A stretch of DNA of 64,000 nt from an uncultured Rivularia sp. (GTDB lineage: Bacteria; Cyanobacteriota; Cyanobacteriia; Cyanobacteriales; Nostocaceae), in assembly GCA_963665115.1 (NCBI GenBank), contig OY762007.1:3168001-3232000 (forward strand), given 5' to 3'. Made by a program: the position numbers and the translations under genes. Positions 1 to 64,000 of the stretch are shown here, one piece after another; within the stretch, counting starts at the first letter, position 1, and each line of letters starts with the position of its first letter. Below the pieces are notes generated by a model, which did no database searches, was not told the origin of the DNA, and saw only the letters and a program-made list of their open reading frames with translations.

Positions 1-450
1 GAATCAATTTATCTAAACGAAAATTGCGAAATATACGAATATATTCATTACAATTATCATAAACATTCTTCTGAAAACTGTATATTCTGCAATCCCCGCC
101 AAAGTCTGACATTACTAACCGAATCGGCAACAGCATATGCAATGCTTGACGGATATCCTTTAAGTAAAGGACATACCTTAATTATTCCCAAGCGTCACGT
201 CAGTAACTACTTTGAGCTACCATTTAAAGAACAATCCGCTTGCTGGTTAATGGCTAATAAAGTGCAAGAAATCATCGGTAAAGAATTTGCACCAGACGGT
301 TTTAATGTGGGGATGAATATTAATCGAGATGCAGGACAAAATGTAATGCACGCGGGAATTCATGTTATTCCTAGATATAAAGGAGATGTTGAAGGGAATA
401 GAGGTGGGATACGAAGAGTGATTCCGAAACCTAGAGGATTATTGCGTTGA
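1..450 (+). CDS. HIT family protein, 5'-truncated by window edge
   Basis: Frame open from base 1; CIFC, GHTLIIPKRH, GFNVGMN and HAGIHVIPR (variant HIT motif). Confidence 0.85.
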   Translation, partial: ESIYLNENCEIYEYIHYNYHKHSSENCIFCNPRQSLTLLTESATAYAMLDGYPLSKGHTLIIPKRHVSNYFELPFKEQSACWLMANKVQEIIGKEFAPDGFNVGMNINRDAGQNVMHAGIHVIPRYKGDVEGNRGGIRRVIPKPRGLLR

Positions 451-476
451 TTAGTAGGGAGGAGAAAAGATTTTTG

Positions 477-1040
477 TCATTCCAATAACCAAGCAAACAA
501 ATCTCCCACTATAAGCTTTAACTCATCAGCAAAACTGGGTACCGGAAGTACATCATCTAGTTCATCAAACACTTTAGTTTCTTGCTTGGGACGAAAAACA
601 AACACGGTTTGCTCAAGTGGATCTATTAACCAACCCATTTGAGTTCCATATTTAAGACAGTGAAGATTATTTTTTGTTACTTTTGTCTGGCTTTGGTCTG
701 GTGATAAAATTTCAATAGTCCAATCTGGTGCAATTAAGAATGCATTTGCAACTTCCCCATTCTCATCGCGGGGAATCCGATTCCAAGTAAAAACGGCAAT
801 ATCGGGTACAGTTGAGCGATCGCCAAAGGTGCAGCGCAACTCAGGAAAAGCACGAGCAATACGTTTAGGCTTTACTACAATATTAATGCTGGGTACGAGT
901 TCACCTTGAATCGTGCTGTGTTTCCCTTGAGGCATCGGTTTAGGGATAATTTTACCATCAATATATTCTTGAGAAGGTTTCGTTTCTGGTAGTTGTAGAA
1001 ACTCTTCTAATGTTATGCTTTTCGATGGTGATTGTACCAT
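477..1040 (-). CDS. Uma2 family endonuclease (DUF820)
   Basis: EYIDG..PMP..HS, VPDIAV, PDWTIEILSP, GWLIDP motifs. Confidence 0.9.
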   Translation of the reverse strand: MVQSPSKSITLEEFLQLPETKPSQEYIDGKIIPKPMPQGKHSTIQGELVPSINIVVKPKRIARAFPELRCTFGDRSTVPDIAVFTWNRIPRDENGEVANAFLIAPDWTIEILSPDQSQTKVTKNNLHCLKYGTQMGWLIDPLEQTVFVFRPKQETKVFDELDDVLPVPSFADELKLIVGDLFAWLLE

Positions 1041-1107
1041 TTTGAGGTTGCTTATAAGACTGTCAAACTAATTTTTAGATTTACTCATAGAGCTTTTCTA
1101 TATACCA

Positions 1108-1623
1108 TTATTCATAATATGGTTTACATAGTTCAGCTTCATACTGTTTTCTATCAAATGTAAACGGACCTAAATCCAGTTGCCAATCGCGATGAAACTG
1201 ACCAAATTCCGACCATATAACAGTTGATTTATTAAGTATGATACGAACCTGCATAAACCAACATTCAGTTACACCACAAGTACAGTCTAAAACAGTTGCT
1301 TTACCAATTTGTGGGTCGTCTGGCTCTAATATAAAGCCGTTTTCCCAAGGTTCATCAAGAAAATTGCGTGAAGGTAGTAATACCATTGAAACTGGTAGAT
1401 ACTTATAGTCTCCTGCGGGAAAACTTATTTCATCAATTTCATCTCCCTTAGCTTGACGTTGTTTAATTTCAGCTTTGACAAATGGTTCTTCTGCTTGACG
1501 TACTAATTCTATTAATGATTCGTTGTTAATATAAATTTCAGCAACACAAAGTGCTTTGCCTTTCGTCCAATAGGTCTTAAAGAATGGGTTTATATTTATC
1601 TTAAAGTTATCTAATTTAGGCAT
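1108..1623 (-). CDS. hypothetical protein
   Basis: 171-aa ORF with CxCGxxxC motif; no family recognised. Confidence 0.65.
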   Translation of the reverse strand: MPKLDNFKININPFFKTYWTKGKALCVAEIYINNESLIELVRQAEEPFVKAEIKQRQAKGDEIDEISFPAGDYKYLPVSMVLLPSRNFLDEPWENGFILEPDDPQIGKATVLDCTCGVTECWFMQVRIILNKSTVIWSEFGQFHRDWQLDLGPFTFDRKQYEAELCKPYYE

Positions 1624-1647
1624 TTATAAAAAAATAAAAAAATTTAT

Positions 1648-1688
1648 AACGCAGAAGAGCGCAAAGTAAAACACAAAGTTACGCGGAG
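1648..1688. repeat. array of four CGCAGAG-like ~10-mers abutting the GxxExxY stop codon
   Basis: AACGCAGAAGAGCGCAAAGTAAAACACAAAGTTACGCGGAG. Confidence 0.65.
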
Positions 1689-2169
1689 TTAGAGTTTATT
1701 TGCTAATCGTTTAATTCCTTCTTTAAGGTGAAGGACGTTAAAGTTGAGAAGAAGACTTAGTTTACATTATTTTCATTTAAGATAAGTTAAAAGTTGTACC
1801 GAGTGAATTGGTTTGAGAGATTCTACTGATTTAACTTCTATAATTACTTTGTTTTCAACAATTAAATCCAATCGATAAGCACAATCTAATTCTACTTCTT
1901 CATAAACAAGAGGTATGGGAATTTGTTTTTCAACACTAAATCCTCTCTTTTTCAACTCGTAATCCAAACATTGCTTATAAGCAGACTCTAACCAACCGTG
2001 TCCTAAACCAGTATACACTCGCATCGCAACCAATTACAGCATATTTCATCTTTGTAAGGTACATTCGGACGGGCAGGGATGCCCATCCCACAAGAGTTTT
2101 GTAATATGAGGCTGTACCTCACTTATTTGCAAAGTGCTGTATAATTCCACTCAAATCATTCTCATACAT
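1689..2169 (-). pseudogene. GxxExxY protein pseudogene
   Basis: MYENDLSGII|IGC..MRVYTGLGHGWLESAY..YRLDLIVENKVIIEVKS..YLK*K*CKLSLLLNFN..GIKRLANKL*; MITE insertion, frameshift near 2026, two in-frame stops. Confidence 0.85.
2035..2141. mobile_element. MITE-like element with TA duplication
   Basis: TACAGCA..AGGTACA / TGTACCT..TGCTGTA ends; removing it restores GIIIGC; related copy at 50745-50856. Confidence 0.8.
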
Positions 2170-2170
2170 A

Positions 2171-2212
2171 CTCTGCGCCCCTCTACGCTTACCCCAGCGT
2201 CCCTTTGCGTTT
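2171..2212. repeat. inverted array of four CTCTGCG-like ~10-mers next to the GxxExxY start codon
   Basis: CTCTGCGCCCCTCTACGCTTACCCCAGCGTCCCTTTGCGTTT, reverse-complement counterpart of 1648-1688. Confidence 0.65.
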
Positions 2213-2371
2213 AAATAACAGAAACTCAATCATAACTTCTGTTTTCTTTCCAACCAAAAAATATAAACGTGTTATTGACACCTAATTATTCATCCAAGTC
2301 AAACAAGATTGATTTGATTACAAATACTAAAATATAAACTAAGCAAGACAATTGATGAGGTAGACTTCAAA

Positions 2372-3079
2372 ATGCTAACCAGTTTAACTACCCATGAAAT
2401 TACCTGGGAAAAACTACCCGATGATTTTGTATTAGATGACGAGCCAGTGGACAATATAAATCAACCTTTGCTTGCTGCGGCTTTAACAGAAAGTTTAGAA
2501 ATAGCCGGGGAATTGTCAGAAAATGCCTTAACTACGACTAATTATGGTATTTGCGCGACGTTAAATAACAAGTTTGTAGTCAAAGCACCAGATTGGGGAT
2601 ACGTACCATCAATAAAAGTTTCGCGAGAGGAAGTAAAGCGGAGTTATACCCCACGACTCCAAGGAGATATTCCAGTAATTGTGATGGAATTCCTATCGGA
2701 TACAGAAGGTGGAGAGTATTCGAGCAAACCAACTTATCCTCCAGGAAAATGGTTTTTTTACGAACAGATTTTACAAGTTCCCAACTACGTAATTTTTGAG
2801 CCTGACAATGGAATTTTAGAAGTCTATCAATTAGATAATTCAGGAAGATATGAACTACAAACAGCGAATGAAAACAATCGTTATTGGATAGCTCAAATGC
2901 AGCTTTCCCTGGGTGTATGGGAAGGTATCCGAGAAAACCGCACGGGTTATTGGTTGCGGTGGTGGAATGAAAATGGCGAATTATTATTGTGGGGTTCGGA
3001 ATTAGCTATTAAGGAGCGTCAGCGTGCCGAAAGATTGGCACAACAGTTAAGGGCTGCGGGAATTGAACCTGAAGAATAA
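2372..3079 (+). CDS. Uma2 family endonuclease
   Basis: APDWGYV, IVMEFLS, KWFFYEQILQVPNYVIF, WLRWW and cyanobacterial ERQRAERLA..GIEP tail. Confidence 0.85.
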   Translation: MLTSLTTHEITWEKLPDDFVLDDEPVDNINQPLLAAALTESLEIAGELSENALTTTNYGICATLNNKFVVKAPDWGYVPSIKVSREEVKRSYTPRLQGDIPVIVMEFLSDTEGGEYSSKPTYPPGKWFFYEQILQVPNYVIFEPDNGILEVYQLDNSGRYELQTANENNRYWIAQMQLSLGVWEGIRENRTGYWLRWWNENGELLLWGSELAIKERQRAERLAQQLRAAGIEPEE

Positions 3080-3357
3080 TGAGTTTAAAAGCTGAACTAA
3101 AAGAATCAGGAAATAAAATGAATAACGCAACAAACCTTGAAGAATTATCAAAGCAACAAGAAAACCTAGAAAAAGCACGAGCAAATGTAATTAAAATTGT
3201 CCAAACAAGGTTTAAACAAGTTCCAGAGGAAGTTATACAGGCAATTAACGCAATAAATGACGAATCAGTATTGAAAAAACTTTTTACAAATTCGATTATC
3301 GTTGCCGATTTTGAAGATTTTAAAAAAGTTGTGAAAGGTATTGTATCTAAAAAGTAG
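3079..3357 (+). CDS. small hypothetical protein resembling the C-terminal module of Rpn/DUF4351-like proteins
   Basis: RFKQVPEEVIQAINAINDESVLKKLF; start overlaps the Uma2 stop codon. Confidence 0.55.
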   Translation: MSLKAELKESGNKMNNATNLEELSKQQENLEKARANVIKIVQTRFKQVPEEVIQAINAINDESVLKKLFTNSIIVADFEDFKKVVKGIVSKK

Positions 3358-3986
3358 TTCAGAACGTTATTCAATTTTTTAAAATCCGTTACACCAATTA
3401 GCTCATCTGTTAGAAAAGTATTGCTGCATTTGATGTTGAGCGACACAAATATCAAATGCAGCAAGAAATATATCAAAAGACATATTTTTGCTCAAAACTT
3501 CTCTAAAGTCTTTATCAAATTCATATTTGGTCAATAATTAAAATATCTATGGGTAATGTCGCCCTTCGGGGCGATACTAACGTAACCTAAAGATTAATAG
3601 CAATTAATACTTGTCTGTTTAAAAGAAGAGACAGCGACTTTCTGCTGGATAGTACAAGCTTCCATAACTTAATTTCCAAACTTGTATAGATGCAAATTTT
3701 GTTCGTTATGCTACTATTTTTCAGTTTATTGTTACAAATATACAATTGAAAAATTGAATATTAGAGTGATTTTTCTCACTGCAATATTTTTTATATTACT
3801 TATACTAATTTCACCTCAATCAAGTATTTTTTTATCAATAGGAGTATTTTATAGTCTAAAAGTCACAATCATTTAATTTTTATTCAAGCTGTCGCAAGCA
3901 GATATTGAAAATAGCAAACTTCCGATTAACCAAAATTTAACTGTTTTAATCAAAATAAAATCTTATATTAACCTTTGTACTAAACT

Positions 3987-5088
3987 ATGAATTCTTCCAA
4001 TTCTACATCTGACAAAATTCTGGTTGTTGATGATTCTCCCGATAATGTGTTTTTAATCAAAACTATTTTGGAGGAAGAAGGTTATGAAATTAGTACGGCA
4101 GAAAATGGTTCTTCGGCATTAAAAAGAATTGAAGAATCAACGTTTGATTTAATATTGTTAGATTTAATGATGCCGGGAATGGATGGTTATGAGGTAACTA
4201 AGCATATCCGAGGAAATGCTGAACTATCTTTTATTCCAATTTTGTTAATTACCGCTCACGATTCGCCAAATGTTGCTCACGGATTAGATTTAGGTGCTGA
4301 TGATTTCATCCGTAAACCAGTGACGGTAGATGAATTGCTTGCACGAGTACGTTCGCTTTTAAGGCTTAAACACAGTATTGATGAACGAGATGAAATTGCT
4401 CGTCAGCGGGAAGATTTTGTTTCCCGTTTAACCCATGACTTACGCACTCCTTTGGTAGCAGAGGAGCGAATGATGATACTGTTTCTCGAAGGTGCTTTGG
4501 GGGAAACTCTCTCCATCGATGAATGAAGCACTTACCATCATGGCTCGCTCTAACAGTAATTTGCTAGCAATGGTAAATACTCTATTAGAAGTTTATCGTT
4601 TTGAAGCTGGGCGCAAAACCCTGGCATTTCTACCAGTGGATATAAGCCAGTTAATTAAGGAAGTAGTAAGTGAATTAACTCCCTTAGCAGAACAAAAAAA
4701 CCTGGTAATCAAAGCGGATGTACAACAAGCAGAAAACGCAACTAAAGTAATTGGCGATCGCCTTGAGTTGCATCGCTTATTTACCAATTTAGTGGGAAAT
4801 GCCATCAAATTTACCGATAATGGCTCAATTACTACGTGTTTAGAAGTTAAAACGGGCGATTGCGACGCTATAACTATCAAAATTGTTGATACCGGACAAG
4901 GTATTTCCTCCGAGCAACAAGCCAATTTATTTGAAAGATTTCGTCCCGGAAGTCACAAACGTTCCGGTAGCGGTTTAGGATTGTACCTTTCTCGGCGTAT
5001 TGTGGAAGCTCATCAAGGTACTATTGAAGTTAATTCCGAACTTGGCAAAGGTAGTGTTTTTACCGTTACCCTGCCAATGAAACAATAA
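3987..5088 (+). CDS. hybrid response regulator/histidine kinase (apparent +1 frameshift at 4499-4503)
   Basis: REC (VVDD, LLDLMMP, KP), THDLRTPL H-box, NLVGNAIKF, DTGQGI, GSGLGL across two ORFs. Confidence 0.9.
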
Positions 5089-5181
5089 TTCAATTTTGGA
5101 TTTAGCGGAAACTTAGGGGTGTAAATTTTCTTAGCTGTTCCCTGTTCACCGCTCCTTATTCCCTACTCACTAAACTGTAAT

Positions 5182-6555
5182 ATGTTTGCTGAAACAATCC
5201 ACAAGCAACGTGATTTTTTTCAAACAGGTAAAACTAAAGAAATTGATTTTCGTATTCAGCAGTTAAAAACGCTTAAGCAAGCGATTATTGATAATGAAGC
5301 AGCAATTTTTAATGCGTTAAACGCCGATTTACGCAAGCCGTTAGAAGAAAGTTTTACCGGAGAAATAGTCTTAGTTGTTAAAGAAATTGAATATGCTATA
5401 AAAAATATAAAAAACTGGAGTCAGCCCAAAAAAGCACAAATTCCTTGGCAATTTTTTCCTGCTTCAGCAAAAATTTATCCAGAACCTTTAGGTGTAGTTT
5501 TAATTATTGGCGCTTGGAATTATCCGTTTCAATTAGTTATCGCGCCTTTAATCGGTGCTATCGCGGCCGGGAATTGTGCTATTGTCAAAGCTTCAGAAAT
5601 TACTTTTCATACTTCTAATCTTATTGTTAAAATTTTTGAAAAGTATTTTGATAAATCATATTTAACTGCGATAGAGGGAGGAGCAGAAACTTCTGGGCAG
5701 TTATTAGCAGCAAAGTTTGATCGTATCTTTTTTACTGGCAGTAATGCTGTCGGTAAAATTGTGATGGAAGCCGCAGCAAAACATCTCACACCCGTCACAT
5801 TGGAACTTGGTGGTAAATCTCCTTGCATTGTAGATAACGACATTAATATTAAAGTTGCCGCCAGACGCATAACCTGGGGAAAATTCTTCAATGCCGGACA
5901 AACTTGTCTTGCACCAGATTATCTTTTAGTCGATAAAAAAATCAAAGATAATTTATTAGATGAAATCAAAAGATGTATTCAAGAATTTTACGGTGAAAAT
6001 CCCGCTAAAACTCCCGATTATGCCAGAATAATCAATCAAAAGCAATTTGATAGATTGGTGAATTACTTAAAAGATTTAAAAGACGGAAAAATAATTATTG
6101 GTGGCGAAACAGTTTCCGACGAACTTTATATTGCTCCTACTGTCATCGATAGCGTTTCCTGGGAAGATGAAGTAATGCAAGAGGAAATTTTCGGCCCGAT
6201 TCTACCAATAATTGAATTTACCGAATATAAAGAAGCAATTAATATAATTAACTCTCAACCAAAACCCTTAGCCTTATATCTATTTTCTCAAAATAAAAAT
6301 CTGCAAAAACAAATTTTACAGGAAACTTCTTTTGGCGGAGGTTGTATTAACCACACACTAATTCATTACACTACTCCATCTTTACCATTTGGCGGTGTAG
6401 GAAATAGCGGAATCGGTAGTTATCACGGAAAAGCAGGATTTGACACCTTTTCTCACTACAAAAGCGTAGTAACAAAGCCTTTTCTCCTAGACGTAAAATT
6501 ACTTTATCCACCCTACAAGAATAAATTGTCGTTGCTTCGGCGAATTTTTGGATGA
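5182..6555 (+). CDS. aldehyde dehydrogenase (ALDH3-like)
   Basis: AWNYP, FTGS, LELGGKSP, NAGQTC, EEIFGP, PFGGVG. Confidence 0.95.
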   Translation: MFAETIHKQRDFFQTGKTKEIDFRIQQLKTLKQAIIDNEAAIFNALNADLRKPLEESFTGEIVLVVKEIEYAIKNIKNWSQPKKAQIPWQFFPASAKIYPEPLGVVLIIGAWNYPFQLVIAPLIGAIAAGNCAIVKASEITFHTSNLIVKIFEKYFDKSYLTAIEGGAETSGQLLAAKFDRIFFTGSNAVGKIVMEAAAKHLTPVTLELGGKSPCIVDNDINIKVAARRITWGKFFNAGQTCLAPDYLLVDKKIKDNLLDEIKRCIQEFYGENPAKTPDYARIINQKQFDRLVNYLKDLKDGKIIIGGETVSDELYIAPTVIDSVSWEDEVMQEEIFGPILPIIEFTEYKEAINIINSQPKPLALYLFSQNKNLQKQILQETSFGGGCINHTLIHYTTPSLPFGGVGNSGIGSYHGKAGFDTFSHYKSVVTKPFLLDVKLLYPPYKNKLSLLRRIFG

Positions 6556-6560
6556 ATATC

Positions 6561-6601
6561 GGGGATTGGGAATTGGGAATTGGGCATTGGGCATTGGGCA
6601 T
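6561..6601. repeat. STRR heptamer tandem repeat
   Basis: (GGGAATT/GGGCATT)n. Confidence 0.85.
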
Positions 6602-6660
6602 CAGGTATAGAAAATTAAAATTAGTAACTCCTACCTTTGACCTTTAACCTTTGACCTGTC

Positions 6661-7257
6661 TCAAAACCCGCTATACCGTTCTTCTTTAAATGGTTCGCCG
6701 CGACGGTGATAACCGTTACGTTCCCAAAAACCTAATTCTTCACGATTTAAAAATTCTAAGCCATTTATCCATTTAGCACTTTTCCAAGCGTAAAGATGAG
6801 GAACCACCGAGCGCATGGGACCACCGTGTTCGGCGCTTAAAGGCTCGTCAAATAGTTTAAAAGCAAAAAAGTTTTCTTCTCGTACAAAGTCTTCTATTGC
6901 AATATTAGTAGTGTAACCGCCGTAGCAATGTTCCATGAGATGAGTTGCTTTTTTGTCTACTTCAATAACTTTCATAAAGTCAGTAACTTTAATTCCAGTC
7001 CATTTGACATCGAGTTTAGACCACCGGGTTACACAATGGAAGTCGGCTGTAAACTCGTTATGGGGTAGTTCCATAAATTCCAACCAACTCCATTTTTTCG
7101 ATTTGACCAAACCCCATACGCTAAATTCCCATTCTTCAGTACTAACTTGGGGAGTCGCACCATAGGTAAGTACCGGAAAACCTTTAGCTAAATGCTGTCC
7201 AGGAGGAACGCGATCGCTATCTTCAGAAGTCGGTTTATGAAAAAACTTTCCCAGCAT
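6661..7257 (-). CDS. sulfite oxidase-like molybdopterin oxidoreductase
   Basis: PPGQ, DFHCVTRWS, EHGGP, YAWKSAKW, GFWERNGYH. Confidence 0.9.
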   Translation of the reverse strand: MLGKFFHKPTSEDSDRVPPGQHLAKGFPVLTYGATPQVSTEEWEFSVWGLVKSKKWSWLEFMELPHNEFTADFHCVTRWSKLDVKWTGIKVTDFMKVIEVDKKATHLMEHCYGGYTTNIAIEDFVREENFFAFKLFDEPLSAEHGGPMRSVVPHLYAWKSAKWINGLEFLNREELGFWERNGYHRRGEPFKEERYSGF

Positions 7258-7553
7258 GGCTTGGTGAAATAATTTTTTAGTAGATAATATATTTTTCCCC
7301 GAAATTATTGCATCATTAGCAATTTATAATTTCTTCTCTTCTTACTGCCTACTCCCTACTCTCTACTCACTCTTTTCAAGTATTTATTTAGCTCGTGGAG
7401 TTATGGAAAAATCATATTTTTTTAACCCAACAGGATTTTAGATTCTGGTTTCAAACAAGACGGTTTCTGTCTTATGGAACTTTTAAATAATCGTTGACCT
7501 AAAATCCTGTGGGAAATTAACAAATAACTAAACAATTAGGAACGATCCGCCAA

Positions 7554-7730
7554 TTACTCTTCGTCTTCTTCTTCCTCTTCTCCAGATGGATAAACAAATG
7601 TAGAGCGTCCAGTCAAAATTGATTTACCAAGCGAAAGAGCTTTCTGTGCTTCAACACTAGCTTTGTGTCTCCAGGTTGCTCGACGCTTATCCCGCTTAGA
7701 TTTCGATGTTTTCTTCTTTGGAACAGCCAT
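7554..7730 (-). CDS. rpmF: 50S ribosomal protein L32
   Basis: [20 protein letters not shown]. Confidence 0.95.
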
Positions 7731-7932
7731 AAAATCAGATACCGTAATTTTTGACAACCTTTTTATTCTAAGGCATGAATTGCTTAATAGCTGCCCTTTT
7801 TCAAGGTGTTCGAGAGATTAAAATAAGAACAAATAATATAGCACTTCTTACCGATTCGTGAAACTCGGAGTGCGAGGATCTTGCTCGCTTACAGGCTTTG
7901 TGAAAGATACTCGCACTAATTGTTCGCTTTAA

Positions 7933-8550
7933 CTACTCTACTTCAACTTCAACCTCTGGTGTCGGTATTGGAACTGCTTCAGGTGGTGGCGGAGAAGTTT
8001 GTTCAATTTCAACTTCAACTTCTGGTGTCGGTATTGGAACTGCTTCAGATGGTGGGGGAGAAGCTTCTTCAACAGCATTGCTTTCTCCACTCGACGCGGA
8101 ATTATTCGCACTTGTCCCAAAAAATAGCAGCGTTCGAGCCATTCTAAAATACTTTGCCCAACGTTGCGTATCTGGACGATTGCGCCATTGAGTACGACTG
8201 ACATTTAATTCCAAAACAGGCGCGATCGCACCATAATTTTGTGCGGAAATAACTACCGATACGTCTGTAACTAAAATATCTTTATCGAAACTACGTTGAG
8301 CGGCTGCTCTTGCTACTGCTTCTGCTCTCCGTAGCAAGCTTTGGTAATTGTCTCCTGGTAAACGAGTAATTTCTAGGTCAGCTCTCGAAGTATAAGCTCG
8401 CACGATTTGAGGCGCGATTGTTTCCGATACTAACCACATTGGTGCTGCCATACTTAGCAAAAGTACGGCCGTCTTTATCCGGATTTTCTTTGTGATTGAT
8501 GGCATAAGTGGAATGAATGTTCTTATTTTTAACAAGTTCTTACCGACCAT
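7933..8550 (-). CDS. conserved cyanobacterial hypothetical protein with duplicated Pro/Glu-rich 20-aa C-terminal repeat
   Basis: LLRRAEAVARAAAQRSFD, APVLELNVSR..W; SPPPxEAVPIPTPEVEVE twice. Confidence 0.75.
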   Translation of the reverse strand: MVGKNLLKIRTFIPLMPSITKKIRIKTAVLLLSMAAPMWLVSETIAPQIVRAYTSRADLEITRLPGDNYQSLLRRAEAVARAAAQRSFDKDILVTDVSVVISAQNYGAIAPVLELNVSRTQWRNRPDTQRWAKYFRMARTLLFFGTSANNSASSGESNAVEEASPPPSEAVPIPTPEVEVEIEQTSPPPPEAVPIPTPEVEVEVE

Positions 8551-8811
8551 TATTTATAAACTCCTCCGAAGGGCGATAAATAAATGCACTATTAATCAAG
8601 AATAAAAGTGCTTTCGTTAGTTTCAGTAATAATAATGACTTACCATCTTCAAGTCTGATGATAATCACTTAGACTTACTAACATAGATTAACTTTGTTTT
8701 TTGGGCAAAGCAAATTACATTAATTACGCTTGCGGTACTTAGATGCTAAGAATTGGCAATCTACGATTACCGTGAGTATATATATCTAGTTTCTTACAAT
8801 TAAAAGGGCGC

Positions 8812-10630
8812 ATGGCAAAACTATGGGCGATCGCTATTGGCATCAATCAGTATCAGTATTTTCAACCTTTGGGTTATGCTCAAACTGATGCTGAGGCTTT
8901 AAGAGATTTTTTAGTTAAGCAAGCAGGTTTTCCGGAGGAGCAGTGTCTGCTGATGACCGATTCTTCGGTACCTATGGGAGATAAATCGACTTTACCCACG
9001 AAGAATAATATTCTTCAGTTACTTGAAGATTTAGCTGCGAATTCCTGGCAACCGCAAGATAAATTATGGTTGTTCTTTAGCGGTTATGGCATCACCTATG
9101 AAGGGCAAGATTACTTGATGCCCGTTGAAGGAGACTCGGAACGGGTTAAAGAAACTGCTATCGAAATACGCCAGCTGATGCAAACTCTACAGGTGGCTGG
9201 GCTGGAAGTTTTGCTATTACTGGATTTTAACCGTGCTTTTGGTACCAAGGCAGATTCTTCTATCGGGCAAGAAACTATTGAATTAGCTCAAGAGTTGCAA
9301 ATCTCTACCATACTTTCCTGTCAACCAGAGCAGTTTTCTCATGAAAGTAGCGAGTTAGGGCACGGTTTTTTTACAGCTACATTACTGGAAGCTTTGCGTT
9401 ATGGTAACACCAATAATTTGGCAGGTTTGGAAAGTTATTTAAGCGTTCGTACTCCCGAACTATGTCAGCATCATTGGCGACCAACTCAAAATCCTATTGC
9501 TTTTATTGCATCGCCGCAACAAAGCTTGTTTGAACAATTTGAAAACTTTGAACAAGAATTTGAATTAGAAAAAGTAAAAAGCGATACTGAAGAACCACTG
9601 AGCATCTTAAGTTCGAGAGAAACTTTCACGGCACGAGAGGCACCAAAGCTTGAAGAGCAACCAGTAGATAATGATGATAATTCTTCACAAATCGCACAAG
9701 TAGTTACAAAAACTCCTATTCCTGTTACTTCCCCACTTGTAGAAAAACCTGCAAAAATTTCTTCTGTTTCTGACACTCCGACTCCTACAGCCAAAACTGA
9801 AAATACCGAAGAGAAAACCGAAAAAAATACTGAAGATACATCTAATAAATTGTTGCTGTTTGGATGTGTGGGAAGTTTAATTGTTGGTGGATTATTCTTA
9901 GTGGCTTTCCTTTACCAGCAATCTCGCTCTCAAATCAAACTAACCGTTGTTAAACCTTTACCTAGTAATTATGAAAGGGTAGAAAAACAGCAACCAACGA
10001 AACCTCAAACTAATAATTCCAATTCGCAACAAACGAATCAAGCAATGGTGGAATTAGAAAAATTATCTCTTAATGCCAATCAAGCTAGCGACTTAAGTAA
10101 GGCGATCGCCACTGCTAAAAATATTCAACGAGATGAAGCGAATTATAAACAAGCTAGACAAAATATTCAGGTGTGGAGCGGTATGATTTTGGATTTAGCA
10201 AAGAATCGTGCTGAAAATAGAGAATATTCTAGCGCAATAACTACGGCTGAATTAATCGGTAAAGAAGAGTCAAATTTCCGAGAAGCCCAAGAAGCTATCA
10301 AACAATGGCAGCTTGAATCGAAACAATATTTAAGCAATAAAACTCTTTTAGAAGCAGCCCAAGCTTTAATTAAACCGAATCAAGCTTCTTCTTATAATCG
10401 TGCGATCGAAGTTGCGAAAAAAGTACCAGCATCTGAACTTGGCTACGATGTGGCCCCAAGAATCTATAGATCAATGGAGTCTAGAAATCTTACAGCTTGC
10501 TAAAAATCGTGCCAATAACAGGCAGTATTCTTCGGCAATTGCAACCGCCACTTTGGCTCCAGAAGATACAGCTGCTTATGCCGAAGCTCAGAAATTAATC
10601 AAACAGTGGCAACAAGTACAGAGCAACTAA
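8812..10630 (+). CDS. caspase-family (peptidase C14) domain membrane protein with degenerate dyad (apparent +1 frameshift at 10454-10457)
   Basis: WAIAIGINQY, DAEAL, FSGYG, HGFFT; TM helix; repeated helical C-terminal units continue in second ORF. Confidence 0.85.
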
Positions 10631-10658
10631 TTCTCAACTCCATACTTCACTCTTTGAT

Positions 10659-11039
10659 TTAACAATACTGCGAAATGTCCTCGCCACATTCATCAGCCAA
10701 ATAACACAATCCTCTAAAACGCAATCCAACCACTTCTTCATATAACGGGTTGAGCTTGCACATTGGAGGAATGTGGAACAAAGTTCTACCAAATAAGTTT
10801 ACATCTCGCTCAAACGGACATTGAGCCGGAATTAACTTACAAACACGATGAGCAAATTGGCGATCGCGCACTTGGATATTATCTACCCAAATCCGCAGGG
10901 GTTTTAAAATATCGAACCGAGGTTGTTTGATACTCGGATTCTGCTGCTGGGTTAAATTTGCTTCACTTTCTTGTTCTTGATTGATTGATACCCAGCTTGC
11001 CAGAAATATTTTTCTTGTGGTATTATTGAATACCTTCAT
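10659..11039 (-). CDS. Mo-dependent nitrogenase C-terminal domain protein
   Basis: CKLIPAQCPFERD..HIPPMCKLNPLYEE..LRFRGLCYLADECGED. Confidence 0.9.
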   Translation of the reverse strand: MKVFNNTTRKIFLASWVSINQEQESEANLTQQQNPSIKQPRFDILKPLRIWVDNIQVRDRQFAHRVCKLIPAQCPFERDVNLFGRTLFHIPPMCKLNPLYEEVVGLRFRGLCYLADECGEDISQYC

Positions 11040-12089
11040 TTTTTTTTCCTCTAATCCTTTGAGGGTGTTTTTGTCAATTCAACTAACATCTACGAAGGGG
11101 TAAATCAACTTTTGCGAGAAGCCTTTTATCCTGACGAAGATTGCATCTATTTTGTTCGGCAGCTTCCTTAATTGAAAGCTGTCCTTTGCTACGTCAAGTT
11201 AAGCGCAATTTTGCTGAAACCGGAAGTGTGATACTTCTATCTTGTTTATAACTTGACGTATTTGAAAGTTTAGTAAAGTCATCTACCTACAGGAATATTG
11301 TAGTGTAACATTTACAATATTTAACACAAAACTTTTTGATCGGTAAAATTGACAATAAGTTTTGTCCCAAATGCTATCCAAGGTTAGCGCAGACTGCTGA
11401 GAAGTGGCTAGTGTTTACATCACATCAAAGAGCCAATCTAAGCAAGTCTTGTGCCGTTAATAAGTCTTTATGGCTTATAAATCTCAATTTTCGTCTTCTT
11501 TCGCTAAATACAGCGTAATATTCTGCGATTGACTATTTAAAGAATAAGAGAATAGTTGTTATCGTTGTAACGTCGAAGTACCTATTGTGAAGCATCTCAA
11601 CTGTATTATTGAAGCGATTTAAATCTTGTATTAATAATCTCAATATTTTTATTAGTTATTGAATATACCTATTGCAGGACGTTTGAACCTAGATAGCTAT
11701 TGATCCTGGATTATTTTGTTTAGATAGAATTTTTACAAATAGATTTGCTTTTACCTATCCACTTGTAAGTATTATTTTTGAGAATATTCTCTCTGAGGAC
11801 TTTTATTATTCATTATTGACGACTGAATTGGGGAGAGCAAAATTTTTGAAAGATTATAGTGGCTTTGGGTTGAATAAAATATATTTATAGTGGTATGGAC
11901 ATATTGCCCTTGCTAATCCATTCATTTATCGTTAAAAATTAAAAATTGTTTGTGGTAATCAAGGTTCTAGTTGGCGGCTTTAACCCCTCATGATTCGGAA
12001 TTCGGAGGCGAGTACAGCGTTTACTACAAACTCTTTAAATTAATGTGGCGGAATACTATTATTACACTTTGCATTAGTTTTGATCGGTT

Positions 12090-12117
12090 GTAGAGACGTG
12101 ATATGTCGCGTCTCTAC
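12090..12117. repeat. small dispersed palindromic repeat
   Basis: GTAGAGACG..CGTCTCTAC; degenerate relative near 35398-35427. Confidence 0.7.
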
Positions 12118-12146
12118 TTACAATAGCAATTTAAGGCATCCATAAT

Positions 12147-12182
12147 AAAATCCTCCTTATCAGAAAGAAAAGGAGGATTTTA
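12147..12182 (-). terminator. intrinsic terminator downstream of rnj
   Basis: AAAATCCTCCTT..AAGGAGGATTTT. Confidence 0.7.
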
Positions 12183-12254
12183 ACTTAAAGGTAAGGTTTC
12201 AAGACTTTATTCTAAATAAATCAAGAATGTCCTTCCCACAAAATTTCTCAAAAC

Positions 12255-14030
12255 TTAAGATGCAACTTGTTGAGCAGCAGTACGAGTACGTCTTCTTCTA
12301 CCATCCGAAGCTGCCGCTGGTGGTTCATCTGGAATCTGCATCAACAAAGTAACGGTAGGCTGACATCGTAATTCTCGTCGTAAATTACGCGCCAAATCTC
12401 GTTCTATCATTTCTTGCAAACCACCCCAATCGATATCTGGCTTTTTACCATTCATAGGTTGACCAAATTCTTCCCAGCGCAACGCCAATATTTCTTCAAA
12501 TCGCTGCTGTACCCATTTATGTACCATAGATTTTTCCATGCTGGTAACTACACCCCGCAAGTGAATCTCCGGTTTCGCCATAATTTTACCGTTCCAATCA
12601 ACTGCTGCTGCAACAGTAACGATACCTTCTTCTGCCATGCGCTGACGTTCTAGCAAGACTTTATCGCTTACCATACCAGAACCAGAAGTATCTACTAATT
12701 CCAAACCGGATGGTACAGAACCCGCAACACTAATAGAATTTTCTCTCAATTCAACAATATTGCCATTCTCAATAATTACCATATTATCGGCAGGAATACC
12801 CATACTTTGGGCTGTTTGAGAATGTTTCACTAACATTCTATGTTCGCCATGAACGGGTAAGAAAAACTTAGGCTTCGTCAAGGCTAGCATCAACTTGTGG
12901 TCTTCCTGACAGCCGTGACCGGAAACATGAATCCCTTTATCGCGACCGTAGATAACATGAGCACCTTGCTGCATTAATTTGTCAATAACTCCAACCACTG
13001 CAATGGTATTTCCAGGAATCGGATTAGCTGAAAATGCAACTGTATCCCCTTCCCTTATCTTAATATGAGGATGGTCTCCCCTAGCAATACGAGTCATCGC
13101 CGCCATTGTCTCGCCTTGAGAACCAGTAGTTAAAATCAATACCTTGTCATCTGGCAAACTACGAGCAACGTGCAAAGGTTGAAATAGCTTATCTTCGCAT
13201 TTTATGTAGCCAAGATTGCGAGCGTGGGCAATCAGGTTCAACATCGAACGTCCAACTACAGATACTGCTCGACCATGTTTTTGCGCCAACTGCAAAATCA
13301 TATTAATTCGATGTACTGAGGAAGCAAAGGTAGTGATGAAAAGTCTACCTTCAGCTAGCATTACAACTTTTTCCAAATTTGGATAAACCGAACGTTCCGA
13401 AGGAGTAAATCCAGGTACTTCTGCGTTCGTAGAATCGCTCATCAAGCAAAGTACGCCTTTCTCACCATGTTCGGCTAACCGTTGCAAATCAAAGTGTTCT
13501 CCATCTACTGGAGTATGGTCAACTTTGAAATCTCCGGAATGAATTACTATCCCTAATGGTGTATGTATTGCAACCGTAAAACTATCGCAAATACTGTGGG
13601 TGTTGCGAATATACTCTACCAAGAAGTTTTTACCAATTCGCACCATATCGCGGGGTTTCACCGTTTTTATTTCGGTACGATCGCGAACTCCAGCTTCTTC
13701 TAGTTTGCGCTCTAGCATTGCCATTGCCAATCTAGGGCCGTGAATCACGGGAATATCAAACTGTTTGAGGTGAAAAGCAATACCGCCAATATGATCTTCG
13801 TGCCCGTGGGTAACAACCATACCCTTAATTTTGTGACGATTTTCTCTCACATAAGTCATGTCTGGTAAGACAATATTGACTCCATGCATTTGTTCGGTAG
13901 GAAAAGCTAAACCAGCATCTAGAAGAATGATTTCGTCTTCATATTCAAAAATACAGGTATTTTTTCCAATTTCATGCAGTCCGCCCAATGGAATAATTTT
14001 AAGAGCAGAAGTTACTTCTTTCTTAGCCAT
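12255..14030 (-). CDS. rnj: ribonuclease J
   Basis: PLGGLHEIGKN, THGHEDHIG, HVSGHG, PVHGE. Confidence 0.95.
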   Translation of the reverse strand: MAKKEVTSALKIIPLGGLHEIGKNTCIFEYEDEIILLDAGLAFPTEQMHGVNIVLPDMTYVRENRHKIKGMVVTHGHEDHIGGIAFHLKQFDIPVIHGPRLAMAMLERKLEEAGVRDRTEIKTVKPRDMVRIGKNFLVEYIRNTHSICDSFTVAIHTPLGIVIHSGDFKVDHTPVDGEHFDLQRLAEHGEKGVLCLMSDSTNAEVPGFTPSERSVYPNLEKVVMLAEGRLFITTFASSVHRINMILQLAQKHGRAVSVVGRSMLNLIAHARNLGYIKCEDKLFQPLHVARSLPDDKVLILTTGSQGETMAAMTRIARGDHPHIKIREGDTVAFSANPIPGNTIAVVGVIDKLMQQGAHVIYGRDKGIHVSGHGCQEDHKLMLALTKPKFFLPVHGEHRMLVKHSQTAQSMGIPADNMVIIENGNIVELRENSISVAGSVPSGLELVDTSGSGMVSDKVLLERQRMAEEGIVTVAAAVDWNGKIMAKPEIHLRGVVTSMEKSMVHKWVQQRFEEILALRWEEFGQPMNGKKPDIDWGGLQEMIERDLARNLRRELRCQPTVTLLMQIPDEPPAAASDGRRRRTRTAAQQVAS

Positions 14031-14301
14031 GTTTTTCCTTAATTGATAAATTAGTTGGATTTTTCTTTTCAGTTAAAAGCTTGATTAGACTTTTTTATCA
14101 GACAACCTTTATTGGTTTTTTCCTGCATAGTCTTTTTTTTGCAAGATTATATTAATATCGAATTATCATTCATCACGGATTACAAATACCGCTGGCAAAA
14201 ACGTCTTCGCCCGTCAATTGCAAAACAACAATCTTTAAAAACAAGCCTGTTAACAACTATTATATGTATTATATTTTACACTATAATTGTGAATACATCA
14301 T

Positions 14302-15192
14302 CTAAACTTTATTCAAATTCAGTTCTTCTAACACTGTTTCTAATTGTTGAGTTAATTCAGATTCAGCTTCATATAAAGGTAGACGAGTTGAACCAACATC
14401 CCATCCTTGAAGATTTAAAGCTGCTTTAACCGGAATAGGATTTGCAGTCGCAAATAAAACTTTGAACAATGGAAAAAGTTTCAGATGAATATCTGTGGCA
14501 GCTTGAACCTTACCATCTTTAAAAGCTTGAATCATCTGCTGTAATTGCAAACCAACTAGATGAGAAGCCACACTTACTATACCTTTTGCCCCAACAGATA
14601 ACAAAGGCAAAGTCATGTAATCATCACCAGAGTAAATCTGAAATTCTGGTGGTGTCAAGCGTCGCATTTGACTTGCTTGATCTATATTTCCAGTTGATTC
14701 TTTTATACCGACAATATTATCTATTTCGGCTAATCGGGCTACTGTTTGGGGCTGTAGGTTTTGACCAGTACGACCCGGAACATTGTATAACAACAATGGT
14801 AACTCAGGTACGGCTTCTGCTATTGCCTGAAAATGACGATAAAGTCCAGCTTGCGGGGGCTTGTTGTAATAAGGTACAACTTGCAACGAACCATGTACTC
14901 CCATTTTAGCTGCTTCTTGTGTAGCCGCTACTGCTTCTTTTGTAGAATTAGAGCCACACCCTGCAATTACTTTTGCTTTACCGGATACAGCTTGCAATAC
15001 ACATTTAAACAATTGGTATTCTTCATCCCAACTCATGCTGGGAGATTCACCTGTTGTTCCGCAGACTATAAATGTATCGGTACCGTTTTCGGCGAGATGT
15101 ACGGCTAATTTTTCCGCTACATCGTAATTGACGCTACCGTCTTCTTTAAACGGCGTAACCATTGCCGTTATAACGTTTCCAAAATCTACCAC
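14302..15192 (-). CDS. dapA: 4-hydroxy-tetrahydrodipicolinate synthase
   Basis: GTTGES, PYYNKP, YNVPGRT, GIKES, YSGDD. Confidence 0.95.
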   Translation of the reverse strand: MVDFGNVITAMVTPFKEDGSVNYDVAEKLAVHLAENGTDTFIVCGTTGESPSMSWDEEYQLFKCVLQAVSGKAKVIAGCGSNSTKEAVAATQEAAKMGVHGSLQVVPYYNKPPQAGLYRHFQAIAEAVPELPLLLYNVPGRTGQNLQPQTVARLAEIDNIVGIKESTGNIDQASQMRRLTPPEFQIYSGDDYMTLPLLSVGAKGIVSVASHLVGLQLQQMIQAFKDGKVQAATDIHLKLFPLFKVLFATANPIPVKAALNLQGWDVGSTRLPLYEAESELTQQLETVLEELNLNKV

Positions 15193-15409
15193 TACTAAAT
15201 TTACTCCTAATTACATAAAGGCAGTTAAAACATTCATTAGTGGCTGTCTACCTGTTTGATAACTGAAAGCCATTTCTTCTTCAAGGGCAAATGATACCTT
15301 ATTCATTACTTTTTTATCCTCAAATTAATATTGATTAATTAATAACAATTGTTTGCTTAATTTTTTTTTGATAATTATTCTAATATCTTACATAGAAGAT
15401 TATCTTATT

Positions 15410-16432
15410 TCAGGATGCTAGCATATTATTTTCTACCAGCAATTCGGCAATTTGCACGGCATTCAAAGCCGCTCCTTTCCGGATTTGATCCCCACACAAC
15501 CATAGCTCCAAGCCGGATTCATGAGAGATGTCCTGACGAATTCTTCCTACTAAAACGTCATCTTTTCCTGTTGCTTCCGAAGGCATAGGAAAATAATTAG
15601 CTTGCCAATCTTCTATTAATTTTACACCTTTAGACTTACTTAAAATTTCTCTTGCTTCCTCTATATTAAAAGGTGTTTCAAATTCTAAATTAATTGCTTC
15701 TGAATGAGCCCGTAATACAGGTACTCTAACGCAAGTTGCAGTAATCCTAATATCCTGATTATTAAAAATTTTGCGAGTTTCATTGACCATTTTCATTTCT
15801 TCCTCGCAATAACCTGCCGAATTTAATGGAGAATTATGTGGGAATAAGTTAAATGCCAATGGATAAGGAAATACTTTTGCTACTGGTTCTTTTCCTTCTA
15901 AAATATCTAAACTTTGATTTTTTACTTCTTCCATCGCTTTAGCACCAGCACCGCTAGCAGACTGGTAAGTAGCCACAACTATACGTTTGATCGGCTTTAC
16001 TTTATGCAAAGGAAATATGCCCACCGCCATCAAAATAGTTGTGCAATTGGGGTTAGCAATAATGCCTTTGTGGTTAACTACAGCTTCAGGATTTACTTCC
16101 GGTACTATTAAAGGAACTTCAGGATTCATCCGGAAAGCGCTGGAATTATCAACTACCACCGCACCTTTCTCTACTGCTTTGGGTGCCCAAACTTTAGAAA
16201 TAGAACCACCAGCAGAAGCTAATACCAAATCTACGTTTTCTAAAGTCGCTTCGCTTACGGCTTCTACTAATAAATTTTCTCCTTTGAAAGGTAATTTTTT
16301 CCCCGCACTACGTTCTGAAGCTAATAATTTTAGCTCGGTTAGAGGAAAATCTCTTTCTTCAAGTAATTCTAGCAATTCTGTGCCTACAGCACCAGTCGCT
16401 CCCAAAATAGCTACACGATAGGCTTGAGCCAA
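15410..16432 (-). CDS. asd: aspartate-semialdehyde dehydrogenase
   Basis: GATGAVG, DNSSAFRM, NPNCTT, RKGAALNAVQIAE. Confidence 0.95.
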   Translation of the reverse strand: MAQAYRVAILGATGAVGTELLELLEERDFPLTELKLLASERSAGKKLPFKGENLLVEAVSEATLENVDLVLASAGGSISKVWAPKAVEKGAVVVDNSSAFRMNPEVPLIVPEVNPEAVVNHKGIIANPNCTTILMAVGIFPLHKVKPIKRIVVATYQSASGAGAKAMEEVKNQSLDILEGKEPVAKVFPYPLAFNLFPHNSPLNSAGYCEEEMKMVNETRKIFNNQDIRITATCVRVPVLRAHSEAINLEFETPFNIEEAREILSKSKGVKLIEDWQANYFPMPSEATGKDDVLVGRIRQDISHESGLELWLCGDQIRKGAALNAVQIAELLVENNMLAS

Positions 16433-16797
16433 ATCCTAAACCTCCTGTCAAAGGTAATATTTACAATGATTCATAAAATTAATAAATATATTATTCTGCA
16501 AAACCTTAATAGCATTTAAACGAATTTCACCGTATTTGTAAATGATTTTTAATATCAGAAATAACTATATTTGTTCTTTACTTAATTTATTCTTTAATAT
16601 TTTCTTATTTAAGACTTCCCTCATTATCGCGTACTTTACAACAATTATTAATTAAGTTACCTACTTATATTTTATAAATAAACATATAAAGTATATATTA
16701 TACACCATTATCGCTCTTGGAAGTCAAAGTATAGCGCAAATTATTTATGCGTTATTGTACGGCACTGCACCTTAATTGGGAGATTATCAAAACGGCA

Positions 16798-16825
16798 TTG
16801 ACTAGAAGGGTTGATGTACTATGAT
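16798..16825 (+). promoter_or_regulatory. candidate sigma70 promoter far upstream of tig
   Basis: TTGACT-16 nt-TATGAT. Confidence 0.4.
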
Positions 16826-17289
16826 TCAGATGGTCTGCCGTTTTCTATCAAGCAGGCGAACAAGAATAATAATGATATAATTCACCGGATTGTGCTGTCT
16901 TGTGTCGCTCTAACTCTACTAAGCGGATGAAAGCCTTCCTCCAACGGAAAGACAGTTCTTAAGGTGGAATGTGGGTTGAAAGGACTCGACCATATCGCGG
17001 TCCCGGACTCCGGCATTAAGTGCAAATCCCACGAATATAATTTTGGGTCTTGCAATTAATATATAACCGTTCGAGAGCAAATTTCAGCAACTGAACTGCG
17101 TTTAAAGGATTTTTCCCCACAAAGCAGGCATCAAACAAGCGCCTAAATTAGGCTCCAAGTAGGCTCCGAGATTTTTTATCTTGTTGGAATTGTCAACAAT
17201 ATTAATTTCAATTTCCTTCGACAAGCGCGACGGATAAGACGTTCGCCCCCCTTTAAGTAAAAAAAGTAGCAGAAAATAGAAACAAGTCT

Positions 17290-18733
17290 ATGAAAGTCAC
17301 CCAGGAAAAACTGCCAGCCAGTCAAATCGGTTTAGAAATAGAAATTGCGCCGGAAAAAACCAAGCAAACCTATGAAAAGGTAATTCAAAATTACGCTAAG
17401 CAAGCCAACGTTTCAGGGTTTCGCAAAGGTAAGGTACCTCGGCAGATATTGCTACAGCGCTTGGGAAAAACTCGCATTAAAGCAGCCGCAATCGAAGAAC
17501 TGATTCAAGATAGTATTGGTGAAGCGATAAAGCTCGAAAGTATTGAAGCTATCGGCCAGCCGGAGTTGCGCTCTTCTTTTGAAGAATTGATGGATAGTTA
17601 TGAGCCAGGAAAACCTTTGACTTTTTCTGCTGCGGTTGATGTACCACCGCAAATCGATTTGGGCGAGTATTCGGGTTTGCAGTTCAAAGCCGAGGAAGTT
17701 ACGTATGATAACGAACAGGTAGATAAAGTTTTGGAAAGCGAGCGTCAGCAGATGGCGACTTTAATTCCTGTCGAAGGGTCGTCCGGCGCAGTTGGGAGAT
17801 ACTTCGATTCTTGACTTTAAAGGCTTTTTGGCTCCTGAAGAAGGTGCAGATCCTGATGCAGAACTCGAGGTAATTCCCGGTGCGGAAGCTACCGACTTTC
17901 AAGTTGATTTAGAAGAAGATAAATTTATTCCCGGCTTTATCTCGGGAATCATAGGAATGAATTCTGGAGAAACAAAAGAAGTTGACGCTCAGTTCCCAGA
18001 CCCTTATGCCAATGAGGAATTAGCAGGAAAAGCCGCTAAATTCACGGTAACGCTCAAAGAATTAAAGGAAAAGGAACTTCCCGAACTAAATGATGATTTT
18101 GCTCAGGAAGTCAGCGAATTTGAAAATTTAACCGAGTTACGCAATTCTTTAGAGGAGCGGTTTAAGAAAGAAAGCGACGATAATGCGAAAGCGAAAAAGC
18201 AAGAGGGTTTGTTAAGCGAATTAGTTAAGCACGCAACATTTGACTTACCAGAAACAATGGTTCAGCAGGAAGTCGATGCAATGTTGACTCAAACTGCAAT
18301 GCGTCTTTCCCAGCAAGGTTTGGACATTAAAAAGCTTTTTAACCAAGATACTATTCCCCAACTGCGCGAACGTTCCCGTGGGGAAGCAGTTGACAGGCTG
18401 CAAAGAACTCTTGCTCTACGTGAAGTTGGCGAACGCGAATCTATTAAAGCAACTCCTGAAGAAGTAGAAGCTAGGTTCAAAGAAGTCATGGAAGAATATT
18501 CCGGGCAGGATGTCGATCCACAGAGAGTTAAAGAAGCGGTTGAAAACGAATTATTAACTGAAAAAATCATCGACTGGCTCTTGGAACGTTCTGAAATTGA
18601 ACTTGTACCCGAAGGTTCCTTGAATCCTCCAGAAACCGAGACGGAAGAGGAAACTGTAGAATCACAACAAGAAAACGAAAATGATTCTGAGGGTGAAGAA
18701 CAAGAAACTGTCTCGGCTTATTCACAAGAATAA
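17290..18733 (+). CDS. tig: trigger factor (apparent +1 frameshift at 17776-17778)
   Basis: GFRKGKVP, FIPGF, FPDPY..LAGK..F, ELPELNDDFA; upstream of clpP-clpX. Confidence 0.95.
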
Positions 18734-18904
18734 TGGCAGTTTATAGCACTCAGCAATCGATCTAAAATAAAGATACACGCTTCTAGAATTGTTGCCTACC
18801 TCTGTTAATGGCGATCGCTGAGTGTTGCCGAATTTGAGTTTAAGTTTAAATTGAAAACAGGGGGAGTAACTGTTAGCTAATTTCTACCCAAAACTGGACA
18901 TATC

Positions 18905-19066
18905 TTACCGTTTGTCTAGTTTTTCTCGCGCCATACGTTCAATTACATCGCTCAAACTATTAGCACCTAATCCGACTTGTTTTTCTTCTAACCATTTAAT
19001 GGCGGTTTCCGTCAAAGTCATAGTAAATCTACGCTTTGGCTCACCATAAATCTTTTTACCAGGCAT
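18905..19066 (-). CDS. 53-aa ribbon-helix-helix/CopG-like protein (not in ORF track)
   Basis: MPGKKIYGEPKRRFTMTLTETAIKWLEEKQVGLGANSLSDVIERMAREKLDKR; divergent from tnpB. Confidence 0.7.
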   Translation of the reverse strand: MPGKKIYGEPKRRFTMTLTETAIKWLEEKQVGLGANSLSDVIERMAREKLDKR

Positions 19067-19128
19067 ATTAACAATCTCAGATTACTCATACATGATATGA
19101 TTATGATAGATTTGAAAGGTCGAGTCAA

Positions 19129-20454
19129 ATGCTTCTAAGTATCAAGATTGAATTAAAGCCTTCGGACAAACAGGTTACGCAATTCCGTAAAGCTTCTGGA
19201 GTAGCGCGTCATGCTTATAACTGGGCTAATGCAACAGTTAACGAAGTCTTAAAGCTGCGTGAAACCGACAAGACAATTAAAATCCCTTCAGCTATTGACT
19301 TGCACAAAAGGTTAGTAACTGAAGTTAAGTCTGTTAATGCTTGGTATTACGAAACTAATAAGAACGTTCCACAACAAGCATTAAAAGAACTTCGTACAGC
19401 GTGGGATAGATGCTTTAAGAAAGTTGCTAAACAGCCTAGATTCAAGAAAAAAGGTCAACGCGATTCGTTTTATTTAGAATCAGGGAGTAAAGCGTCTCCT
19501 AAGATTAAAAATGATGGTAAGCGGGTTAAATTACCTTCTATTGGTTGGGTGCGATTAGCTGAACCTTTACCTGTTAGTGCAACACATAATTGTGTTATTT
19601 CTCGCACTGCTGACAGATGGTTTATTGCTATAAAATATCAGATTAAAAAACCATCTATAGAAGCTAATAGACCAACTGTAGGCGTTGATACAGGTATTAA
19701 AGAATTAGCTGTTTGTTCAAACGGTAAGGTATTTAAAAACCCAAAAGCTTACCGTCAAATGAGTCAGCGGATGAAACGTCTACAACGTTCTGTTAGCAGA
19801 AAACAGAAAGGTTCTAGCAATCGGAAAAAAACAGTTTCTAAACTAGCTAGATTGCACGCACGAATAGCGAATATTCGCAAAGATGCAATTCACAAATTAA
19901 CTACTTATCTTGCTAAAAACCACAGCATTATTAAGATAGAAGAATTATCAATCAAGGCATTCTTAAAAAATCACAAACTAGCAGGTGCAATTGCTGACTG
20001 TGGGATGTACGAGTTCAAGCGTCAATTAGAATATAAAACTGAGAAATTTTCTAGTCAATTAATCTTAGTTGATAGAATGTTTCCTAGTTCTCAGATTTGT
20101 TCTAATTGCGGAAATCATCGCCATAGAATGCCATTAAAACACCGCATTTATGTTTGCCCAGATTGTGGTCATACAGAAGATAGAGACTTAAATGCCAGTA
20201 AAAACATAGAACGATGGTTTGAAGGAATTTATATTCCGGTTCGTATGGCTAACGCCACGCTATCGCTATCGGATCAAACGGTAAGCTCTACCGAGATTGC
20301 CTGTGGAGTGGACAAACCACCGTCACTTCGACACCGGGCGAAGCCCGTGTCGAGTGACTCCTTCAATCGTCAGATTGAAGCCACGACGAAACAGGAAGTT
20401 AACGCCGAAACTACAAATGTCCACTTAAGTCTAGACTTGGGTAGTTTTGGGTAA
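19129..20454 (+). CDS. tnpB: RNA-guided endonuclease TnpB
   Basis: RuvC D (GVDTG), E (KIEEL), D (DRDLNAS); CSNC..CPDC zinc finger. Confidence 0.92.
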   Translation: MLLSIKIELKPSDKQVTQFRKASGVARHAYNWANATVNEVLKLRETDKTIKIPSAIDLHKRLVTEVKSVNAWYYETNKNVPQQALKELRTAWDRCFKKVAKQPRFKKKGQRDSFYLESGSKASPKIKNDGKRVKLPSIGWVRLAEPLPVSATHNCVISRTADRWFIAIKYQIKKPSIEANRPTVGVDTGIKELAVCSNGKVFKNPKAYRQMSQRMKRLQRSVSRKQKGSSNRKKTVSKLARLHARIANIRKDAIHKLTTYLAKNHSIIKIEELSIKAFLKNHKLAGAIADCGMYEFKRQLEYKTEKFSSQLILVDRMFPSSQICSNCGNHRHRMPLKHRIYVCPDCGHTEDRDLNASKNIERWFEGIYIPVRMANATLSLSDQTVSSTEIACGVDKPPSLRHRAKPVSSDSFNRQIEATTKQEVNAETTNVHLSLDLGSFG

Positions 20455-20677
20455 GTTTAATAGAGCGGATGCACGAATTTTAATAAAACTTAAAAGGGAT
20501 AGCAGTACAGTTCTGTCTTAAAACATGGCGGTAAATTGATGAAAATCCACACGATCTTCATTTATATGAGGCATAATGGTTAACACATACTGTCTTATAG
20601 AAATTCGGTTATTGTTATAAACAAGCAGCAATTGCTGTCTTTTAGCTACTGTTGTCTTAAAAGTCAATTATCTCTTT

Positions 20678-21382
20678 ATGCTTGTATCGCAGTCGGGAAA
20701 TTACCCAGTTAGTAGTTTGAATCAATTATCTATCTATTCGCAGAGCGATAGCCCCCAGTGTAATTCAATGCTGCCCACGGTAGTAGAACAGTCAGGCATG
20801 GGTGAAAGGGCTTTTGATATCTATTCGCGCCTTCTAAGAGAGCGAATTATCTTCTTGGGAACTCCCATCGATGATGCAGTTGCGAACTCACTTGTCGCTC
20901 AACTATTGTTTCTGGATGCTGACGACTCAGAAAAAGATATACAAATATACGTAAATTCCCCTGGCGGCTCGGTCACGGCAGGCATGGCAATTTATGATAC
21001 AATTCAACAAATCCGTCCAGACGTAGTAACTATATGTTTTGGATTAGCTGCTAGCATGGGTGCTTTATTACTAACAGCTGGAACCGCCGGTAAGCGGATG
21101 TCTCTTCCGGATTCGCGGATCATGATTCATCAACCTTTAGGCGGCGCTCAGGGACAAGCAGTGGATATAGAAATCCAAGCTAAAGAAATTCTTTATCATA
21201 AGTCTAAGTTGAATGAGATTTTAGCATCTCATACTGGTCAACCATTAGAAAAAATAGAAGCTGATACCGAACGAGATTTCTTCATGTCGGCATCCGAAGC
21301 CAAAAACTACGGGTTAATCGATCAGGTTATCTCTAGGCAAAATCTTCCCCCAGCAGGGGAAAACGTTACTAGTGTGAAATAA
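20678..21382 (+). CDS. clpP: Clp protease proteolytic subunit
   Basis: [28 protein letters not shown]. Confidence 0.95.
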
Positions 21383-21391
21383 GAGGCTGGT

Positions 21392-22750
21392 ATGACAGGT
21401 AAGTACGACTCCCATTTAAAATGTTCATTTTGTGGAAAATCTCAAGAGCAGGTACGCAAGCTAATCGCCGGACCGGGAGTCTACATCTGCGATGAGTGCG
21501 TTGACTTGTGTAACGAGATATTAGATGAAGAATTGCTCGATACTAATAGTACAGCAACTGCTTCGCAGCCAGCACCGCGTTCGGAGCCACCTCAGAAACG
21601 CCGTACCCGTTCTGCCAGTCTCTCGTTTAACCAAATACCTAAACCGCGAGAGATTAAGAATTACCTAGACGAACACGTTATTGGTCAAGAAGAAGCCAAA
21701 AAAGTGCTTTCAGTCGCGGTATACAATCACTACAAAAGATTGTCACTGATTAATAGTTCTAAAGAAGTCAGCAAAGATGAGGGCGAGGATTCAGAAACAG
21801 TAGAACTTCAAAAATCGAATATTTTGTTGATTGGTCCTACAGGGTGCGGTAAGACTCTGCTGGCGCAAACTTTAGCGAAAATTCTTGACGTACCTTTTGC
21901 TGTTGCTGACGCTACGACCCTCACCGAAGCCGGTTATGTGGGTGAAGATGTAGAAAACATTTTGCTGCGACTTTTACAAGTTGCCGATTTGGATGTTGAA
22001 GAAGCGCAGCGTGGAATTATCTACATCGACGAAATTGATAAAATCGCTCGCAAGAGCGAAAATCCCTCAATTACGCGGGATGTTTCTGGTGAAGGCGTAC
22101 AGCAAGCTTTGCTGAAAATGCTCGAAGGAACCGTTGCCAACGTACCTCCTCAAGGAGGACGCAAGCACCCCTATCAAGACTGCATCCAGATTGATACGAG
22201 CAATATTCTATTCGTCTGTGGTGGTGCTTTCGTAGGTTTGGAAAAGGTAGTAGAGCAGAGAACTGGTAAAAAGGCAATAGGATTTTTACAGCCAGGAGAA
22301 GGGCAATCCAAAGAAAAGCGGGTAGCGGATACCGTGCGTCATTTAGAGCCGGGGGATCTAGTTAAGTTTGGGATGATACCCGAATTTATTGGACGGGTTC
22401 CAATGGTAGCTGTAGTAGATCCACTTGATGAAGAAGCGCTGATGTCGATTTTAACCGAACCGCGTAGCGCTTTAGTCAAGCAGTATCAAAAGCTGTTGAA
22501 TATGGATAGCGTTCAGTTAGAGTTTAATGCAGAAGCTCTCAAAGCAATAGCTCAAGAAGCTTACCGTCGTAAGACTGGCGCTAGAGCATTACGAGGCATT
22601 GTAGAGGAGCTAATGCTGGATGTAATGTATGAGCTACCCTCCCGTCAAGATGTGAATGTTTGTACGGTAACTCGCGAAATGGTAGAGAAACGTTCCACAG
22701 CAGAATTGTTGGTACATCCCTCTTCCCTACCGAAGCCTGAATCAGCTTAA
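21392..22750 (+). CDS. clpX: Clp protease ATP-binding subunit
   Basis: CSFCGK zinc finger, [17 protein letters not shown] loop. Confidence 0.97.
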
Positions 22751-22833
22751 ATATAGTTAGGAATTAAAAAGTTAGAAGTTAGGAATTATTCTTAACTTCT
22801 AATTTTTTATTTTTGATATTTAATTTTTGATGC

Positions 22834-23730
22834 ATGACTTATATTAAGGTTCGTGGCGTAGAACATTACTACGAGTGGATTAAACAAACATCTGATGGTT
22901 CGGAAAAACCAGTAATGGTGTTTATCCACGGTTGGGCTGGTAGCGCTCGATATTGGCAGACTACTGCCAAAGTTTTATCAGAACAGTTTGATTGTTTACT
23001 TTACGATATGCGGGGATTTGGACGTTCCCGTGGCAAACCTATTGTTGAATCGGAGTCCCTTCAAGATCGAGAAGGCGAAGAAGCAATAGAAGAATTAACC
23101 TATGAGCTAGAAGAATACGTTGAAGATTTAGCAGTATTACTTGATGAATTGCAGTTGCAGCGCGTTTACATCAATGCTCATTCGATGGGTGCATCAATTG
23201 CGACTTTGTTTCTGAACCAATATCAACAACGTGTAGAAAAAACAATTCTGACTTGTAGCGGTATTTTTGAGTATGACAAAAAATCTTTTGAGGCTTTTCA
23301 TAAATTTGGTGGCTACGTCGTCAAATTCCGTCCTCAGTGGTTAGCAAAAATTCCATTAGTTGACAGAATGTTTATGGCACGGTTTCTGTATCGTTCTATA
23401 AAAGTAACCGAACGTCAGGCTTTTTTACAAGACTTTCTGATAGCAGATTACGAAGCGGCTTTAAATACAATTTATACTTCTGTAAGCAAAGCTCAGGCTG
23501 AATTAATGCCACACGAATTTGCCAAGCTCAAAGTACCAACCTTATTAATATCTGGGGAATACGATCGGATTATTCCTGCCGATATGGGACGAAAAGCAGC
23601 AACATTGAGCGATCGAGTTGAGTATGTGATGATTCCCAATACGGCTCATTTTCCTATGTTAGAAGATCCAAAAACTTATTTGGAAACGGTCAAGAAATTT
23701 TTGCAATTACCTACACTGCTGTCTGCGTGA
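22834..23730 (+). CDS. alpha/beta fold hydrolase
   Basis: FIHGW, YDMRGFGRS, AHSMG, AHFPMLE. Confidence 0.9.
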   Translation: MTYIKVRGVEHYYEWIKQTSDGSEKPVMVFIHGWAGSARYWQTTAKVLSEQFDCLLYDMRGFGRSRGKPIVESESLQDREGEEAIEELTYELEEYVEDLAVLLDELQLQRVYINAHSMGASIATLFLNQYQQRVEKTILTCSGIFEYDKKSFEAFHKFGGYVVKFRPQWLAKIPLVDRMFMARFLYRSIKVTERQAFLQDFLIADYEAALNTIYTSVSKAQAELMPHEFAKLKVPTLLISGEYDRIIPADMGRKAATLSDRVEYVMIPNTAHFPMLEDPKTYLETVKKFLQLPTLLSA

Positions 23731-23734
23731 GAGA

Positions 23735-23885
23735 TGAGGGGATGGATGGGGAGACAAGGGGACAAGGAGATGAAGAGGTGAGGGGATGATGGGATAAGAG
23801 GATGAGGAAATAACTTTTATTTCATCACACCATCATCATTCTTTACTCGCTACTCACTACTTACTACTCCCTAACTCTTCCCCAT
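23735..23885. repeat. degenerate STRR-type short tandem repeats between convergent genes
   Basis: GGGACAAG/GGGGATGA-like units, then ACTCACT-like units. Confidence 0.6.
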
Positions 23886-23896
23886 GACCAATTCCC

Positions 23897-24886
23897 TTAT
23901 CCCAAACCCAATTCTCTCTTGAGTAAATTAATTGATTTACTGCCGATATAATTTTCACAATTAACTAGTTTAGGTGGACGAATGATGTCTTCTATCGCCA
24001 TCTGCATGGCACCTTGTACTGCTGAATAACTAGTCTTATCAGTACAAAAAATTAATTGTGCCCGCTTAACTATTGCCCCTAATTTATAGCTATCTTTAGG
24101 TTGGGAAGTCATCACCAATATTTCGTCTCCCCGCAAACCGTGAAGAATTACTTCTGTTGCTCGGAGAATTCCGGAACTAAGGCTGACAATGCCAATACAA
24201 CTATCTTTTGATAGATTTTTAACAATATTGAATTCTTTGGCGTAATCATGGATATCAAGAGGAATTACACGTACTGCTCTAGGTGCTGCAATTGCTTCTA
24301 CTTCTCCGATAAAATATCGACTTGTAACAACCGTTGCCGAAGTAGTTTTATCTAATACAGCGGATAGTTCTTCGGTAGCTACTAACTGTACTGGTATTTG
24401 TAGCGTTTGTTCCAATTCTTGTACTATCAATTCACCAGCACCAATATCCTGACTAGGGACAGCTACAAGCACCCGCGCACTACAACGTAACCGCCAATCA
24501 ATTTCTGCCAGAAATATTTCGCGGGCTTGATTGAGCGAACAACCTTGAGCAAGTAGTTCATCAAGTGCCTTCTGAACAACTTTGTATGCTAAGGGATGTT
24601 GTTTAAGAATCGGTGACTGTAGCTTGCTACCACCCTCATGTCCCTGAGCGCGGACGTAAATTCCCGAACCAGCCAGACTTTCTACCAGCCCGTCTTCCTC
24701 CAATTGGCGGTAAACTTTGCTAATAGTATTGCGATGCAAGCCGGTTTGCATCGCCAACGCTCTGGTTGAAGGCAACTTATAGGCTGGTGGATATTGCCTT
24801 GAGGCGATCGCAAATCTAATTTGGTTGAACAGTTGAGTTGATGCGGGAATTTCACTATCTGGCTGAATGCGGAATTGAATCATCAC
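23897..24886 (-). CDS. plmA: GntR family regulator PlmA
   Basis: MIQFRIQPDSEIPASTQLFNQIRFAIASRQYPP..LPSTRALA..HRNTISKVY. Confidence 0.85.
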   Translation of the reverse strand: MMIQFRIQPDSEIPASTQLFNQIRFAIASRQYPPAYKLPSTRALAMQTGLHRNTISKVYRQLEEDGLVESLAGSGIYVRAQGHEGGSKLQSPILKQHPLAYKVVQKALDELLAQGCSLNQAREIFLAEIDWRLRCSARVLVAVPSQDIGAGELIVQELEQTLQIPVQLVATEELSAVLDKTTSATVVTSRYFIGEVEAIAAPRAVRVIPLDIHDYAKEFNIVKNLSKDSCIGIVSLSSGILRATEVILHGLRGDEILVMTSQPKDSYKLGAIVKRAQLIFCTDKTSYSAVQGAMQMAIEDIIRPPKLVNCENYIGSKSINLLKRELGLG

Positions 24887-25095
24887 CTTCGTTATAGGGG
24901 TGCTAATAGCTTAAAAGGGAACTTGTAAAAATCGGTGTAGTTGCTTTTGGGTCGGATATTTTATTTATACAACGAATTTAATAAGGGAAAGTTTTTATCG
25001 TCGGGGTTATTACTAATTGATAATTTTATGAGAGTTAAACAGTTGTTACTGGCATCACTATATCTAATAATCACACCACACTGGTAAAAACTATT

Positions 25096-25836
25096 ATGAC
25101 AGACCGTGTAATCGACACTAAAACCGTAACAATAGGCTCAGATTCGGTGCAAGTAGATGCTTATTTGGCAAAACCTCAAGCTGAAGGCAATTATCCGGGA
25201 ATTGTAGTTTTGCAGGAGATATTTGGAGTTAACGCGCACATTCAGGAAGTTACCGAACGTATCGCCAAGGAAGGATATATTGCGATTGCCCCCGCATTAT
25301 TTCAACGTCAAGCACCCGGGTTTGCTACCGGCTATACTCCCGAAGATATAGAAGTGGGTAGAAATTACGCTTGGGGACAAACTAAAGCATCGGAGCTACT
25401 AAGCGATATTCAATCGGCTATAGATTATCTAAAAACCTTACCCGAAGTAAAAAAAGATGCATTCGGCTGCATTGGTTTCTGCTTCGGCGGTCATGTAGCA
25501 TATCTTGCTGCCAGTTTAGCCGATATAAAAGCTACCGCTTCATTTTATGGCGCACGTATAACCACTACTACTCCCGGTGGTGACGAACCTACTATAAATG
25601 TTACTTCACAAATCAAAGGTATGCTTTATACCTTTTTTGGTATGGAAGATTCCAGTATCCCTACAGAACAAGTAGACCAAATTGAAGCTGAATTAGAAAA
25701 ATGTCAAGTACCGGGAAGTGTATTTCGTTACAAAGGTGCCAACCACGGCTTTTTTTGCGATCGCCGTGCTAGCTACAATGCTCAAGCTGCTGCGGATGCT
25801 TGGGAACAGGTTAAAGAATTATTTGGGCAGCTTTAG
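25096..25836 (+). CDS. dienelactone hydrolase family protein
   Basis: QEIFGVN, GFCFGG, HGFFCD. Confidence 0.92.
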   Translation: MTDRVIDTKTVTIGSDSVQVDAYLAKPQAEGNYPGIVVLQEIFGVNAHIQEVTERIAKEGYIAIAPALFQRQAPGFATGYTPEDIEVGRNYAWGQTKASELLSDIQSAIDYLKTLPEVKKDAFGCIGFCFGGHVAYLAASLADIKATASFYGARITTTTPGGDEPTINVTSQIKGMLYTFFGMEDSSIPTEQVDQIEAELEKCQVPGSVFRYKGANHGFFCDRRASYNAQAAADAWEQVKELFGQL

Positions 25837-26054
25837 CCATTTTGACTGGATTTGTAGGATATGGTGTAAGAGTTGTCATTTAGTTATCGATCGGATAATT
25901 AACTTTTTACAATCTGCTTTATTTTACGGCTGCAAAACTGTTTAAAAAAGTGTTTGAAAGAATGAATTATTATTCGTTACATAATTAATCATTGATAACT
26001 AATAAATTGCTCTCTCGAAGGGCGCTATAAATCTTAATTCATCTTCAATTTGTT

Positions 26055-26970
26055 ATGGAGAACGAAGCAAACATCTCTCAAAAAGCCGGTACGTCCTTTA
26101 CAATGGACGATTTTGCCGCAGCTTTAGAAAAACATGATTACCAGTTCCAAAAAGGGCAGGTAGTCAAAGGAAAAGTATTCCAAATTGATCCAGATGGAGC
26201 TTATGCCGATATTGGAGGCAAGTCAAGTGCCTTTATTCCTCGTCATGAAGCGGCTTTGAGAGAGGTAATAGATTTATCAGAAGTTCTACCACTTCATGAG
26301 GAACTAGAATTTGTAATTGTCCAAGAGCAAAATGCAGAAGGGCAAGTAACTGTTTCTCGCCGCCAGTTAGAAATGAGACAGATTTGGAAAAAACTGGTAG
26401 AAATGCAAGAAACTACCAAAAGTGTAGACGTGGAGGTAATGAAACGCCAACAAAGGTGGTGTCACTGTCGATCTTCTCGGTTTGCGCGGCTTTATTCCTC
26501 GTTCTCACTTACTTGAGCGCAACAACTTGGAGGCACTCAAAGGGCGAAAACTCACTGTTAGCTTTTTAGAAGTTAATCAGAATACGAATAAACTTGTACT
26601 TTCCCAACGTTTAGCAAAAAGTTCCGCGAGCTTCAGTTTATTAGAAATAGGTCAGTTAATAGAAGGGAAAATAACTGGTATCAAAGCATTTGGCGTATTT
26701 GTTGATATAAACGGCGTTAGCGCTTTACTTCACATCAAACAGATAAGCCAGAAGTTTATTGACAATATCGAAAAGGTATTTCAACCCGATCGAGAAATTA
26801 AAGCTCTTATCATCGATATAGATGAAGGAAAAGGTAGAGTTGCACTTTCTACCAGAGTTTTAGAAAACTTCCCTGGTGAAATGCTTGAAAATATGGAAGA
26901 AGTCATGACTTCCGCCGAAGCACGCGCCGAAAGAGCTAGAAAACAGCTTTTGGAATCAGCTAACGGTTAA
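26055..26970 (+). CDS. S1 RNA-binding domain protein, second ribosomal S1 homologue (apparent +1 frameshift at 26442-26444)
   Basis: Three S1 repeats: ADIGGKSSAFIP, LRGFIPRSHL, FGVFVDINGVSALLHI. Confidence 0.9.
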
Positions 26971-27016
26971 TAAGAGTTAGGAATTGATAGTTGAAGGATT
27001 TCACAACTAACAACTA

Positions 27017-27508
27017 TCAACTAACTACCAACAATTCCCTATTATGCCGATAGCAATTTCGCATTTTCTGTAATATTTCTTCATCAAAGGTAAATTTAAT
27101 TAGTTTAATTAGTTTGCCCCATTCATAGAGAGCTTCTTTACCAATACTTTGATTAAATTGAATGGCATAAAACCGCGCCCACCACTTGGGTGCTTGCTTC
27201 CTATTAACAAAATCATGTTTCTTCAACCAGCGTCTGCACCATTTAGCCATTTCTGAAGCGGAAGGTGGCGCAACTCCTATTACTGGCGGGAAATCGGCGT
27301 AGCTGACAAATTTGCTCAAACCCTTGCCGTGGACATAGACGACATATTGCCAGCATTCGACTACATAAATATCTTCAAATTTGATTTTAAATTTCAAACA
27401 AACTGCTTCTTCTGTAACGAATCGCGCTAATGGGTGAATTTCTGAGGACTTATAAGAAATTTTTGATTCCCTGATGACAAGCTTTCTTGCTTTGAGCGAT
27501 GTTAACAT
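27017..27508 (-). CDS. hypothetical protein
   Basis: 163-aa ORF, ECWQYVVYVHGKGLSKFVSYADFPP; AGGA about 10 nt upstream. Confidence 0.7.
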   Translation of the reverse strand: MLTSLKARKLVIRESKISYKSSEIHPLARFVTEEAVCLKFKIKFEDIYVVECWQYVVYVHGKGLSKFVSYADFPPVIGVAPPSASEMAKWCRRWLKKHDFVNRKQAPKWWARFYAIQFNQSIGKEALYEWGKLIKLIKFTFDEEILQKMRNCYRHNRELLVVS

Positions 27509-27510
27509 GG

Positions 27511-27600
27511 TAGATGAATCCTGTAAGCGATAGTAGATGAATCCTGTAAGCAGTAATAGATGAATCCTGTAAGCAGTAATAGATGAAATCTTCTAGTAAG
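27511..27600. repeat. 23-bp tandem repeat (3 copies plus 1 degenerate)
   Basis: TAGATGAATCCTGTAAGC(GATAG/AGTAA) at 27511, 27534, 27557; partial at 27580. Confidence 0.9.
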
Positions 27601-27797
27601 TTGTAAATGATGCATTCATTTAACAGATAAACCCTATTGCTAGTAGGAGGATTCTGTGAATGTACGATTTACATTGTTTTCGGGATTTCGATATTTTGAC
27701 TATGATTGCCCTTCATTTGTTATGCTGAAGGGTAATCATTTATTTTTTCTAGAATAAAAAAATTATCTGACTAAGCGAAGTCATTTGTCAAGAGGCT

Positions 27798-28010
27798 ATG
27801 GGAATAATTAGGTTAAAAGTTCGAGAGCTTGCTGCTGAAAAAGGGTGGACAATAAAGGAGGTTTCTGACCGCTCTGGAGTTGTTTATAGTACTCTTAGAA
27901 CCTATGCCCGTTCGCCTGGAATGACGATGGTTGACTTTACTGCTATTCAAAAGCTAGCTCGTGCGTTCGACGTGATGATAGAAGAATTGGTTGAAGTAGT
28001 AGAAGAGTAA
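27798..28010 (+). CDS. XRE/Cro-type HTH regulator, copy 1 (intact)
   Basis: LAAEKGWTIKEVSDRSGVVYSTL..IQKLARAFDVMIEEL. Confidence 0.88.
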   Translation: MGIIRLKVRELAAEKGWTIKEVSDRSGVVYSTLRTYARSPGMTMVDFTAIQKLARAFDVMIEELVEVVEE

Positions 28011-28195
28011 GCTTTTTAATTAATTTTTTACAATAAAAGACTCAATGGCCTCATGGGGCTTGTAAGATTAAGGATTAGGGAATTTATCAACGAGAAAGGT
28101 TGGACGCTCAAAGAAGTCTCCGAACGTTCTGGAGTTGTTTATAGTACTCTGAGAACCTATGCCCGTTCGCCTGGAATGACGATGGTTGACTTTAC

Positions 28196-29685
28196 CATCA
28201 ACCGCGAGAAGGCTCACACCGAATTCTTTGAATCGGTGTTGAGATGAATCGCGGGCAGAGTTTTAACAGATAACGAGTCAATCCATTCTTCTACAATTGC
28301 CGTCATTGTTTTATCTCTATCTAAAGCATAAGCTCTAAGAATATTTAATCTTTTTTCGCTAATTCTTAAATTTAGTGCTTTGTTTTTCATGATAATCTAC
28401 ACAATAACTACACATATATGTTAATATATCAATAGGTCGATAGCAAGAGGGATTTATTAATGAGAATTTCTTATCAATACCGATTAAAGCCGAATAAAGA
28501 GCAACGAGAAATTATTGATAACACACTCGATATGTTGCGTTGTCAATATAATTATCAGCTTGCACAGCGGTTTGATTGGTACGAACAGAATCGCTGTTCT
28601 ATTGATAGATGCCCTCTTGTTTGTCATCTTCCAGAATTAAAAAATAAACCGAACAAAGTAAGCCAAGAAAAAAGTTTAGTTCAACTAAAAAAAGATAGAC
28701 CTTGGTACAAAAAAATTCATAGCCAGGTACTTCAAGCTGTATCTGACAAAGTAGAAAAAACTTTTGATAGATGGCTCAAAGGTGATAGTAACGGTAAGCG
28801 TTCTGGTCGTCCAAGATTTAAAGGTGTAGGACGTTATAAAACATTTACATATAAACAATTCAAACAGCATCCTAAAGTTGGTAATAAAATTACGCTATCA
28901 AAAATTGGTGAGTTAAAAGTAATTGTACACCGACCTATCCCAGATGGTTTCGTTATCAAAACCCTATCTGTAACGAAAAAAGCTAGCGGTTACTATGTAA
29001 CTTTAAGTCTTGATAACAAAGAAGTCCCAACAATTAAACCAGATTTCAATGCTGATAATATTGTAGGTATTGATGTTGGGCTGATTGATTTTTATGTAGC
29101 TTCTGATAATACCCGAATTGCTGCACCAAAACATTTACGAAAAGCACAACGTAAATTATCCGCAGCACAACGTAAAGTATCGCGGCGGCATATTGGCTCA
29201 AATCGTCGCAAAAAAGCAATTAAAAAGTTAGGTATTAGACATAAAAAGGTAGCTGATACCCGAAAAGATTTTCACTTTAAAACAGCTAAAAAACTACTAG
29301 ACAAATACGATGTCGTAGTAGTTGAAAAGCTGAATATCAAAGGACTTGTTAAAACAAGATTAGCTAAATCAATTAATGATGCTGGTTGGGGTCAATTCAT
29401 TTGTATACTGACAAACAAAGCCGAAAATGCTGGTTTGAAAGTTATTGCTGTGAATCCCAACGGTACAAGTCAATCTTGTTCTAGTTGTGGTCATATTGTC
29501 AAAAAGCCGCTGTCTCAAAGAATGCATAATTGCCCAGTGTGCAAAACCACCATCTGCCGGGACTTGAACGCAGCGCGGAACATCAAGGTGCGTGGGGACG
29601 CACGCCCTAAAAGCTCAGTTTATGTCGTCAAAGACGAGTCGCTGAGAAGCTCACACCTACTCGAAGAGAGGTGTGAGTACGTCAC
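28196..29685 (+). mobile_element. IS200/IS605-family (IS1341-type, TnpA-less) element
   Basis: Inserted 3' of TTTAC without TSD; ends in TCAC; related subterminal hairpins CTCACACC..GGTGT(T)GAG at both ends; precise removal restores the host ORF. Confidence 0.9.
28214..28390 (-). CDS. 58-aa ribbon-helix-helix-like protein (not in ORF track)
   Basis: MKNKALNLRISEKRLNILRAYALDRDKTMTAIVEEWIDSLSVKTLPAIHLNTDSKNSV; divergent from tnpB. Confidence 0.7.
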   Translation of the reverse strand: MKNKALNLRISEKRLNILRAYALDRDKTMTAIVEEWIDSLSVKTLPAIHLNTDSKNSV

Positions 29686-29755
29686 GTCCATTCAGAAGCT
29701 AGCTCGTGCGTTCGACGTGATGATTGAAGAGTTAGTCGAAGTTGTTGAAGAGTAA
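28460..29755 (+). CDS. tnpB: RNA-guided endonuclease TnpB reading through the right end into the host gene
   Basis: GIDVGL, VVEKL, CRDLNAARNI, CSSC..CPVC. Confidence 0.92.
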   Translation: MRISYQYRLKPNKEQREIIDNTLDMLRCQYNYQLAQRFDWYEQNRCSIDRCPLVCHLPELKNKPNKVSQEKSLVQLKKDRPWYKKIHSQVLQAVSDKVEKTFDRWLKGDSNGKRSGRPRFKGVGRYKTFTYKQFKQHPKVGNKITLSKIGELKVIVHRPIPDGFVIKTLSVTKKASGYYVTLSLDNKEVPTIKPDFNADNIVGIDVGLIDFYVASDNTRIAAPKHLRKAQRKLSAAQRKVSRRHIGSNRRKKAIKKLGIRHKKVADTRKDFHFKTAKKLLDKYDVVVVEKLNIKGLVKTRLAKSINDAGWGQFICILTNKAENAGLKVIAVNPNGTSQSCSSCGHIVKKPLSQRMHNCPVCKTTICRDLNAARNIKVRGDARPKSSVYVVKDESLRSSHLLEERCEYVTSIQKLARAFDVMIEELVEVVEE

Positions 29756-29871
29756 CTAATTAAAAAGGCGATACTTGGGCATGAGTTTCGCTTAACGCCA
29801 ATGCAGCAGATTATAAACTATAAGAATAATTATGCTAAAAATATAGGACTTCGCAAGTAAAAAAATTGCTC

Positions 29872-29960
29872 TCCTGATTGGCAATTATTGAGTTTACTGC
29901 CATTAGACATGAAGCTCGTGCATTCAATGTGATGATTGAAAACTAGTTGAAATAATTGAA
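29872..29960 (+). pseudogene. degenerate third XRE-HTH remnant
   Basis: GAGTTTACTGCCATT..GCTCGTGCATTCAATGTGATGATTGAA matches the 3' half of copies 1 and 2. Confidence 0.6.
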
Positions 29961-30330
29961 TGCTTAAAAATTATTAACATAAGAACATTCAATTCAGTTT
30001 TTGCTTTAATTACAAAAAATAAAAAAAGAATGCGAGTATAAAAATATAAAATTCTATTTTCAATTCTATCGAGTTAGGGTTGTTAACCGCCCGAAACCTA
30101 TATCTACACTAAATTTAAAGCAATTAACCACTAACCACTAACCACTAACAAATATATCTTCTGACTGTATAACCACGGATGGTTACAAAACTAGCGGTCA
30201 GATATTTCAGGAATAATGCGGACGCACTGTCCCGAAATATCATGGTACTTTACACATTAGCGTTCCTCTGCTAAAGAGGGCGGTTTAAGCCCGCCTTCTT
30301 AGCATTTTTCTTAGTTTAACTCAGAAATTT

Positions 30331-32508
30331 CTAAACATCCTCCCCATCTCCAATATCTCGCTTCGGTGGACGTTTGTAGGTAAAGGTAAAAGTATCGCCA
30401 CTAGTAATTACTCGCCGCATTTCATCATACATCGGATAATTCCCTACACCGCTAAGACTTGCCCAACCACGCGCTCTAGTTAAAGCAACAAACAATTGGT
30501 TACGATGATTCATATCATTCTCGTTACGAGCGACTTTATCAAAGCCAACTACATAAACCATATCGGCTTCATGTCCTTTAGCACGGTTGATACGAGACAC
30601 TGTAACGCCATTGTCATGCCAGAATTTATCGGGGTCATTATTGGGATATTCTGGATACAAATCGTTTAATATTTGAGCAGTAGGAATGTAAACGTCAATA
30701 TTTTGGTCAATTAAAAAATCAGCAGCTTCTCGTTCTAGCTCTATCGCTTCAGAGTTAGAGCCTAAAACAACTACTAAAATATCGCGACTGGGATTAAGAC
30801 CATCATTAACAATATTGTGCATGATGTTCTCGGACAAAGCCGTTAATTCTTCCTCACGAGAATTATAGGTTTTAAATTCGAGTACGGGTTCTCCCCAAAG
30901 TTCGGGTATTGGGTTGGGAGAAAATTGTGGCGATCGCACTATAGTAATTGGCTTACCAACTTTGCGAAAATCGCCTTGGACTTCGTATCCAATTCTGTCC
31001 CAATCCTTTTTGTTGGTAATACCGGAAAGCATTCCCTCACCACGTAGCAAACCCATACCAATAGCGTGGGCTGCGGTGAGAATTGGTCCCGGAGTCCGGT
31101 AACAGTGGCGCATCACTTCCGAACGTTTGATACCACCGGGGTATTGTGGCTGTTTGTTGAGAAGATTGCTTAATTTTTCACCAAATACTTCTTTAGCTTT
31201 GGGTACGACTAAACTATCAAGACTTTGTGCTTCATCGTAAGCCCAGATTAAACGCTTTTCTTCAGGTGTTTCTTCGCTTGCAGGTCGTAAAGCTTGATAA
31301 GCTAACCAGTAAATTGCTTGTTTGTCTTGATATTTCAAATTCTCATCAGCAACCAAATCTTGACCTTCATCAATCAAGATAGCGTCAAACATCGGTTCAA
31401 CTGTAATCTCTTCCTGCAACCGCTTGCATAACTCAGCTAAACCTCGATTTGGTTGTCCTTGGTTAGTATCTACAACCGTTCCGCGTCTTTTGCCGTGGTA
31501 TTCGCAAATTGTTCCATATAAGCCGGGTTGCTCTTTCGCACCCCAAGCATGAAGCACGCGCAATTTTAAATTAGTTTTGGGGTCATAATGTAAATCTCCA
31601 CCGCTAAAACGACGCATCCACTGGTCTAATAAACCAATCATTAAGTCATATAAAGAGCGAGTGAAAAACACTAAAGCAATATCCCAATCGGGATGCTTCA
31701 AATGCATATGCGCCGCTTTCTGACACAGCAATACAGTTTTACCAGAACCAGCAATACCGCGAATACGTTGAGGTCCGGGGGGAATTTCTTTACCAATATG
31801 TTCTTGCTGTAAATCGATTTCATATAGCTTTTGACGCAAAGCATCCATGACGCTAGCGCGGGTTTTACCACTAACAGCAATATCGCGCTGAGGTTTGCGA
31901 AGTACGGGAGTTCCACCAATTACCGAGAGTAGTAATTCCCAATCTTTATCCTCTAAATTTTCTCCTGGAACTAGAGGAGACGTTTGTTGAATGCGTTCGA
32001 GTAAAGCAGCTTTAGTTAACTGGTCCTGAAAAATGATTGTCGGACAGTTAGGTAGTTGGTCGAAACCTCTTTGCTGCCATTGTTCTTGAGTAATTAAAGG
32101 TAGTGCAACAATAGTTCTACCGTTGACTTTACGCCAAATAGCCGGTTCTCGGTCAGTATATGCAATTAAAGCGCGTAATTGATGTTCTGCTAATTGAGAT
32201 GGAGATGCTTCTGCTGTTCGGAAGTTTCGTAAAAGCCAATTTTTATCGTTGATTTCAGTTATTTGATCGATAGTAACTGGCAAAATTTCAATAACAGTTA
32301 AACCGAATTCTCTATCAACAACAAGGATATCGGGTTCCTTACGAATTTCACCTACCTTCGAGAAAATCGGATACCGCCAATACCCGATACAGTTTCTATC
32401 TGCAAACGCATTTTTTACAGCGTCCCATGCTTGTTGTTCGGTTGATTCCGTTCCGGATTTTATCGCTTCAGTAGTGATAAATTTATTATTAGTATCTTCA
32501 AAAGTCAT
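30331..32508 (-). CDS. NERD-like domain plus superfamily I (UvrD-like) helicase
   Basis: EPDILVVD..VIEI; GIAGSGKT, LIDEGQD, YDEAQ, YRT, AKGHE, FVALTRAR. Confidence 0.85.
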   Translation of the reverse strand: MTFEDTNNKFITTEAIKSGTESTEQQAWDAVKNAFADRNCIGYWRYPIFSKVGEIRKEPDILVVDREFGLTVIEILPVTIDQITEINDKNWLLRNFRTAEASPSQLAEHQLRALIAYTDREPAIWRKVNGRTIVALPLITQEQWQQRGFDQLPNCPTIIFQDQLTKAALLERIQQTSPLVPGENLEDKDWELLLSVIGGTPVLRKPQRDIAVSGKTRASVMDALRQKLYEIDLQQEHIGKEIPPGPQRIRGIAGSGKTVLLCQKAAHMHLKHPDWDIALVFFTRSLYDLMIGLLDQWMRRFSGGDLHYDPKTNLKLRVLHAWGAKEQPGLYGTICEYHGKRRGTVVDTNQGQPNRGLAELCKRLQEEITVEPMFDAILIDEGQDLVADENLKYQDKQAIYWLAYQALRPASEETPEEKRLIWAYDEAQSLDSLVVPKAKEVFGEKLSNLLNKQPQYPGGIKRSEVMRHCYRTPGPILTAAHAIGMGLLRGEGMLSGITNKKDWDRIGYEVQGDFRKVGKPITIVRSPQFSPNPIPELWGEPVLEFKTYNSREEELTALSENIMHNIVNDGLNPSRDILVVVLGSNSEAIELEREAADFLIDQNIDVYIPTAQILNDLYPEYPNNDPDKFWHDNGVTVSRINRAKGHEADMVYVVGFDKVARNENDMNHRNQLFVALTRARGWASLSGVGNYPMYDEMRRVITSGDTFTFTYKRPPKRDIGDGEDV

Positions 32509-33063
32509 TTGATATTGTTCGCGTTGAATTTGCTGAAAGTGATGAACTTGTGTTACGCAAAATTGCCCTCACCCTCGAAGAGTGGGGCTATATATATATA
32601 ATTCGTCTAAGCACCCTGTAAAGAAGTAACAAAAGTTTCATTCGTGTTGCTAAATTAGCATCGCTTCAGTGTCTGCTGCCAGTGCAGATACACGGATGAG
32701 GGGTGATTTTACGCGGTTTATAGTATCAGGAATGGTGCGGAGTTATTTTTATAATTATTGTGATAAATATTGCTTTATAACAAAGAGTAATTATTATCGT
32801 GTTGTTATCGATTGCGGTCTTCTCGAATTAGCTTTGATGGTTTCTAGCGAATTCTCCAAAAATATAGACACATAATCTGTATTTAATGGGAAATTTTTCA
32901 GCATTCGCTGTTGATAAATTTCTTATTGTGAATACTTTTCACGTATCTTGCTACCCCATGAGGCACTTTCGTGAATAATGCTAAATCATAAATTTATGCA
33001 GATGAGTAAGCAAGCTTTGATTCACTCACCCGCAAACGAGTATAGGCGATAATAAAAATAAAA

Positions 33064-33148
<85 letters not shown>

Positions 33149-33223
33149 AGGTAAGCTGTCAGCGATTAATCTTGAGCAGGGCGCTTAGATAATGGCTGAC
33201 CAATTACAGATTATACTATATCT

Positions 33224-34153
33224 TTACGCTGGTTGTACCATCGAAGTCGATTTTTGATAAAGAATTTCCTCGGATTTAATAGTGAAGTCGTTGCCAATCC
33301 ACACTAATGAAGCTTTCATGACTTTTCCATTTTCGAGTTCGACTATTGAAAAATTACGCAGCTTATCTTGAGGTTTTTCAATAATTCGCGGTACGCTGGC
33401 TGCATTTAGATAAATAATTCCTTCTGGGCTTCTAAAAATACGCTTTCGCAATACTTTTGTATGTCGCAGGCTATGGTGCATATGTCCAAATGTCACCAAA
33501 GGAATATTTTTACTTGTGGTGATAGTTTGAGAAATTGCTTCCGCAAAATCTGGGTCGCCATAATCGCCGCCGATGGGATGCCAGTCTTTGCCGCAGGGAT
33601 CTTCTGGTTTGTCTCCTAATCCGAATGGTCCATTATGACCGAGAAAAATAATCGTTTCATGAGCAGCGCTGTTTACTGCTTCCATGATTCGGGCAGTTGA
33701 TTCAGATAGAGTTGCAACCCCAAATCTTTCTTTACATAAATCGGCAAATTTCCATTTCGGACCACCCCAGGTAAAAGGACGACTTCCCACCACGGTTAAG
33801 TTGAAATCCGGAAAATCCATCTTACCGAAACCAACGTGAGTATCGCCTAAAAAATCAAGCTGTTGCTGCACCCAATCTTCTTTTGTACGGTCGTAGGGAC
33901 ACTTTTTACGCCCCCATTCGGTGGCAGTGAACCAAGCATCGTGATTGCCCATCACTACTGCTTTGGGGATATCAAGATCGGCGATTTTTCTTACAACTTC
34001 CACCGATTCATTTCCAAAATCCCCGACAAATAGCACCAAATCAACAGCTAGATGCTTGAGTGCAATCCCATCTTCCTTTTCCCACTGGTCGTGAACGTCT
34101 CCTACTACAGCGATTTTTACGATTTTCGAGTTTGTTATCTGACTACTTGTCAT
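33224..34153 (-). CDS. metallophosphoesterase (TIGR04168-like)
   Basis: GDVH, FVGD, GNHD, GHMH. Confidence 0.85.
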   Translation of the reverse strand: MTSSQITNSKIVKIAVVGDVHDQWEKEDGIALKHLAVDLVLFVGDFGNESVEVVRKIADLDIPKAVVMGNHDAWFTATEWGRKKCPYDRTKEDWVQQQLDFLGDTHVGFGKMDFPDFNLTVVGSRPFTWGGPKWKFADLCKERFGVATLSESTARIMEAVNSAAHETIIFLGHNGPFGLGDKPEDPCGKDWHPIGGDYGDPDFAEAISQTITTSKNIPLVTFGHMHHSLRHTKVLRKRIFRSPEGIIYLNAASVPRIIEKPQDKLRNFSIVELENGKVMKASLVWIGNDFTIKSEEILYQKSTSMVQPA

Positions 34154-34412
34154 ACCACTTTCCTTTCCATATGTTTCCAGGATAGGAAACTCAAACCGAT
34201 TTTGGCACAATTTTTTTGAAGTCGTATTATCCCCCTAGTAATTTTGGTAAAAAGTACTATAATTATTTCAAGATTAAGAATTGTATCTTGCACATACGTA
34301 TTATTTTGATTGCCAAACCCTTTGAGTTTAAAAGCGACGAGGGGCAAGGTAAGCTTTCGTACAAAAATGCAAGATTTTGAATTAAAAATAGATCATTTTA
34401 CTAGATCCTACT

Positions 34413-35387
34413 GTGTTTACTACCGCACTGCGAAGACCTGAAACAACCCAACTGGGTGCATTACCGCTAGATCTATTTGCAGCCATTGAGAATCTTAAAA
34501 AAGAGCTCAATGCTGTTGTTTTGGCGCACTACTATCAAGAACCGGATATTCAAGATATTGCAGATTTTATTGGCGATTCGTTGCAACTTTCCAGAACAGC
34601 AGCCGATACAAATGCAGATGTTATAGTCTTTGCTGGGGTTCACTTTATGGCAGAAACAGCAAAGATTCTTAATCCAGACAAGTTGGTGTTATTGCCAGAC
34701 TTAGATGCTGGTTGTTCTTTAGCTGATAGTTGCCCACCGAGTGAATTCGCAGCATTTAAAGCAGCGCATCCAGAGCATTTAGTGATTTCTTACATCAACT
34801 GTACTGCGGAAATTAAAGCGATGAGCGATATTATCTGCACTAGTTCCAATGCGGTGAAAATTGTGCAGCAGATACCCAAGGAACAGCCGATTATTTTTGC
34901 TCCAGACAGGAATTTGGGACGTTACGTAATGGAACAAACTGGGCGCGATTTACTATTGTGGCAAGGTAGCTGTATCGTTCATGAAACCTTTTCGGAGAAG
35001 AAAATTGTGCAGTTAAAAATTGCACATCCACAGGCTGATGTAATTGCTCATCCCGAATGCGAAACAACCGTATTGCGACACGCTGATTTTATTGGTTCGA
35101 CGGCAGCTTTATTAAAATATTGTCAGCAGAGTTCGAGTGATAAATTTATTGTTGCTACCGAACCGGGAATTATTCATCAAATGCAAAAACAAGCACCGGA
35201 AAAACAATTTATTCCTGCACCACCAACGAATAACTGTAATTGTAATGAATGTCCGTTTATGAGGTTAAATACGTTGGAAAAGCTTTATTTGGCGATGAAG
35301 AATCGCACGCCAGAAATTACTATGAGTGAGGAGACGAGAATTAAGGCTTTGCGTCCAATGCAGCGGATGTTGGAGATGAGTGTTTAA
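34413..35387 (+). CDS. nadA: quinolinate synthase
   Basis: LAHYYQ, GDSL, GVHFMAE, GCSLA, HPEC, CPFM. Confidence 0.95.
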
Positions 35388-35597
35388 GTAGATATTATAG
35401 AGGCGTGATGATAAAGCTACGTCTCTATTGTTTTATTATGTTGAATTGAAGAGAGAAATAAATAATTGTTTTAAATCTTTGGCTTAAGCTAATGTAAAAT
35501 TTTAATCATTTTAGTTAGAGCCAAAATTTATTCATGTTCTGCAATTTGTCCTTGATTAAAAAATAGTCCGGCACTTTTCTTTTTGTAAATCCTTTAT

Positions 35598-36377
35598 CTA
35601 CCTTTTACAAGCAACAAACTCAATATTAGTAGCAGTATATTTCAAAGGTGTACGTTCAGTTAACCACTGATCTATAAATTCAAATTTATGATAATTAGTA
35701 TATGAAATACTATTTTTAGGCAAAAGTTGCCGATGCCAAATGTCTACAAGTTCAAGCTTACTTTGCTCAAGAAGATTTTTCACCATATTTTTGCTATACA
35801 ACCTGTCATGATAAAAATCTCGCCGAAGATGCGCTAAACGCTGAGTCCATGAAAGGTGGTAAGGAAGAAAAAAACAAAAGAAAAGTCCCGACGGTCTTAA
35901 GATTCGGTTAATTTCCTGGAGCGATTGAAGGTGATTGGGGACGTGTTCGAGTACTCCAAAACTCAAGACTATATCAAAGCTTGTATCTTTGAAGGGAAGT
36001 ATATAAGGATGTTCTAAAGGAATGATATCTATAGATGCTTTTTCAATAATGGGTGTATTTTGACCAAAACTAGAATCATCTGCACCACGAACATCACAGG
36101 AAGTAATTTCGGCACCCATTTCCCGCATTAAATAAGAGATATGACCTTTTCCACATCCCCAGTCAAGTATCTTTAATTCACTCAAGCTTTTCTTAAACCA
36201 ATACTCAGAAAATGCTTTTACGTAGCTTGTTAGGTAAAGATAGACGTTTTGGGAAGTTGGATTTCTTAAAAAAGCATGACTATCTGCATCTAAAGTTAAA
36301 TCTAATAACTGTTGATTCAAAGGCTGGGTTTTTTGAAAATTACTGCGTCTAAGAGCAACAAGAGTTTTGCTATTCAT
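35598..36377 (-). CDS. class I SAM-dependent methyltransferase
   Basis: ILDWGCGKG, LPF..SFD, VLEHV, LRPSG. Confidence 0.9.
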   Translation of the reverse strand: MNSKTLVALRRSNFQKTQPLNQQLLDLTLDADSHAFLRNPTSQNVYLYLTSYVKAFSEYWFKKSLSELKILDWGCGKGHISYLMREMGAEITSCDVRGADDSSFGQNTPIIEKASIDIIPLEHPYILPFKDTSFDIVLSFGVLEHVPNHLQSLQEINRILRPSGLFFCFFLPYHLSWTQRLAHLRRDFYHDRLYSKNMVKNLLEQSKLELVDIWHRQLLPKNSISYTNYHKFEFIDQWLTERTPLKYTATNIEFVACKR

Positions 36378-36445
36378 GATGAAATTTTCGCTTCACTTAA
36401 CAAAACATGACATGACGCATTATGAAATTTAACTTAAAACTAAAA

Positions 36446-37393
36446 TTACTTTTTATCAGCTCTTTCTAAAGCCAACTCGCTATATTCCTTGTAGAGTTGA
36501 ATCCTTGACTGTGCTTCTTTGAAGCGACTATGACTGGATGGAACTTCAGACATTAAATCGGATGCATATTGCCATTTTTCAGCTACATCTAACCATTTAT
36601 CTGAACTATTAGCTGTTTTTCTATCTTCTACTGCTTGGTTAGCAATTCGTATCGCAATGTAGAATATGTCATCTTCTAATTGTTGAGAAGGTGCTTGAGA
36701 AGCTGTTGGATAAGTATTGACAACAGGTGTCTGTAACTTATTTTTGATATCTGTAGGCTTTGAAGATTTTATATTAGACTTATTCGATGAATTGTATTTT
36801 AAACTTGCTGTCTCTATTGAATTTTTAATTTTACTGCCTAAAAAATAATAGGCTAACCAACCTGCTGACAATAGTATTAAGCATAAACCAAGTAAATTCA
36901 TCATCCCTCCTAAGAATGACTTTTTGGGTTTACTCCTATTACTAACTATTAAGTATCGGGAAGATTGAGGTTGAGGTAATTGTGGTTTTTGTGATTCTTT
37001 CTTATTTTCTTTAAAATCTCTAATTATTTGCTTTAAAACATTTGGTTTTTTTAAGGTTATTTGTTCTGACCATAGTAGCTGATTTTCTGGGTCGCGATTA
37101 ATCTCTTCTAACCACAATAATTGCTGTTCTCGAACAATACGACTATTTATATTTACCCTATGGACGTTACGGGGTGCAATAGATTCTAATATCTGCTTAA
37201 TTTTTTGTACTAAAGTCGATTTCTCAAGATTTTCTTTAGTGCGAGCTTCACATAAAAGTTGTAAAACTCCACCATCAAACATTGCTCTAGTTCTTACACC
37301 AGAATTAGCCAACTTTTCATTCAAAACTTGAATAATTGCCGCAATACTGCCTTGACTAGCTTGCGAAGCAATATCATTGATCTGATTTACCAT
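36446..37393 (-). CDS. conserved cyanobacterial hypothetical membrane protein
   Basis: QGSIAAIIQVLNEKL..QLLCEA; TM helix; W..ASDLM..VP C-terminal motif. Confidence 0.75.
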   Translation of the reverse strand: MVNQINDIASQASQGSIAAIIQVLNEKLANSGVRTRAMFDGGVLQLLCEARTKENLEKSTLVQKIKQILESIAPRNVHRVNINSRIVREQQLLWLEEINRDPENQLLWSEQITLKKPNVLKQIIRDFKENKKESQKPQLPQPQSSRYLIVSNRSKPKKSFLGGMMNLLGLCLILLSAGWLAYYFLGSKIKNSIETASLKYNSSNKSNIKSSKPTDIKNKLQTPVVNTYPTASQAPSQQLEDDIFYIAIRIANQAVEDRKTANSSDKWLDVAEKWQYASDLMSEVPSSHSRFKEAQSRIQLYKEYSELALERADKK

Positions 37394-37593
37394 TTTTGAA
37401 GTAGTAACTGTTTGTCAAACTTAAGTGGTTAACAGACAATCTAGTTTAAAAGAGTCACAATTTTTGTTCCTTAGAAACTTCTGTAAACTTCTATTTTACT
37501 TTGATTGTATGTTGAAAAATACAAAATTGACAAACAATATTGCAAAAATAAAGCCTCCTTCAAATATGAAGAAGACTTTACCTAAATTACAAA

Positions 37594-37711
37594 CCTGGCA
37601 CCGAGCTATTTTCACAGGAGGCAACCCTCCAACTATCGTCGCCGCAACGGCGTTTCACCTCTGAGTTCGGGATGGGATCAGTGTGGTTCCACCGTGCCAT
37701 AGGCACCAGGA
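37594..37711 (-). rRNA. rrf: 5S rRNA (operon A)
   Basis: TCCTGGTGCCTATGGCACGGTGGAACCACACTGATCCCATCCCGAACTCAG. Confidence 0.95.
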
Positions 37712-37805
37712 AACTTGTAGGGAATACAGAATCCCTGAAGGCTGCACATTCACGCGCTTTTTGTAAAAATGATTAGTATCTTTAAAATGTAGAACATCAA
37801 TTGAT

Positions 37806-40626
<2,821 letters not shown>

Positions 40627-40848
40627 ACAAAGATATTCCAATACAATCATTGGTTACAAAATAGGATATCTAGATACTTTCCTTAACTACTTAAAGTAAT
40701 CAAGGACTACCTAAATCATTTCGCGTGAATATGCAGTTTTCAAGGTTCTGACTGGATAATAATCCAGCATTCCAATTTATTTCTATATAAATTTGGGTGC
40801 TGAAACTTATCTACTTTTTTCACTCATAATTCAATCAAAAAAATTTGG

Positions 40849-40921
40849 TGGAGGTAAGCGGACTCGAACCGCTGACATCTGCCTTGCAAAGGCAGCGCTC
40901 TACCAACTGAGCTATACCCCC
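40849..40921 (-). tRNA. tRNA-Ala(TGC)
   Basis: GGGGGTATAGCTCAG..TTGCAA..; ITS position; encoded CCA follows. Confidence 0.95.
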
Positions 40922-40974
40922 ATCTACAGCTACCAGTGACCAAATAATTATTTAATACTGTTTGCTGTTTCAGG

Positions 40975-41048
<74 letters not shown>

Positions 41049-41191
41049 ATAAGTTATGAGTTCTTACGAACCGAACCTATAATTGTTTGAAAGCCTTTCA
41101 AATACCTAATCTACGTTACGACCTGGGATATACCAACTCGATCATCTAATCACAAATTGCTTTGGATGTATGAGTGGTTAGGTCTCCCTGA

Positions 41192-42676
<1,485 letters not shown>

Positions 42677-42890
42677 TGGATAAGTTGAATACTTAGCAAA
42701 TAGTCACATCCGTAACCACCTAAGCATTCTTCGTCCTTGACTGACTTTTTTTAAACCTTAGTCTTGGTTAATTACTTTACTAACGCAGACCTTTTATGGT
42801 ATGCTGGCTTTCAAACAAATATATAGTTTTCTTGGTTCGGAACCCTTGAGGAGTCGGCGTTTTGCGCTTCTCTCTCTCAGGCACTTATAC

Positions 42891-42919
42891 ATAGTACCGA
42901 GAACACCTATTCGTGTCAA
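42891..42919 (-). promoter_or_regulatory. rRNA operon A promoter
   Basis: TTGACA-17-TACTAT. Confidence 0.8.
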
Positions 42920-43064
42920 CTCTTTTTTCAAAAAAATTTGGAATTAGTTTTTGGTAAACTCCTGTAATACTCTTCTGCTATACTTTACAGAGTTCAAAGA
43001 AAGTTTAAGTTGATGGAGATTTATAATCCAGTTTTGCTTCCAAGGGTTGGTAATAGTTTTTTGA

Positions 43065-43192
43065 TAAGCTGATGTGCAGCTAGATCGCATAATGCAAAAA
43101 ATTTAAAATATTGTATTGCGTTAGTGCAGCGTGTCCGCGAGGATATGCATCTTGCTCGCTAGTACTATAAAAATTAAGTGGGTAAGAGCTTA
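43065..43192. repeat. MITE-like composite repeat with TAAGCT..AGCTTA ends
   Basis: Shares end and core with 61257-61385. Confidence 0.65.
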
Positions 43193-43346
43193 TCAATCAA
43201 AAAATTTTAGAAGTTTAACGCTTCGTAGGAAGAAGAAGAATTGGAAATTCTGTATTAGATAGAAGAAGACTCAGATAAATTTAAATATTCATCTTGCCAC
43301 GATTTTAGCTTTAGAACTATTCAAACCAAAGTTATTAGATTATTAA

Positions 43347-43605
43347 CTGGAGTTTAAACTAAGACACAATAAAACAGCGCAGCAGTAATATTTTGATGCG
43401 TATCCGTGATGAAACAAGAAAAATAAGGTCTTTAAGTAGGTTTTGGTTTCTTTTTATTGCTATTCTTAGTACGTTTTTTGACAACAGGGTAAATAATTCT
43501 ACACTTACGGGTTTTTTCTGGTTTCCAGACTGCTAGTGCTATCACGGCTAGAATTCTACCTATAGACTGTGCAACTCTCCCAGGTGTTAACTTTGCGGCT
43601 GTTTT
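43347..43605 (-). mobile_element. 3' remnant and terminal repeat of an IS701-like transposase
   Basis: KLTPGRVAQSIG..WKP..YPVVKK, stop at 43432; CTGGAGTTTAAACTA end. Confidence 0.65.
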
Positions 43606-43607
43606 TA

Positions 43608-44131
43608 CTGGAGTTTAGACTAAAGCTCGTGACCGCTACGCGGTCACGGCGCACAAAAAATGGTATAAAAAATAGGGAAATGCTTGTGGTAAAACAAGTA
43701 CCTCCCGAGGGAAGACGAGAAAAACACTACCAAATCTCAACTTTCGTTATGGATGTTTTTGCACATTTAAGGGAATTCCGTCAAGCCGCATACAAATGTT
43801 TATGTAAAGCCAGCGATGCAACATTTGAATTAATGGACTCAATACTGCTAACTCGAAATGCATATAGTTTGGCGGACTTATCTTTATGCCCAGTGTTTCG
43901 TCGTAAATGGTCAAGTGTGTATGAAGCATTGCAAGACACAAAAGTCCAACGAAATAAATTAATGGGACTATACATCAAAAATATACCAAGCCAAGAAGGT
44001 ATTATTCTTGCTGGAGACCATACTGCGTGGTCAAGACCAAACGCACCAACTTTAAAGGAAAGGACTTATGAACATTATACCCAAAGTGGTATTAGAGGTC
44101 GTCCAGTAACTGCGGGATATGGTTATAGTAC
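43608..44131 (+). mobile_element. terminal repeat and 5' remnant of an IS701-like transposase (ATG at 43749, truncated)
   Basis: DATFELMDS..LSLCPVFRRKWSSVYEALQD..LAGDHTAWSRP..GYGYST; CTGGAGTTTAGACTA end. Confidence 0.75.
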
Positions 44132-44226
44132 ACCTCGTCCGCAGTATGGTAGCGGTACAGTCCAAGCTTATATAAACAGCAAAAAACCCTCCTGAATATC
44201 ACAGAAGGGTTTTTTTAAATTACAAA

Positions 44227-44344
44227 CCTGGCACCGAGCTATTTTCACAGGAGGCAACCCTCCAACTATCGTCGCCGCAACGGCGTTTCACCTCTGAGTT
44301 CGGGATGGGATCAGTGTGGTTCCACCGTGCCATAGGCACCAGGA
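44227..44344 (-). rRNA. rrf: 5S rRNA (operon B)
   Basis: Same sequence as operon A copy. Confidence 0.95.
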
Positions 44345-44438
44345 AACTTGTAGGGAATACAGAATCCCTGAAGGCTGCACATTCACGCGCTTTTTGTAAA
44401 AATGATTAGTATCTTTAAAATGTAGAACATCAATTGAT

Positions 44439-47259
<2,821 letters not shown>

Positions 47260-47479
47260 ACAAAGATATTCCAATACAATCATCGGTTACAAAATAGGAT
47301 ATCTAGATACTTTCCTTAACTACTTAAAGTAATCAAGGACTACCTAAATCATTTCGCGTGAATATGCAGTTTTCAAGGTTCTGACTGGATAATAATCCAG
47401 CATTCCGACTTTTACATAAGTCTGGGTGCTGAAACTTATCTACTTTTTTTCACTCATAATTCAATCAAAAAGAATTTGG

Positions 47480-47552
47480 TGGAGGTAAGCGGACTCGAAC
47501 CGCTGACATCTGCCTTGCAAAGGCAGCGCTCTACCAACTGAGCTATACCCCC
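47480..47552 (-). tRNA. tRNA-Ala(TGC)
   Basis: As in operon A. Confidence 0.95.
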
Positions 47553-47605
47553 ATCTACAGCTACCAGTGATCAAATAACTATTTAATACTGTTTGCTGTT
47601 TCAGG

Positions 47606-47679
<74 letters not shown>

Positions 47680-47822
47680 ATAAGTTATGAGTTCTTACGA
47701 ACCGAACCTATAATTGTTTGAAAGCCTTTCAAATACCTAATCTACGTTACGACCTGGGATATACCAACTCGATCATCTAATCACAAATTGCTTTGGATGT
47801 ATGAGTGGTTAGGTCTCCCTGA

Positions 47823-49307
<1,485 letters not shown>

Positions 49308-49521
49308 TGGATAAGTTGAATACTTAGCAAATAGTCACATCCGTAACCACCTAAGCATTCTTCGTCCTTGACTGACTTTTTTTAAACCTTAGTCTTGGTT
49401 AATTACTTTACTAACGCAGACCTTTTATGGTATGCTGGCTTTCAAACAAATATATAGTTTTCTTGGTTCGGAACCCTTGAGGAGTCGGCGTTTTGCGCTT
49501 CTCTCTCTCAGGCACTTATAC

Positions 49522-49550
49522 ATAGTACCGAGAACACCTATTCGTGTCAA
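49522..49550 (-). promoter_or_regulatory. rRNA operon B promoter
   Basis: TTGACA-17-TACTAT. Confidence 0.8.
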
Positions 49551-49815
49551 CTCTTTTTTCAAAAAAATTTGGAATTAGTTTCTTTGTCATCGCTATAATC
49601 CCTACTCCACAACGGTTTTAAGCGATAAAAAAAGTTTCTTCGGTGGTGCTTTTGAGCGGTACTTTACCTCTGAGGAGTTGAAATTGGCTTTCAAAGTCAA
49701 TTAGGAGCTATCTATAATTCAAGGTCATTTAATAAAAACGGTCGAAAAAGTCTTCTTGAGGTTTCAAGTTTGAGCAACAATGGTTAATGCATTGTTGGCT
49801 TAGAGGAGAATAGCG

Positions 49816-50694
49816 ATGAATTTTCAATCGGCGATCGCAGTTTTAAATGAATTTTGGAGCAGTCAAGGCTGTTTGATTGCTCAGTCATACGATATTGAGA
49901 AGGGAGCGGGGACAAAGAATCCACATACTTTTTTAAGGGCTTTGGGACCAGAGCCTTGGGCTGTGGCTTATGTAGAACCTTGTCGTCGTCCCACTGACGG
50001 GCGCTATGGAGAGAACCCAAACCGTTTTCAATCCTATTATCAGTACCAAGTTCTGATAAAACCTTCACCGGACAATATCCAAGAAATCTATTTGGATTCG
50101 TTGAAGGCTTTGGGAATTAGACCAGAAGAACACGATATTAGATTTGTAGAAGATAACTGGGAAGATGCGACTGTAGGTGCTTGGGGAACTGGTTGGGAAG
50201 TTTGGCTCGATGGGATGGAAGTTACCCAGTTCACGTACTTTCAACAATGTGGAGGAATTGATTGTCGTCCGGTGTCAATCGAAATGACTTACGGGCTGGA
50301 ACGATTGGTGATGTATCTACAAGAAGTGGAAGCAATAACCAAAATTGATTGGACGGACAATATTAAATATGGAGATATTCACCTCCAAGGGGAGATTGAG
50401 CAGTGTACCTACAATTTTGAAGCTTCAAATCCTCAGATGCTGCTAACACTATTTAATATGTATGAGGAAGAAGCTAAACAATTAACTGAAAAGGGTTTAG
50501 TTTTACCAAGCTTGGACTATATTATGAAGTGTTCTCATACTTTTAACTTGCTAGATGCAAGAGGTGTGATTGCTGTGACAGAAAGGACTCGCTACATTGG
50601 CAGAATTAGAAGTTTGGCAAGGAAGGTAGCACAGCTTTATGTAGAGCAGCGAGAACAGTTAGGTTTTCCGTTGTTGAAAAAAGTTGCTGCGTGA
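49816..50694 (+). CDS. glyQ: glycine--tRNA ligase alpha subunit
   Basis: [36 protein letters not shown]. Confidence 0.97.
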
Positions 50695-50744
50695 AGCGAT
50701 ATTGAGTCTACTCGTAGAAAAAATCAAAAATATCCGGTCATATA

Positions 50745-50856
50745 TACAGCAGATTTCATTTAAGTGAGGTACACATCGTTTCTAGAGGAAGTAGTGAGTA
50801 GTGAGTAGGGAGTAGGGAGTAGGGAAATGTACCTCATATACCTGCAAAGTGCTGTA
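50745..50856. mobile_element. MITE-like element of the same family as 2035-2141, STRR core
   Basis: TACAGCAGATTTCAT..GAGGTACA / TGTACCTCA..TGCAAAGTGCTGTA. Confidence 0.75.
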
Positions 50857-51030
50857 TATGGTGTCCCGCTAATTCTAAACAAGCGGGATATTTTTTAGTT
50901 ACCTACAAAATGCTCTGCTTCTCCTGTCTTAACTTCATCTAGCAATTTTGCTGTCATAAAATACAAGTGCTATAAATTGCTCAATCCTCTGCAATAATTC
51001 TATTGTTGCGGATATGCGAACTGATAAAAA

Positions 51031-51510
51031 ATGACAAATCTGACTGAAATACTCAAACCTATTGCCAATTGGTTTAGCTATGCCGGTATTCCTGAACCAG
51101 TAATACATTGGGGTCATCCGGCTATGATGGCAGTTGTAATCTTTGTAATGGGTAGTTTTGTGGGATTTACAGGTTGGCGGTCGCGAATTACCGAAGACAA
51201 ACAAGTTGCGATTGAAAGTCGCAGCGGTCATCGTAAACTAGCACCGTGGATGTTTTTATTCATGATGCTCGGTTCGATTGGTGGGGTTTTATCTTTGGTG
51301 ATGCAAAATAAACCAATTTTACAAAGCTCTCATTTTTGGACTGGCTCAATTATATTGGTGCTACTGGCAATTAATGCCACAATTTCTTTAACGAAATTTG
51401 GAGGTAATAAGCCAGGTTTGCGAGCGCTTCATGCTTACTTAGGTAGCACTGCACTTTGTGTAATGGTTTTACACGCAGTACTTGGTTTCCGATTGGGTAT
51501 ATCAATTTAA
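51031..51510 (+). CDS. DUF4079 family membrane protein
   Basis: PEPVIHWGHP, HRKLAPW, SSHFWTG, LHAYLG. Confidence 0.85.
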   Translation: MTNLTEILKPIANWFSYAGIPEPVIHWGHPAMMAVVIFVMGSFVGFTGWRSRITEDKQVAIESRSGHRKLAPWMFLFMMLGSIGGVLSLVMQNKPILQSSHFWTGSIILVLLAINATISLTKFGGNKPGLRALHAYLGSTALCVMVLHAVLGFRLGISI

Positions 51511-51605
51511 TTGATTAACTATAATCTTTGTAGCTTTATATCCTTCCTTAGTATCCGCTCAAAAAAATGGGGTAAAGGTACACCTTGCGTCGTAGAATAT
51601 GAAGC

Positions 51606-53294
51606 ATGACGCAAAAACGATCATCTAAAAAATTAGTCACAGCATTATTGCAATCAATCGACCCAAAACAGATTGCAGACGAGGACGTGCGTCAAACGGT
51701 AGAAGTATTACTCAACTTAATAGAACAGCTAAATGTAAAAATCAAAGAATTAGAAGAAGAAAATCAAAAACTACGTGATGAAAACAACCGCTTAAAAGGT
51801 GAACAAGGTAAACCAGACATCAAAGCGAATAAAAACAAAGGGTTTAAGAAAAACTATTCATCAGAAAAAGAACGAAAAATAGCAAAAGAACACAGTAAAG
51901 CAAGTAAAAACGAGTCTATCAAGATAAACCGAGAAGAGATTGTAGTTTACCCACAAGAACAATTACCAGCAGACGCACAGTTCAAGGGTTATGAGGAAGT
52001 AGTAGTCCAAGACATTTTACTTAAGCCAGATAACATACTGTTCCGCAAGCAAAAATACTACTCACCAGAAACAGGAAAAACTTATTTAGCGGAACTACCA
52101 ACAGGTTACGAAGGTGAATTTGGTCCAGGAGTAAAAGCTTTGGTCATGAGTCTATATTATGGTGGAAACATGACCCAAGGGAAGTTATTAGAATTTTTAG
52201 AAGATATTGGTATCTCGATTAGTGCAGGAACAATATCAAATTTATTAATTAAAAACCAAGAATATTTTGAAGCTGAATACGAAGAAGTATACAAGGAAGG
52301 GTTAGCCAGCAGTCCTTGGCAACACTTTGACCAAACAGGTGCGCGTGTTGCAGGAGTGAACCATACAACAAATGTGATTTGTAACCCCTTGTACACAATT
52401 TACCAAACAACGCGATACAAAGACCGTTTGACTGTATTAAAAGTATTTCAAAACACAACCGAACTCTCCTTTGTTCTCAACGAGATGACCTATGAACTTT
52501 TGGAGACTTTTAAAGTTCCAATTAAGTGGGTTAATAAACTAAAATTACTATCTCAACAGAAGGCTTTTACCGAAACTGAGTTTAATTTTTTGATTGGTGA
52601 GTACTTAAGTAGACTTGGTTCTCAACACCGTTCTCGCATATATGAATCGGCAGCAATTGCTTTTTATCATCAGCAATCAACTGTACCAGTAATTACAACT
52701 CTAGTATGCGATGATGCTCCGCAGTTCAAGTTAATAACATCGGATTTGGCTCTTTGTTGGGTGCATGAAGGACGACATTATAAGAAATTAAGTCCGCTTA
52801 TACCTTGCCATCAAAAACTTTTAGATAATTTTCTAGAAAGATTCTGGGAATATTACAGAAAATTATTATCTTATCGAGATTCTCCAAGTTGGGATAAAGC
52901 TCACGAACTAGAAATGGAATTTTGGACACTTTTTACAGAAAAAAGTGGTTATCAACAGTTAGATGAGCGAAAACGATTAACTACTTTGAAAGTAAACGAG
53001 TTGCTTCTCGTGTTGGAGCATCCAGAATTACTATTGCATAACAACCCTGCCGAATTAGCTGCTAGGACTATGGTACAACGACGTAACATCAGTTACGCAA
53101 CCCAGACAAAACAAGGCACAAAAGCGTGGGATGTTTTTATGTCCCTTGTTGACACTACTCGTAAGTTGGGTATCAGTTTTTATGAGTATATGCGTGACCG
53201 CATTTCTCAAGTTGAAAATATTCCATCTTTGGGGACAATTATTCGGAAGAAATCTTCTTCTAATTCCTATGGTTGGTCATGGATGCCTCAATAA
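51606..53294 (+). CDS. IS66 family DDE transposase
   Basis: N-terminal coiled coil; FDQTG, CDDAPQF, LCWVHEGRH, HNNPAE. Confidence 0.9.
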   Translation: MTQKRSSKKLVTALLQSIDPKQIADEDVRQTVEVLLNLIEQLNVKIKELEEENQKLRDENNRLKGEQGKPDIKANKNKGFKKNYSSEKERKIAKEHSKASKNESIKINREEIVVYPQEQLPADAQFKGYEEVVVQDILLKPDNILFRKQKYYSPETGKTYLAELPTGYEGEFGPGVKALVMSLYYGGNMTQGKLLEFLEDIGISISAGTISNLLIKNQEYFEAEYEEVYKEGLASSPWQHFDQTGARVAGVNHTTNVICNPLYTIYQTTRYKDRLTVLKVFQNTTELSFVLNEMTYELLETFKVPIKWVNKLKLLSQQKAFTETEFNFLIGEYLSRLGSQHRSRIYESAAIAFYHQQSTVPVITTLVCDDAPQFKLITSDLALCWVHEGRHYKKLSPLIPCHQKLLDNFLERFWEYYRKLLSYRDSPSWDKAHELEMEFWTLFTEKSGYQQLDERKRLTTLKVNELLLVLEHPELLLHNNPAELAARTMVQRRNISYATQTKQGTKAWDVFMSLVDTTRKLGISFYEYMRDRISQVENIPSLGTIIRKKSSSNSYGWSWMPQ

Positions 53295-53520
53295 CACCCC
53301 TGTATATTAAGACTGTGCTAAACCCTCATATCCTTGGTTGTAGAATACTGTAAAGTGCATGGATTAACCACATCTATTTCTTCATAGTTTTTATAAGCGA
53401 TTGAAACTTTTTTAGTTACTTTGATAGCATATTTACAATTTACCTTATTTGCAACTTCCGCTATTAATCAATTTCTTGATTTTGATTATTTTTATTTATT
53501 TGTTGCTCTCACGAGAGATC

Positions 53521-53665
53521 CAGCAACTGGGGAAGATTTGGCGGCGACAGCGGAGTGCCAGGTGGGGGCACGATTATTTTCTGTGCCTATGTAAAATCTA
53601 TCTGCCCCTACCTGGTACCGTCAAATCAGCGTAGCGGTTCCCCAGTTGCGCCGCTGCTTTTTTTT
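53521..53665 (+). ncRNA. candidate structured RNA inside the IS66 right arm
   Basis: Three nested stems (12, 9, 16 bp) with three G-U pairs on the + strand, followed by T8. Confidence 0.5.
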
Positions 53666-53770
53666 ATCGTAGTTGACATTCAAGACAGCCGATACCCCGA
53701 AATTTTGAGGGGATACCTTCCTTATATATAGGGAAGGAAGTTTTTTTCTCAATTATTTTTCTTCTTCTTA

Positions 53771-56123
53771 ATGATTCAAGCTCCTGGTTTAATTATTTGT
53801 CTTGGCTATATTCTAGGGTTGGTAATAAGTGCAAGTCCTTGGGGCGGAATTTTGGTATTGTTTTTAAGTGTAGTCGTAACCGTTCTGTTTCAAAGACAGC
53901 GTGTTGTTTCTAAGAAGCTTGCTCTACAGAAAACAAAGCCTCAAGTTGCCAAGAAAGCCGCACATACTTTAAGAACTACTCCTCATCCCAGAATATTTTT
54001 GATTGCTGGTTTGGTTGCATTGCTCGCCACATTTTATTTTCAAGCGCGTCTTCCCCAGCCAGGAGCTAAAGATATTAGTAATTTTGTTCCCGTTGGGAAT
54101 AGTAAAAATCAAGAACAATTGGTAATTGTTAGAGGTGATGTAGCAAGCACCCCCCGTTTAACTCGTTCGGGAAAGGGACAATTTTGGTTACAGGCAACTC
54201 AACTTTCTGAAGTAACTAATAAAAGTGAAGAAGCAGTTAGCAAAGGAGTTACTGGAAAGTTATATGTAACGGTACCCATCCTAAAATCTACTGGTTTATA
54301 CCCAAAACAACAAGTTGAAGTTACTGGAGTTTTATACAAACCTAAAAACGCATTAAATCCTGGAGCTTTTGATTTTAAAGCTTATTTGCAAAAACAAGGT
54401 GCTTTTGCTGGTTTAAATGGAAGACAGTTGAAAGATTTTGACGAAGAATATGAATGGGGATTGTGGAAGTTACGACAGAAAATAATTAAGTCACAAGTTC
54501 GTTGGTTGGGTGTTCCGGAAGGGTCCGCTCGTCAGTGCTATGGTTTTAGGAAGCAAAGCAGTTGATTTACCATATTCCACTCGCGATTTATTTGTACAAG
54601 CGGGATTAGCTCATTCTATAGCTGCTTCAGGATTTCATGTTTCGCTAATTTTAGGTTTGGCATTAGGTTTAACAAAACGTTTTTCTAAAAAAACTCAATT
54701 TATTTGCGGTAGCTTAGCATTAATTTTATTCTTGAGCTTGACTGGTTTGCAGCCTTCGGTTCTTAGAGCGGTAATTATGGGATTTGCTGCTTTAATTGCA
54801 ATCGGGCTAAAACGAAAGGTGAAACAGTTGGGTTCATTGATAGTTGCAGCGACTCTATTATTATTGTTTAATCCTCTATGGATTTGGGACTTAGGATTTC
54901 AACTAAGCTTTTTGGCTACTTTGGGATTAATTCTCACGGTACCCGCAATTACAAAACGTTTGGGATGGCTACCACCAACTATTGCATCTTTAATTGCAGT
55001 TCCTTTGGCGGCTACGATTTGGACGTTACCTTTACAGCTTTATGTATTTGGTATCGTACCATCTTACGGAATTCTACTAAATATTATCGTTACACCTTTA
55101 ATATCTGTAATCAGTATTGGTGGGATTATTAGTGCTGTGGCTGCATTGATATTGCCTTTTGCAGGAAGCTTTTTGGCTAGCGTGTTGCATTACCCAACCA
55201 ATTTATTAATTAAAATAGTCGAATTTTTTAGCAATTTACCAGGAAACTCAGTTGCAGTTGGCAAAATAGGAATTTGGCAAGTAGTTATTATTTACGGACT
55301 GCTTTTCTGTACTTGGCAGATACGCTGGTGGCAAAAACGGTGGTTTATTGCAGCTTTAATATCTATAGGTTTAGTACTAATTCCTGCTTGGCATTCCGCA
55401 AATAGTTTATTTCGCGTTACCGTTTTAGCTGCCGGAAGAGAACCAGTTGTGGTAATTCAAGATAGAGGAAAAGTAACGGTAATTAATAGCGCAGATGAAG
55501 ATGTCGGGAATTTTACGATAGTACCGTTTTTACAACAACAAGGTGTAAATATAATTGATTGGGCGATCGCCACTGATTTTCAAAACAATGGTAGCAGTGG
55601 CTGGCTGGAAATAATAGAACGTTTAGCCATCAAAATTTTCTATGATTATTCCCCCAATCCGAATTACGCTTTAACTCAAAAAGCAATTCAAACAGAAGTA
55701 CGGCAAGACAAAGGAATATACCAGGTTTTATCTTTAGGTCAAACTGTAAATACTGGTTCGGCGGTAATACGACTGCTTAATAATCGATTGCCTGTAATGC
55801 AGATGCAAATACTCGATCGATCTTGGTTGTTTGTTGGAAATCTCGAACCCGACGAACTCCGCAAGCTAATCGAAAGCCGAAGTTTACCGCGCCCGCAAGT
55901 CCTTTGGTGTCCTACCAAATCTTTAAAAGAACTAGTTCCCGCTCTACAACCGCAAGTGGCGATCGCACCTAATGCCAACCTTGAAACTAAGGATTTATCA
56001 TTACTCAACCAAAGTAAAACTCAAATATTATTTACAGGAAGAGATGGTGCAATTCAGTGGACACCTCAGCGACAATTTGAGCCATTTGTTCGGAGTACAG
56101 AAGATATCACTTCTTTACTGTGA
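53771..56123 (+). CDS. comEC: ComEC/Rec2 competence protein (apparent +1 frameshift at 54521-54523)
   Basis: NPGAFDFKAYL, GLAHSIAASGFHVS, PSVLRA, GFQLSFLAT, TGRDGAI. Confidence 0.9.
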
Positions 56124-56202
56124 TCTTTTAATTAACTCTAGTTTATTGATAAATTCGACTAAGATATGATATTTTGTTTATATTAGGGGTAATATGCCCT
56201 TT

Positions 56203-56289
56203 GGAGAGGTGGCAGAGCGGTTGAATGCGGCGCACTCGAAATGCGTTATACCTTTACGGGTATCGGGGGTTCGAATCCCCCCCTCTCCG
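56203..56289 (+). tRNA. tRNA-Ser(CGA)
   Basis: GGAGAGG acceptor, GCGCA-CT-CGA-AA-TGCGT anticodon arm, long variable arm. Confidence 0.95.
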
Positions 56290-56833
56290 TTTAATTAGTT
56301 TTGAACTGAATTGAATTTTGGATGACAGCGTTTTGATGAACCTAACGCTACGATTGTTATAAGTCAATTTAACTTAAACCGATCGCATTTAGAAGCAGTT
56401 TTACCTAAAAATCAGGATTTTCAGATTTATCCGTAATTGGCCTTTACCAAATTGATTTAATTTAAGTAGGAATCAGTATTTCACTAAACTAGATAAAATA
56501 TTGCGAAAGCTATTATTTTTAACTGTTTGCACCAATAGATGCAGCAGAAATTCGCTTTCCTTATAGCTTCAACATCTACAAGTATGCAAATAGCGATCGG
56601 CAATAAAATATACTTTTGATATCGTTCCTTAATCAATGAGTAATTACTTGCATCTACTTCAAGCACTTATGTAGCAGTAACGAGGCTGCTGATTATGTTT
56701 GGGAAAAGAACGAATCACCTAAGTCTATTCACTTATCGATTACGCTAATACAAAGTATAAAAATAGTGATACTTACTGAACCATTCTGCTAAACACTTAG
56801 TTAAATTAAAGCCATAGTGTGAGGAGTTGAAAT

Positions 56834-58001
56834 ATGTTGAATCAGAAGCTGAAGGCATCGCTTTCAGTTAGCTTTGTCGGTTGTTGTTTTGCGCTGGGTT
56901 TTGGTATAAGTTTACTCATGCGCTTCCAGGCACAGACATCACAAAAAAATGATGTTGTAATAAAAACAGCAGTCGCATCTTTGGAATCCAAAGATTCAAA
57001 AAGAATCCCAACTAACGAAAAGAAAAATGCAAAGTCGATAACGATTAAAGCGGTTGGAGATGTTATCCCAGGTACAAACTATCCTAATTACAGACTTCCA
57101 GCTAATTCCAACCAACTAATACCAGAACCTGTAAGAGCTTATTTAAGTGAAGCTGACGTTTTATTTGGTAACTTTGAAACTACCTTAACTAACCATCGTT
57201 ATTCGGCGAAAGATGTTAGTAGAGGACAGGTGTTTGCTTTTCGTTCCCCACCAGAATATGCCAAATTATTTTCTGATGTTGGATTTAATGTATTCAACGT
57301 AGCGAATAATCATGCCAGAGACTTTGGCATGGTTGGTTTCAAAGACACGATGAAAAATCTTAAAGACGTTGGTATTGAAACATTAGGTCATAAAAATCAA
57401 ATTCTCTTTTTAGAAAAAAATAATAACAAAATTGCGATGATAGGGTTTGCGCCCTATGAATTTTATAATTCTATTCACGATTTAGAAGCAGCTAAAGCTC
57501 TTATAAAAAAAGCCCGAAAAGAAGCAAATATAGTAATCGTATCCATGCATGTAGGCGCTGAAGGTACTGGTGCGCTACACACCAAAAATAAAACAGAATA
57601 TTTTTACGGGGAAAATCGGGGAAATTCGGTTAAATTTGCTCGGACAATGATTGACGCAGGAGCAGACTTGGTACTTGGGCACGGACCCTCATGTTCCTAG
57701 AGCAATGGAAATGTACAAGGGAAAACTGATTGCTTATTCTTTAGGAAACTTTTTAGGGTATCGGACTTTATCGAGTGTTGCACAAGCGGGTTACTCAATG
57801 ATATTAGAAGTCAAAATGAGTCCTCAAGGAAGTGTGGAGAACGCAAAAATTATTCCGGTGCGAATGAATGGACAAGGAATTCCCTATATTGACCAAAATT
57901 TTAAAACTGTGCAACTGGTACGTTATTTAAATAAATCTGATTTCCCTAATTCGACTGTAGAGATTAATCAAAAAGGAGAATTGGTACTCGCAAAGCAATG
58001 A
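56834..58001 (+). CDS. CapA family (PGA_cap) metallophosphatase (apparent +1 frameshift at 57686-57688)
   Basis: VGDV, GNFE, ANNHARDFG, SMHVGAE, GHGPHV (restored), YSLGNF. Confidence 0.9.
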
Positions 58002-58043
58002 ACAATTATCAATGAGCAATGAATATTGATAATTGTTCATTGT

Positions 58044-58877
58044 TCATTGATTTACAGTTTCCAAAACTTCCTTATTTAAAACTTGATTTAATTTTCCGCT
58101 GCGATAACCTTCTAAATCTAAAGTTACATAAATAAAGCCAAATTCCTGAAAAGCAGATACTAGTGACTTTAAATCTATATTTATAATAAAATCCTGGATT
58201 TGTTCTGGTGGTAATTCTATACGTGCTGTATCACCCTCCGAACGAACTCGTAAGTTATTCCATCCCAATTTACGTAAATGTATCTCTGCTCTTCCTACTC
58301 GCTGTAATTTAGTTACGGTAATCTCTTCACCGTAAGGAAAGCGGGAACTAAGGCAAGGTTGTGCTGGTTTATCCCACCAAGACAAACCTAAATGCTGGGA
58401 AATTTGACGAACTTCTGGTTTACTTACACCAACTTCTGCTAAGGGAGAACGCGCACCTCTTTCTTTTGCAGCTTGAATACCCGGACGATAATCGTGTAAA
58501 TCGTCTGCATTTACGCCATCAATTACGTAAGGATAACCCAATTTATTTGCCAATGGTTTCAGCGTATCGTGTAATTCGCTTTTGCAAAAATAACAACGAT
58601 TAATGGGATTAGAAGTGTAATTAGGATTTTCCATCTCATTGGTTTCTACAACCTGATGACGAATCCCGATTGTTGCTGCTTGAATTTTGGCATCTTCTAA
58701 TTCTTCTGGCAACAAGCTCGGTGACATCGCAGTTACCGCCAAAGCCCGATTGCCTAGCAGATCGTAAGCAATAGAAGCAACTAAAGTACTATCAACACCA
58801 CCGGAATAAGCAATTATTGCCTGCTCCATCTCTTTAAATAAAGCTTTTAACTGCTCTAGTTTTTCTAAATAGATCAT
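58044..58877 (-). CDS. larE: ATP-dependent sacrificial sulfur transferase LarE-like
   Basis: AYSGGVDS, RCYFCK, DYRPG, PCLSSRFPYG, GYRSG. Confidence 0.9.
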   Translation of the reverse strand: MIYLEKLEQLKALFKEMEQAIIAYSGGVDSTLVASIAYDLLGNRALAVTAMSPSLLPEELEDAKIQAATIGIRHQVVETNEMENPNYTSNPINRCYFCKSELHDTLKPLANKLGYPYVIDGVNADDLHDYRPGIQAAKERGARSPLAEVGVSKPEVRQISQHLGLSWWDKPAQPCLSSRFPYGEEITVTKLQRVGRAEIHLRKLGWNNLRVRSEGDTARIELPPEQIQDFIINIDLKSLVSAFQEFGFIYVTLDLEGYRSGKLNQVLNKEVLETVNQ

Positions 58878-58960
58878 TTCCCAATTCCAACGCAAAATTA
58901 TATGAATTAATCCTTCTATTTTAAGAGGGAGATGAAGTAAGTGAATAAAAAGCTGATTCG

Positions 58961-60805
58961 TCAAGGATCTGTAATATATCGAGATAACATTGTTGCTAAA
59001 AGCGGTAAATCAATCGGTTTACAAATATAATCGTTGACTCCTGCTGCAAAACAAGTATCGCGATCGCCTTTCATTGCCATTGCTGTTTGAGCAATTATAC
59101 AAGTCTTAGAATATCGCTCATTGTCTCGAAGCTGTTTGACTAATGTAATACCGCTGGCATCTGGTAAAACAATATCTATTAAAATAACGCAATAATCTTG
59201 TTTGTTTAAAGCATCCCACATTTGAGAGGCGCTTTTTACCCAAGTAAGTTGATATCCTAATCTTTCTAAATAAGTTTTTATCAGTTCGGCATTAGGTACA
59301 TCGTCTTCTACTAACAAAATATCTGAAGCACCTTTTGAGGAAATTGGTACGTTGTAATTTTTAGAAGCCTGAGTTTGACGTTTCTTTACTGATAAGCTTT
59401 CTTGTGAGGCATCCGAATTTTGTTCTACAGGAATTACTATAGTAAAATGCGAACCTTTATTTAATTCTGATTCTACTTCAACCCAACCACTGTGAATTTC
59501 AGCAAGTTTACGAGTTACCGTTAAACCTAAACCTGTACCTTCTTCACCATTCACGTGTCTCTCGTTAAAAATTTGAAAATATGGTTGAAAAAGTTCGCTT
59601 TGATTTTCCTGACTAATACCGATTCCGGTGTCCCAAACCGTAAAATACATCAAATCATCTTGGGATTTAACTTCTAAACCCACTGTTCCTGTTTTAGTAA
59701 ACTTTACCGCGTTAAAAAGTAAATTCAAAAGTATCTGCTTGAGCCGTAAAGGATCGGCTACCATATTCGTAATATTGGAATCTATATTAAGCCGCATTTG
59801 CAAGCCTTTATTCGCAGCTTTCTCCTTTACCAGTGCTAATACATTACGACACAGTTGTCGGATATCAATTGTTTCCCAATTAACTTCTAACTGATTGGCT
59901 TCAATTTTAGATAAGTCAAGAATATCGTTAATTAAAGCTAGCAGATGTTTACCGCTTGACTGAATAATATTTAAATATTCATGATGACGCTGCTTGGAAG
60001 GGTCGTAACCTTGGGCTAATAGCAAATGAGTAAAACCAATAATCGAACTCAAGGGAGTGCGAATTTCATGACTTGTATTTGCTAAAAATTGGTTTTTAAG
60101 TTGATTAGTACGCTGTAGTTCTTGGTTGTGATGATTAAACTGTAGAGCTTCTTGCTGTAACGAATCAATTTGCTCAAGTTGGCTTAAAGTTGCGGCACAC
60201 ATTGCAGCAGCCTTTGACATTAATTTTGGTAGTTGTTCTATTACATTTACATTTGTGCAAGATTTCACTGAAGCGATTAACCAACCAATAATTTCCAAAG
60301 AATCATTAGTTATACACCAAGCTGCTTGGGGTTGTTGATTTTCTAATTGCTGCAAATCTTCAAAACGTATTTTATTTTTTAACTCCAACCGCAACTTTTT
60401 ATCTTTCCTTACCATCACAGTCAACGGAGAGGGCTGTGAGTGAGTGGTTGAATGAGAAGAGACATAACAAATTTTACAATCAGTTTCCGGTGGTTGAACA
60501 ATGGCGATCGCTACCACATTAAAATCTAATACAATCTTAAGTTCGTTAACTACTGTTTGAAAAATTTCTGTTTTCGTAATGGCTGCTTGAGTATTTTGTC
60601 GATCTTTCGTCTTTCCGGGAATTTGCTCCGAGGACAAAGCTAAAGCCAGACAATGGTTGAGCTGACTTTGCAGTTGATTCACACTGCGTTCCAGCCACAA
60701 TTCGGCTCGAAGTTGTTCGATTTTTGTCAAAACTGTCGATGAATTGGCATCTACATCTAGTTGTGAGTTTTGCTCTGGTAAGCTTGAATACTGCTGCATG
60801 GTCAA
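58961..60805 (-). CDS. hrmK: hybrid histidine kinase/response regulator, HrmK-like
   Basis: MQQYSSLP..QLRAELWLERS N-terminus; SHEIRTPL, NAVKFT, GTGLGL, C-terminal REC; symbol from recalled similarity. Confidence 0.75.
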   Translation of the reverse strand: MTMQQYSSLPEQNSQLDVDANSSTVLTKIEQLRAELWLERSVNQLQSQLNHCLALALSSEQIPGKTKDRQNTQAAITKTEIFQTVVNELKIVLDFNVVAIAIVQPPETDCKICYVSSHSTTHSQPSPLTVMVRKDKKLRLELKNKIRFEDLQQLENQQPQAAWCITNDSLEIIGWLIASVKSCTNVNVIEQLPKLMSKAAAMCAATLSQLEQIDSLQQEALQFNHHNQELQRTNQLKNQFLANTSHEIRTPLSSIIGFTHLLLAQGYDPSKQRHHEYLNIIQSSGKHLLALINDILDLSKIEANQLEVNWETIDIRQLCRNVLALVKEKAANKGLQMRLNIDSNITNMVADPLRLKQILLNLLFNAVKFTKTGTVGLEVKSQDDLMYFTVWDTGIGISQENQSELFQPYFQIFNERHVNGEEGTGLGLTVTRKLAEIHSGWVEVESELNKGSHFTIVIPVEQNSDASQESLSVKKRQTQASKNYNVPISSKGASDILLVEDDVPNAELIKTYLERLGYQLTWVKSASQMWDALNKQDYCVILIDIVLPDASGITLVKQLRDNERYSKTCIIAQTAMAMKGDRDTCFAAGVNDYICKPIDLPLLATMLSRYITDP

Positions 60806-61256
60806 CTCGACCGCTAAATAATTTTGATCGCTTTTTTTAAAGGGCGCGAAATAAACTGGAGTATATTAGCGCACAATCCCTTCTATATATATAAACTAAA
60901 AGCTGTAGTGTCAAATGTCACTCTAAAAATATAGCCTATCGTATTCCGATAATACGGTCACTTATTTGCACTGACTTTAAAGCCTGCTGACCATAAATTT
61001 TTCAATTAATATGGCTGAAACCATGATGACAATAGACTTAAGCAGAATTTAAACTCATATGTATTAACTGTTGCAAAAAGTAAACATCGTGTCAGTCTAA
61101 ATTCTATCCACCTTCAATCTTTTTTTTACAATTCCTTAATATATAGCAATCCGTTTTGATTTCTGTTGGCGCAAGGGTGGCGGAGCCATATAACTCGTAG
61201 GGGTTAAGGAATAGGGAGCAGGGAATCGAAAAGATACTGAGTTTTCTCAGCGCAAA

Positions 61257-61385
61257 TATAGTAATAGCGAGCAAGATGCATGTCCTGGCGGACACGCTGC
61301 GTTAGCGGAGCGAGACGATAGTCTTAGGCAGCACTACAACCTTTTCAAATTTTCCCATTATCCAATTTAGCTGCACATCAGCTTA
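61257..61385. repeat. MITE-like composite repeat, inverted relative of 43065-43192
   Basis: AGCGAGCAAGATGCAT.TCCT.GCGGACACGCTGC and TAGCTGCACATCAGCTTA shared. Confidence 0.65.
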
Positions 61386-61931
61386 ACGGCTAAAGCTTGA
61401 GTTTATTTTTTATAACCTTGTGTATAATCCTATTTCGTGAATAAAACGGATGCCTATTTTTATTTATAGTCAGAGTAAGAGTGATATAAACCTTCATTTA
61501 TACCGAATAAAATAGGTAGAACAATGATGTTACTTATTTTACACGTACTTTTTCGATACGTATTACACTTGAAAATAAATAAATTTCTAATTGTTATCGG
61601 CTGCGAACTTATAAATTATTCTTGGAAAAGTATAGATTATTTATGATTTTCTGTTCGTGAAAAAGCTGAAGTATTGCTCGATGTTCCTCTAAGTTAGTTT
61701 CAAAGAAGAACTTACGAGCAATACACTTCGATAAAAGTTGAAAGCAAAAAGCAAAGATGTTAGGTGCGATGATTTGCCAACCTAAATATTTCCATACTCC
61801 AGATTCAAGTCATTTTTTACACTGTATTTTTATATAGTGCAATCGGGACTGACTTCCGGCAACCTCCAACTTTAATCTCGTATTAGCACGGCACGCTTAC
61901 ATCAGATGCCCAAGCGCGACTTTGCCGCAAT

Positions 61932-62066
61932 TTAAGGATTAATAATGTGAAAATAAATTGCTGCCACCAATACATTACCAGCCAGCAGAATAGCACTGAT
62001 TAAAGTGCGGTAGGGGAAAGGTGCTTTAGCATCTGTCTGAGGAACATCTACACCTACTTTAGCCAT
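61932..62066 (-). CDS. psaX: photosystem I subunit PsaX (44 aa, not in ORF track)
   Basis: MAKVGVDVPQTDAKAPFPYRTLISAILLAGNVLVAAIYFHIINP; GGAG RBS. Confidence 0.88.
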   Translation of the reverse strand: MAKVGVDVPQTDAKAPFPYRTLISAILLAGNVLVAAIYFHIINP

Positions 62067-62212
62067 AATCGTTTCTCCTAATTTTAGAACTTCTTAACAA
62101 ATACCAAATAGCTGTCGTTTTTCGCGAAATTTGTTAGAAAGATTTTCATAAAACTGTTAAAAGCTGCAATTAATTGGATTTTCATCCTTTTGTCAATTCT
62201 GTAGATAGTTGA

Positions 62213-63097
62213 CTATGAAACATCTGCATGGTAAGAGCTACGAACTAAAGGACCAGAACGAACGTGAGAGAATCCTAAGTTACGAGCGATTGTGCCTAAT
62301 TCTTCAAATTCTTCTGGTGTCCAATATTTTTGTACGGGTAAATGTTCTAATGAAGGTCGCATATATTGGCCGATTGTCAGGCGATCGCACTCGACATTAC
62401 GTAAATCTTTCATAGTCTCGATCACTTCTTCGGCTGTTTCACCATGTCCCAACATCAAGCCGGATTTAGTGGGAATTGTAGAGTCGATTTCTTTGACTAA
62501 TTGCAGTACCTGCAAGGAACGATTATACTTTGCCCCTCGACGCACGGGGTCTTGTAAACGTCTTACTGTTTCAATATTATGGTTATAGCAAGCTGGTTTA
62601 GCTAAAGTAATTACTTTTATGGGTTCTGTTTTGCCATAAAAATCTGGTGTAAGCACTTCAATTTTAGTTTCTGGATTTAATTGACGGATGGTTTCCATTG
62701 TCTTTACGAACCAACTCGCACCACCATCTGATAAATCATCGCGGGCTACAGAAGTTAAAACCACATAGCGCAATCCTAAAAGCTGTATCGCCTGTGCCAC
62801 TTTTTGTGGTTCTTCTGGATCTAAAGGCATTGGTGCATGACCCTTATCTACTTGACAGAAAGCACAGGATCGAGTGCAAGTAGGTCCCATTAACAAAAAG
62901 CTGGCAGTTTTTTGTGAATAGCACTCTCCACGGTTTGGACAACGCCCTTCTTCGCAGATAGTGTGGATCTGGCGCTGCTTAATAATCCTTTGAACCGTCG
63001 AGAGTTCGCTGGCTTTACCAATCCCAGGACGCAACCACCCTGGCATTGCCGTAATTTCTGATTTAATAGAAGCTTGTTTTGAGGAAGTCATGGACAT
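62213..63097 (-). CDS. lipA: lipoyl synthase
   Basis: [25 protein letters not shown]. Confidence 0.95.
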
Positions 63098-63583
63098 CCG
63101 TGGTTTATGAGTATGTTTACAGATTGAGTAACCTAAGATCAACATACAACAAACTGCTATTTCTACCTTGATTTAACAAATAGCTTCAAAAACGCATTTT
63201 GAATTAACAATACATTTTAAGAAAAACAGAATCTGCCTTAAGTGCGTAAGTCTTAATACTGATATCTATCGGTAAATTACAGATAATATGAGTAATTTTT
63301 ATTTAATTTCCTAGTATATGGTTACTCCTAGCGAACTAATTTATATCCTTCCTCAATGCTCAAAAGCTTGTAGATCGGGAGGAAAAGCTTTTAATTTTGC
63401 AATATAAATGTGCCAGTCACAGCTATCTCATGATGTTGTATAAAACACCTATATAAATGCTATTTTCTCGGAAATTACTCTCCCCCCATATATATATATT
63501 TTGGATATAGTGGGATAACTCTAGTATTCAGCTATGGGCGATAACGCCATTTAAACCTAAATTATCTTTTAGAGCGAAACATC

Positions 63584-64000
63584 GTGGCAAATAATAAAAT
63601 TTTAGTTATTGATGACACTACAGTAGTCAGGGTAAAAGTACGGGAAATGTTACCTCCGGGTAATTTTCAAGTACTAGAAGCAAAAGACGGCTTAGAAGGG
63701 CTTAAATTAATCAAGAAAGAAAGATTTAGTTTGATTATGCTAGATTTTCTGTTACCAAAGATGAGTGGCTGGGAAGTTTATCAGGAAATTCAGGCACAGC
63801 CAGATTTAAGAAAAACTCCTTTAGTTGTAATGTCAGGACGTAAAGAGGAAGTTACTGAAAAAATTTCCGAGCCGTTTGAGCATTTTGAATTTCTTAACAA
63901 GCCTTTTGACCAAAAACAGCTTATTAGCTCAATTAAAGCAGCGATGGCGAAGGCTAAACAACCTCGAACCCAACCTGTTGCTGTAGCAGCTGCTCATACA
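63584..64000 (+). CDS. response regulator receiver protein, 3'-truncated by window edge
   Basis: GTG start; KILVIDD, IMLDFLLP, VMSG, KPF. Confidence 0.88.
   Translation, partial: MANNKILVIDDTTVVRVKVREMLPPGNFQVLEAKDGLEGLKLIKKERFSLIMLDFLLPKMSGWEVYQEIQAQPDLRKTPLVVMSGRKEEVTEKISEPFEHFEFLNKPFDQKQLISSIKAAMAKAKQPRTQPVAVAAAHT

Follow-up and report, generated by a model that had tools for sequence, protein, structure and literature searches.

The middle part shared by two tandem XRE-family genes, the second of which is split by a tnpB element, probably arose by ectopic (non-allelic) gene conversion that would have written copy 1 over the middle of copy 2. The ten bases that differ directly after the insertion point would then be older, unconverted copy-2 sequence (hereafter the patch). 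From the alignments described below, this reading is given a probability of roughly three in four. A role of the TnpB nuclease in the making of the tract or of the patch is unsupported. Coordinates are those of the window, which is the whole stretch of 64,000 nucleotides that was analysed, and are collected in Table 1; gene positions are counted from the first base of each XRE gene.

Table 1. Features of the XRE array and of the inserted element in the window.
Feature	Positions	Strand	Basis or remark
XRE-family HTH gene copy 1 ("A-type", 70 aa, intact)	27798–28010	+	ORF; Pfam
Copy-1 side of 68-nt tract	27873–27940	+	ends with TTTAC at 27936–27940
Copy-1 10-mer TGCTATTCAA	27941–27950	+	also in G026_1, G008_1, G010_1 and G018_1
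Copy-1 side of 29-nt tract	27951–27979	+	identical to 29696–29724
XRE copy 2, 5' part	28053–28195	+	codons 1–47 and two bases of codon 48
IS200/IS605-family element, tnpB without tnpA, 1,490 bp	28196–29685	+	splits XRE copy 2; ends ...GTACGTCAC
58-aa ORF within the element, divergent from tnpB; predicted ribbon-helix-helix (CopG-like) protein	28214–28390	-	
tnpB ORF, 431 aa	28460–29755	+	Pfam; NCBIfam; structure match
Predicted omegaRNA scaffold, conserved structured 3' region	29583–29685	+	overlaps right-end hairpin
Predicted guide/target 20-mer GTCCATTCAGAAGCTAGCTC	29686–29705	+	family mechanism and right-end boundary; 29686–29695 is the putative unconverted patch
XRE copy 2, 3' part	29686–29755	+	29696–29724 copy-1-like; 29725–29755 B-type
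Third XRE fragment, degenerate, reduced to its C-terminal half	29871–29950	+	TTTAC followed by TGCCATTAGA kept

The tnpB element in XRE copy 2

The comparisons support the assignment of the insertion to the IS200/IS605 family, as a tnpB-only element of IS1341-like organisation placed 3' of TTTAC. The original prediction had put an IS605-type TnpB element at this motif, and a second copy of the element together with its relatives bears this out. The ends are exact, because the second genomic copy (L002, G000:C1:1917042-1918530) shares with the window copy the span from the base after TTTAC through ...GTACGTCAC and nothing beyond. Two differences in all separate the copies, T/G at 28913 and a single G in the run 29594–29597; such near-identity indicates that the element was active recently. 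When the flanks are rejoined, an open frame of 70 codons is obtained with no target duplication, and the target context is a conserved Asp-Phe-Thr codon string (GAC TTT AC). The motif 5' of the element in the seven relatives with an alignable left end was TTTAC in five cases, TTTAA in one and TTTGC in one. Hairpins are present at the left end (approximately 28212–28243) and at the right end (approximately 29649–29678); both are conserved in relatives, and the right-end stem shows compensatory changes.

The tnpB product was matched above the cut-offs by the Pfam models HTH_OrfB_IS605, OrfB_IS605 and Cas12f1-like_TNB (PF12323, PF01385, PF07282) and was also matched by the NCBIfam model guided_TnpB (NF040570; 300 bits) and by ISDra2 TnpB structures (E 2.6e-37, residues 5–376); N-terminal HTH, split RuvC and Zn-ribbon domains are all present. 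The motifs GIDVG, VEKLN and RDLNAA, which we take to be the catalytic D/E/D, align with GVDLG, VEDLN and RDENAA of the top match, an AI-designed nuclease. The extra G in the run 29594–29597, carried by one of 20 aligned relatives, the window copy alone, shifts the tnpB frame after ...NIKVRG, and the frame then passes the right end and continues over the final 23 codons of XRE copy 2. An unshifted form of 394 aa is encoded by L002, and the family tail is found in relatives. That the shifted tnpB frame joins the XRE C-terminus in frame was taken as a coincidence, the extra G being unique to the window copy. The 58-aa ORF was recovered by tblastn at 23 of 32 related IS loci (52–100% amino acid identity); its lead in the ESM Atlas was a "putative CopG family regulator" (score 0.96), and it had no match in Pfam, NCBIfam or PADLOC.

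No Y1 transposase (TnpA) was found within 28196–29685 by ORF inspection or Pfam, and the element is therefore non-autonomous. Elsewhere in the genome, PF01797 (Y1 transposase) gave ten matches, nine of them over the cut-off, and one of these genes adjoins a tnpB that is 77% identical at the DNA level and has the same right-end terminus. We infer that the element is mobilised in trans.

The shared tract and the mosaic structure of copy 2

Copy 1 was matched by the Pfam models HTH_26 (5.9e-08) and HTH_3 (4.2e-06) and shares all but 2 of its 213 nt with the corresponding copy in G026, a relative without the IS, in which the third XRE copy is full-length and frameshifted. A family-wide protein search gave a match in 183 of 301 genomes.

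An ungapped alignment of copy 1 (27798–28010) with the rejoined copy 2 (28053–28195 plus 29686–29755) contained 41 mismatches in 213 nt, of which 30 fall into gene positions 1–75. Gene positions 76–143 (27873–27940 versus 28128–28195) are identical at 67 of 68 nt, the sole difference being T/G at 27896/28151, and the 5' part of copy 2 closes with the TTTAC target motif at 28191–28195. The 10 nt after this motif (27941–27950, TGCTATTCAA, versus 29686–29695, GTCCATTCAG) carry four mismatches at positions 1, 2, 4 and 10; the bases +11 to +39 past TTTAC (27951–27979 versus 29696–29724) are identical at all 29 positions, and the last 31 nt of the gene carry six mismatches, every one at a third codon position. 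The pattern of diverged ends and two near-identical blocks with four mismatches in ten between them, as originally described, was thus confirmed. The clustering of mismatches is not due to chance: when the mismatches were shuffled 200,000 times, a stretch of 68 nt or more containing no more than one mismatch had P = 2e-5, and for third codon positions only, 29 of 71 of which differ, clustering had P = 3.4e-4.

The nearest neighbours of copy 2 change along the gene. Over positions 1–75, which are B-type, B/C-type copies are 8–10 mismatches away, versus 30 for its own copy 1; over positions 76–143 its own copy 1 and G026_1 are nearest, with one mismatch each, and over positions 154–182 its own copy 1, with none. 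The closing positions 183–213 (29725–29755) are identical to G018 copy 3. In a two-parent mosaic test of copy 2 (A, own copy 1; B, G018 copy 3; n, neither), the 47 informative sites read, in order, 12 B, n, 9 B, 6 A, n, 5 A, n, B, 5 A and 6 B, and the longest A run was 11 (P = 2e-5). B-type ends around a middle like its own copy 1 argue for ectopic gene conversion of copy 2. Copy 1 would be the donor and copy 2 the recipient, as we infer from the IS-free G026, whose orthologous copy 1 is identical to that of the window across the whole tract.

Seventeen within-genome paralogue pairs were compared, with omission of the G003 pair, the second copy of which is frameshifted, and of fragmentary third and fourth copies. 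A significant tract was found in one pair of the 17, that of G000 (0 of 20,000 shuffles); among the other 16 the next value was 0.049 (G021), the remainder were at least 0.11, and none was significant at 0.01. Together with the clustering and the mosaic, the absence of such a tract from these 16 pairs upholds the earlier suggestion that the shared tract is a gene-conversion scar. As an observation in its own right, which would count against plain conversion, the tract is confined to the insertion-bearing array and is roughly centred on the insertion; this is a single case.

Two explanations that dispense with recombination were weighed against these data. Selection on the nucleotide sequence itself, for instance on an embedded RNA or a binding site, would be in keeping with the high family-wide conservation of the protein in this part of the gene; the same codons are, however, synonymously diverged in the other 16 pairs, a search of Rfam across 27000–30400 gave no match at E <= 1, and we consider this explanation extremely improbable. 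An assembly or polishing artefact, by which the sequence of one paralogue was put onto the other, is conceivable for short tandem paralogues, which may be mis-polished. Short-read unitigs from runs X1–X3, which belong to one study and possibly to the source sample, were used here: a 271-nt unitig covers 27911–28181 with no differences, a 44-nt unitig covers 27897–27940 at about twice the depth of its neighbours, and a 55-nt unitig spans the left element junction (28166–28220). As the unitigs of all three runs, which may be the assembly's own data, reproduce both copies, the double-depth shared segment and the left junction, an artefact has a very low probability.

Origin of the patch and the predicted TnpB guide

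In the proposed course of events, copy 1 would have overwritten the middle of the tandem copy 2 over gene positions 76–143 and 154–182. The switch from A-like to non-A-like sequence lies between gene positions 138 and 144, not more than 6 nt from the junction, as is expected if the insertion bounded the tract. In the preferred order of events, which we hold at slightly less than even odds, the patch would have been spared by the abutting 1.5-kb heterology of an insertion that was already present at the time of conversion. The alternative order, a patchy conversion followed by the landing of the element at the only TTTAC of the gene, is a somewhat weaker candidate.

The exact 10-mer GTCCATTCAG was found in the uninterrupted, single-copy XRE gene of metagenome contig L119, the flanks of which are syntenic with the window. 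This gene also carries G at the sole mismatch of the left tract. The 10-mer is preceded there by TTCAC in place of TTTAC, and 3 of the 78 sites of gene positions 76–153 are unlike those of copy 2; the gene attests the allele but need not be its direct ancestor. A related form, GTCTATTCAA, occurs in G009 and L087, Ser at the patch codon is shared by G009, L087, G011 and G020, and patch position 10 retains the B-type G. In the sampled B-type orthologues the patch states of positions 1, 2 and 4 do not occur, and the reading of the patch as older copy-2 sequence therefore hangs on the L119 and G009 alleles. Since the 10-mer is present in the IS-free gene of L119, the "seed" differences would represent an inherited allele and not escape mutations. 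The proposal that the four differences arose by escape from self-cleavage, or as protection from it, is not supported, given this gene and the related form in G009 and L087. Of the two observations in IS-free relatives that had been named as refuting that proposal, the same four differences were found (L119), and the identity tract was absent from the 16 other pairs.

The guide pattern GAYTTYACGTCNATTCARAA was found at 23 loci in genome contigs and at 30 in metagenome contigs; two of these 53 loci are XRE homologues (L087 and L119), and none combines TTTAC with the full copy-2 context. The pattern GTNGAYTTTACCNTCAAYCG was used to seek another natural XRE::IS junction in 301 family genomes and was found exactly in G000 only; with one mismatch it was found in 25 genomes, and the ten loci fetched were without XRE or element homology. 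Transport of the patch by the element from an earlier site was ruled out: the other element copy is followed by CAAATATACC, and the patch encodes in-frame residues typical of the family.

By the mechanism of the family, the right flank would be the TnpB guide, and the predicted guide would simply be the flank that the element inherited on landing. For the predicted omegaRNA scaffold, RNAalifold predicted 45 pairs from 20 relatives, and compensatory changes were seen in 16 of these pairs; the region overlaps the DNA hairpin which TnpA would use. The single-sequence fold of 29583–29685 had z = -2.08. Copy 1 had been regarded as a near-cognate self target. Its TTTAC is indeed followed by 20 nt that match the guide except at positions 1, 2, 4 and 10, and over this length no site in the genome is closer. 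Four unrelated sites match 16 nt of the guide equally well, and in the first 12 positions unrelated genomic TTTAC/TTTAA sites have two or three mismatches where copy 1 has four. Judged by these first 12 positions, copy 1 would hardly stand out as a near-cognate target. According to published data on other TnpBs, mismatches at guide positions 1–4 abolished DNA unwinding, and cleavage was severely inhibited by a single mismatch at position 4, 7 or 10. The mismatches at positions 1, 2, 4 and 10 would stop TnpB from unwinding or cutting copy 1, with no sign that they arose or persisted for that reason; by the same published data, residual binding of TnpB to copy 1, also suggested earlier, is unlikely.

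TnpB enzymes are reported to cut 15–21 nt into the right flank, and the right-hand tract (+11 to +39) spans this position. Breaks at or near the element, from excision by TnpA or cuts by TnpB, might have been repaired from the adjacent paralogue, the element itself having caused homogenisation on both sides. The tract (gene positions 76–182) brackets the insertion point at 143/144, it is the sole significant tract among the 17 pairs, and the near-identical element copies speak for recent activity. If such a break had been repaired across the junction with copy 1 as template, the element should have been deleted and not retained; the right-end motif is GTCAC, not TTTAC, so the occupied site is not expected to be self-cut, and there is one case only. 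Moreover, an empty-site joint skipping the element was found neither in the X1–X3 unitigs nor in any contig of X1, X2, X3 and X5 over 27600–30000, where 29706–30000 has no contig and contigs drop rare variants, so that the result carries no information on excision. Break-induced homogenisation is therefore unlikely.

Selection imposed by TnpB would work differently: convertants in which copy 1 and the guide had become identical would hold a perfect target of TTTAC plus guide in copy 1 and would have been cut, and then lost or invaded by the element, those with TAM-proximal mismatches would have survived, and the patch would be a footprint of self-targeting avoidance. The patch does coincide with guide positions 1–10, the TAM is present in copy 1, and the tract is known from the insertion-bearing array only. 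The RuvC motifs align with those of ISDra2-type TnpB, the genome holds an unshifted 394-aa copy as well as Y1 transposase genes, and, in a published report, TnpB cuts joints of TAM and right flank, repair copying the element back (bioRxiv 10.1101/2023.03.14.532601). The 10-mer pre-exists, however, in an IS-free syntenic gene, which leaves no new mutation to be explained; a single unconverted patch in a single genome cannot demonstrate selection, a patch beside 1.5 kb of heterology would be expected even if no nuclease were at work, and a cell could survive homing into copy 1. We judge such selection to be very unlikely. The general claim that the TnpB nuclease shapes paralogue homogenisation, whether element-linked breaks triggered the conversion or guide-matching convertants were eliminated or invaded to leave a 10-nt island, is decidedly unlikely.

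Relation to known systems

The element resembles the ISGst and ISDra2 TnpB elements, which have omegaRNA-guided "donor joint" cleavage (bioRxiv 10.1101/2023.03.14.532601), in the HTH, RuvC and Zn-ribbon domains of its TnpB, in its subterminal hairpins, in duplication-free insertion 3' of a T-rich pentanucleotide and in a structured 3' end that abuts the right flank; TnpA genes are present in this genome as well, elsewhere than in the element. It differs in that it is without tnpA and has the conserved small RHH-like ORF in the usual place of that gene, and in that the C-terminal tail of the window copy is frameshifted; its guide use, TAM preference and activity are predictions.

The short near-identity tract within synonymously saturated paralogues, the mosaicism and a direction that can be read from orthologues are features shared with paralogue conversion in general. 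Ectopic conversion between tandem or dispersed bacterial paralogues is well known, for example between tufA and tufB in Salmonella. The present locus departs from the usual cases in that 10 nt would have stayed unconverted directly beside the 1.5-kb insertion of the recipient copy. Self-targeting CRISPR spacers, which are tolerated through mismatches in the PAM or the seed, provide a further parallel, as a guide and a partly matching genomic site beside a correct motif occur together here too. Unlike in those systems, the mismatch states pre-exist in IS-free relatives, and over the first 12 positions the guide fits copy 1 no better than it fits chance sites. The case is an ordinary one, with the minor question of why the patch abuts the insertion.

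In a limited full-text search judged by titles and the openings of abstracts, no printed account of an effect of TnpB on paralogue gene conversion was found. The locus is a clean natural example in which the landing of a tnpB element and the conversion of tandem regulator genes coincide, and it provides the exact ends of the element together with a TAM and the predicted guide of a TnpB of the Nostocales type, which could help in TnpB mining. If it were true that the nuclease constrains or triggers paralogue conversion, the locus would show the trace that TnpB self-targeting leaves in nature on the evolution of host gene families, and with it a cost to, or effect on, the host genome.

Probable gene conversion within the XRE array

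Two tandem XRE-family helix-turn-helix genes of 70 codons each were identified by ORF and Pfam search; the second is split by a tnpB element (see table), and rejoining its halves gives an open 70-codon frame with zero duplicated bases.

Features of the XRE array, the inserted element and their surroundings (window positions)
Feature	Position	Strand	Remarks
Divergent 163-aa ORF	27017-27508		
23-nt tandem repeat	27511-27587		TAGATGAATCCTGTAAGCAGTAA, 3.3 copies, 94% matches; between XRE array and 163-aa ORF
XRE copy 1	27798-28010	+	intact
XRE copy 2	start 28053, broken after TTTAC (28191-28195), resumes 29686, end 29755	+	
IS200/IS605-family tnpB element	28196-29685		1,490 bp; inside copy 2, after TTTAC
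58-aa ORF	28214-28390	-	within element, divergent from tnpB, at the usual tnpA place
tnpB ORF	28460-29755		431 aa; Pfam HTH_OrfB_IS605, OrfB_IS605, Cas12f1-like_TNB; NCBIfam guided_TnpB, 300 bits
Third XRE fragment	about 29871-29950		degenerate; 3' of copy 2
Heptamer repeat	30125-30149		TAACCAC, 3.6 copies, perfect
725-aa ORF	30331-32508	-	UvrD-like helicase

The original figures for the similarity of the two copies all hold: 67 of 68 sites match (one mismatch, gene positions 76-143), then four of ten differ (positions 1, 2, 4 and 10), then 29 of 29 match (positions 154-182), between strongly diverged outer parts (30/75 and 6/31 sites differing). The structure was reproduced by unitigs of three runs. 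By shuffling of mismatch positions, the 68-nt run has P = 2e-5 (3.4e-4 for third codon positions alone).

For comparison, 42 gene copies (chosen by a start codon and an identity of 58% or more without gaps; some are pseudogenes) were gathered from the window's genome and 24 relatives of the genus, and three recurring sequence types were found among them. Copy 2 is B-type, i.e. like an orthologous copy of relatives, at both ends: its first 75 nt have 8-10 mismatches to B/C-type copies versus 30 to its own copy 1, and its last 31 nt match copy 3 of the relative G018 exactly. In a two-parent test (A, own copy 1; B, G018 copy 3; n, state of neither parent), the series over 47 informative sites was B x12, n, B x9, A x6, n, A x5, n, B, A x5, B x6 (P = 2e-5). 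Among 17 within-genome paralogue pairs, a significant tract was found solely in the pair studied here; the pair of G003 was left out because its second copy is frameshifted. Over the whole tract, copy 1 is the same as its counterpart in G026, a relative without the IS; copy 1 is therefore the inferred donor. Judged from these sequences, the shared tract is likely a recent ectopic gene conversion, and the earlier suggestion of a conversion scar is borne out by the mosaic copy 2, the clustering P values and the single significant pair.

XRE copies are mosaics throughout the genus. Copy 1 with ~100 nt upstream (27700-28010, against the G026 locus L009) is 97-100% identical to G026, the DNA around it only 73-92%, a sign that the allele may have passed between lineages recently. 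Together, mosaicism and identity island indicate that the array swaps sequence readily, within and between genomes. Array size varies from one to four copies over the genus; the third G026 copy (L009, 2059-2275) is full-length and frameshifted. The 23-nt repeat stretch, merely 62-65% identical to G026, may hold candidate operator sites. The 725-aa helicase matches PADLOC 'Helicase' (PDLC03002, 1.3e-82) and 'NERD+UvrD' (9.4e-14), and the array may adjoin a candidate defence gene.

The inserted tnpB element

Both element ends are fixed by a second genomic copy (G000:C1:1917042-1918530), since exact sharing runs from the base after TTTAC through ...GTACGTCAC; apart from position 28913 (T/G) and a single G of the run 29594-29597, the two copies are identical. 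In relatives with an alignable left end, the preceding pentamer is TTTAC (5/7), TTTAA (1/7) or TTTGC (1/7). Hairpins lie at both ends; over the last ~100 nt a structure is conserved, and 16 of its 45 predicted pairs show compensatory changes (alignment of 20 of the 22 available relatives). Residues 5-376 of the 431-aa ORF align to ISDra2 TnpB structures (E 2.6e-37).

No tnpA is present inside the element, which is a non-autonomous IS200/IS605-family tnpB element. One of ten PF01797 matches in the genome adjoins a tnpB with 77% DNA identity and the same right-end terminus, GGTACGTCAC. Here (G000:C1:759214-760945), tnpA (152 bits to PF01797) lies divergently beside tnpB, and the locus may be an autonomous relative by which the window element would be mobilised in trans. 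A pattern search did not recover the left end of this relative.

The extra G (run 29594-29597) of the window copy, seen in none of 19 other aligned relatives, lies within a conserved hairpin, in its loop. Because of it, TnpB is out of frame from after ...NIKVRG onwards: in place of the usual tail of 16 residues it has 53 residues that read through into the C-terminal part of XRE copy 2, whose final 23 codons are joined to it in frame. The usual tail is kept by the second copy in the genome, whose TnpB is the normal 394 aa. Of 32 related element loci, 23 have the 58-aa ORF at 52-100% amino acid identity, also where the DNA is no more than ~70% identical. It had zero matches in Pfam, NCBIfam and PADLOC; an Atlas lead suggests kinship with CopG/ribbon-helix-helix regulators, and the ORF may encode a regulator of tnpB carried by the element.

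The 10-nt patch and the predicted guide

The 10 nt right after the insertion encode Thr-Ser-Ile-Gln. Position 10 retains the B-type base; the states at positions 1, 2 and 4 occur in none of the B-type copies sampled. Of 53 loci returned by a degenerate pattern search for this patch, two are XRE homologues. An uninterrupted gene on a metagenome contig (L119) reads ...GACTTCAC GTCCATTCAG... and also carries G at the left tract's single mismatch; in L087, the other homologue, and in the relative G009 the patch sequence is GTCTATTCAA. These genes and the window's array share their neighbours on either side; the 10-mer is thus an allele that occurs naturally in this locus family. New mutations beside the element were rejected as its source because L119 already has the 10-mer in an uninterrupted syntenic gene. 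L119 itself was rejected as direct source (TTCAC before the patch; 3/78 differences to copy 2 over gene positions 76-153).

TnpB guide length is reportedly 16-20 nt, from ISDra2 work. In the window element, the predicted guide would span the opening 16-20 nt of the right flank. In the family's mechanism, as outlined in bioRxiv 10.1101/2023.03.14.532601, the guide is drawn from the start of that flank. Among 39,700 TTTAC sites, copy 1 comes nearest to the guide over 20 nt, at 4 mismatches. When 16 nt are compared, four unrelated TTTAC/TTTAA sites match equally well, and in the first 12 nt these have 2-3 mismatches and copy 1 has 4. For Ymu1 TnpB, bioRxiv 10.64898/2026.01.09.698545 describes unwinding as abolished by mismatches within positions 1-4 and cleavage as severely inhibited by a single mismatch at 4, 7 or 10. 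Elsewhere, single mismatches are described as tolerable beside a strong TAM (PMC11043419). From these effects in other orthologues, mismatches at 1, 2, 4 and 10 would be expected to block TnpB binding and cutting of copy 1. The proposal that copy 1 is a self-target protected by seed mismatches, or that the tract reflects escape from self-cleavage, is unsupported: the patch is a natural allele, and copy 1 is a worse match than unrelated sites over the first 12 nt.

Order of conversion and insertion

The switch from copy-1-like to non-copy-1-like sequence lies at most 6 nt from the junction at the left and 10-13 nt at the right. In our preferred reading, copy 2 held the element before conversion happened: its 1.5-kb heterology would limit heteroduplex formation and mismatch correction beside the insertion, so that adjacent markers would stay with the insertion-bearing strand. 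Alternatively, patchy conversion came first and the element later inserted at the gene's only TTTAC. No IS-free strain of the window's species was found, and no second XRE::IS junction in the 301 family genomes searched (no further exact match; the 10 loci fetched of 25 with one mismatch were unrelated). The TnpB nuclease may have taken part in the conversion, by filtering convertants through selection or by causing breaks, the tract being unique to the insertion-bearing array; however, this is one case, and no observation requires such a role. As the array exchanges sequence readily, an ordinary recombinational origin is the economical reading. The case is an instance of known processes, gene conversion and tnpB insertion.
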